Below, one piece after another: positions 1 through 64,000 of a stretch of DNA of 64,000 nt. The notes below the pieces were generated by a model. It was not told the DNA's origin. It made no database searches and worked only from the letters and a program-made list of their open reading frames with translations. The position numbers and the translations under genes are program-made. The stretch comes from Octopus vulgaris. Its lineage: Eukaryota. The stretch lies in assembly GCA_951406725.2 (NCBI GenBank), contig OX597816.1, positions 8,246,001-8,310,000 on the forward strand, read 5' to 3'. Position 1 is the first letter of the stretch. Each line of letters begins with the position of its first letter.

Positions 1-270
1 AAGTATAATGATACCGGTGCAATGTGTATACAATATATAATGATAAGAGGACAGCAATACTCTTCAGAGAAAATATCAATGAAACCATTTATCTCCTGTC
101 TTTTACTGTTTACGTGTTTCAGTTGTTACAATGTGGCCATGCTGTGGCACCGCTATGAAGAATCTTTAGTCGAATGACACGACCTCAGTACTTTTCATTA
201 AGCCTGGTACTTACTCTATCGGTTCCTTTTCACGAACAGCTAGGTGGTAGAGACTTAAACAAACAGAAAC

Positions 271-317
<47 letters not shown>

Positions 318-333
318 GTTAAAGATATATATG

Positions 334-381
<48 letters not shown>

Positions 382-857
382 GACGGGCTTCTTTCAGTTT
401 CCGTCTACCAAATCCACTCACAAGGCTTTGGTTGGCCAAGGCTATAGTAGAAGATTCTACTATATATAATATGAGCTTCTTTCAGTTTCTGTCCGCCAAA
501 TCCACTCACAAGTCTTTGGTTGCCTTGAAACTATAGAAGAAGGCGATTGCTCAAAGTCCAACGCAATGGAACTGAACCCAAAACGATGTGGTTAGGAAAC
601 AAACACCTTGCCACACAGTCGCGCCTGAGCTTTTATTATGAAATTATCTCATAAAACGAATTGCTAACTTCATTCTCCTTGTTAATGTTTGTATAAACTC
701 TACTACATTTACGGATTTTCAGACACATCATCAGTAAAACTCCCCATTTCCGTTTTATACTTGTATCTGATAGCCGTGGACGGGCTTAATAAAGCAAATA
801 CCAAGGTCAAAACCAAATGGAATTTATTTATTTGTGTATGTAAATAAATAAAATATA

Positions 858-1018
858 GGCGCAGGAGTGACTGTGTGGTAAGTAGCTTGCTAACCAACCA
901 CATGGCTCCGGGTTCAGTCCCACTGCTGGCATCTTGGGCAAGTGTTTTCTGCTATAGCCCCGGGCCGACCAATGCCTTGTAAGTGGATTTGGTAGACGGA
1001 AACTGAAAGAAGCCTGTC

Positions 1019-1068
<50 letters not shown>

Positions 1069-1069
1069 T

Positions 1070-1101
<32 letters not shown>

Positions 1102-1313
1102 AGTTTGTGTGTCTGTGTTTGTCCCTCTAGCATTGCTTGACAACCGGTGCTGGTGTGTTTACGTCCCCGTCACTTAGCGGTTCGGCAAAGGAGACCGATA
1201 GAATAAGTACTGGGCTTACAAAGAATAAGTCCCGGGGTCGATTTGCTCGACCAAAGGCTGTGCTCCAGCATGGCCGCAGTCAAATGACTGAAACAAGTAT
1301 AAAAGTATAAGAG
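858..1313 (+). mobile_element. tRNA-derived SINE family A (full copy)
   Basis: Box A-like TGGCTGTGTGG (here TGACTGTGTGG) and box B-like GGTTCAGTCCC head, internal (TA)/(TG) microsatellite, 3' tail ...CCAGCATGGCCGCAGTCAAATGACTGAAACAAGTA. Further copies at ~100-626(-), 1790-2092(+), 17593-17890(+), 19225-19450(-), 27165-27570(-), 50212-50648(-), 61940-62148(+). Confidence 0.9.
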
Positions 1314-1336
1314 TGAAATATATATATATATATATA

Positions 1337-1779
1337 TAGTGGTCGTATACTGTCAACTCAATGTGACAGTCCCGTAAGGGAATTACACCACCGCCATTTA
1401 ACCCTAGGAAACATCGACGTCTCCTGTCGGCTTTGACACATTTTCCGTGTCCTTATATTTGCAAAGGGGAGGCAAGCAATCACCCCGCCAGCTGGGACTA
1501 AGCACCTGAAGACATATGTTTCTGAGTCTATTGCTCGTCGTCAGTTCAGGGTAGCCTGCCTCGCTCGCTGAGATGACCGCAACCTCTTCGCAAATATATC
1601 ATATTTTCAGTAAAATTTATTTACTGATCACCGAAATTAGAAATATTGAATTTCTAAATGTCTTAGAGAGACATGAGCGGTGGTGGAGCGATATAGTGGT
1701 CGTATACTGTCAACTCAATGTGACAGTCCCGTAAAGGAATTACACCACCGCCATTTAGCCCTAGGAAACATCGATGTCT
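1337..1779 (-). mobile_element. HHR-bearing ~357-bp tandem-unit repeat (retrozyme/Penelope pLTR-like), family R1
   Basis: 1337-1420 is repeated directly at 1694-1777 (period 357). It contains a hammerhead at 1505-1550(-) and starts at a (TA)n tract. Confidence 0.75.
1505..1550 (-). ncRNA. Type I hammerhead ribozyme motif
   Basis: Minus strand: CCUGAA-CUGACGA-cGAG caauaga CUCa-GAA-ACAUAUGU-C-UUCAGG. It has a 6-bp stem I, an intact core, a palindromic short stem III and a GUC cleavage triplet. Confidence 0.85.
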
Positions 1780-2107
1780 TCTACCATAGTGTCTTCTGCC
1801 ATAGCCTCGGGCCGACTAAAGCCTTGTGAGTGGATTTGGTAGACGGAAACTGAAAGAAGGCCGTCGTGTATATGTATATATATGTATGTGTGTGTGTGTA
1901 TGTTTGTGTGTCTGTGTTTGTCCCCCCAAGATTACTTGACAACCGATGCTGGTGTGTTTAGGTTCCTGTAACTTAGTGGTTCGACCGATAGAGTAAGTAC
2001 TAGGCTTACAAAGAATAAGTCTTGGAGTCGATTTGCTTGACTAAAGGCGGTGCTCCAGCATGGCCACAGTCAAATGACTGAAACAAGTAAAATAGTATAC
2101 ATACATA

Positions 2108-4249
2108 CATAGCTGGGCGTAAGTCCGTTAATCCGTTAATTGTTAATTAACGAAGTCAACATTTTCGTTAACGATTTAACTTTTAAGTTAACTTTGAAAA
2201 TCATTATCGGACTAATTAACTTCAGTTACATTTATCTTCCGTTAACTCAAGTCCGTTAACCCAAACATTTCATAAAAACCGGTAAAAGTTTCTGTTTTCG
2301 GATTGTCTTATTTAATATTGTACGCGTCATTCTTTCAATCTCAATATAACGCCATTTATTATTATAAATAACTTGTTGGACCTCTTATGGCCCTGTCTGG
2401 ATATGAAACCAAATCCACCCAGCTTGTTGCTTGCAAAGACAGCGGGAAATTTGTTTGTTCTGTCAAGAAAGAAAAATTAATTGATGTGTTTTCGTTTGAT
2501 CCATGACATCGCTGAGGTGGATGTCAACAGAGAAAATATTGACTTCCATAAAGTGGAAAAAATAAATGGAAGGAATAAAGTCGGTGTGAACGCAAATAGC
2601 TGATGGGAGGTGGGAGCAGGGCATGCTAGAAATAGCAGCCAAATCTTTACTTTTCTGAGAGAAAAAAAAGGAGCCGTTTATGCGTGATTTCAATGTCACA
2701 TTCGTTGAAATCATGCAAAATAATCTGGAAAAGAAAAAAAGACCCACGTAACAAAACTTCCTTGGTGGGAAACTTCGAGGTCCCCACCTTCCCTCACACC
2801 TTTCTTTTTCCGGGAAAAAGTGGCTTGCAGCGGGTTTGGAGGCCAGATACGTTGAATGCACCTGAAAAAAAAATGTGGAAAAAATTATTCCACACCGAGG
2901 TACGAAATATTTACCGAAAGAATAAAATCTTGCACCGATTATACCTGTATTTTTTATCAATTCAAATTAATGTACCTCATCTTGGAAAGTGGAAAATTTT
3001 TTATCCGATGTGATCTGGGATAATTTTAGTAACAAATCAAACAGGTAGTATGCATTAAGAATTTCAATTTTAGTGTTTATCCATAAATATTATTCCTTTT
3101 ACACCTGTTAATTAAATTTACCTGCCCATAAAAGTCAAATTTATTCAGCAAGATCAGCTAAAATTACATAACTATAAACTAGTGATATATAAAGCAACCA
3201 CTGACAAACTTCAAATCTGTATGTAAAAAATTTACAAAGTTACAAGCAAATATTGTAGACACTTCTCTTGAACCTGAATAATTCAAAATAACGTGAACAA
3301 ATAAGCATTACATTTTAAAGATTAATTTGAACACTAAAAATGTTTTTATGTGTTTTTTTCTTACACACACGGTTGGGACTACATGTGTGTTACTTTGACA
3401 TCATCATTCCATAAGATTTGTTTATAGGGAAAAAAATATTGAAAAATATCAATAGGTTTTGGAATGTGCCAGGAACAGCCAGATCTCCCTTAAATCATAC
3501 ATTTTCCTCTGAAATTATTGACAATTTTTTTAAAACCAATAATGTTTCTCTCACGGGTTTTAAGTGAGTAGTGAAAAAAAATGACCAAAATCGTTTCGGA
3601 CTGGGGTAGTGAAGGGGTGGCGAGAGTGAAAAAATTTTTTTTTTATTTTTTCTTTCTTTTTTTCATGAAAAGATGCCTGTCATCATTCTGGAGACTTTGG
3701 CGAAGAACACTGGGAAAATCCCCGTCAAACAGAGAAATTCCAACTTCTGTGGGCCGTCTGATCCGAAACTCCGTTTTCTAGAAACTCCTCCCCGCCCCTT
3801 CCAAAAATGTTGCCAACAAATTTCTTTATAATCGTAATTTGAAAGGTATTTGTATAAAATTTCATTAAAAAATGCCTATTTTCCAGAAAGTTATAAGGAG
3901 GAAAATGTTGGGTCCTGTGAATTTTCCGAAAATCTTCTCCCCAAACCCTCGGAAATTTTTTTTTCCAACAAATCTTTACGTACTTTCAATCTACAGGATA
4001 TAAGCGATTATTTGGTGAAAGTTTTGTTAAAAAGTATCCATTTTTCTGGAAGTTATGAGACAACAGAGTCGGTGGGGTATAAAACTGTAGATAGGCCTTC
4101 TTTCAATAAAAGTTAACGTTAACGGATTACCGTTAACTTCCGTTAGATTTTCAAAGAATTAACGGATTAACGATTAACGAAGTTAATTTATTGGTTAACG
4201 GATTGACGATTAATGAAGTTAACTTTTCGATTAACGCTGCCCACCTCTG
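2108..4249. mobile_element. Non-autonomous/degenerate DNA transposon, probably hAT-type
   Basis: Imperfect termini CATAGCTGGGC...GCCCACCTCTG, with dense subterminal GTTAAC/CGTTAA motifs at both ends (2110-2260, 4110-4240). No clear TSD. Confidence 0.6.
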
Positions 4250-4447
4250 ATGTATCTAAAATTTAATTGCCAACATAACATGGCTGTCGTGTAAGGGACG
4301 TTGTTACTGTTTATTAGACCCAAGAAACATCGTTTCTCGCTGGCTATACGACATATCTGTGTCATATAAATACATATGTTTGTGTGTGTGTGTGTGTGTG
4401 TGCGTGTGTGTGTGTGTGTGTATCTATGTATATATATGTATATATAT

Positions 4448-4562
4448 TACATGCAGTTAAATATATGTCCGGCCATAGAGTGATCAATGGTTTTGCATCC
4501 GCACTTTATGGATGCGAAACCATTGGTCACTCTATGACCGGACATACATTTAACTGCATGTA
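4448..4562. repeat. Near-perfect palindrome (MITE-like foldback)
   Basis: TACATGCAGTTAAATATATGTCCGGCCATAGAGTGATCAATGGTTTTGCATCC pairs with its reverse complement across a ~9-nt loop; TA at both ends. Confidence 0.8.
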
Positions 4563-4678
4563 AATACATTACTGCTCTCTCCTTAAGAGTGTGCTTCTAA
4601 CGATATGTACATACATACATACATACATACATACATACATACATACATACATACATACATACATACATAATATATATA

Positions 4679-4739
<61 letters not shown>

Positions 4740-4907
4740 AGCAGGATCAGCCATCTGAATGTGGCTAGGGACAGGGCGGGGTGGTGGGGGTGTTACTGAT
4801 GCATTTAGCCCCAGGCGACTATCGACGTCACCAGAAGAGCCGACACCATCACGGTGTCCTTGCTAGCCTGCAAAGGGAGATCAGCCTCACCGAAGATACG
4901 GATGCTA

Positions 4908-4950
4908 CACACGGACCGGTTTCGAGGTATTTGCCTCTTGTCAGCGCATG
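4908..4950 (-). ncRNA. Type I hammerhead motif with G8->A change
   Basis: Reverse complement of the motif at 5225-5267. Confidence 0.7.
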
Positions 4951-5224
4951 GCAAGCACCGTTCTTCGCTGAGGGACTTCCTGTACAGGCCAGATATATAT
5001 AGATTTTCACAGTAACCACAGTCACTGGCGTAGAAAATCCGTTCGATAACAATAATAAATCTCTGAGCGAGGTATAAACAGTAACTGCTCTATAATATAA
5101 GCGGGATCAGCCATCTGAATGTGGCTAGTCGAACGGATTTTCTACGCCAGTGACTGTGGTTACTGTGAAAATCTATATATATCTGGCCTGTACAGGAAGT
5201 CCCTCAGCGAAGAACGGTGCTTGC

Positions 5225-5267
5225 CATGCGCTGACAAGAGGCAAATACCTCGAAACCGGTCCGTGTG
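5225..5267 (+). ncRNA. Type I hammerhead motif with G8->A change
   Basis: CAUGCG-CUGACAA-GAGG caaaua CCUC-GAA-ACCGGU-C-CGUGUG. The core is CUGACAA rather than CUGACGA (CpG-type transition); palindromic ACCGGU; GUC site. Confidence 0.7.
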
Positions 5268-5485
5268 TAGCATCCGTATCTTCGGTGAGGCTGATCTCCC
5301 TTTGCAGGCTAGCAAGGACACCGTGATGGTGTCGGCTCTTCTGGTGACGTCGATAGTCGCCTGGGGCTAAATGCATCAGTAACACCCCCCACCACCCCGC
5401 CCTGTCCCTAGCCACATTCAGATGGCTGATCCCGCTTATATTATAGAGCAGTTACTGTTTATACCTCGCTCAGAGATTTATTATT

Positions 5486-5555
<70 letters not shown>

Positions 5556-5584
5556 TAATTTAGATGACAATTTATTCACCGCAC

Positions 5585-5618
<34 letters not shown>

Positions 5619-5622
<4 letters not shown>

Positions 5623-6456
5623 GTGCTGTGAATAAATTATCATCTAAATTACGCAAAAATGAAAATAACACTGACATCTCATTTTAACAGATATATTTAC
5701 CAAAATTACTTTTAAATATTTTGAAATACTAAAGAGTAAATTTATTCAATAAAATCGCCATTGGCTTCAACCACGGCCTCCAGACGACTTCGGAATCTGC
5801 TACAACTCTTCTTGGCGGTCTCCTTGTTGGTGAATGCTGCCATAATCCATGTCTTCAGTTCATTTTTGGTGTCGCAAGGAGTTTTGTTGTTCTCTCGCTC
5901 AACTACGCCCCACACATAATAATCAATGGGGTTGCAGTCTGGGGAGTTAGGTGGCCAGACGTTAGGGGTGATGTGGTCACAAATTGTCTGACAGCCATGA
6001 CTGGGTTCTTCTGCTGTTGTGGAATGGTGCAGAGTCTTGTTGCCAAAGGGTTTTCCAGCAGCCACCCTTTTGACCCAGGACAACAATAACCCTTTCAGGC
6101 ACTCGATGTAGGCCTCCGTGTTGAGTCTTAGGCCGTATGGGAAGATGAATGGAGACATAAAGTTGCTATCACTAATGATCACTCCAAACACCATGATGTT
6201 GACTGGTCGTTTGATTTTTATTACTCTTGGTGCATGTTTTGTGGACTCAGATTCGTATTGGAGCTCCCGGTGGGGATGCCAAGCATTACAGCATGTCGAT
6301 TCCAAATTTGTTGCAGAGTGAATTGTGTCATGGTGCTGTTTTTCTCACAGACGGTGCCCAACTGACCCTGCTATACTACGTATTCGACAGAATCAAAAGC
6401 AAACAATGCGCGAAATTAAAAATATAATATGGCGACAATTTACCCATCGCACCCTG
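5619..6456 (-). mobile_element. Internally deleted Tc1/mariner (maT/DD37D-like) transposon
   Basis: ORF 5742-6305 has IMVFGVI...WPPNSPDCNPIDYYVWG...RLEAVVEANGDFIE. Imperfect TIRs CAGAGTGCTGTGAATAAATT / CAGGGTGCGATGGGTAAATT, flanked by TA. Confidence 0.88.
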
Positions 6457-6640
6457 TATGTGTCGACCTCGGCGGAATTTGAACTTAGAGCGTAGCGGCA
6501 GACGAACTACTGCTTAGCATTTCGCCCGGCGTGCTAACCGTTCTGCCAGTTCGCCGCCTTACACACTTCTTTATCTGCTCTATTTATATACATACATCCA
6601 TCCATACATACATACATACATACATACATACATACATTCA

Positions 6641-6676
<36 letters not shown>

Positions 6677-6925
6677 CATATGTTTAAATTCCATCGAGGT
6701 TGACTTTGCCTTTCATCCTTTCGGGGTCGATAAATTAAGTACAAGTTACGTACTGGGGTCGATCTAATCGACTGGTCCCATCGCCCCAAATTTCGGGGTT
6801 AGTGCCTATAGTAAAAAGATAAAGAAGTGTGTGTGTGTAGACATATACACATACAGGGTGCGATGGGTAAATTGTCGCCATATTATATTTTTAATTTATA
6901 CATACATACATACATACATACACAT

Positions 6926-7058
<133 letters not shown>

Positions 7059-7707
7059 TACATATATATTTGTATGTACATGTATATGTATGAAAGTGTA
7101 TGTATATGGTATCACCTGATTATACAGTCACGCAACGTCAATTGTGATACGTTCCAATTAATAGCCAGTGGTTAATCTGATTCGAAATCTGCACCAATAA
7201 TGTGGTCGATGTTTCAATATGTCAGCTGCTGACGGCGAATACAAAATATTGAAGTTATGTGATACGAAGCGACAGCGGCGGCGGCGGTGGCGGCAGCGGA
7301 AGCAAACGAGAAGCAAACGAGACTTCGAAAACGAACGACAACGTTAGTGTGAGGGAGGAAGGGGAGGAAGGGGAGAGAGAGTAGGTCTTGCAGCAGGCAG
7401 CGATAGCCTGGCACAAAATGGCTGCTGAAACATAATTTGAGCTTAGAACATAAAGACGCCGGTCGAAATAGCGCTTATTTCGTTCTGAGTGCTAACTCTT
7501 CTGTCAGCTCACCATTCAATTTTCAGATACCCCCAATCAAATTATTTTAGACGAATAAAAACCAAATCTTTTCCTTCATCTCCCCAACAGTTTATCGTTT
7601 GTTGAGGTTTCTCAATGTAATCGTGCGTTATTTATTTATTTATTTATACTAACATTGAAATTCAATTCCCTTGTTAAAAGTAACCCTATCATTAATACAA
7701 TAAATAT

Positions 7708-7924
7708 ATAAATGCGCCCTTTTAAAGCCTAGCCAGGTTCATGGGCCCGGTTTCCCGGTTTCAATGGCGTATGTGTTCCGCAGCGTTACTCATTTTTGCC
7801 AGCTGAGTGGACTGGAGCGACGTGAAATGCTCAAGAACACAACGCGTCGCCTAGTCCAGGAATCGAAACCACAATCTTACGATCATGATGCTGACACTCT
7901 AACCACTAAGCCACGCGCCTCCAC
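7708..7924 (-). mobile_element. tRNA-derived SINE family D
   Basis: Minus: GTGGAGGCGCGTGGCTTAGTGG (box A)...GGTTTCGATTCC (box B)...CTCCAGTCCACTCAGCTG...tail GAAACCGGGAAACCGGGCCCATG. The 3' half also occurs at 27570-27686(+). Confidence 0.8.
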
Positions 7925-8029
7925 CTGCCATTAATATACTTTACTTTTATTTCTTTTAGCATTTTTTAATTCTTAATTTACTTAATCTGAATTAACTTTC
8001 ATCGTATTCTGCCCTTCAATACTTTGGAT

Positions 8030-8712
8030 TTGCCTCTAATGGCAGTACTGCCAGGAAGCTCTACCAGTTCGAAACAAGCTCTACAGACACAGAAGTGCTG
8101 TCTGATGGACCTGTCCGAGGTGTGCATAGGATGATGAAACCTTCCTGCATGCATTTGTCCCGTCTTCGTGCATTACTGACTGGTGGAGCTTTGTCGAACA
8201 GCTGTTGTCGCGTGTAGGACGGATCCGGTCATCAACCGAGTCCATCGTGAATATCGCTCCGCCGCCTTCCTTTGGCCAGGGAGGAAAGGCAGTTTTCCTC
8301 TGTCTAGTGGCTACGGCGAAGGAGGTAGTGTGGTGGACGTGATTGATAGAACTGAAGACAGATACTTTCCTATTTGGCCAAGCCCTCATCCACTTGAAAA
8401 GGAAATTGAGAGTAGAGAAGGAAGTTCTTCCCCCACCCCCAGTAAATTTGTTGAAAGGCGGGTGAATGAGGCGAGGATGGCCGGTGTGAATGGTTTTACT
8501 CTGAACTTTTGTTTGTAAACCGGAAGAGTTGAGAAAGAGAGAGGCGCCTGCTGAGGTGGGATTCTTCGGTTGTCCCTATGAGGAAATTTTCCCTTTTGAG
8601 GAATTATTATTATTGTTAATCGTTACCTATTGTATATACGGCATTGTTCAACACCCCACTTGTCCCTTATATTGTATCATCCTTATTTGTTTTGTGTTCG
8701 GCAATAAGGGAA
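8030..8712 (+). mobile_element. Tx1/L1-clade LINE 3' fragment
   Basis: Broken frame TCPRCA*DDETFLHAFV...FVEQLLSRVGR, homologous to the ORF at 62915-63573. Confidence 0.75.
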
Positions 8713-8744
8713 CGATTATGATTATTTTATTATTATTTTTTTTC

Positions 8745-8965
8745 TTTTAATCTCAGGGTTTTTTGCAACTCCTGGAGTCTTGCATGCGAAGCGGGCTTGC
8801 TGCCTGCAGCCTACGGTACCATGCTATCTGTTCTCAATTATTTGATACTTTCCTGATTATTTAGACCTCTTATAACAGTTCTACTGAGCACTCTATTCCA
8901 ATTTCCTTGATATTCCCCTTAATGCTTTCTGATATTCTTCCCAGGGGCCTAACAATAATTGGCTC
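8745..8965 (-). mobile_element. R4/Dong-like LINE 3' end
   Basis: Reverse-complement homolog of 46390-46635 (PIIVG.LG...RKVS); ends in an ATT-rich tract. Confidence 0.6.
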
Positions 8966-9201
8966 TACCTATTTCTTTACTACCCACAAGGAGCTAAACA
9001 CAGAGAGGACAAACAAGGACAGACAAACGGATTAAGTCGATTATATCGACCCCAGTGCACAACTGGTACTTAATTTATCGACCCCGAAAGGATGAAAGGC
9101 AAAGTCGACCTCGGCGGAATTTGAACTCAGAACGTAACAGCAGACGAAATACCGCTAAGCATTTCGCCCGGCATGCTAACAATTCTGCCAGCTCGCCGCC
9201 T
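8966..9201 (-). mobile_element. tRNA-derived SINE family B
   Basis: Head GGCGGCGAGCTGGCAGAA, box B-like GAGTTCAAATTCC, conserved core GGTCGACTTTGCCTTTCATCCTTTCGGGGTCGATAAATTAAGTACCAG. Other copies at ~6463-6558(-), 6685-6820, 10329-10525, 11170-11400, 24128-24293, 30305-30477, 37243-37432, 42208-42397, 42766-42996, 53289-53382, 53937-54105. Confidence 0.9.
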
Positions 9202-9274
9202 TTTTTTTATAATTGGCACTACCTTCACCTTCTTCATTTCCCTTCGCCGGGCTATTTCGTGCTTAAGTGGCTTA

Positions 9275-9356
<82 letters not shown>

Positions 9357-9405
9357 CCTACCTACCTACCTATCTATCTATCTATCTATCTATCTACCTA
9401 CCTAC

Positions 9406-9481
<76 letters not shown>

Positions 9482-9712
9482 TCGCCTTCTTTCTTGATTA
9501 TTCGTTGGTCAAAGGGACATGCAACAGCAACTATATAGCACGTGTAGTGCATCTTGTCGACCACCACTAGGTCCGGTCTGATATGCTCTAGCACCTGATC
9601 TGTTTGGATTGGAAAAACCTACAGGATTTTGCAAGTCTCCGACTCCACCACGCTCTGCGGTTTGTGCTCATACCACGTTTTGCCTCTTTCTAGCTCCCAC
9701 TTTTAGCACAGT

Positions 9713-9769
<57 letters not shown>

Positions 9770-9770
9770 G

Positions 9771-9801
<31 letters not shown>

Positions 9802-9981
9802 TGTAAGTTGTTGAATTTTTTCGTTGTTATAAAGCTTGTTTACACAGACTTTTTTCTTTCGAAAAACAGACAAAACCTTTTGTAACCTTTCGTCCTGTTT
9901 TGTCCCTTTAAGTCTTCCAATCATATTTGTCAGCCCTTGTGGCCAATAAAAAGAATTTATCATTATTATTATTATTATTAT

Positions 9982-10046
<65 letters not shown>

Positions 10047-10047
10047 T

Positions 10048-10316
10048 TGGGAAAGTGCGACAACGTTCTCGGGGAGACTCTGGGCACCGACGAAAACGAA
10101 TTGGCTAGTCCGTTCCGGGGGACTTTCCGGTCAGGAACTGACATGAATAATTTCCGGATGTCCTTGGCCCGGCAGTGCTACCGAGTGGTGCAACCCGTCC
10201 GAGATAAACTCAACAGGCACGGATGTACTGTCAGACGGGCTTGTCTGAGGTGCGCACAAAGTGGCGAAACCGTCTTGCACACACTCGTTCAGTGTCCGGG
10301 CATTGCTGACTTGTAG
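10048..10316 (+). mobile_element. Tx1/L1-clade LINE fragment (zf-RVT/CCHC region)
   Basis: NNFRMSLARQCYRVVQPVRDKLNRHG...CLRCAQSGETVLHTLVQCP, same family as 62915-63573. Confidence 0.75.
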
Positions 10317-10527
10317 GGGTCATGTTGGTGGCGGCGAGCTAGCAGACACGTTAGCGCGCCTGGGCAAAATGCTTAGCGGTATTTCGTCTGTCGTTACGTT
10401 CTGAGTTCAAATTCCGCCTTTCATTCTTTCGGGGTCGATAAATTAAGGACCAGTCAAGCACTGGGATCGATGTAATCGACTAGTCCCCTCCCCCAAAATG
10501 TCGGGCCTTGTGCTTTTAGCAGAAAAG

Positions 10528-10613
<86 letters not shown>

Positions 10614-10625
10614 TATTATTATTAT

Positions 10626-11094
10626 TGAGTGAGAGAGCAGTGCATGCCATCAAAGTGACACTGGGGTAAAATATACGAAGCCCAGTATACCCATCATGAC
10701 TACCCGTCTGATAAAGGTACACCAGGCACATGCATCACAACCATATGTGCGCGACATGGTGATCTCATATCAAGATAAACAGCACATGACCTTGCAGGTG
10801 GGGCCCAGTTAGAATTTTCTTCAGGTTGAGTAGCCCATCCCACTCAAAAGGTCTCTGAATAAGGGTTGTTTAAGGATGTTGAAAGAACCACCCATGTTTC
10901 CAGAGGTGAATTATTCAAACCCCAAAGAATCCCCCCAACACATGGCCATGATGCTCCCCCACTACTTCTGCTCGTGATCAGAGATGCACATATCGTCAGC
11001 CACTAAGGGACATGCTCAACTGGTTAAGGTCAAACAACTGACAAGCAAATCTGTGGTATTGAGCAGAATATTTGCTGTAGCCCATCTTTTATAC

Positions 11095-11095
<1 letters not shown>
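10626..11095 (-). mobile_element. ~470-bp non-coding interspersed element embedded in (ATT)n
   Basis: Complex sequence bounded exactly by long (ATT)n tracts on both sides; no meaningful ORF. Confidence 0.5.
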
Positions 11096-11167
<72 letters not shown>

Positions 11168-11429
11168 AAAGGCAGCGAGCTGGCAGAAACGTTAGCACGC
11201 CGGGCGAAATGCGTAGCTGTATTTCGTCTGTAGTTATGTTCCGAGTTCAAATTCCGCCGAGGTCCACTTTGCTTTTCATCCTTTCGGGGTCGATGAAATA
11301 AGTACCAGTTACGCACTAGGGTCGATGTAATCGACTTAATCCCTTTGTCTGTCCTTGTTTGTCCCCCCTGTGTTTAGCCCCTTGTGGGTAGTAAAGAAAT
11401 ATAATTATTATTATTATCATCATCATCAT

Positions 11430-12555
11430 TTAGTTAGTACATGCTTATTTAATAAGCAGGAATGTTATATTGAGATTTGAAGACAACAAGTCTCCTCAAA
11501 TTTCAAGAATTCTATATAGGTTTCTCGCAGAATATGGAATGGTGATCTTCCACAGGTCGACAATGCGAGTTTCAATTTCAGTCTCTTTCAGTCTTTTAGA
11601 TAACATTTTGGTTTTTGTGCCAAGTTCACCAATTACTACAGGAATAATTATTGTTTTGATCTTCCACATTCTCCTCAGTTTTTTGCCTAGATCCAGATAT
11701 TTCTCAATATTTTCAATTTCTTTGGTATCGAATCTTCTATCATAGAGAATTACAAAATCTATGATCCTACACTGTTTATTTTGTCCTATATTATAGGACA
11801 AAAATATTCGCTCCTTTTGCTTCAGTGACATGGTCAGTCTTTATGACACAGTCCCATGAGATCTTTTAATTCTCATTTTCTATCACAGCTTCTGGTTCGT
11901 GTCTGTACTATGTTTTTGTTGTCACACACTCAGCTAACACCCAGATACACTCTTTTGCCTACTCAATCACCAACATAGTCACGTCTGTGTTTATACTCCA
12001 TTTGTGCAAGTATACTGCACTCACTTAAAAGGTGGTTGATAATTTCGCCTATTTTCCTGTAGATTCTACATTTGATGTCTGACTGACTTTTGTTGATCTT
12101 TGCCTCTATCAAGTTTGGTTGTAAGGGCTTGTTCCTGAGCAGCTATAATTAGCGTTTCTGTCTCTCCTTTCAACTTCCTCTCCGTCAACCTCAGCCAGTG
12201 ATCCTTACTTCCAGCGTTCTCTGTTTCTTTCATGAATTAACTCTCTAGTCTTATTCCTTTCCATCTGTTTTCTCCGTTGTTCTTCCTTTTCACTTTGAAT
12301 TCTCTTACTGGTTCAGTCACTTTTTGGGTGTCGCTGACGGCCAATATTATCCTTTCTTTACTCTGCACAACTACAAGTTTTTGTCGTGGGGCTCGAGTTG
12401 GATTTGTAACTGTTTTCTTCATGTTCTTTACACAGCTGGTGACGTCCTGCACCTATATATGAAAACACACATTTTTCTTTTGTTACTTTTCTATACCAAA
12501 CACGAGCGCGAGAGAGCAAAGTCTGTTCATAATTTTCCCAATCTACGGAGAAATA
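11430..12555 (-). mobile_element. R4/Dong-like (restriction-like endonuclease) LINE 3' fragment
   Basis: ORF 11496-11831 IIDFVILYDRRFDTKEIENIEKYLDLGKKLRRMWKIKTIIIPVVIGELGT resembles the RLE C-terminus; its 3' end abuts (TGA/TAA)n. Confidence 0.75.
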
Positions 12556-12936
12556 GCTAAATTATCCCTGCTTATATATTTTCTGTACCGGTTGCATATA
12601 TTACACCACATCTTGATACTCTGGGGACTGAGATCCCCGTTGACACGCCCCTGATATTGAATAAAGTGTAAACACTTACGTTATGTATGTTAGTAGCCCC
12701 TGCTTTATATGGGTGGTGTAATATAAAACCAGGCTGCTTGTTTGCCGCGCATTGACCAAATTGGTGTGGACGCTTCTGATGAGAAGCCAATAAAATCGAT
12801 TGAGACTGCCCATAATTTTTTTTCCATTTTCGGAAAGAAGCTGAACTAACTCTGTTTATATATCTACTACATAGGTTATGTATGAGTGTGTGTGTGTGTG
12901 TGTGTGTGAGTGCATGCGTGTGTGTATGTGTGTGTA

Positions 12937-13640
<704 letters not shown>

Positions 13641-13672
13641 CGGAAAGCCGATCGAGCGCAGCAATCAGGAAA

Positions 13673-14677
13673 ATCCCACTTCTGACACCAGTTGTTACGG
13701 GACCTCCGCCGAAAGCTGTTACGGAATCCCACCTGCCGCCGCTCGAACTCGTCAGCCCGGGATCCCAACAAGTCGAGCGACGACGATTGACCAGGCTCGA
13801 ATCGATCGGCGAGTGTTCGCCACGGAACTCAGAGAGGAGAGAGATAACAACTACAACAACAGCAGGAAGAGACACAGAGATACAGCGGAAGGCAATTGGC
13901 TACGTTTAACAACTAGTTTATATGATTATTACAACATCAAGTACATTTAAAGATACATCAGATATATCAAAGAAGGAGAATCAACAGCATGCAGATGCAA
14001 TATAACAACAGCATTTAAAGAAAACAACAAATCAAGAAACAGGTATACAACAGATCAAAGCATTTAAACATGCAGATACAATATACAGTCCGGAGACAAC
14101 AGTTCTGTTTCAAATCACATTAACGTTACAGTTCAGAGGACAATTAACACATATACAGTTCAATGTTCATTAAAGACTACAACAGAGTCTCTCTCTTTCT
14201 TTAACAGTTCTGTAACACATATCAATACAATTCACATTGTTCTTTTTACTGTCTCATTTCTTTTACATTTCAATACATCGATTCTTTTTCCTTCTTTTTC
14301 TTCACATATCAATACAACAATTAACACATACCGTTACATCAGCCAATGTCTCACATTGTAGTTCATCTCTATAAGCTGCCTAATTCTCTGTATATCTCTC
14401 TCTGTCACAGCAGAACAAACCATTACTAACTCGCTGTACAATCCCAAACGCCGACTGCTAAATCCAACTGCCAACTGCTTGCCTTGAATACCAAATCCTG
14501 ACTGTCTCTCACACTCACAAACTGAACTGCTTACTTAAGGGGGCAGCCCTCAAATGGACCCTAATTCACCCGAAGGGGTCGGGGAGTTTCCCCAGAGCTA
14601 ATTAATCAACCCGCATATGGCAGAACAATGGATTCATTGCCAAAAGTAGGTCGCCGGCTCTGTCCTTAAGTTGGACC

Positions 14678-14683
<6 letters not shown>
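13673..14683 (-). mobile_element. LTR (~990 bp, TG...CA) with tRNA-Leu primer-binding site
   Basis: Minus strand starts TGTTGTGG (14683) and ends CCGTAACA (13693). After 2 nt follows TGGTGTCAGAAGTGGGAT, complementary to the 3' 18 nt of tRNA-Leu, a PBS typical of Gypsy-type elements. Confidence 0.8.
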
Positions 14684-15123
<440 letters not shown>

Positions 15124-15229
15124 TATATATATATATATATGTATGTAGGTCCCGGGTTGAGTCGGGGTTAACCACAGTAAATAAGGTACTCAATACATAG
15201 CAGAGTAAATTAATTTATTTTATAGAAGG

Positions 15230-15280
15230 AGCTTCTACAGGACTAGAACTGTTTCATTCAAAAGAAATCATCAGGAAGCT
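15230..15280 (-). ncRNA. Complete type I hammerhead ribozyme motif
   Basis: Exact reverse complement of 17442-17492. Confidence 0.85.
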
Positions 15281-15509
15281 AGTAGACAAGAGTTGTTTTG
15301 GCATTTATACATTTAGGCGGGTTTAAATGGGTGGTGGTGGGGGACTTTTTTGGGGGTAGGCATGGCGCAAAACTGTCATTATTAGAGGAGTGGTCAAAGG
15401 AATCGGTGGTAAAGTAGATAAAAGAATAAATAAAATAAAAGAATAAAAAAATTAAAAAATTAAAAAATATAAATAGAAAAATAGAGTTTTAGGTAAGTGG
15501 GGAGACTCT

Positions 15510-16183
15510 CACTTGTACATCTACATATATATATATACACATATACACACCCGCATATTCACATATATCTATACATATACATACATACCCACATATATAT
15601 ACATATATATATACATACGTACACATACATATACATATATATATATATACATACATATATACATATATATACACATACCCATGTACGTACACACAGATAC
15701 ACATGTATACCCACTCGCACATATATATACAAATGCATATACATGCACACACATACACACACATTTTTATTCTCTTATTTTAATTTTATTAACTACTTTT
15801 GTTTATATCTTTATTTTTATCTTGACCGGTCAGCCTGTCTCAAGGGATATCTAAAGATTCCGTTTATCTATCTACTTACTGATACGAACGCAAACACTCA
15901 CTCACGCCCACACACTCACACGTACACACACGCACGAGTTATATTCATACACGCCTACATCTACATACATTCACGTATATTCACATACACGCATACACAT
16001 ACATACCTCAACGCACCCACAGAAGACTAGTCCAAACATATACACTAATTAATATATATACACATATACATATACACATACATACACATACATACATATA
16101 CATACACATATACATATATATATATACACATATATATTCATATACATATACATACACATATACATTCATACATATATACACAT

Positions 16184-16220
<37 letters not shown>

Positions 16221-16235
16221 ACGGGAAGCTTTATG

Positions 16236-16273
<38 letters not shown>

Positions 16274-16461
16274 CATACATGCATACACATACACACACAC
16301 AGACACGCGCACATCTATATATACACATAAGTACATACATGCATAAATGTATACATATGTCTATACATATGCATACACATCCACACACACACGCGCCTCC
16401 TTATGTTCATAAAAACATACATGCATACAGGCATATACATATATACATACATGCATACTCA

Positions 16462-16517
<56 letters not shown>

Positions 16518-16653
16518 TATATACGTGCAGTTACCCATTATACAAACGGATACCTACATATAAACATACCCATATATACCTATTTACACATATGTATATA
16601 TACATACATACACACATAACTCTACATACCTACATATACATAAACACACAAGC

Positions 16654-16694
<41 letters not shown>

Positions 16695-17084
16695 CATACA
16701 CACATACACATATATACATATATACATATCCATATACACATACACACATACACATATACACCCACATACACACACACATATATATACATTTACACACACA
16801 TTTTTACACATATATGCATGCACACATACACATACACACACATACACATATATATACATATACATATACATATACATACATGCATACAAACGCATACTCA
16901 TGTAATAAATAATGAATAATAAATAATAGATATATATACACATGCAGTTGCCCTTTGTACAGACGGAAACATACATATAAGCATACACGTATATACCCAT
17001 CTACACATATGTATATATACATACATACATGCACATACACATAACTCTACATACTTACATATACATAAACACACGAGCGTACAC

Positions 17085-17142
<58 letters not shown>

Positions 17143-17309
17143 ATATATATACACATACATATATACACATACATACACATACATACACACATACACATAC
17201 ATACATACATTTACATACATACATACACACACACACATACACATACATACACATATATATACATATATATATACATATATATATCTATATATACATTACA
17301 TATATATAT

Positions 17310-17344
<35 letters not shown>

Positions 17345-17400
17345 TACATATACACATATATATATGTGTGTATAGATACATACATATATACACACATATA
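15510..17400. repeat. Degenerate AC/AT-rich low-complexity tract with ~410-bp internal duplication
   Basis: Mixed CATA/TACA/TATA units; 16510-16910 is similar to 16920-17350. Confidence 0.8.
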
Positions 17401-17441
17401 TAACCCTAAATGTATAAATGCCAAAACAACTCTTGTCTACT

Positions 17442-17492
17442 AGCTTCCTGATGATTTCTTTTGAATGAAACAGTTCTAGTCCTGTAGAAGCT
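17442..17492 (+). ncRNA. Complete type I hammerhead ribozyme motif
   Basis: AGCUUC-CUGAUGA-uUUC uuuu GAAu-GAA-ACAG uucuaguc CUGU-A-GAAGCU, with a 6-bp stem I, a 4-bp stem III and a GUA cleavage triplet. Confidence 0.85.
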
Positions 17493-17506
17493 CCTTCTAT
17501 AAAATA

Positions 17507-17592
<86 letters not shown>

Positions 17593-17895
17593 GGCGAAGG
17601 AGTGGCTGTGTGGTAAGTAGCTTGCTTACCAACCACATGGTTTCAGGTTCAGTCCTACTGCATGGCACCTTGGGCAAGTGTCTTCTACTGACGGAAACTG
17701 AAAGAAGCCCGTCGTATATATGTACGTGTGTTTGTCCCCACTATCATCGCTTGACAACCGGCAAAAGAGACCGATAGAATAAGTTCTAAGCTTACAAAGA
17801 ATAAGTCCTGGGGTCGATTTGCTCGACTAATGGCGGTGCTACAGCATGGCCGCAGTCAAATGACTGAAACATGTAAAAGAGTAAAAGAGTATATA

Positions 17896-17955
<60 letters not shown>

Positions 17956-19115
17956 ATTATTTATTTATATATACATATATATATGTATATATATATAAAT
18001 ATATATATATTTATTTATTTATATATATATTCAATTATTTATATATATATATATATATATATTTATTTATGTATTTATATATACATATACCCGGCGTTAC
18101 CCGGTTACATGAAGAATTAGACTTTTCTGTTATATTTTCTGAATGAACTTGAATATCTGTTTCGAATTTCATCAAAATTGCAGATGAGGGTTATTTCCCT
18201 CTTTACACACCCTAAAAAAATTGTAATCGTGCCACATGGAAACCAAAAGACGAATGATTACAATAAGCAGTTAGTTACCCTACCCTAGTCGTTACCACTC
18301 CCAATGTAGGATTCCTCACCGTCCAGGCGACAGACACAGCTGTAAGATGCATTACGAATCTATAGCAATTGGAAGGGCGTGACCCAACTGAAATCAATAT
18401 TAACAACTGTGTGACGTGAGGTCTTAGGAGAAATTAAAGTGTTACCTCTGGAGTTTGCAAATGACCACTATACTGATACGTAACTGGACAGGATGAATTT
18501 AAAATCTATAAATGTCTTTGAATAACCAGTCACTCATCTGGGAAGGCCTTGTAATCAATGTTACCATCTGGGACTATGTGTGACCGAGTGATAATAAAAA
18601 GACTGAAAGGAGGTCTGCAATCAAATAACTTTACTCAACACTTTGCAACTGAATTAGTGGAGACAAGGATGCCTCTCATTTACTTAACAATTTATGCACC
18701 ACATTGCAGAAATCACAATGTAAGTGTATGTCAAAGCAAACTGTTACACTTGTATCATTGAATTAGAAATAATACCCAACTTTTATGCTCGGGTAACCCT
18801 ACAGCTTCCAAGAGCACAACTGTATTCGTTTTTGCTTAGATAAAATGACAAAATTGTGGGTGTTAAGTCCCCATGGAGAGGTCTTTCTAACTTTGTAAGA
18901 AGATGAAATTTTATAAATATTATTTAATTTATGTCTAATATCTATGGTTAAAATTTCATCAACAGCAAAAATATATGAATTGTCATGGGGGTTATGGCCC
19001 TTATGCTTAGAATATAATTTCCAAATTTCACAAAGATACATTCAGTACTTTTGACCTAGTTTTGGATCATAAATGAAATGACTAAAATTTGGGAGTTAAG
19101 GCTCCCATTAGGGTG

Positions 19116-19176
<61 letters not shown>

Positions 19177-19456
19177 TACACACACACTCACAAAGATAAA
19201 TTGATAGATACAACTGAGTGGGGAAACAAAATATGAGACACAGCCTAGTGCTTTTTTATGTTGATAAGCCTAGTACTTATTCTATTAGTTTGTTCTTGTG
19301 AAACCAGTAAGTTTTGTGGATGTAAATAAATGAACAGCAGTTGTGAAGTAGTGATGAGGGCGAAACACAGACACAAAGACACACACATACACTTACATAT
19401 ATACATATATATACGATTGATTTGTTTCAGTTCCTGTCTACGAAATCCATATATAT

Positions 19457-22174
19457 TGTGTTGGCATCCTTTTTGTCTCGGGAGACAATGCAGTTGCGCA
19501 TAAAATAATCTCGTCCGGCTTTTACATTTCATGTCCTAATACATCTCCTGCTGTGGCTGTGTAGTCCTATCCTGGACAAACACTCCCTCTGGCAGGTGCC
19601 GCAAATGTAGCGAAGACTTTGCCTGGCTGGTTGTAATGTCATACTTTCTTGTTGACGTCTTTTCATGTCGTTCCATTTCTCCTCTCACTCTATGTCACTC
19701 TTTGTGTTCCCTCTTTTACGGTACGTTGCTAATCTCCACGGTTGCTGGTAACTGCTTCCCAGTTGGTAATATCGATGTTGCAGGCATTCATGTCCCTTTT
19801 GCAAACATCCTTGTATCGTAAGAACGGTCTTCCCACAGACCTAGTGCCCTTAGCAAGCTCTCCGTTGACTATGTCCTTGGATATTCTGCCATCTTCCATA
19901 CGGCTAACATGTCGAAGCCATCTCATACGTCTTTGTGTGAGAAGTGTAAACATGCTTGGTATTCCTGCTTGCTTGAGGACATCTTTGTTGAGGATATGAT
20001 TCTGCCATTTGATGCGAATGATTTTCCGGAGGCAGCGCAGGTGAAAGATATTTAGGCGACGTATGGCCTGTGTATGGCGTCCAAGTCTCACTTCCATACA
20101 GTAGAGTGCTAAGTACACATGCCTGGTAAATCTTCATTTTTGTGGTCTTGGTCAGCTTATTGTTGTCCCATGCCCGTTTGGAGAGTTGGGCCATCACAGC
20201 AGCTGCCTTGCCAATGCGAATATTGAGCTCAGTATCAAGGGATAGGATGTAGGTGACGGTAGAGCCAAGATAGGTAAACTTCTCCACCTCCTGTAGTCTG
20301 TGGTCTCCAATATGTATGTTTGGGATGGTCGATGAAGCCTGACCCATGATGTTGGTCTTCTTGAGGCTGATAAATAAGCCAAAGTTTCCACACGCTTGCT
20401 CAAAACAGTTGATGAGCCTTTGTAGGGCTTCTTCTGTGTGTGATACCAGAGCGGCATCATCAGCAAATAGCATCTCCTTGATCAGGACGCTTCTGATTTT
20501 GGTTTTGGCACGCAGACGCGAGAGATTGAACAGTTTCCCATCACTTCTACTGTGCAGAAACACTCCATCATCTGATGTCACAAAGGCATGTGACAGCAGC
20601 AGCGAGAAGAAGATGCCAAATAATGTAGGAGCAAGGACACAACCTTGCTTTACCCCATTTTTTATTTGGAAGGCGGTTGATGTTGAACCATTGTGCTGTA
20701 TGGTGCCTTGCATATCATCATGGAAAGATGTGATGATCCTCAGCAGCTTTGGTAGACATCCGATTTTTTGGAGCAGGATGAAGAGGCCTTTTCTACTTAC
20801 CAAGTCAAAGGCCTTTGTCAGATCAATGAAGGCCATGTATAATGGCATTTTCTACTCTCTGGACTTCTCCTGAAGTTGGCGTATGGAGAATATCATGTCA
20901 ATAGTTGATCTGCTTCTTCTAAAGCCAAACTGCGATTCTGGATAAATTCGAGAAGCAAGCAGTTGCAGCCTGGACAGGATAATGCGAGCAGAGGCCTTTC
21001 CAACAGTGCTTAGAAGAGATATTCCACGGTAATTGTTACAATCACCACGGTCACCTTTGTTTTTGTAAAGCGTAATGATAGTATCCCGCATATCCTGAGG
21101 GACTGTACCCTCTTCCCAGCACTGACACAGAAGCTCATGAAGGTGCCGAAGCAGGATGGTGTTTTTGCCGGTTTTGATGATCTCTAAGGGGATACCGTCT
21201 TTTCCCGGAGCCTTGTTACTTGCTAGGGAGTCAATAGCCTTGGTGAGCTCTGCTATAGATGGCAGACTGTCAAGTTCACACATGACTGGCAAGATCTTGA
21301 CACCCTCGATTGCAGCCTCAGCTACCGTGGTCTCTCGTGAGTAGAGATCCTGGTAGTACTCCACCCATCTATCCATTTGCTTGCTTTGGTCCTTGATGAG
21401 ATCCCTAGTAGTTGATTGCAGAGGGGCTGACTTGGTTGCAGATGGACCGAGAGCCTTCTTCAAACCGGCATACATCCCACGGGTGTCGCCACTGTCAGCA
21501 GCTGACTGGATACTCTGACAGATTTCCTGTCAATACCTATTTGCACAGCGTCTGGCAGTCAGTTGGGTTTTATTTCTTGCCTTTCTGAGTTCTTCGAGTG
21601 ACTTTATAGATGAATCACTCTTGTATTACATCAGAGCTGCTCGCTTTGTTTCGATAACTGTTTCCAGCTCTGAGAGCCCAGCACTGAACAAAATCTGGGT
21701 TTTGCCTTTCTCTCATGCCGAAAGTATCTATTGATGTGGTATACAAAACTTCCCTGATATAATTCCACCTACTTTCAGCAGAGGTGGTTGGGCAGCTGCT
21801 GAGAGCAACTTTGATAGAAACAGCAAAACATTGTCGCAGTGTAGGGTCGGAGGTTCTAGCAGTGTTAATGCGTGGTCGGCCCATTTTCTTGGAGTGATGG
21901 AATTTTTAGGCAGAATCCTCACCCTGCTTCTTATTAGTGAATGATCTGTGTCACAGTCCGCACTGTGGTAACTACGAGTCAGTTGAACAGAATTCAGAAA
22001 GGGTCTTCGTGTAATGATGAGATCCAGCTGATGCCAGTGGTGAGATCTTGGATGTCTCCAAGATGCCTTGTGGGATGTCTTGTTGGCAAAGAATGTGTTA
22101 GTGGTGCACAGGTTATGGTATGTGCAAAATTCAAGTAGTCTCTGGCCATTGTCATTCATGTTGCCAGTACCAAA
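19457..22174 (-). mobile_element. 5'-truncated RTE-clade LINE (APE remnant plus RT, frameshifted)
   Basis: ORFs 21728-22170 (WRHPRSHHWHQLDLI...DTDH), 20852-21475 (NNYRGISLLS...QFGFR), 19904-20848 (FIDLTKAFD, GVKQGCVLAPTLF, LFADD). ~74-bp direct repeat flanks. Confidence 0.93.
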
Positions 22175-22238
22175 ACACATACACTTACATATATACATAT
22201 ATATACGATCGATTTGTTTCAGTTCCTGTCTGCGAAAT

Positions 22239-22285
<47 letters not shown>

Positions 22286-22977
22286 TGCATACACACGCAT
22301 ACATACATATATATTTGGAATTTACAAAAGAAACGAACAAAAGACGAAGACGGGTGTGTAAACAGCAAACAGGTTTATTAGTTTAACTCCGGACTTAGGA
22401 AAATTTATATAGGGAGTAATATTAATTTTAAAATGAGATATAGGGGACACAAGAATTCATTTATTCACCCCTATATAAAAAATTACAGACATTTTAGTAT
22501 GTTGTAAGCATAAATATTTAGTGTCGTATAATATTCTTAAACTTTAAAATATAATTTTTTAGAATATAAAAGCTTTTTGAAAATACGGTCCAATTAGATC
22601 ATTAGATCCAATGAACACTTATGCACAAACCTGTAATCTTAAATTATTTTTTATAGTAGAGAATGGAATTTCCCATTGGCTATTATTTGCATGATTAACT
22701 AAAGTTAACCTTTCAATGAATTTCATTTCTTAGTTAAACGTGGTAATATGTCACTCAAAAACTGCACCAACAGAATGTTCACCATGTAGTGCTTTAATGC
22801 TTTTTGCTGTTTTTTACCTCGAGAAAGGAACCCTGAGGAAGGAAGGCTGAATTTCGAATACTTCGTACAACCACTTTTCTGAAAAGGCTGCAGGTTAGGA
22901 AAGAAATTTTAATCGCCTCTTTCAATTTAGGTTTTTATTTTTCATGTTTATATTCGTATTTCATTGTTATGTTTATA

Positions 22978-23542
22978 TTGGGTTGTCCGGAAAGTTCGTT
23001 CCGATTTTTAAAGGAAAGTAAAGGTCACTAAATACTTGCCATTGCATTTTTAATGAACCATATCTGAACCATTTCGTTGCACAATACGTCTCCATCTTTC
23101 CTTTACCCTGAAAATACCCTCTTCCCAGAATTGGGGTGGTTTCAAGGCAAATAATTCGTCAAGGTATCTTTTTACGTCATCTAAGGAATTGAAATTTTTA
23201 CCATTAAGACTTTTCTGCAGAGACCTGAATAAGTGGAAATCCGAAGGAGCAATATCTGCGGAATAGGGAGGGTTGGGTGACACATCCCAGCCGAGCTGCA
23301 GCAATGTTTGTCTGGTTCCCAAAGCATCAAGTGCCGAAAATGAACTTTCTCATCTTTTATTTTAAAGGGTTACAGAATTAACACAGGTTATAGGAACATA
23401 AACCTTTTTCCACGAAAAGATAGCTTAAACTGTGCTCTAAATGGAGGTGTAGTCAAATCCTATTTTATGGACTCAAACATGTTCTAAAATAAGTCGAAAG
23501 ATAAGCTGCTATAAATCGGCACGAACTTTCCGGACAACCCAA
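22978..23542 (-). mobile_element. Internally deleted mariner (DD34D)
   Basis: TIRs TTGGGTTGTCCGGAAAGTTCGT...ACGAACTTTCCGGACAACCCAA with TA flanks; ORF PPYSADIAPSDFHLFRSLQ. Confidence 0.92.
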
Positions 23543-24480
23543 TATTTCTATATTTTTACCATGAAACTTTTAACATAAATATGTGTATATTCGTATGGAA
23601 TAATACCTCATGTGCTACATCTGAGTTTTCTTGTCTGAATGTTTTAAGACAAATATCCGAAATTTTTATCGTATACCGCATTTTATTAATACTTAGCTCA
23701 TATACGGAGACAAAAATATTGTACTATATACTGCAGGTTATCTCCATTAAAATTCTCGTATTATATACATTATATATATATATAATATACACACTGAATA
23801 TTCTGTTACTAGTCCTTTGCCGATCTTTATATTGACCAGTCTCCGAGTATAACTTCCATGCTTGCACGCAAGCCGGTTTACTGCACTTTAGTTGCTTGCT
23901 GATGTTCGAAAAGGAAACTTTTTGCTCTAATATACGATTTTTGCTCTCGTGACTGGACTAAGGCTACGTTGTTTTCCCATTATTAATAAATTGTATAATA
24001 ACATTAAATTATAACTTTATATGGTGCATTTAGGCTCGTTGTGTGACCACCCATTTTGGCCAAAAAAATTGCATACATATTACATGGTCTTAAACTAATT
24101 TTGCCCGTAAGTTTGAAACGTTTATATTACGTTCTGAGTTCAAATTCCGCCGAGGTCGACTTTGCCTTTCATCCTTTCGGGGTCGATAAATTAAATACCA
24201 GTTACGCACTGGGATCGATGTAATCGACTTAATCCGTTTGTCTGTCCTTGTTTGTCCCCTCTATGTTTAGCCCCTTGTGGTCAGTAAAGAAATATATATT
24301 AATTTAGCATTAGAATTCTTCAAGTTGTCTAAAAATTGTTTGCATAATTCGAAAGATAAATAAATTTTGCATAAGGTGTAAACGATATAAATAATTTGTA
24401 TGGTGTTAGTAACAAAATATTTTGTAAAAAATAGAACTTTTATCGCCGGTCTTAAATATATTTTTGCCGGTGTATATATC

Positions 24481-25575
24481 TCAGGTCATCCCATAAGTTC
24501 TGTCCGAAATTTTGGATAAGAATCCAAGTGATCAAATGTTATATTTAATTGGAAATTAATCATCAATGTACTTTCCCTGATTATCTATGACTTACTTCCA
24601 TCTATTTACAAGCTTTTTAATCCCATCAATGTCAAGCTCTTTTGGTTTCAAAGCGAAGAACTCTGAAATGTCAGGTTCGACCTCCCCCTGGCTTGCGAAA
24701 GTTGTGTCCCCCTAATAATTCTGTAAACTATGAAACAAATGGTATCCTGAAGGAGTAAGGTCGGGAGAATAAGTTGGATGAAGAAATTTTTCCAAACCGA
24801 CCTCTTCGATCTTCTGTGATGTGATCTTTGCAGTGTGGGGTTGCGTATTGTCCTGATGAAACATCACTCGTTTTCGACTCACTAAAGTGGCTCTTTTTCC
24901 TTCAAAGCTTGGTTCAAACGCTATAATTGCTGACAGTAGATTTGAGCATTGATTATTGCATTAGGTGGTAACAATATAAAGTGAATTACGCCTTTGCAAT
25001 CGCACCAGATAGAGTAGAACCTTTTTCCCATGAAGTTCCCTTCTCGGTTGTGGTTGAGCATTTTCCCTTTTACCAAGCCACTGTTTACGACGTTTAACAT
25101 TTCGATAGAAAATCCATTTTTCGTCACAAGTCTATCGAAAAAGGGGTGAAATGAGTTTGCGAGAATGGAGAGAAGAGCAGATGTCAACTCGGAATTTGCG
25201 GTTGCTTTCGGACAATACATGAAGCACCTATTTTCCGAGTTTAGGAATCTTTCCACGTTGTTGAAGATAACGATGAACTGTTGTATGGTTTGAAGTAAGC
25301 TTTATTGCCAATTCTTCAACTGATAATGACGGATTTTCTTCAAGTAATGCCTCAAGGAGCTTATCATCAAACTCAGCTGGACATCCTATTTGATCTTCAT
25401 CTTCAATTTTGCAAACGATCTCCTGCAAGTTCTTTCATTCAAGCACTTTCTCATAAACTGAGTGTATGTTTCGAGTCACTTCGGCTGCAGAGTTACCTTT
25501 ATTGTACTCATAAAGAATTATATGTGCCTTAAATGCTCCTTGGATACTTCCATGTTGAAAGAGTTTTAATCAAAG
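24481..25575 (-). mobile_element. Degraded mariner transposase
   Basis: Broken frames HQDNTQPHTA...HPTYSPDLTPSGYHLF, WCDCKGVIHF...YCQQL, and an HTH-like LLEENPSLSVEELA. Confidence 0.82.
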
Positions 25576-25581
25576 CAATTT

Positions 25582-26203
25582 TAGGGTGTCCACGAAGTCT
25601 GGGTACATGGAATAAAATCATAACATAAACAAATATAAGAAATAATAATTTTCCTTTTTTACTTTTGTTTAAATTAAATAAAAAAATACTTTACTTTTCT
25701 AAATTTATTTGTTATTTTTTTCTACAGATGATCGAATGATGGCTCTGTCTAAAGAAGAAAGAATCCCAGATCGAATGATGGCTCTGTCTAAAGAAGAAAG
25801 AATCGAGTTAGTATTATTAAGTGGACGAGAGGGATGGTCTTATCGCAAAATTGCGGAAGAATTTAATCTTCGACACCCTTATAGGTAACCTATTTTTTTT
25901 ACTACCGTCGGGAAATTGATCAAGAAATTTAAAGAAACAGGCATTGTTTTGGATAAACCCCGTTCCGGGCGATCAAAGACTTCGGATGAAACGAAAGAGG
26001 CTGTCATGGCTAAAGTTTCTGCTAGCCCAAAGAAATCACTTCGTCGGACATCCACGCTGTTAGGTGTTCCAAAACCAACCATCCACAAAATACTGGTTGA
26101 GGAAAAGTTTCATCGATACAACCTACAGATATTGCATCACTTAAATGAAGACGACCCTGATAGACGAATGTAAACGTGTGAATGGTTTTCAGATAAATTG
26201 GAT
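25582..26203 (+). mobile_element. Tc1/mariner-family transposase N-terminal remnant
   Basis: MALSKEERIELVLLSG...IKKFKETGIVLDKPRSGR...SPKKSLRR (paired-like HTH). Small tandem duplication at 25725-25805. Confidence 0.78.
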
Positions 26204-26992
26204 GCAAAATTTCATTTTTTGTTGGAGATCTACGGAAAAGTTTTGAATTTTTTCTTACCTTATTTAAAACTTTGTTAAAGTCAGGTTTTAGCTGGGGAAA
26301 ACAAGCATTTTCGTGAGCCAAATCTATTTGACAAAGTATGTCTTGTTGGCTTATGTCAGCTTCATCATCACTATCGTCTGTTATGGCGATCACTATCGTC
26401 TGTTATAGCGATCACTATCGTCTGTTATGGCGCTTTTTTTATCAAAAAATTTAGTGTTACTTCCTTGAAATGAATCTGGAACTGGTCATTACATATGCTC
26501 AACGGGAAAGATCACCCGACTGAAGACTAACAGCATCCCCTTGACTTGCTATGAATAAACTCAGTTACCTGCAAATTCAAAGAGTCAGCCAGGGGTTAGC
26601 GAAGGAGATGACAAGGTGCTGATCTAAGGTTCAAGGGGAAAGAAGGTGAGAATTGATATGTTGCGATATGTTTCAATGAAACAGACAGCGCTCTCAACTA
26701 AAGGCGACCGACAACAGTTCAGTTAGTTCAGTTTCAACGATATTTCTTGAAAAGAAAAAATGGAGAAATGTTTTGCGAAAAAAAAAAAAAAAGAAACAGC
26801 AGATCTTTTCACTTTGACCGGCACATTTAAAAAATATTTATTTGTAACTAAACACTTTTAAACTTCGTATACTGGTAGAATGTGTTTATAAAACATCTTT
26901 TATTGAAAAGATCCGAAACAACAAGCCTTAAAATCGGTTTTGGCAAATCGGTTTCGGTTTTACTGATCATAATATAAAACCGGTTTCGAGGC

Positions 26993-26994
<2 letters not shown>
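26204..26994 (-). mobile_element. hAT transposon fragment (same family as 47957-49041)
   Basis: Highly similar to 48250-49041; NKVRKNSKLFRRSPTKNEIL motif; terminus GGTTTCGAGGCCTA. Confidence 0.8.
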
Positions 26995-27066
<72 letters not shown>

Positions 27067-27702
27067 TATATATTTACACATACACACACGCATAAACGCA
27101 TACGTACCTTCATATACACAGATATGTTAAACGCGCGCGCGCGCACACACACACACACAGAGACCTGTTCCAGTCATTTAACTGCGGTCATGATAGGGGT
27201 ACCACCTTGATCGGATTTTAAGCGAACAAATTGACCCCAAGGCCTATATTTTTACGCCTACTACTTATTCTATCGGTTTCTGTCGAACCGCTAAATTAAG
27301 GGGACATAAGCACACCAACACCGCTTGTCAAGCGGTGGTGTGGGTGGAGGACAAAAACAGACAGAAACACAAATACACACATACACACACAGAAGCACAC
27401 ACACACACACATATATACACGACGAGCTTTCAGTTTCCGTCTACCAAATCTAAATTTCAAGGCTTTGGTCGGGCTGAGGATATATTAGAAGACACTTGCC
27501 CAAGGTTCCGCACAGAGGGACTGAACCTAGAACCATGTGACTGAAAAGCAAACTTCTTACTACACATCCACAAAAATGAGTAACACTGCGATGGACTGGC
27601 GTCCCGTCCAACTGGGGAACACATACGCCATTGAAACCGGGAAACCGGGCCCATGAGCCTGGCTAGGCTTTAAAAAGGGCGCATTTATTTGTTTATTTTA
27701 TA

Positions 27703-28100
27703 CTAGCAGTATCGCCCGGCGTTGCTCGGGTTTGTAAGGGAAATAACTATATAAGCATTTTTAGAGATGTAAAGTATAATAGCTATCTCAATATGGCTAA
27801 CCACAAAGGGGGGGGGGGTTACTGTAGCTTTTTACGTTCTGAGATTTAATAATAAATTTTTATAGAGTTACTTCCCTTATATATGCCAAAAATGCATTAA
27901 AAATGGGAAAAATTGATGGTAATTTCTTTTTTTAATCGTAGACTCATCGTAGACGCGCGCTAATACCCAGAAGGGCTCGATATGAATCACGACTTTAAGA
28001 TACCCGGTTTTGGTTAAACTGCACCGCAAAATGTGGGAGTAGTTAGGAATCTAAATCGTAGGAGACAGACAGCACACAACCTCTCTTTTATATATAAAGA
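27703..28100 (-). mobile_element. Non-autonomous Helitron
   Basis: Minus: A|TCTTTATATATAAAA...CCCGAGCAACGCCGGG hairpin-CGATACTG-CTAG|T. Confidence 0.82.
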
Positions 28101-28643
28101 TATCTCTATATATGAATTTTATCTAAAAGGTTAGCAGTCAGCATATTTGGGTGAGTTACATGTATTTGATAAAATTCTGACTTGACTCCCAATTACTGAA
28201 AGTTTCATCTGCATGGGACACGTCCATCTCGTCAGATGTTCGGAGTTAGACTAGGAATCTAAGCACACTCCATTGCTTTTATACATTTTTTCACCGAAAT
28301 TTTCAGGCAATCGTGCTAACATAATTCGAGAGCATCCGAAGGAATCTGCTGTTTAGTGAAAGCATACTAATCACAAATGTCAAACTCGGAGAAAATACTG
28401 CTTATTATAATTTTTTTTTGTTCCTTATCAGATTTAAACAATGTTATTACAGTGTTGGTGCTGTATTACCGTGGACCTATCAATAATACTCTGGAGAAGG
28501 AAATCTGAAATCTTTTTCCTGGGCGTAACTGAATTAGATTTTGATGGACGGATCAGTCTCAGGCGTTAAAATTAAGTCACTTTTACGATCTTTTAAAGTA
28601 AAATAGGGTTCAGTAAGAGTAAAGAAATTTATTCACTCGCCTA

Positions 28644-29034
28644 CTTTTACTTGTTTCAGTCATTTGACTGCGGCCATGCTGGAGCACTGTCTTTAGTCGA
28701 CCACATCAACCCCAGGACTTATTCTTTGTAAGCCTAGTACTTATTCAATCGTACTCTTTTGCCGAACCGCTAAGTTACGGGGATGTAAACACACCACCAT
28801 CGGCGGTCAAGCGATGTTGGGAGGGGACAAACACAGACACAAACACACACACACTCACATATGCATATATACGACGGGCTTCTTTCAGTTTCCATCTACC
28901 AATCCACTCACAAGGCTTTGGTCGGCCCGAGACTATAGTAGAAGACACTTTGCCCAAGGTGCCACGCAGTGGGACTGAACCCTGAACTATGTGGTTGGTA
29001 AGCAAGTTACTTACCACACAGCCACTCCTGCGCC
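28644..29034 (-). mobile_element. SINE family A (full copy)
   Basis: Reverse complement of the 858-1313 family. Confidence 0.9.
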
Positions 29035-29459
29035 TACCTATGATCAAATCCTTGAAACAGATTCGTTGAGTTAATGAATCGGATATTCTTTATCATCTGA
29101 AATAGTTTGTTCGGAGTTGGGACATTTTGAAAATTTTAGGCCGAATATATTTCGTACAAATATGTTTTCTGTCTGAGGCAAAGCTTTTCGTCTTCTGGAG
29201 TAGAATTTTAAGGTTAGTTTTCTCGCTGAAGATAGGATTGTTTCTCGAAGAAAACATGACTGGTTCTGAACCCCAGTTCAAAATGCTAACCTCAATTTGT
29301 GGGGTTTAAATAATTGCTTGAGTACACTAAACATTTACCAGATAAAGAACATGATACTGATCGTTGAGCCAAACTAATGCTTATTATCAATGGGAATTGT
29401 TCGAAATTTAGCCGATAGTGTCTTTTCAAAAAGTATTTCGCGAGGCGAAGTTTTCCTTA

Positions 29460-29850
29460 TCTCTCTATATATAAAGCTGAAGTTGTCTGTGTATGGCAGG
29501 TTTGGTAACCTTCAACTAACACTATCTCCTCCGAGACCCTGCGGCACAAGTTGACCAAAATTGAGAGTATGATAGAAGAAAGCTTGCTCTTCCTTCCGTA
29601 GAAGATAAAATTCAAATCGGACCATGTTAACACCAAAAATTATTTACATCAAAAAGGTGCTTTTTTCTATGAAAATCCCTATTTTTTACGATTTTTTGAC
29701 TGCTGTGTCGCCATTTTTCGGTGTATTTCAACCAGAAAAATGTTCACTTAAAGAGAATAACAAGCTACATAATGCAAAATTTTTACTTTTCATAAATTCC
29801 AATTCTAAAGGGTCGAAACAAACCCGAGCAACGCCGGGCGATACTGCCAG
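29460..29850 (+). mobile_element. Non-autonomous Helitron
   Basis: A|TCTCTCTATATATAAAG...CCCGAGCAACGCCGGGCGATACTG-CCAG|T (CTAG variant). Confidence 0.78.
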
Positions 29851-31296
29851 TTATATAGTAACAATTAGATACAGAATTGATTTTGTGGGTTAAGAGAGTA
29901 AGTATAAACGAGTTGGTGGGGTGCGAAAAATGGAGATAGGTTTGGTATTGAATTGAATTAGTGAGCATAAGAGGAAGTGGGAGGAGAAGGAAAGATATGT
30001 CGTGTGATTGTTCAGTTTAGTTGTAAATGTTAAGTTGTAGACGAGTAATAAACTCTTATTTATACGCTTCGAATTTGATCTTCTCTTTAAAAATCTCACG
30101 GTCGAGCAGTAAGTATTTACACACGAAACACGCGCACACACACATACACATATTAATGTTCGTTTTTATGTTCAGTTATAATAAAATAATTTTACATTAA
30201 TCTGGTAGGTAACTCTATACTAATGTAGAGTACAAATTTAGTACACACACACAAATATGTATATATTGTTCGTTTTTATATTCAGTTATAATACAATTTT
30301 AGATTACGTTACGTTCTGAGTTCAAATTCCGCCAAGGTTGACTTTGCCTTTCATCCTTTCGGGGTCGATAAATTAAGTACCAGTTACGCACTGGGGTCGA
30401 TGTAACCGACTTAATCCCTTTCTTTGTCCTTGTTTGTCCCCTCTGTGTTTAGCCCCTTGTAGGTAGTAAAGAAATAAGATTAATCTGATGGATAACTCTA
30501 TACTTTAGTAGAGTACAAATTCATTATTCTTATCAGTGGCGGTACCCCCTATTTCCACTCGATATTATCGATAACATTCAATATAATGAGTCCTTTTTTC
30601 TTTAATTCTTTCTTTATGCTTGTACATTATATAATCCTTATGCTTAATGTCAGTAGCCATCCCCTAGTTTATGAAAAAAATACAAAAATCCTTGTATAGA
30701 ACTGTGCACTTCACAGTTCCTGTAACACGGTGTTTAGCTATTGTGCGCATGCTCACATGTTCAAGATATGAAGCTTCACGCTAGGGAGAGGGAGCACTGT
30801 CGTTCACGCAGTGCCAGTGAAAGATAGTGTTTCTTTTTTACTCCGCGTGTGTTGTGCTTAAAATCATGTTTATATTCTTGAATGTGATAAAGTGTAGAAT
30901 TAGATTATTATCCTGCTTCCAGCTTCAGTGTTACTGCCAAGATTTGAAAAATAGAGCAGATTTCCATCCCCTTATTTTGTGATTTAGGGGTGATTTTTGA
31001 AAAACAAGGGGGAATTCGTGATGGTGTTCAGTGAACAAATTAAACACACAACCCGACAGTGGCTAAAACGCAAACCAATCAAGTTTATGTATAAATATTC
31101 TTTTTATATGTTTATTTCCTTTGACACAATATTAAAGCAAAGGCTAAAAATTTTCTGAAGCAACACGGTCACTAATTCTATCTACGAGCCGTCACTGATT
31201 CTTATACAAGAATGTTGTTGACAGTGACTGCGAAGTTTCAGTCAGCTAAACCATCGTCGGACTACGATGCATGAAAGTTAGTCTTACCTTTATTAA

Positions 31297-32201
31297 CTCT
31301 ATTGAGTTAAAATCATCTTTGGGTGTGTGGGGATTTTGGTGCGTGGGTTTGAGTGGGGATTTGGGGGTGTGGGTTTGAGTGGGGATTTGGGTTGTGGGTT
31401 TGAGTGGGGATTTGGGGTGTGGGTTTGAGTGCGGATTTGGGTGCGTGGGTTTGAGTGGGGATTTGGGGGTGTGGGTTGGAGTGGATTTGGGTGTGTGGGG
31501 ATTTGGGTGCGTGGGTTTGAGTGGGGATTTGGGGGTGTAGGTTTGAGTGGGGATTTGGGTGAGTGGGTTTGAGTGGGGATTTGGGGGTGTGGGGATTTGG
31601 GTGCGTGGGTTTGAGTGGGGATTTGGGTGCGTGGGTTTGAGTGGGGATTTGGGTGAGTGGGTTTGAGTGGGGATTTGGGGGTGTGGGTTTACTCAAATAC
31701 GTTCGTGACCATCAAAACACAAGAGAAGCAACTTTCTATTCTAACATAGCCGTGATATGACTGATTAATAACCCTAGCCTTATAAATGAAGACAAGAAAT
31801 ACCCCCAAATAACAACAACGTATAAAGAAATGACCAGCCTTAACTGACCACCTACCTACATTCTTTAGTGAAAAAAAGTTGGCAGACCCAATTACTAAGG
31901 GCTTAAATACCGGACTTTGTACCTTTCACCTTTTCGTTGTCGAAGTAAAAGGTTTAAATTTAATAATACCAAAAGCAACAAAAATACTGTCACACCTTGC
32001 GTCTACCTGACAAAATAGAAACACGTGTAGGCTTGTTTACAAAGTTCTTCATGCATGAATAAATTCTGAGCAATAACATAAACCCCGAATTTAATAAATT
32101 TAAATTTTTCCAAATCACCTTTCTATAACAAACAACCATAAAAACCTAATTACCATCCCACTCAAACCCGCACAGCCAAAGATGAGTTTAACTCAACAGA
32201 G
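31297..32201. mobile_element. TIR element containing a G-rich minisatellite (31320-31690)
   Basis: Left CTCTATTGAGTTAAAATCATCTTTGGGTGTG matches the reverse complement of the right end, CTCTGTTGAGTTAAACTCATCTTTGGCTGTG. ~26-bp unit GTGGGTTTGAGTGGGGATTTGGG. Confidence 0.75.
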
Positions 32202-32359
32202 ACCATAGAAAGCAAAACTAACCATAATGCATTGCAGTCCGACGAGGACTTAACTGGCTGAAACTTCGAAGTCGCTGCCAACAACATTCTTGCATCAAAA
32301 AATATATACGTGTATGTATGTATGTATGTCTGTCTGTCTGTCTGTATGCATGCGTGTGT

Positions 32360-32421
<62 letters not shown>

Positions 32422-32601
32422 ATTCAGTTTTATTTCAAGATTTCTTGCCAATAAAGAAAGAGCCGGTTTCTAACCTAAATTCAAGGCTCCTTCATTGGAA
32501 TTTCAAGAGGGTATTTTTGTTTATATGTATGCATATGTGCAGATTTGTATGTTTTGCTTTATGTATGTATTTTCATGCATGTAATTGCATAGCTAGACAT
32601 G

Positions 32602-32662
<61 letters not shown>

Positions 32663-32809
32663 GATAAACTTTTGGAAAGTTTTACAGATTTTTTACATTT
32701 CCAGTGATGGATTGTATGTATTATGTATGTGTGTGTGTATGTGTGTGTGTGAGTGTGAGAGAGAGAGGGAGAGAAAGAAAGAGAACATGAGCACTGATTT
32801 GGTACTCAC

Positions 32810-33034
32810 TTATTTCATGTTACATATGTTTCAATACTCAGTTACATATGACGTTACACTGTAAATGAAGCTAGTAGATACAGCCTTAGAGAGCCAGCAC
32901 AGTGAACAAACACAACACCAGACAATGTGTTTGCTCACTGAGACCTGGCTCTCCAAGGCTGTATCCTCTGGCTGTATTTACAGTGTAACGTCATATGTGA
33001 CTGAGTACTGAAACATATGTAACACACGAAATAA
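32810..33034. repeat. ~225-bp imperfect foldback (MITE-like); duplicate at 37824-38048
   Basis: Arms TTATTTC..TGTTACATATGTTTCA..ACTCAGT..CATATGACGTTACACTGTAAAT..GATACAGCCTT..GAGAGCCAG..CAGTGA..AAACACA pair with the reverse complement across an ~11-nt loop. Confidence 0.85.
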
Positions 33035-33284
33035 AGGATGTTGAGTCGGTCCAGTGTGCCTCCATCTTGACATCCGCATTTTATCCATGCACCCGAAGGA
33101 CCCATTACTCAGTCAGATACAGGAGTACGTCCTCATAAATGGAACGTTCCCTGTACTAAATAGGAAATACACGTACAAGGTAGAGATACCGCAATGCCTT
33201 CAGAATATTCATATATAGGTACATTTGCTGATAGGAAGTTAAGTAGGTAAATAGCTGGGTAGGTAAATAAATATGCAGGTAAAC

Positions 33285-33353
<69 letters not shown>

Positions 33354-33724
33354 TGGATGGATATGGATGGATGGATAGATAGATAGATAGCTGGGTAGGT
33401 AGGTAGGTAGGTAATACAAACAAACAAGCACTCAAATACATAAACACACAAAGAGACGAAACACATGACCATGGTAACACACATACTCTACACACGCGCA
33501 TATTCACAAAGCCACATATGGAGACACACATCCATATACATATAACAAGCGCAAGTACATAATCACACAAACTCATATACATAGACACACTCAAACACGC
33601 ACACGCAAGGAAGCAGAGGTACACACGCGAATACACACGCTCACACATACATACACAATCTTTTTGCACGTTTAATGTCCCTTTCTTCCAACTATTTCCT
33701 CAATCTTGATATTTACTCTTTTAC

Positions 33725-33939
33725 TCTTTCTCTTTACTCTTTTACTTGTTTCAGTCATTTGACTGCGGCCATGCTGGAGCACCGCCTTTAGTTGAGCAAA
33801 TCGACCCCGGAACTTATTCTTTTGTAAGCCCAGTACTTATTCTATCGGTCTCTTTTTGCCGAACCGCTAAGTGACGGGGACGTAAACACACCAGCATCGG
33901 TTGTCAAGCAATGCTAGGGGGACAAACACAGACACACAA

Positions 33940-33970
<31 letters not shown>

Positions 33971-34141
33971 CATATATACGACAGGCTTCTTTCAGTTTCC
34001 GTCTACCAAATCCACTCACAAGGCATTGGTCAGCCCGAGGCTATAGTAGAAGACACTTGCCCAAGATGCCACGCCGTGAGACTGAACCCAGAACCATGTG
34101 GTTGGTTAGCAAGCTACTTACCACACAGCCACTCCTGCGCC
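33725..34141 (-). mobile_element. SINE family A (duplicate 38741-39157); another at 35446-36232 (duplicate 40462-41184)
   Basis: Family A sequence. Confidence 0.9.
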
Positions 34142-36465
<2,324 letters not shown>

Positions 36466-36788
36466 AGATCTCTTCAATTATGAATTGATCATAAGAAACT
36501 AAAATGCAAGAGCTCTCAGAGAGCGCAAACCGCCGCCAACGCAACACCAATGTCCTCTCAACGATTAACCGGAGATGATTTTTAAAATGAGAATATCTGA
36601 AAAAAGGATCCTTCAATGAATATCCTGAGACCTTTTGATTTTTCTCTTCTCTTAAATTCCGGTCTTCCTTTAGCAATATTGTTGTTTTAGATTGATGTAT
36701 AGAACTATGTATATATGTAAGTATACTGTAAAGTGTTAAAATGTATGTATAATCTCCTGATATTATAATGAGCATTGCCTTTTTATAT

Positions 36789-36869
<81 letters not shown>

Positions 36870-38298
36870 CAAGTCAAGATAGAAAAATGCTAAAGTAATT
36901 TTATAAAAAAACATTTCAGTACCGGTTTCAATCATTGAGACTTTATGGAAGACAATTAAATTTTGGGAAAATTAAAAGAAAGTTGTTTTTTAAAGAATAT
37001 TTGTATAGTGTTCAAATACAAGCGGCATTTTCCTTGTTTCTGCCTGTCTCTGTCTCTCTTGTTTATTCTTGTATACATACATATATAGAATAGAGCCAGA
37101 GTGAGAGGTGAAGGCAGAGGCGATAAATAGCAAAGAGAGCATTGTATGAATGAGAAAGGAAGGGGTGATGAATGAATGGCGAAGGAAGGAGTGAAAAGGG
37201 CGATAAACGGCGTTTGAACTGTGAGTATATGTGTTTGTAAAAAGGCGGCGAGCTGGCAGAAACGTTAGCGCGCCGGGCGAAATTCCGCCTAGGTCGACTT
37301 TGCCTTTCATCCTTTCGGGGTCGATAAATAAAGTACCAGTTACACACTGGGGTCGATGTAATCGACTTAATCCCTTTGTCAGTCCTTGTTTGTCCCCTCT
37401 ATGTTTAGCCCCTTGTGGGCAATAAAGAAATAAACATATATATGTGTTTGTAAAAGAGAGGTAGGTTTGCGCGCGCGCGTGTTTGTGTGTGTACAGTGGA
37501 AATGGGGTGGTAATGTTCAACGCTGAAAATGTGTGGGTATATGTGTGTATGTGTGTGCGTGTATAAGAGCACTATGTGAAACTTTACATATACATATACA
37601 GCGTTGAACATTACCACCCCATTTCCACTGTACACACACAAACACGCGCGCGCGCAAACCTACCTCTCTTTTACAAACACATATATATGTTTATTTCTTT
37701 ATTGCCCACAAGGGGCTAAACATAGAGGGGACAAACAAGGACTGACATATATATGTGAGTGTGTGAGTGTGAGAGAGAGAGGGAGAGAAAGAAAGAGAAC
37801 ATGAGCACTGATTTGGTACTCACTTATTTCATGTTACATATGTTTCAATACTCAGTTACATATGACGTTACACTGTAAATGAAGCTAGTAGATACAGCCT
37901 TAGAGAGCCAGCACAGTGAACAAACACAACACCAGACAATGTGTTTGCTCACTGAGACCTGGCTCTCCAAGGCTGTATCCTCTGGCTGTATTTACAGTGT
38001 AACGTCATATGTGACTGAGTACTGAAACATATGTAACACACGAAATAAAGGATGTTGAGTCGGTCCAGTGTGCCTCCATCTTGACATCCGCATTTTATCC
38101 ATGCACCCGAAGGACCCATTACTCAGTCAGATACAGGAGTACGTCCTCATAAATGGAACGTTCCCTGTACTAAATAGGAAATACACGTACAAGGTAGAGA
38201 TACCGCAATGCCTTCAGAATATTCATATATAGGTACATTTGCTGATAGGAAGTTAAGTAGGTAAATAGCTGGGTAGGTAAATAAATATGCAGGTAAAC

Positions 38299-38367
<69 letters not shown>

Positions 38368-38955
38368 TGGATGGATATGGATGGATGGATAGATAGATAG
38401 ATAGCTGGGTAGGTAGGTAGGTAGGTAATACAAACAAACAAGCACTCAAATACATAAACACACAAAGAGACGAAACACATGACCATGGTAACACACATAC
38501 TCTACACACACGCATACACACAAAACCACATATGGAGACACACATCCATATATATATATAACAAGTGCAAGTATATAATCACACAAACTCATATACATAG
38601 ACACACTCAAACACGCACGCGCAAGGAAGCAGAGGTACACACGCGAATACACACGCTCACACATACATACACAATCTTTTTGCACGTTTAATGTCCCTTT
38701 CTTCCAACTATTTCCTCAATCTTGATATTTACTCTTTTACTCTTTCTCTTTACTCTTTTACTTGTTTCAGTCATTTGACTGCGGCCATGCTGGAGCACCG
38801 CCTTTAGTTGAGCAAATCGACCCCGGAACTTATTCTTTTGTAAGCCCAGTACTTATTCTATCGGTCTCTTTTTGCCGAACCGCTAAGTGACGGGGACGTA
38901 AACACACCAGCATCGGTTGTCAAGCAATGCTAGGGGGACAAACACAGACACACAA

Positions 38956-38986
<31 letters not shown>

Positions 38987-40700
38987 CATATATACGACAG
39001 GCTTCTTTCAGTTTCCGTCTACCAAATCCACTCACAAGGCATTGGTCAGCCCGAGGCTATAGTAGAAGACACTTGCCCAAGATGCCACGCCGTGAGACTG
39101 AACCCAGAACCATGTGGTTGGTTAGCAAGCTACTTACCACACAGCCACTCCTGCGCCTATATCCCTGTCATCCTTTTCCTTTCTCTGCTTCTTTTCCCTT
39201 CAAACTTTCCGATCATCGCTAAATTCTCCAGGACCTCTTTCTTCGTTAAATGACCTAGAAATCTCAGTTAATTGGCCCTTATCTCACGAAGCAGTTTCCT
39301 ATTTACCACAGTTCCGGGTATTCAATCCTTCCTTAGACACTTTGTCCGTGCTATACTCAATATCCTCCTTAAAACCCACACTTCACAGCTCTCCAAGCAT
39401 CTTCTCATTCCTGGTCTTATAGACCATGCCTCACTTCCATACACTAACACAGGCTTAATATACGAATCCTGATCTTGATACTCAGAATACCGTTTCTCAA
39501 GATGTGATACACTTTAGAGAATGCAGATTTTGCCAGCACTATTCATCTTTTAATCTCCTTCACACATCTTGTATATTCTGTGTTCAAAGTTCCAAGGCGA
39601 GCTGGCAGAAACGTTAGCACGCCGGGCGAAATGCTTAGCGGTATTTCGTCTGCGTTACGTTGTGAGTTCAAATTCCGCCAAGGTTGACTTTGCCTTTCAT
39701 CCTTTCGGGGTCGATAAATTAAGTACCAGTTACGCACTGGGGTCGATGTAATCGACTTAATACCTATGTCTGTCCTTGTTTGTCCCCTCTGTGTTTAGCC
39801 CCTTGTGGGTAATAAAGAAATAGGTATTTCGTCTGCTGCTACGTTCTGAGTTCAAATTCCGCCGAGGTCGACTTTGCCTTTTATCCTTTCGGGGTCGATT
39901 AAATAAGTAGCAGTTATGCACTGGGGTCGATGTAATCGATTTAATCCGTTTGTCTGTCCTTGTTTGTCCCTTCTGTGTTTAGACCCTTGTGGGTAGTAAA
40001 GAAATAGGTAGTTGAAGGATTATAGCTGTTTAATGATTTGATTGTTCACTTCCAGCAAACACTTTGGGCTTCCCTTTTTTGTCACCATCATACACTTGCA
40101 ATTTATGAACAGACCCTTCCTCTCACTTTCTCTGACCACTACATCCAGAAGTCTTTGAAGTTCTCTTTCCGATTCTGCAAATAAGATTGTCATCTTGTGT
40201 TTGCGATGTTTCTGAGGTGATAAAAGCGTTAGAAGAATATGAAATTAGAATAAGATCTATGATGATGGGAAATTTCCAAAAGATCTGGGTAGATCCATCT
40301 TTATTGCACTCCCGAAGAATTCAGGATCAGTGAACCGTGGACAACATCGCACGATTAGCATCAAGGGTCACGCTTCAAAGATCATTCTGAAAGAGCAAGG
40401 AGCAGAATAACATTTGAGATTGGAATTGGGACAGTTTGGATTTGAAAAGGGTTCCGGTGCCCTTTTACTTGTTTCAGTCATTTGACTGCGGTCATGCTAG
40501 AGCACCACTTTTAGTCGAGCAAATCGACCCCGGGACTTATTCTTTTTGTAAGCCCAGTACTTATTCTATCGGTCTCTTTTTGTCGAACCGCTAAGTTACA
40601 GGGGCGTAAACACACCAGCATCGGTTGTCAAGCGATGTTGGGGGGACAAACACAGACACACAAACATATACACACACGTATATACATACATATATATGTG

Positions 40701-40763
<63 letters not shown>

Positions 40764-40787
40764 TATATATATATATATGTATGTATA

Positions 40788-41009
<222 letters not shown>

Positions 41010-41741
41010 TATACATATATACAACGGGCTTCTTTTAGTTTCCGCCTACCAAATCCACTCACAAGGCTTTGGTCGGCCAGAGGCTGTAGTAGAAGACACT
41101 TGCCCAAGGTGCCACGCAGTGGGAATGAACCTAGAACTATGTGGTTCGTAAGCAAGCTACTCACCACAAAACCTCTCCTACGCCTACGGTACTGGGAATA
41201 TTATTTTTGTATTGAGAATGATAATAGAGAGGGCAGTGGAGATACAAAAAGATGTCTTCGTATGTTTCATAGATTACACAAAAGCCTTCGACAAAGTAAG
41301 ACATGACGTGTTATTTGAAGAACTCCGTTACATTGATCTGCATGGGAAAGACCTCCGAGTCTTGCAGAGCCTGTACTGGAACCAATCGGCGTGCATAAAG
41401 ATGGAGGGAGAGTACATAGATCTCTTCAATTATGAATTGATCATAAGAAACTAAAATGCAAGAGCTCTCAGAGAGCGCAAACCGCCGCCAACGCAACACC
41501 AATGTCCTCTCAACGATTAACCGGAGATGATTTTTAAAATGAGAATATCTGAAAAAAGGATCCTTCAATGAATATCCTGAGACCTTTTGATTTTTCTCTT
41601 CTCTTAAATTCCGGTCTTCCTTTAGCAATATTGTTGTTTTAGATTGATGTATAGAACTATGTATATATGTAAGTATACTGTAAAGTGTTAAAATGTATGT
41701 ATAATCTCCTGATATTATAATGAGCATTGCCTTTTTATATA

Positions 41742-41834
<93 letters not shown>

Positions 41835-42561
41835 CAAGTCAAGATAGAAAAATGCTAAAGTAATTTTATAAAAAAACATTTCAGTACCGGTTTCAATCAT
41901 TGAGACTTTATGGAAGACAATTAAATTTTGGGAAAATTAAAAGAAAGTTGTTTTTTAAAGAATATTTGTATAGTGTTCAAATACAAGCGGCATTTTCCTT
42001 GTTTCTGCCTGTCTCTGTCTCTCTTGTTTATTCTTGTATACATACATATATAGAATAGAGCCAGAGTGAGAGGTGAAGGCAGAGGCGATAAATAGCAAAG
42101 AGAGCATTGTATGAATGAGAAAGGAAGGGGTGATGAATGAATGGCGAAGGAAGGAGTGAAAAGGGCGATAAACGGCGTTTGAACTGTGAGTATATGTGTT
42201 TGTAAAAAGGCGGCGAGCTGGCAGAAACGTTAGCGCGCCGGGCGAAATTCCGCCTAGGTCGACTTTGCCTTTCATCCTTTCGGGGTCGATAAATAAAGTA
42301 CCAGTTACACACTGGGGTCGATGTAATCGACTTAATCCCTTTGTCAGTCCTTGTTTGTCCCCTCTATGTTTAGCCCCTTGTGGGCAATAAAGAAATAAAC
42401 ATATATATGTGTTTGTAAAAGAGAGGTAGGTTTGCGCGCGCGCGTGTTTGTGTGTGTACAGTGGAAATGGGGTGGTAATGTTCAACGCTGAAAATGTGTG
42501 GGTATATGTGTGTATGTGTGTGCGTGTATAAGAGCACTATGTGAAACTTTACATATACATG

Positions 42562-43290
42562 TAAAGAAAATATTAAAAAATAATCCAGAATCCTTGTCCG
42601 GAACCGGATCGATCCCAAAAGCTAATCAGTTTGTGTCAGTCACGAGACCAAACATCCTGAAAGTTTCATCCGAATCCATCCAGCGGTTCTTAAGATATCT
42701 TCTCCACGGCAAACAAACAAACACGAGCGAAGAGACGGAGGTTTTAAGTATTCTATTTATTCTAGAGGCGGCGAGCTGGCAGAATCGTTATCACGCCGGG
42801 CGAGATGCGTTGCCGTATTTCGTCTGCCGTTACGTTCTGGGTTCAAATTCCGCCGAGGTCGACTTTACCTTTCATCCTGTCGGGTCGATAAATTAAGTAC
42901 CAGTTACGCACTGGGGATCGATGTAATCGACTTAATCCGTTTGTATGTCCTTGTTTGTCCCCTCTGTGTTTAGCCCCTTGTGGGCAGTAAAGAAATATAT
43001 TTATTCTAGATGGTAAGTTATTAATAATTAACATTCTGTCAACATTAATTGACTGAGATATCAATTCTTTATTACCGCCGCCTTAGCGAAGGCGGAGGTT
43101 TTGTTTTCACTAGTGCTTGTTTGTTTGTCCGTGGACAAGATATCTCAAGGATGTTTGGCCTCGGGACTGGCACAAACTGATTAGATTTTGGGATCGATCC
43201 GGTACTGGACAAGAATTCTGGATGATTTTTACAGTTTTTTTTTTTTACTTAATTTTTGAGAGCGGTCGATTTCATTTTAATATTCGTGGA
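42562..43290. mobile_element. Two oppositely oriented Helentron-associated (HINE/DINE-1-like) elements (42562-42740 minus, 43067-43290 plus) flanking a SINE B
   Basis: TTTTATTACCGCCGCCTTAGCGAAGGCGGAGGTTTTGTTTTCAC...GTTTGTTTGTCC terminus with hairpin; shared GGGATCGATCCGG block in inverted orientation. Confidence 0.6.
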
Positions 43291-43531
43291 TTCCTATCTG
43301 CTAAAATTATGTCTTAATCGCTATCCATTAAAAAAGAAACCTTTGTAGCCAAAACAAGTACTTACTTTCAAACAATCAAACTTTCGTATTCAACCAGCCA
43401 AACTTAGTTGATGTTATTGCTGCTTTTAACCGTAATAAACTGGAAAAAAACTTCTGATGAAATAAGAATATTGTAAAAACATTTATCAATTGCGTTTCTA
43501 CTTCTATTTCTAAAGCCTGTTCCAACAGATA

Positions 43532-43915
43532 GTGGAGGCGCAATGGCCCAGTGGTTAGGGCAGCGGACTCGCAGTCGTAGGATCGCGGTTTCGATTCCCA
43601 GACCGGGCGTTGTGAGTGTTTATTGAGCGAAAGCACCTAAAGCTCCACGAGGCTCCGGCAGGGGATGGTGGTGATCCCTGCTGTACTCTTTCACCACAAC
43701 TTTCTCTCACTCTTACTTCCTGTTTCTGTTGTACCTGTATTTCAAAGGGCCGGCCTTGTCACTCTCTGTGTCACGCTGAATATCCCCCGAGAACTATGTT
43801 AAGGGTGCACGTGTCTGTAGAGTGCTCAGCCACTTACACGTTAATTTCCCGAGCAGGCTGTTCCGTTGATTCGGATCAACCGGAACCCTCGTCGTCGTAA
43901 CCGACGGAGTGCTTC
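43532..43915 (+). mobile_element. tRNA(Arg-like)-derived SINE family C
   Basis: GTGGAGGCGCAATGGCCCAGTGG (box A), GACTCGC anticodon-like region, GGTTTCGATTCC (box B); second copy at 49747-50129. Confidence 0.88.
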
Positions 43916-44059
43916 CCCAGTTGTCATAATATAAATATACATGGAAATCTGGTGAATATCAATAATAGTCGTTGTAATAATGATATAAAGTGTATTGTAA
44001 TAATAGCGGTCATGATATTTGTACTAGTAATATACTTTCTCCTAACATACTCTTTACTT

Positions 44060-44266
44060 TTTTACTCTTTTACTTGTTTCAGTCATTTGACTGCGGCCAT
44101 GCTGGAGCACCGCCTTTAGTCGAGCAAATCAACCCCGGAACTTATTCTTTTGTAAGCCCAGTACTTATTCTATCGGTCTCTTTTGCCCAACCGCTAAGTA
44201 ACGGGGACGTAAACACACCAGCATCGGTTGTCAAGCAATGCTAGGGGGACAAACACAGACACACAA

Positions 44267-44297
<31 letters not shown>

Positions 44298-44468
44298 CAT
44301 ATATACGACGGGCTTCTTTCAGTTTCCGTCTACCAAATCCACTCACAAGGCTTTGGTCGGCCCGGCGCTATAGCAGAAGACACTTGCCCAAGGTGCCACG
44401 CAATGGGACTGAACCCGGAACCATGTGGTTGGTATGCAAGCTACTTACCACACAGCCACTCCTGCGCC
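44060..44468 (-). mobile_element. SINE family A
   Basis: Family A sequence. Confidence 0.9.
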
Positions 44469-44679
44469 TAAATAAGAAACTGCGTAACTGCTGAAGGCCA
44501 ACGAAATCCCCGTTTAGTAATTAATGTCTAACTAAAAATATTGTTTATACGCTGCAGCTATAAATTCCAAATCTAGATAACGTAACTATTTAACACAACA
44601 TTAGAAGAAAGGATAAGGCTGAATCAACATGCTTGGTGGCAAAACTCTGGGAATTAAAAAGACTAGATATTAACTAGAT

Positions 44680-45651
<972 letters not shown>

Positions 45652-45971
45652 GACATGACAATTTCTTGGTCTATTGAAAGAAATGCAATGCCATACTTGG
45701 GTGATGGCAGCGGGTGTTCTTTGTGTTGCTTGGAAACTCTCAAAATTTTGTAATGTAAAAAAAAAGCTTAATAAATTTAAAGAATTATGTATGAGATGTT
45801 TCCACATGAGTAAAAAAAACTTTCTTATTCTATCAACCAGAAATAAAAATTTTACTCGAAGTATTATTGTTTGGAGTTGTTGCCGTAATATAATTAGAAA
45901 TGCCGCTAAGTATTTTGTCTGACTCACGATTCCGCCAGATCGCCACCTTATAGTAATAATGATAATAATAC

Positions 45972-46635
45972 CCACCTGACAACAAGGTATGCGATAGGGA
46001 CGAAAGAAAAGTCGATAGATATGACTCGTTAGCTTGGGAGGTTAAGCAGTTGATGAAAAGAAGGTAGTAGTAACAATAATTGTTTGAACCCTGGGAACAG
46101 TGAGCAAAAATCTTTGAGAAGTACATGGAACAAATAGGGGCTGCAATAAGGGTGGAGCACTTGCGGAAAACAGCACTGCATGGAACCGCTCGAATACTCC
46201 GGATGGTGCTCGAAAAATAAAGGGTGTTACTTTAGTTCACTGGTAGTGAACAGCTGGTACCGTAGTACATCACCAGCGTTAGAAGCTATGCAAAGACAAT
46301 AAATAATGATGATGATGATGATAATAATAATAATGCTATATATTTGATGTTGATAATAATAATATTAAATAGTTAAAGGTGAAGATAATGCCAATTATTG
46401 TTGGGTCCTTGGGGACAGTATCAGAAGGCATCAAAGGGAGTATAAAGGTAATTAGAATAGAGTACCCAGGAGAACTGTTACAAAAGGTCTGCCTCCTTAG
46501 CACAGCCAGAATAATCAGGAACGTATTGGATAGCTGAAAAATAAAACGGGTAGCATGGTTGCGTAGGCTGCAAGTAGCAAGACCGCTACGCATGCAAGAC
46601 TCCAGAAGTTCCAACAAAACCTGGGATAAAGAGAA
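45972..46635 (+). mobile_element. Two tandem R4/Dong-like LINE 3' ends, each followed by (TAA)n
   Basis: ..HLRKTALHGTARILRMVLEK* (to 46220) and KVKIMPIIVGSLGTVSEG...LLQKVCLLSTARIIRNVLDS* (46375-46535). Confidence 0.72.
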
Positions 46636-46657
46636 AATAATAATAATAATGATATTG

Positions 46658-46758
<101 letters not shown>

Positions 46759-47299
46759 AAAAACAACAAAAACAACAACAACAGGAAGAAGAAGAAGAAG
46801 AAGAAGAAGAAGAAGAAGAAGAAGAAGAAGAAGAAGAAGAAGGGGAAGAAGTGATTCAAAAGATATCTTGCAAACAACTTGCACATGCAAGTGCTACCAG
46901 TTAAAAGCTCCGTATATCGGAAGCTAGCAAGTGTATAGGGTCATCAGGAGAGAATGCGTGTCGTTTCGGGGCCTACCTCTCGACGGCATCAATGCGCACC
47001 GGCCCCCTCACTGATATGAGGCCCCGCTTGCTAGATCAGCTGGTTATGAAGAACTCAATATACTTCTAGCCATCGCTCATCGTCTCTTTTTAACCAAATC
47101 CAGTGGCTAGCCTTCTCCACTGTAGATTGGATATCAGTCATGGTGGTATTGACTTTACGATGAGTTAGGCCTAACGATAACAACAGTCGTCTCACGCTGT
47201 GTCCTACAAACCAACAAAAATATGGTATCAAAAGCGCGTTAGGGTGTTCTATCTATTTATGAAACTATTTACGAAAACAAAATAGTAAGAAAATTCATA

Positions 47300-47805
47300 G
47301 GCGCAGGAGTGGCTGTGTGGTAAGTAGCTTGCTTACCAACATGGTTCCGGGTTCAGTCCCACTGCGTGGCACCTTGGGCAAGTGTCTTCTACTATAGCCC
47401 CACGCCGTCCAAAACCTTGTAAGTGGATTTGGTAGACGGAAGCTGAAAGAAGCCCGTTGTTGCACTGAATTAATAAATAATAATTGATGTAAGTCAATTG
47501 TTGTTAATCAGTACTTCTCCATTTTCTGTTTTCTTTAAATTTTGTGTGATTGTGTGCGTGCGTGCGTGCGTGAGTGTGTGTGTGTGTGTGTGTATGTGTG
47601 TGTGTGTGTGTGTGTGTGTTTGTCCCGCCCCAACATCGCTTGACAACCGATGCTGGTGTGTTTATGTCCCCATAACGTTGCGGTTCGGCAAAAGAGTCCG
47701 ATAGAATAATTCTAGGCTTACAAAGAATAAATCATGGGGCCGATTTGCTCGACTAAAGGCGGTGCTCCAGCATGGCCGCAGTCAAATGACTGAAACAAGT
47801 AAAAG
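47300..47805 (+). mobile_element. SINE family A
   Basis: Family A head and tail, with an AT-rich insert. Confidence 0.88.
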
Positions 47806-47956
47806 AAAAGAATGACGACGACGATGACGATGATGATGATGATGATGGTGATGGTGATGGTGATAGTGATGGTGATGATTTCCTAATTATAACACCGACC
47901 TTAACACGTTTCCATTTAAAGATGATAATAATTACCCTACAGTCATCAGTTTTAAT

Positions 47957-49041
47957 TAAGGCTCGCAAAAAAACGATAATTCCCAAAACCGAGTTCAAGT
48001 ATAAGTAATTCTCAAAACCGGTTAAAAACCGGTTTTCGCGGGTACTACTTAAGAATTTCATATAGTAAATTGGGAGATTTCCATTCTTCGTCAGCGACGG
48101 CATCTGTGGAAAGTTCTGCACGTAGAGCATTTGAAATGCAGCTTTTCAATTTCAAAAATCTCTCAATCATATTGAATGTGCCATTCCACCCAGTTCTGCA
48201 ATCCAGTATAAGTTTATATTATCTATTATCAAAGTTCGCTCGTACAAAATCTTGCAAAATTTCATTTTTTGTAGGAGATTTACGGAAATGTTTTGAATGT
48301 TCTCTTACCTTATTTAAAACTTTGTTAAATTCAGGTTTTAGCTTGGGAAAACAAGCATTTTCGTGAGCCAAATCTGTTTGACAAAGTATGTCTTGTTGGC
48401 TTATGTCAGCTTCATCACTATCGTCTGTTATGGCGATCACTATCGTCTGTTATAACGATCACTATCGTCTGTTATGGCGCTTTTTTTATCAAAAAAATTA
48501 GTGTTACTTCCTTGGAATGAATCTGGAACTGGTTATTACATATGCTCAACAGGAAAGATCACCCGACTGAAGACTAACAGCATCCCCTTGACTTGCTATG
48601 AATAAACTCAGTTACCTGCAAATTCAAAGAGTCAGCCAGGGGTTAGCGAAGGAGATGACAAGGTGCTGATCTAAGGTTCAAGGGGGAAAGAAGGTGAGAA
48701 TTGATATGTTGCGACATGTTTCAATGAAACAGTCAGCACTCTCAACTAAAGGCGACCGACAACAGTTCAGTTAGTTCAGTTTCAACGATATTTCTTGAAA
48801 AGAAAAAATGGAGAAATGTTTTGCGAAAAAAAAAGAAGAAACAGCGGATCTTTTCACTTTGACCGGCAAATTTAAAAAATAGTTATTTGTAACTAAACAC
48901 TTTTAAACTTCGTATACTGGTAGAATGTGTTACATGAAACATCTTTTATTGAAAAGAGCCGAAACAACAAGCCTTAATATCGGTTTTGGCAAATCGGTTT
49001 CGGTTTTACTGATCATAATATAAAACCGGTTTCGAGGCCTA
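47957..49041 (-). mobile_element. Internally deleted hAT transposon
   Basis: Short TIRs TAAGGCTCG / CGAGGCCTA, 8-bp TSD GTTTTAAT / GTTTTAAC, transposase fragment NKVREHSKHFRKSPTKNEILQ. Confidence 0.85.
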
Positions 49042-49746
49042 GTTTTAACTTGTCTGGTAAATGGCTGTAAATTCATAATTCTTCCAACTTATTTTTTCTT
49101 CATTCATTATTTAGATCCTAACTTCGCTCACTAGCGATCATTATTTTGATTAACGATAAATCCTTGAATGAAATTACACACGACACATAGTATATCCTCG
49201 CCTTGAGCCCCTTGCACTTAAAAGATACTGTATGAATAAATATACTTTCATTAAATATTCTCTGCCAACGTATTACTCGAACGTCGCCCCTCAGTTTCTC
49301 GCTAAGCCGTAAATCTCGTTGATTTCATTTTGATTAGGTTATATAGAGTTATTCTGTTGTGTCTGGGGAGAGTCATTTTCTCTTTGTGCCTTATAATGTA
49401 ACACACTCACCGGTAAAATTTCCACTTTTTTCTTATTTTTATGTTCCTAAAATTTTCGTTGCGTCTTGCAACCTTTTCAATAGTTTTGACTCTGTCCGTT
49501 ATTTACACTGCGTTCCCTTTTGTTTGTTTGTGCGCATGTGTGTGTGTGCCTATACATGCATGTACGTGTGTATGTGTGTGTTTGTATGTGTATGCATATG
49601 TGTGTGTATGCATATGTATATATGTATGTATGTGTGTGCATCTGTATGTACGTATCCTGCATATTTATGTGCTTGCATATAAGGCATAAAAAGAAAATGA
49701 CTTTCCCCAGACACAACAGAATATGCTTCAACACACGAACTCATAT

Positions 49747-50129
49747 GGAAGCACTCCGTCGGTTACAACGACGAGGGTTCCGGTTGATCCGATCAACGGA
49801 AGAACCTGCTCGTGAAATTAACGTGTAAGTGGCTGAGCACTCCACAGACACGTGTACCCTTAACGTAGTTCTCGGGGATATTCAGCGTGACACAGAGAGT
49901 GACAAGGTCGGCCCTTTGAAATACAGGTACAACAGAAACAGGAAGTAAGAGTGAGAGAAAGTTGTGGTGAAAGAGTACAGTAGGGATCACCACCATCCCC
50001 TGCCGGAGCCTCGTGGAGCTTTAGGTGTTTTCGCTCAATAAACACTCACAATGCCCGGTCTGGGAATCGAAACCGCGATCCTACGACCGCGAGTCCGCTG
50101 CCCTAACCACTGGGCCATTGCGCCTCCAC
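49747..50129 (-). mobile_element. SINE family C with TSD
   Basis: Reverse complement of 43532-43915; flanking repeat CACACGAACTCATAT at 49732-46 and 50127-41. Confidence 0.9.
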
Positions 50130-50430
50130 ACGAACTCATATAAAGAATCTTGCAAACCAAATCCAAAAACCAAATATATAGAGTTACTTCTCCTTTAAAT
50201 GATGTCTTTTAGCTTTTACTTGTTTCAGTCATTAGATTGCAACCATTCTAGGGCACGGCCATGGGAAATTTTTAACTGAATGAACGACTCGACCCCGGTA
50301 CTTCTTTAAAGCCGGGTATTTATTCTATCGTTCTCTTTTAACGAACCGCTAAGTTACTTGTGCGTAAACACAGCAACACCGGTTGTCAAGCGGTGGTGGG
50401 GGACAAATACGGGCACACGCGCATACACAC

Positions 50431-50496
<66 letters not shown>

Positions 50497-50649
50497 ATAC
50501 ACAACATGCTTCTTCAGTTTCTGTCTACCAAATCCACACACAAGGTTTTGGTCGGCGCAGGGCTATAATAGAAGTCACTTGCCCAAGGTGCCGCGCAGTG
50601 GGACTGAACCCAAGGACAAATAGTTGGGAAGCATACTTCTTACCACCAG

Positions 50650-53275
50650 CTGGTACGAGGGCAGAACATACTCTCTGACTCGGTTGGGATTCAGTTCCAG
50701 TTCAGCCCCAAAAATTATGGCAAAGTTCCTCAAGGCGATCTTGGCGAAAGTGGCCAAGTTGGAGCAGGTTACTATTTCTTACATATGTGGCTTTCTGGCA
50801 GATGAGAGTGTAAAGTCGGTATGGGAAATTGCGGGTTATCTGGGGAGATTCGGGTTTATTGCAAAACCACTGGAGGCTCCAGAAGGAGGCACTGCGCTGG
50901 GGCGTAATCTCGAAAGAATTAAGGTGGGCAGGCTTGTGTTTCAGAGAGGAAATAACATTCAAGATCTAAGCGAGGACATGAATAGGCGAGAACTGTTCAC
51001 AATGTGTAGGAAAATGGATGGCTCTGAAGGGCATAGAGCTACATCAAGACGCAAGGTGAAGGAGTGAACTACGGAGATAAAGTGGGATAGAAGACAGTTG
51101 CCATCTTGGAGAGAGTGAGAGTAAAGGATCAAGTGAAGGCAGCTGGTATGTACCCGAAACAAAAAGGAACTGTATGGCGTGGTGCATGTAGCATAGTTGC
51201 AGTCTGGAAATGGGAGGTGTTAAGGTGGAAGATGCAGCATGACCCAGGAAGAAAGATGACTACAACCGCATCAGTGGATGCTGTTTTGAAGGGTGTGAAG
51301 TTGGCACTTGGACGGGGACTGCATGCTGTGGAAATTCACATTAATTGGAATACAGGTTTTTGTAGAACCGACTTCGCAGATATCCTATCCTGGGCGACCT
51401 TCGCCGATAGTGCGTTACATTCAGACTAATTCGGCCTCGGTACGGGATAGGTAGCTACGAGTGATCACCAATAAGAGAATCCGAACAGAATTGGCCACGG
51501 AGATGATAATCAAGCACCATCTGGTAATTCAGAAAAAGCTAACTGCTGGATTTGGCTTGAAGATAAAGGTAGTTTTTGTGCCTCCAGAAAAAAAGAAAAT
51601 AAAGTAGATGGTTATACCATATTAAAAAGTAAGACCCGGTTGGAAGTGTCGGAGGTGTTACTGAGTGAAGTGGCCACTGCATGTCGGCTGGAAGGCCTGG
51701 AGCTGAAGGGACGGTATAACATGCACTATATAGGAGTAGACAGGACCCTGTTTTGGGTCAGGAAAGTTGACCCTCATGTCACCAAGAAGAGCGTTCGGAA
51801 ATTGTTGCAAGATGTGATAAGTCTCTCTCTATCGACCTCGTGCAAGTATACATGAAACACGAAGATCCGGGTGGTAGAAGACTTGAAGAGGTTAGCAATA
51901 GATGTAACGCACTATCGGCGAAGGTCGCCCAGGATAGGATATCTGCGAAGTCGGTTCTACAAAAACCTGTATTCAAATACGAATGGAGACACCCGAGCAT
52001 GGTACGGCAGCAGTTCGAAGAAGAAGATGAAGGGTTTGCATCTATTCTGATCACGGATGAAGTGCTGGTGAGGTCACCTGATACGCAGTGTAATAATGTG
52101 TCAGTTGATGGAATGCTGCGTCACATTTTAAACATTCGCAAGGTTGTTAGCTCTTCTGATGACGAAGGACAAGGGGAGGGAGGAGCCAGTCCCACAATCT
52201 TGCGAAGATTACAGAGGGAGCGTCGTCCACCCTTCGAAAGAGAATGAAAGAGGCGTGATCTTAAGATCGAGGGGCGGTGGAAGATTATTAGAGACATCAG
52301 GACCGGAAGCGGGGAATAAAATACGGTTCACCTGCCTCTCGTTGTTGGCTGTCCCGCTGTGTTAAGTCCAAGGACGTGCCCTACCCGTCTTACCTAACGA
52401 TAGTAGCTGCTACGACAAATCACTGCTCGCTTGCTCATCCACTTGCATCCGTTCACTACTAATACCGCAGGCCGAAAGAGGACCACACTGGTCTTGCTTC
52501 CCTCACTTCCTCTCTCTCCCTCTTCCGGTGCGACCCCTCGGCTGTTGACGTCACACCACTTTTCTTCCGGTTCACCTCCTCCCCACACGCCCCACTGATC
52601 TCAAAGATCATCTCCTCACTTAACTCCTGGCATGTCCTTTCAAGGTGTGCTGGTAGCAGCTCAGCCTGTTTTTCAGCGTCGAGGGCTCCCCCTTCCAGCG
52701 TCACTCTACCGCCCACCGCTGACCGTCGAACACCACCCGAAAATCTTTGTCCTCAATGGTGGAAGCAGTACAACTCCATGCGGAAACCTGCCCCCTCTCG
52801 TGTTACGGGCTCACAGCGATGATGCTCCTGCACCACCCAACGAAACCTCGTCTCTATTGACACTGACACCTCCAAGGTGGTTGATCCATGTTCACCACCA
52901 CATCAGTTCCGTCTACCACTTGGTCGACCACAATCGCCCGCAGCCTCAGTGTTGTGTCCTGCACCGTTATCTCCATTTCGCTGCTGCTCTTACATCCAAT
53001 TTCGCTGCCGTCGACCGCCCGAACTCTATTCGTCCCCTTCCAATTTTTTGTCACCCTTGGGGTCACGAGAGACGTTGTACATTCCGTATCCACGAGGGCT
53101 TTGAACACCTTTCTTCCTACCAGGACCGGAAGCGGGGAATAAAATACGGTTCACCTGCAGCGACTACAGGCAGCGACTGCACGAGTGCTTCTATTTGCTC
53201 GCGGGGGAAGTTTAAAAGGCAGTAACCTCCCTGTGGCCTTTTCCCTGGATGCCGTATCGAACGATATGTCCGGGG
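50650..53275. mobile_element. Rearranged Gypsy-like LTR retrotransposon remnant
   Basis: Plus: RT-like YSLTRLGFSSSSAPKIM...SYICGFL, integrase-like HYIGVDRTL and RLAIDVTHY, LTR-like 52270-52416. Minus: protease KALVDTECTTSLV (52854-53108) and IEDKDFRVVFDGQRW linker. Confidence 0.75.
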
Positions 53276-53486
53276 ACGTAAACAGTTTGGCACTGGGGTC
53301 GATGTAATCGACTTAATCCCTTTGTCTGTCCTTGTTTGTCCCCTCTATGTTTAGCCCCTTGTGGGTAATAAGGAAATAGGTATTCACCAGCCATATTTGT
53401 TGCATTAGTGTATAACTGAATCCAACGTTGCAAACTTTACTTAGGCAGCCCCACCCCACTTCCTATCTCTCATGTCTTTTCTACTC

Positions 53487-53872
53487 TAGGTACAAGGCCC
53501 GGAATTTTTGAGGGAGGGGGCCAGTCGATTATATCGACTCCAGTACCAAACTGGTACTTAATTTATCGACTCCGAAAGGATGAAAGGCAAAGTCGACCTC
53601 GGCGGAATTTGAACTCAGAACGTAGCGGCAGACGAAATACCTATTTCTTTACTACCCACAAGGGGCTAAACACAGAGGGGACAAACAAGGACAGACAAAC
53701 GGATTAAGTCGATTACATCGACCCCAGTGCGTAACTGGTACTTAATTTATCGACCCCGAAAAGATGAAAGGAAAAATCGACCTCGGCGGAATTCGAATTC
53801 AGAACGTAACGGCAGACGAAATGCCGCTAAGCATTTCGCCCGGTGTGCTAACGTTTCTGCCATCTCGCAGCC
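53487..53872 (-). mobile_element. Dimeric SINE family B with two different tails
   Basis: The first unit ends ..GCCCCTTGTGGGTAGTAAAGAAATA; the second ends ..GGGCCTTGTACCTAGAGTAGAAAAGA. Confidence 0.85.
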
Positions 53873-54945
53873 TTCTCTATCTCCCACATCTCACCACTGG
53901 GAATATCTGATTTTAGATGTTTTAGAAATCGTTTAAAGTGGCGAACTGGCAGAATCGTTAGCACGCCGGACAAAGTGCTTAGCTGTATTTCATCCGTCTA
54001 CATATTCTAAGTTAAAATTTCACAAAGGCCGACTCAGCCTTTCAGTCAATCGATAAAATAAGTACCAGATAAACACTGGGATCGATGTAATTGACTTAGC
54101 TACTCCTGGGTAGGAGTATAAAAACTGCACTCCTCTGCTAAGCCATGTCGAGCCAGTGTGGCAGAGTGGGCTCATCAAACCTAAATAATCTCAAGTTCAA
54201 ATTCATAGCCTTGACATCAAACCGTGGCTTGTGGAGAGAGCATGCTGATGCCCTCGTCCTGTAGTGGACCGAATATAGGCAATCCAATCCAATCCAATCC
54301 AGTCCCAGAAATCGTTTAACAGGTGGGACTTATTTTTCTTCTTTTCTGGTTTTGTCCGGAGGAAAGGATTGCATGCTTGTCCTTTGCAGGCCCTCAGTGA
54401 CTAGTAAGGTTTGGGTTTGTGCGGGACCTGGATAGTAAAGGATGATGAAAAAGGGTAAGTTGAGAAAATTGATCATCCATTTCCGAGGAGTGGCCGCTGT
54501 CAAAGCTGTATAAATGGGAAAGAGAAAATATGGCGCATCTATGAGCAAAAAATCCCCAAAGTGTTTCTGAATGACTTCATGCTAAACAGTTCAGTTGGTA
54601 GTGTGGAGTTGCCTGTTGAAAACAGTCTATGTTGCAGCAACAGAGTTTCAGATCTAGGATCAGTACTTCAATATGAATATCAGTTGGCGCCCATTCTTGT
54701 GCCATGGCGACCGCTACAGCGAAGTTCACTCACAAGACATTGGCCGATCCGAGGCTATGGCAGAGGGTATTCTTTCAAGACACTACGCAGAGGGACAAAC
54801 GCGAAACAGGAATTATGAAACGAACGTATTAACCACACATATACACTCACACATACGTGTGTGAGTGTATATGCATATATGTGTGTGTGTGTATGTTTTT
54901 ATACATAAGTATCTATGTATGTGTGCGATATATATGGGTCGAATA

Positions 54946-55025
<80 letters not shown>

Positions 55026-56269
55026 TGAGTGTGTGTGGATATAATGGCCAGTGATGTGTATTTAAATAAGAGCGTATTAAATACATAAGTTCTTGGTCTG
55101 TTGAAATTCTCTTTGCTTCCTGAGAAGGTAGAACAATCGCTTGGTGGTAACTGAGACCAACCTCAAAAAAGAAGTTGACGTTATTGTAAGAATCAAGGCA
55201 AGACAGATTGATTATCTGGAGACAAAGACACAGCTGAGTAAAAGTATTCCGGCTTTAGTAGACGACATCGATGCAGTGGTTTTACACTGGGAACCTTCTT
55301 AACTCAAAACGCCTTGTCGCTTTGTTAACGATTGCACAAATGATTCTTTGGGATTTTTTTCTTTGCAGAATTCAAGCCAGTTACTAACAAAATGGCGAAG
55401 CTCTTTCGTTTAAGTCACCACAGCTGTTGGGGGTTTGTGGTTACCTGAATTGCTTGATGAACACATATAAGCATACGTATTGTGCATATGTGTATGCGTG
55501 GAGATAAACTTGCATTCGTGCGTGTGAGTGTCACAATAGAAGACGAATGCATGGTCCATTACTATCTATGTGTATGCATGTATATGTATTCCATATATAT
55601 ACATGTGATTGAGTACAAATGTTCACCCCGGAATTCTCAAACGGAGAATCCTTGAAATGTTTAACAAAAGTTCGCTCTTCCACTAATCAATTATATTTCG
55701 AGAATACGAATCAATCTTATTCGTTCTTTTTTTTTCTTCTTATTTTGGGTGGTGGAATCCAAGCCTTTCAAGGATTCTGTGCAGCTCTGTTGTTACATAG
55801 CCCAGTGCAGCTGTAACAACAGAACCAAATGTAAATGTATGGCCTGGATATAAGAGTTGTGGGTTTTTCCTTAGTTCTCTGTAAACATTCTCCTTTTCCC
55901 CAGTTTGTGATGGTCACTACAACGATGCATGACTTTTTCCTCTCCGTCCTACAGAACCATATCAGAATCATATTTACACCGGGTTGCTGTTTTTATTGAA
56001 ATGTCCCACCAGTATTCTTTGTTTTTAAAGACGTGGATACTTTCTAGTCCTGGTGTCCTTTTGGTATGGCAATCAGGACAAGCCTTCCTGCGCACTGCGC
56101 ACTGTGGTCCACCTTGGTGACAATGTCATGTGTCATAGGAACGCAACACGTCTGTTCTCTGTTTATCTTCTTAATTTAGAATGAATTTTGGCCGTTTACC
56201 TATTTGGCATCAAGGTTGTGAAGGAAAGTATCTTGTTTTGTTCATCATCCAATAATCTCAAGGTGTTGC

Positions 56270-58330
56270 AGATAAACATAGTCCCTGATATCGTGACCAT
56301 TTATAATGCATGAATTAAGTAGTTTCGTTCTCTCTCTAAGAACCCAAGTTCAGCCATACTTTGCTCCAGACTGGTTGGTACGTATCCTGTTGTTCCAATA
56401 ATAATAGGTATGAAACTGAAAACCTATCTTGGGTACTAGATTTGAAAACTTCTTATCTATGATACGTAGATATCCTCTTTCTCTTGTATTTTTCTGGCCA
56501 CATTGATGTCTAGAAACCTGCATTTGTCGTCTGTCAAAATTTTCAACCTTTTATGCAGTACTTGGTACTTGGTAGCGATCTTTTGTTCTGGAATTGCATG
56601 CAAGCAGCATGAAGTGTAATGAAGTGTAATGTCATAAACTTGTCATACTTTTGACATGACCAATTCCTTCTATGGTTTGTGTTTTTCGTGCCAAGTACCC
56701 ATATGCTATCTTCTTGGTGAATTCGTCCATTTTTTGCATATTTTGCTCTTTTGATAAATATATTTTACCAATGTCCCTTGGGGAGAGATTTGTATCACTT
56801 CTTCTTTCTCCTCAAGTTCATTTGCCATCCTATTTATGTTGATTTCTTGGTGAAATAAAAAAGAAGAAAAACCGGGCAAGATAGGAACTGACTTCTTTCC
56901 TTTGCTGCAGATATTGTTTCGGTGTCACAATACGTTCTTCATATGATATCAAAACAGATTTGAAACCACAGCCACTAACCTCGAGTTGGATGTATAGCTT
57001 GTCTACATTCCCATTGATGTTGAAGTTTCCTGTAACATTGAACAGCTTGCCAGTTCGAACATCTAACTCACTGAGTTTTTTATAGCGACCAGTTCAGAAG
57101 GTCAAACGTAGAGGACAGGCACTGCAAAGGCGTTGTGGTTAATATGCTTTTTGTAAGCTGAGAGTTCTGAGGATCATATTCTCATTACTCTCTTTACTAT
57201 GTATGTCTTTTTCTGTTTTTTTATTGGTGTTCTCCTTGGAAGAAAGGAGCTGGTTTATAACAAACAAAAGCTTCATCGTTCGAGTCTGGATAACAACGAG
57301 GATAATTGCTAAATATCGAATGCGCTGCATATTTTTAATGTTCCTCTTACTGATTGTAACTGGGAAGATCGTGTTACCTGGTCTCTTTCTTTGCTTGAAA
57401 GTCTTAGCTTCTCCAGATTGCGATTTAGTCATTTGCTAACATAACCGAGTGTGCCAATGATTACTGGTAAGAATGATGTAAATTTTAGGGCAGTTGGAGC
57501 TTTCGCAATTGTTGTCCATAAAGAATCTTTTATATATGTATGCATGTATATCGTCTCCTACTTTTAATCATTTGAAATCTTCCTGTATAAAAGGAGCTGG
57601 TTTCTAACAAAGATACAAATTTCCTTCGCTGGAATATAGAAAATAAAAACAAATTCACATCTTAAATTTTTAGAAAAGTTATGCACATTTGTGCTGCTCC
57701 CCTTGTGTTTGTAATGTGCATGTTAACGGGTTGATTTCTTTTGTGAAAACTCCAACTTTTCCAGATTGTCACTCAGGCATTTACTCATAGGGCTAAGTGC
57801 ACCAGTGATTACTGTTACAAATGTGACTTTATAATCTTCATATAGAAGCTGGAGATTTTGAAGCAGTTGTCTACAATTATACTTTTTTTTCTCTTTGATT
57901 TTTCGAACAGATATCTACATCATTAAGGCAACTGACCTCTGAATGTATAAACTTTATTTGTCTGTCCCAAGCAATAATGCCTGCCTGTTAATTTTGCACT
58001 TGGTAGGCGTTTATACGAGAATGTTCCACCAATATTACTTGTGTTAATATTTGTGTATGTATTCAAAAACAGGGGATCTCCATATTTATCCTAGGACAGT
58101 TTTTTTTCGGCTTTATATTTTGTTTTAACAACAACGTCTTGTCACATAGGTAAGTAGTACCTTGATGAGATTTGGGGGGCAGCTGATAAGCGCGTGTGAT
58201 ATCTTCCACATAAACTTGGCATAATCTGCATTTTCGGTTGCATCTTGGAGTTCCAATGGCGTCACTGTCTTATTTGTTTAAAAGATATTTCGTAACAATC
58301 TCTCGTTGTTGGATTGCAAATACATAGCTT
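56270..58330 (-). mobile_element. Two degraded RLE-type (R4/Dong-like) LINE fragments
   Basis: Broken frames FSFIPIIIGTTGYVP (~56400) and QLLQNLQLLYEDYKVTFVTVITGAL (~57800-57870), plus a CRLCQVYVEDITR zinc-knuckle-like segment (~58200). Confidence 0.6.
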
Positions 58331-58439
58331 TCGAAGTATGATATGATATAGCGGCCACGAGTCCAAAGGAGGCAGTACATCATACCGATATTACTGTCGC
58401 CTTCAAGTTGTGTGTGTGTGTGTGTTTGAGTTAGGCTAG

Positions 58440-60095
58440 GTATGGGGACATGCACCGTAGCAGTGCGTCGCTGCATACAACATTTGTCGGTATTTGCTCG
58501 GGTCGTCCCGAGCAACCCTCCGAACAGCGTCTCAGTTAGTACCGCATCATCAGCAAAATTCAGGTCAGTAATCTTAGTTTCAGCAATGAGCACTCTACAA
58601 CTCGATCGAGCCACCATCCGGCCAAGTAACCAACCCATGCAGATATTCAACAGAGTGGGAGCAAAATACAACCCTAGCGGACCCCAAATCAAACCGGGGA
58701 AAAAAGTCAACTGCTGAGCCCCCAATCGGAACTGCGCTCACACTTCCCGTATACAAGGTCACTATCAGCCCAATACTTCCTCATCAGTCGTGACCATGTA
58801 GCATGTGGTCGAATAATACGAGGCCGCCATCTCATCCAGATTCTAAGAGAAAAGAACACGATATGCAGGGTCCAACTCAGAAAATCGAGCAACATGACCG
58901 TCGCTCCCGTTCCATACAGGTAACAAAACGCATCCCACTTTCTGAGTAGGGTTGTTGGCCGGATACAAAATCCGGCCAACGGTAACCCATGATCCTGCGA
59001 AGTATCCTGGTACCAAAGGAGTTCAGGTGGTTGCTAAGGGCCCTGGACAGTGTCCAAATCTTGCAACTGCAGAGAAAGACAGAGAGGACCAAAGGTCTGA
59101 AGACCCCCAACCTTTGTACTCCTGTAAAAATATCGACAGCACTAAACACACTTGTCCAGTGAGTCAACAACTGTACCAGCTGGTCCAAGTCTTTTTAAGA
59201 TTTGGAGCTTGCAGCTAATGCCACTATGAATCTCATTGCCGAGATAAGTGAAGCGGCCAACAAACTGCACATTCTCGCCCTCAACAGGAAAGACTGGATC
59301 TTTGTCTCGACTCAAGAGACTCTGAGGCCAAGTAGTTCCGCTTCCTCACTTTGTGAAAGAATACTCCTCAAAACATTCATAGACTCAGCAAAAATAACTG
59401 TCATCAGCAAAATCTAGGTTTGTAATCCTAGTTTCACCAACGAGTGCACCACAACTCGATCTAGCCACAATTCGGCCAAGTAACCGATCCATGCAGGCAT
59501 CGAACAGAGTTGGAGTTAACACACAACCCTGACGGACTTCAGATCCCACTGGGAAAAAGTCAGATGTTGAGTCTTCAATCCGACCTGTGCTCACTCTTCC
59601 AGTATCAGCCCAATCAGTCAGGAAAAGGTACTTCGCAGCTCCAGAATCGTCCAGAGCACATCCTTGTCCATTGAGTCAAACACTTTATGGAGGTTGGCAT
59701 AAGCTGCAAACAGCTCCTACCGCAAACTTCGCCTCCGATTGATGCATATCCGTGGAACCAGAATCCTGTCTGTAGTTAACTTCTTTAGTTTAAATCCCGA
59801 CTGCTTCGGTCGCTAAGGGACAAGCAAATAATTTCGCACGGTGTTTAGAATAACACTGGACAAAAACCTTGCTGGACACGGGGAGGAGTGTGACGGTTCT
59901 TTATTTGAGGAAGTCTTGGCGCTCGCTTTTACCTTTCCAGAGAGGGATAATTGTGCCCTTCTTCCAGGCAGGTGCTACGATGTCATTGCTCCAAACGGAG
60001 CAGAGGATCTGCCACAAGGACAAGATTTCAGCAGGCCCCCTTTCTTGATTATCTCCCCTTAGATTCCACAAACACCAGCTGCCTTTCTTCCACTA
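58440..60095 (-). mobile_element. Degraded RTE-like LINE RT with diverged internal duplicate
   Basis: GSEVRQGCVLTPTLFDACMDRLLGRIVARSSC...LDFADD (59385-59594) and a paralogous APTLLNICMGWLLGRMVARSSC...LNFADD (58540-58700). Confidence 0.75.
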
Positions 60096-60157
60096 CAACT
60101 GATTTACCGTAGACGAGGAGGAGGAATGTGTGTGTGTGTGTGTGTGTGTGTGTATCA

Positions 60158-60313
60158 GGCATGGCTGTGTGGTAAGAAGCTTGCTTCCTAACCACGTGGT
60201 TCCAGGTTCAGTCCCACTGCTTGGCACCTTGGGCAAATGTCTTCTCCTATAGCCTCGAACCGACCAAAGCCTTGTGAGTGGATTTGGTAGACGGAAACTG
60301 AAAGAAGCTCGTC

Positions 60314-60377
<64 letters not shown>

Positions 60378-60596
60378 GTGTGTGTCTTTGAGTCTGTGTT
60401 TGTCCATCCCCCATATCCGTTTGATAACCGGTTTTGATGTGTTTACGTCACCGTAACTTAGCGGTTCGGCAAAAGAGACCCATGGAATAAGTACTAGACT
60501 TAAAAATAATAAGTCCTGAGGTTGAATTGTCCGACTAAAATCCTTCAAGCGGTGCTCCAGCATGGCCGCAGTCAAAAGACTGAAACAAGTAAAAGA
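60158..60596 (+). mobile_element. SINE family A; another at 61452-61826(-)
   Basis: Family A sequence. Confidence 0.88.
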
Positions 60597-60604
60597 ATAT
60601 TCCT

Positions 60605-61180
60605 TTGTATGGCCACATTCCACTTTTCTCCTCCTTTGTACGGCCACACCTCGAATACTGCTGCCCCTTGTGGTCTCCCCATACAAAACAAAACACTTCG
60701 AGGATTGAATCACCCCAGAGGACACTCACTCACTAAACGAAGAGAAGGCAAGACCGATTACTGGGACCGTCTTAAAGCCTTGAAACTCTACTCTCTCCAG
60801 CGCCGCCACGAGCGGTACATCATTTGTACATCATTGCCCAAAAGACCTGAACATTAGTTTCAAGGTTCATCCAAGGCTGGGACCATGGGCTATACGTTCC
60901 CTGCCCAATTCAGGATCACAATATATAGGTTCATTGCGACATAATTTATTTTCCTCAACAGGCCCTGCCCTGTTTAACATTGTCCCAAAACTGATTATAG
61001 AGGAAAAGGATCCCATCACCTTTAAACAGAGTCTGGACAGATTTCTTCAAGGAATACCCGATAAGCCACCCATACCTGGATACAACTCACTACTTGAATG
61101 GACCTTAAACAAAACTTGACTTAAACAGGATATAGATAATCCTATCAGGTGGTGCTATTAAGTTAGACATGGCCTGGTCC
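60605..61180 (+). mobile_element. CR1-group LINE 3' fragment
   Basis: VRPHLEYCCPLWSPH...DYWDRLKALKLYSLQRRHERY...FKQSLDRFLQGIPDKP. Confidence 0.82.
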
Positions 61181-61305
61181 CTTGAAATCTAAGCTGTTGC
61201 AATACTGGACCCTTATCTGGGATGAAGAAGACGGTATCTTTGGTAATATGCAATGCTGTCCAGCTTAGTGGTTAGTATAGCTTTTAATTCCAAAGTTAGG
61301 AACTC

Positions 61306-61345
<40 letters not shown>

Positions 61346-61828
61346 ATAATTAAGATTCAATTGAATTCGGTACTTAAACTGAAGCACCTTGCCACTTCGG
61401 TTTAGTCCGGACAGCTCCAAGTTAGGTGAACAGAATGTACACCTGCACATCCTTGTTTCAGTCATTTTGGCTGTGGCCATGTTGAAGCACCGCCTTTAGT
61501 CGAGCTAATCGACTCCAGGACTTATTCTTTGTAAGCCTAGTACTTATTCTATCGGGCTCTTTTGCCGAACCGCTACGCTACGGGGACGTAAACACACCAG
61601 CATCGGTTGTCAAGCGATGTTGGGGGGGGGGGACAAACACAGACACATACATATACACATATATATGACGGGTTTCTTTCAGTTTCCGTCTACCAAATCC
61701 ACTCACAAGGCTTTGGTCGGCCCGAGGCTATAGTAGAAGACACTTGCCCAAGGTGCCACGCAGTGGGACTGAACCCGGAACAATGTGGTTGGTAAGCAAC
61801 CTACTTACCACACAGCCACTCCTGCATC

Positions 61829-61882
<54 letters not shown>

Positions 61883-62301
61883 ACACACACACAGTATGTG
61901 TGTGTCTGTCTGTGTGCGTGTGTGCATGTATGAATGCATGTATGTATATATGTGTGTTTCTGTTTGCCTCCACCACCACTTTTCAACCGGTGTTGGTTTG
62001 TTTAAATCCACATGATTTCGCGGTGTGGCAAAGAGGACCGAAAGAGTAAATAACAGGCTTAAAATAAAGAACTAGTGTCCATTCCATCGATTGGACCCTT
62101 GGAGGCAGTGCTCCAGCATGGCCGCAGTCCAATAACTGAAACAAGAGTCAAAAAGCATATTTATAATATGCGTATGTGTGTTAGTGTACATACACTCACA
62201 CACATACTATATATATATATATAATTATAAATACAGAGAGAGGGGGGGGCTTCAATATTATATGTACATATGTCTTATGTATATATGCATATATAGGTAG
62301 G

Positions 62302-62476
<175 letters not shown>

Positions 62477-62483
62477 GTAAATA

Positions 62484-63573
62484 TGTTTCTTTATTAGCCA
62501 CACAGGGCTGCACACAGATAGAACAAATTACAAGGTAGAGCTTTTCTTTTGAAGGTTTAAAAAAAAAAAAAAAAAAAAGGATGGGGGAGTTTCGATCAAA
62601 AGGGATCGTAAAAGGAGAGAAAGAGGACAAAAAAAGGGGGGTTAAAAAAAGGGGGAGAGGAAAAAAAAATTGATCAATAGGGATCGTTATCACAGAAATG
62701 TCAATATGAAGTGTAAAGGGGAGGACAGGTGAGGTTTACCCGTGGAAAGAAAAGCCTACGGAAAAGACCACGGTAACCTCGGTCAATGAAGTCACATTTT
62801 ATATTTCTTTTTTTTTTTTTTTTGCAAATAAGCAACTCTCTGTTTTCGATTTCTGGGTTCATAGGACTATGCTCAAGGTGGCTTCGTCATTCATACGTGC
62901 CATTCTTGCTACATTCACCCATCTTTTTTAAAACATTCGCTAGACAAAACTTGCCTCTCTACTCTCACTTTCCTTTTCAAGTGGTACTTGAAGAAGTTGA
63001 TGAGAGATTGACCAGAGAGGAAAGTGTTTGTCTCCAATCCTTTCAGACGCGTCCACCAGATACATTCTTTCGCCATAGCCACAAGGATGATGAAAATAGC
63101 TCTTCCTTCCCGTTTGAAGGAAGGAGGCGTGACAATATTGACGATAGACTCAGCTGATAAACCGACTCGTCCCACACGTGACAGCAGTTGTTCGACATAA
63201 GCCCACAGGTCGGAAATTGTTGGACACTGAACGAGTGCGTGCAGAACGGTTTCGTCGCTCTGACCGCATCTCGGGCAGGTCGGCCCCGTGTTTCTCGAGC
63301 CGTGTCTGTAGAGCTTATCCCGAACGGGTAGCGCTTCTCGGTAGCACTGCCAGGCCAGGGATCTCTGGAAGTTGTCCATGGGCCCTGGCCCGAAAGTCGT
63401 CCTGAACAGGCGGGTCAGGTACTCCTCGTCGACGTCCAGGTTCGCCCCGAGCTCGTCGTCGTAACTCCCCTCCACTAAACCCCTATAGAATGCTTTGGTT
63501 GTGTTGAAGTCACTTAAGGTCGACCCAGGACGGCAGAGTTGCTTGAGAGCAACGCGACACTCGCGGTGCCATT
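62484..63573 (-). mobile_element. 5'-truncated Tx1/L1-clade LINE with 10-bp TSD inside (GATA)n
   Basis: Open frame RSLAWQCYREALPVRDKLYRHG...CPRCGQSDETVLHALVQC (zf-RVT/CCHC); TSD TAGGTAAATA at 62474-83 and 63574-83. Confidence 0.85.
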
Positions 63574-63580
63574 TAGGTAA

Positions 63581-63628
<48 letters not shown>

Positions 63629-63632
63629 GTAA

Positions 63633-63688
<56 letters not shown>

Positions 63689-63696
63689 GTAGGTAA

Positions 63697-63755
<59 letters not shown>

Positions 63756-64000
63756 CCATAAACGCACACGTACTTAGAGATGCATATATATAAATATATA
63801 TATATATACATATATTATATTCGTACTTATACCTTTCTCTATATATTTAAATATAATATATATACGTGTGTATGTGTATATATATATATATGTGTGTGTG
63901 TATATATGTATGTATGTATATACACACATACATGCACACACACAGACGCACACATATATGTATGAATGTATGTATGTATTTTTATGTATGTATATGTGTG

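Follow-up and report, generated by a model that had tools for sequence, protein, structure and literature searches.

The non-coding repeats of about 355 nt described here are likely non-autonomous retrozymes, copied into the octopus genome by a putative reverse transcriptase-endonuclease of a Penelope-like element (PLE). Two of the families, R1 and R2, lie in a 64,000-nt stretch of the Octopus vulgaris genome (the window; GCA_951406725.2, contig OX597816.1, forward strand 8,246,001–8,310,000), and the piece under study spans window positions 1,337–5,555.

Repeats in the window and their superfamily

The periods originally predicted, 357 for R1 and 360 for R2, are both confirmed by self-repeat positions (1334–1425 recurs at 1691–1782, and 4731–4768 at 5091–5128, respectively). 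R1 and R2 are 48–49% identical, and the proposal that they are diverged but related is borne out by a local alignment score of 58, compared with 21.6 ± 2.9 for shuffled sequences, none of 500 of which reached 58. The features of the piece are as follows.

1334–1779, minus strand: R1 insertion, about 1.25 units of 357 nt; its 3′ end (site A) meets (TA)n at ~1337
~1780, minus strand: 5′-truncated end of R1, adjoining a repeat that we take to be SINE-like
1350–1452, minus strand: R1 3′ structured domain; a GACAC/GUGUC hairpin, a two-tier hairpin with GGGCU as its closing element, the first of the two P0 strands, a small hairpin and a final hairpin with an 8-nt loop (P6)
1458–1594, minus strand: predicted long imperfect rod of R1 (extended helix I) around the hammerhead
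1505–1550, minus strand: predicted hammerhead of R1, type I; its core is CUGACGA...GAAAC, its helix III short and palindromic, its site GUC
1636–1693, minus strand: R1 "tail" from site A to site B, holding the tail hairpin and the second P0 strand
4262–4365, minus strand: 5′-truncated copy of R3 (350-nt unit), limited to the 3′ structured domain and lacking a hammerhead
4669–4734, no strand: (TA)n target flank to the left of the R2 insertion
4731–5128, minus strand: R2 left arm, 1.1 units of 360 nt, terminating at site A
4908–4950, minus strand: R2 predicted type I hammerhead of the left arm, core CUGACAA (C3-A8 mismatch)
5129–5487, plus strand: R2 right arm, 1.0 unit, inverted head-to-head relative to the left arm and terminating at site B
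5185–5310, plus strand: R2 rod around the hammerhead, right arm
5225–5267, plus strand: R2 predicted type I hammerhead of the right arm, core CUGACAA
5316–5427, plus strand: R2 3′ structured domain, from the GACAC hairpin to P6
5442–5487, plus strand: R2 tail, site A to site B, terminal on the right arm only
5488–5550, no strand: (TA)n target flank to the right of the R2 insertion

The motifs listed for R1 and R2 were found where the original prediction had placed them. They had been read as colinear modules on the plus strand; the colinearity is real, but R2 (4731–5487) consists of two inverted arms that had been overlooked. Positions 4786–5046 and 5129–5389 are complementary at 100%, and the hammerhead changes strand between the arms (minus on the left, plus on the right). 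TCGCTGAG, TCACC and the GUCGAU loop are indeed common to R1 and the R2 copy of the window but are absent from some of the seven families described below, and TCGCTGAG and TCACC were rejected as superfamily motifs since they do not occur in all seven. A third fragment, said to show the same motifs, does belong to the superfamily but carries the 3′ module only. By itself 4262–4365 is a weak match (score 35.5 against R1, with a shuffle maximum of 37); it is a 5′-truncated copy of a third full family, R3, with a period of 350.

In this one octopus genome the superfamily comprises at least seven families, with units of 343–364 nt and mutual identities of 47–77%. The units are non-coding, short and tandem, in arrays of several units, and so fit the size class of metazoan non-LTR retrozymes (about 170–400 nt, without LTRs). 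Superfamily copies are young and dispersed over many contigs, with identities of 91–100%, and five insertions lie within 600 kb of unselected DNA of the genome. A 491-nt hammerhead family gave no match to the superfamily profile, and one exact pattern scan of metagenome contigs returned 0 matches.

Predicted fold and hammerhead core

When the seven family consensuses were folded separately they gave similar architectures. In the shared predicted architecture a type I hammerhead sits within a long rod, accompanied by several hairpins and by a helix that encloses one insertion end. The "conserved, covarying RNA architecture" proposed earlier is upheld, since the independent folds agree and double-sided changes keep pairing above chance. 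In three disjoint family pairs, 58 of 84 double-sided changes preserve pairing where 36.1 are expected (0 of 20,000 simulations). Both sides are changed in 39 of 63 pairs, versus 24.7 ± 2.8 in shuffled and 12–19 in slid controls, with the structure behind it derived from the same sequences and the counts inflated by family relatedness. One-sided changes are at chance level, pairing being kept in 38 of 119 where 34.8 would be expected, and the R2-to-R1 direction taken singly falls short of significance (14/26, p 0.16). Folding z-scores are −5.1 and −6.8. The distance from P6 to the tail motif is 54 nt in six families and 52 in the remaining one. With RNAalifold, a plain MAFFT alignment yielded no more than 31 pairs and a misfolded ribozyme, and the predicted 3′ fold of R2 deviates from those of the other families, with 22–36% of pairs in common.

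The inflation of the counts and the derivation of the structure from the data lend something to the idea that the repeats are plain satellite DNA whose apparent fold reflects chance or shared ancestry, with no selection acting on RNA structure. That idea is nonetheless extremely unlikely, given that the fraction of predicted pairs common between families is 0.36–0.81, against 0.06–0.23 after random mutation of the same columns, and that the copies are dispersed two-armed insertions with fixed ends (see below).

A type I hammerhead motif, with core and three stems, is present in all seven consensuses, and in helix I 6 of 6 pairs have double-sided changes. A scan of window positions 1–8000 against Rfam (E ≤ 5) gave 74 matches, none of them to a hammerhead or another relevant family; the ribozyme call is made because the core motifs and covarying stems support it. 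The view of these units as a structured ~360-nt hammerhead family related to retrozymes and Penelope-like elements is supported by the separate folds and the covariation counts.

The core is C3-G8 in five families, R5 has a compensated U3-A8, and 14 of 16 R3 copies have U3-G8. The R2 majority has CUGACGA, and the window copy belongs with the CUGACAA (C3-A8 mismatch) type. This C3-A8 subfamily occupies at least 11 loci on at least 7 contigs (19 among the 100 matches listed of 135 pattern matches), with up to three units per arm. Cleavage may therefore be dispensable, and the spread of the subfamily offers a direct test case for the need of ribozyme cleavage and circles.

Insertion footprint and candidate partners

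Of 47 R2 loci, 33 are two-armed, consisting of a partial tandem and an inverted 5′-truncated copy, and all 30 classifiable two-armed insertions have one A and one B end. Across all families the same holds for 63 of 68 classifiable insertions, with four A+A and one B+B scored as exceptions and a further 17 unclassified. Most R2 termini meet (TA)n; R1 termini do so less often. PLE insertions show partial tandems, an inverted 5′-truncated copy, a one-sided tail and a (TA)n bias (PMC8557442), and a PLE enzyme uses two internal start sites in vitro (PMC11167929). Two fixed ends, one per arm, with a tail on one side, are the PLE "tail" signature.

Mobilization by a LINE of the L1/Tx1 type in place of a PLE is very improbable. 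At 6 loci such sequences do border family R4, always at one fixed position, but it is the LINE's own 3′ end that adjoins R4, and two loci have the remaining half of R4 beyond the LINE, so there the LINE inserted into R4; two fixed ends, one per arm, are moreover a PLE trait. Our literature search found no work linking Tx1 with retrozymes.

The original prediction held that insertions of 1.1–1.2 units fit reverse transcription of a circle. They are compatible with a circle but do not require one, because two fixed PLE-type start sites combined with 5′ truncation or inversion give such lengths. At four R2 loci a variant unique among the 47 loci is carried on both arms, which fits a single template. 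In some arrays (L193 and L199) unit variants recur with a period of 2–3 units, a pattern that one monomeric circle does not explain. These periodic variants and the spread of the C3-A8 subfamily favor the same PLE mobilization acting on linear tandem transcripts, with the hammerhead a dispensable passenger and no circle as template; linear tandem RNA allows local formation of helix P0 and the 3′ hairpins, and hammerhead mutants had no effect on insertion by a PLE protein in vitro (PMC11167929). We consider this a possible account, though not the probable one, as the rod and core (C3-G8 in five families, compensated in R5) are preserved at 47–77% identity and there are arms with five or more near-identical units. 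Circles have also been shown for a mussel retrozyme of similar size (PMC7229834).

The genome carries an intact-looking PLE of Neptune type with reverse transcriptase (RT) and GIY-YIG domains in a 1312-aa frame. It has a hammerhead on its sense strand and shows two 3′ ends as well as flanking (TA)n. Four PLE families were sampled, three through protein queries of the octopus genome itself and one from random DNA; the second is presumably Hydra-like. The superfamily profile had no match to the three PLE termini reached, the 3′ terminus of the second family lying beyond the fetched flanks, and none of the 15 units gave the 3′ end of the first family a score outside the range of shuffled sequences. 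RT and GIY-YIG frames are absent from the units, and none is attached as the units' own body. Judged by sequence comparison, the units do not amount to mere ends of an autonomous family among the four sampled, one of which was covered up to a point short of its 3′ terminus. A peptide likeness between a related tail and the N-terminus of the first PLE family was dropped, having been traced to the non-coding family R9.

Sampling of four families, one with its 3′ terminus outside the fetched flanks, leaves some room for the units to be orphan pseudo-LTRs of unsampled autonomous PLE families, the shared fold being the parent's terminal RNA; in Xenopus, matches to known repeats, largely PLE termini, exist for 24 of 57 retrozyme families (bioRxiv 10.64898/2026.07.22.740005). 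This is unlikely here, since colinearity of the seven families extends through the entire unit and takes in the stretch 3′ of site B, which in a PLE would lead into the reading frame, and no superfamily match in the fetched loci runs on into a PLE frame as that element's own terminus.

Proposed cycle and comparison with known systems

Under the preferred reading, non-autonomous retrozymes copied by a PLE enzyme, tandem copies would be transcribed on the hammerhead strand, and the hammerhead would excise monomers, whose two new ends would be held by the rod while a host ligase closes the circle. A PLE protein would then bind the conserved 3′ domain and cut both strands of a (TA)n target. One DNA end would prime at site A, 12–19 nt 3′ of P6, and the other at site B, 40–60 nt past site A; both sites are seen in the footprint, and the enzyme is putative. 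The outcome, also seen in the footprint, is two cDNAs of a unit fraction to several units, joined head-to-head. The conserved fold may thus be read as a clamp around the ribozyme and a ruler placing the two start sites.

More tentatively, and with well under even confidence, we suggest that a long-lived retrozyme superfamily keeps one whole-unit fold in which the ribozyme ends are clamped by the rod so that the circle can close, and the 3′ multi-helix domain serves as a ruler, like the telomerase RNA boundary element. A PLE enzyme pair could then begin on both target strands at two fixed distances along a single RNA, with no sequence shared with the enzyme's own termini. The seven diverged families are a natural mutagenesis series that names the helices and the 54-nt spacing and predicts the two start sites. 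This bears on how animal retrozymes return into genomes (proposed, not demonstrated) and on the RNA feature that a PLE enzyme recognizes.

The system had been called undescribed. This does not stand, because its kind is known: tandem type I hammerhead repeats of 350–390 bp were described in mussels (Cervera and de la Pena 2020; PMC7229834), and animal retrozymes have been proposed to be non-autonomous PLE derivatives (Li, Clavereau and Pollet 2026; bioRxiv 10.64898/2026.07.22.740005). Like the metazoan non-LTR retrozymes of the former report, the octopus repeats are non-coding ~350 bp tandem units from a mollusc host, highly self-paired, with one type I hammerhead each. Circles and cleavage were shown for the mussel elements, whereas the octopus hammerhead is predicted from sequence; the passages of that report drawn on here give the mussel sequences as species-specific and describe no multi-family fold, fixed ends or inverted arms (PMC7229834). 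Our literature search found no relevant work on covariation and secondary structure of non-LTR retrozymes. PLE mobilization and a pseudo-LTR origin are both proposed by Li, Clavereau and Pollet (2026; bioRxiv 10.64898/2026.07.22.740005), who argue for vertebrates from co-occurrence and sequence similarity, whereas in the octopus the argument comes from the insertion footprint and a parent pseudo-LTR was not found among the sampled PLEs.

With EN+ PLEs the units share partial tandems, an inverted 5′-truncated copy, a tail at one end, two start sites and a (TA)n bias, as well as a sense-strand hammerhead, a short palindromic helix III and the U3-A8 core variant (PMC8557442; PMC11167929; PMC3846280; PMC4209133). 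They differ from them in having no RT or GIY-YIG frame and in tail length (43–60 nt versus 30–40). Their UA-rich start sites would also be able to pair with the target, in contrast to the anole PLE, which starts at non-homologous sites. What the octopus superfamily adds to known retrozymes is the covarying fold of the whole unit and its fixed spacing.

Hammerhead repeats of the window

The two hammerhead repeats of the window, R1 (1334..1779, minus strand) and R2 (4731..5487), have the periods originally predicted, 357 and 360 nt respectively, as judged by both the sequence and a repeat scan. R2 is no simple tandem and comprises two inverted arms, 4731-5128 and 5129-5487, with (TA)n on the flanks. 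The prediction of colinear modules in spite of low overall identity was borne out, as R1 and R2 are 48-49% identical and colinear, with a local alignment score of 58 against 21.6 ± 2.9 in 500 shuffles. Both contain the predicted type I hammerhead motif, but it is not uniformly antisense, as the R2 right-arm copy lies on the plus strand:

1538-1544, minus strand, R1 hammerhead core CUGACGA, type I motif
4938-4944, minus strand, R2 hammerhead core CUGACAA, type I motif
5231-5237, plus strand, R2 hammerhead core CUGACAA, type I motif

An Rfam scan of window 1-8000 (E <= 5) returned no hammerhead match. Predicted folding is more stable on the hammerhead strand (about -123 kcal/mol) than on its complement (-107), and the folding z-scores are -5.1 and -6.8. 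Other features seen in the window are as follows:

2110-4250, 2.1-kb element with related GTTAAC-rich repeats at its bounds, probably a DNA transposon
4445-4564, near-perfect 120-nt palindrome, MITE-like
5560-6430, minus strand, transposase fragment (200-residue frame, in locus L001) that we take to be Tc1/mariner-like
5560-5647, palindromic element adjoining the transposase fragment
33285-36069 and 38299-41021, two occurrences, separated by about 5 kb, of one microsatellite series plus 184-nt dimer; either duplicated locally or an artefact of assembly

Seven families and their predicted fold

The fragment at 4262..4365 (minus strand) is a truncated copy of a third family, R3 (period 350), and profile runs on loci fetched from the same genome yielded R4, R5, R6 and R9 as well as partial further families. 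Consensus sequences of the seven families share 47-77% identity and remain colinear throughout the unit. Folded separately, they are predicted to form these elements, 5' to 3' on the ribozyme strand:

1, tail hairpin
2, upstream hairpin
3, long imperfect rod around the hammerhead
4, GACAC/GUGUC hairpin
5, two-tier hairpin with AGCC/GGCU closure
6, small hairpin
7, final hairpin (P6), loop of 8 nt

A further predicted helix, P0, pairs the tail (the stretch between the two fixed insertion ends, sites A and B) with a strand that precedes the last two hairpins on their 5' side and would thus surround one insertion end; its region deviates in R2 and R5.

The claim that this architecture covaries across families was upheld. 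The test took base pairs that are predicted in one family and have both partners altered in another (sequence-only alignment, three disjoint family pairs). Pairing was kept in 58/84, where the observed substitution matrix would give 36.1, and 0 of 20000 simulations reached 58. In the R1-to-R2 direction 22/32 double-sided changes pair (p 0.004) and in the reverse direction 14/26 (p 0.16), while one-sided changes retain pairing at chance level (38/119). Four family pairs have 0.36, 0.52, 0.45 and 0.81 of their predicted pairs in common, and random mutation at the same columns (20 runs each) left 0.07, 0.20, 0.06 and 0.23 in the same order. Among 14 genomic copies both sides are changed in 39/63 pairs (24.7 ± 2.8 shuffled, 12-19 slid), a result that is supporting rather than independent because these sequences also served to derive the structure and the aligned copies are related to one another. 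For elements other than the ribozyme and its rod, this test gave 3/5 for P0 and 3/6, 2/6, 1/5, 5/6, 1/2 and 3/5 for the others.

Insertion ends, abundance and ribozyme core

Read along the ribozyme strand, copies show 5' truncation and stop at one or other of two sites. Site A is mostly 12-19 nt 3' of P6, and site B is 58-64 nt 3' of it in R2, R6 and R9, 70-78 nt in R1, R4 and R5, and more scattered in R3. The tail motif ends 54 nt from P6 in every family but R5, where the distance is 52 nt. R2 loci are two-armed in 33/47 cases, and all 30 classifiable ones combine an A end with a B end (30/30); the window insertion has site A at its left end and site B at its right. Across all families, where related families may be counted twice, 63/68 have A + B (A+A 4, B+B 1), with 17 more unclassified. 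Units of R2 loci diverge by 1.1% inside one insertion and 3.7% between insertions, and a unique variant is present on both arms at four loci. In R2 arrays L199 and L193 unit variants recur every 3 or 2 units, a pattern that conversion, a later duplication or a multimeric template could produce on its own.

In this genome (2.8 Gb, 227 contigs), first-look candidates numbered 2632 (R2), 2335 (R1), 584 (R3), 2221 (R4) and 3252 (R6), totals that are not copy numbers, 40 being scored per family. A strict R2 ribozyme pattern had only 135 matches, and a superfamily pattern (22-26 letters) 957, with 0 in the reversed control. Across 600 kb sampled at even intervals, the superfamily profile found seven places, five insertions and two fragments that both sit within another repeat (reversed control 0); by extrapolation there are roughly 20,000 insertions genome-wide, with a wide margin. 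A high-copy repeat with a presumably Helitron-like start (window 27700-27880; L245:1679-1734; L261:3094-3142; L008:912-965) holds a piece of the superfamily 3' module and a tail-like motif, and may account for the very high depth of contigs on matching parts of R2.

At 6/6 loci chosen for this feature (L042:2664, L334:2011, L335:5395, L336:5194, L337:5628, L338:5097), a 3' end of AATAAA type joins R4. These ends belong to three or more distinct sequences, and all fall at one position, give or take about 2 nt, in the 5' strand of the rod around the ribozyme. L1/Tx1-like frames (zf-CCHC, zf-RVT) lie upstream at four loci, and at L334 and L336 the remaining half of R4 is on the opposite side. The pattern resembles a site-specific LINE targeting a retrozyme, of which our literature search found no report.

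Core positions 3/8 are C-G in R1, R4, R6, R9 and most R2, U-A in R5 (2/2) and U-G in R3 (14/16). A young R2 subfamily that includes the window copy has C-A there (by hand count at least 19 among the 100 matches listed of 135; 11 loci, 7 contigs). This mismatch is likely to impair cleavage, since breaking the same pair in a Penelope-like element (PLE) ribozyme, by different substitutions, abolished cleavage and left insertion unaffected, according to PMC11167929. The base of helix II has a C-A mismatch in R1, R6 and R9.

Penelope-like elements and the class of the superfamily

The terminus shared with Penelope loci that the original prediction raised was absent from the three PLE termini sampled. 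A PLE protein of this genome has 98% identity with one recorded under Octopus vulgaris, which makes the host an octopus. One octopus PLE, which from its motifs and PMC8557442 we take to be Neptune-type, has 4688 candidates (many copies identical), a 1312-residue frame with no Pfam match, a hammerhead on the sense strand, a pair of 3' ends and (TA)n on its flanks. Its end is similar to none of 15 superfamily units, and two further PLE families (the terminus of one lying beyond reach) and a second Neptune-type copy gave no match. R5 copies lie within or adjoin 3/37 Neptune-type loci, which demonstrates no more than that the two overlap in time and target. In young copies of the Neptune-type PLE (L116:3442-7377; L087-L122) the frame has a long asparagine-rich insert, and the hammerhead core is mostly CUGAUGC, replacing CUGAUGA.

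A 491-nt hammerhead family (L213:1180-1790), with an inverted arm and a (TA)n flank, has no match to the ~355-nt superfamily profile and so represents a second, unrelated retrozyme lineage.

Our search of mainly open-access literature listed no paper on retrozymes in cephalopods or on a fold common to retrozymes; the mussel sequences and folds of PMC7229834 may bear on whether the architecture was shown earlier. What the analysis adds is the structural map of seven families with fixed spacing to two start sites, and a mobile R2 subfamily having a mismatched core. The superfamily is a real and well-supported case of a known kind rather than the undescribed system first proposed: it has the sequence features of a non-LTR retrozyme that is probably PLE-mobilised, with putative self-cleavage and circular RNA.
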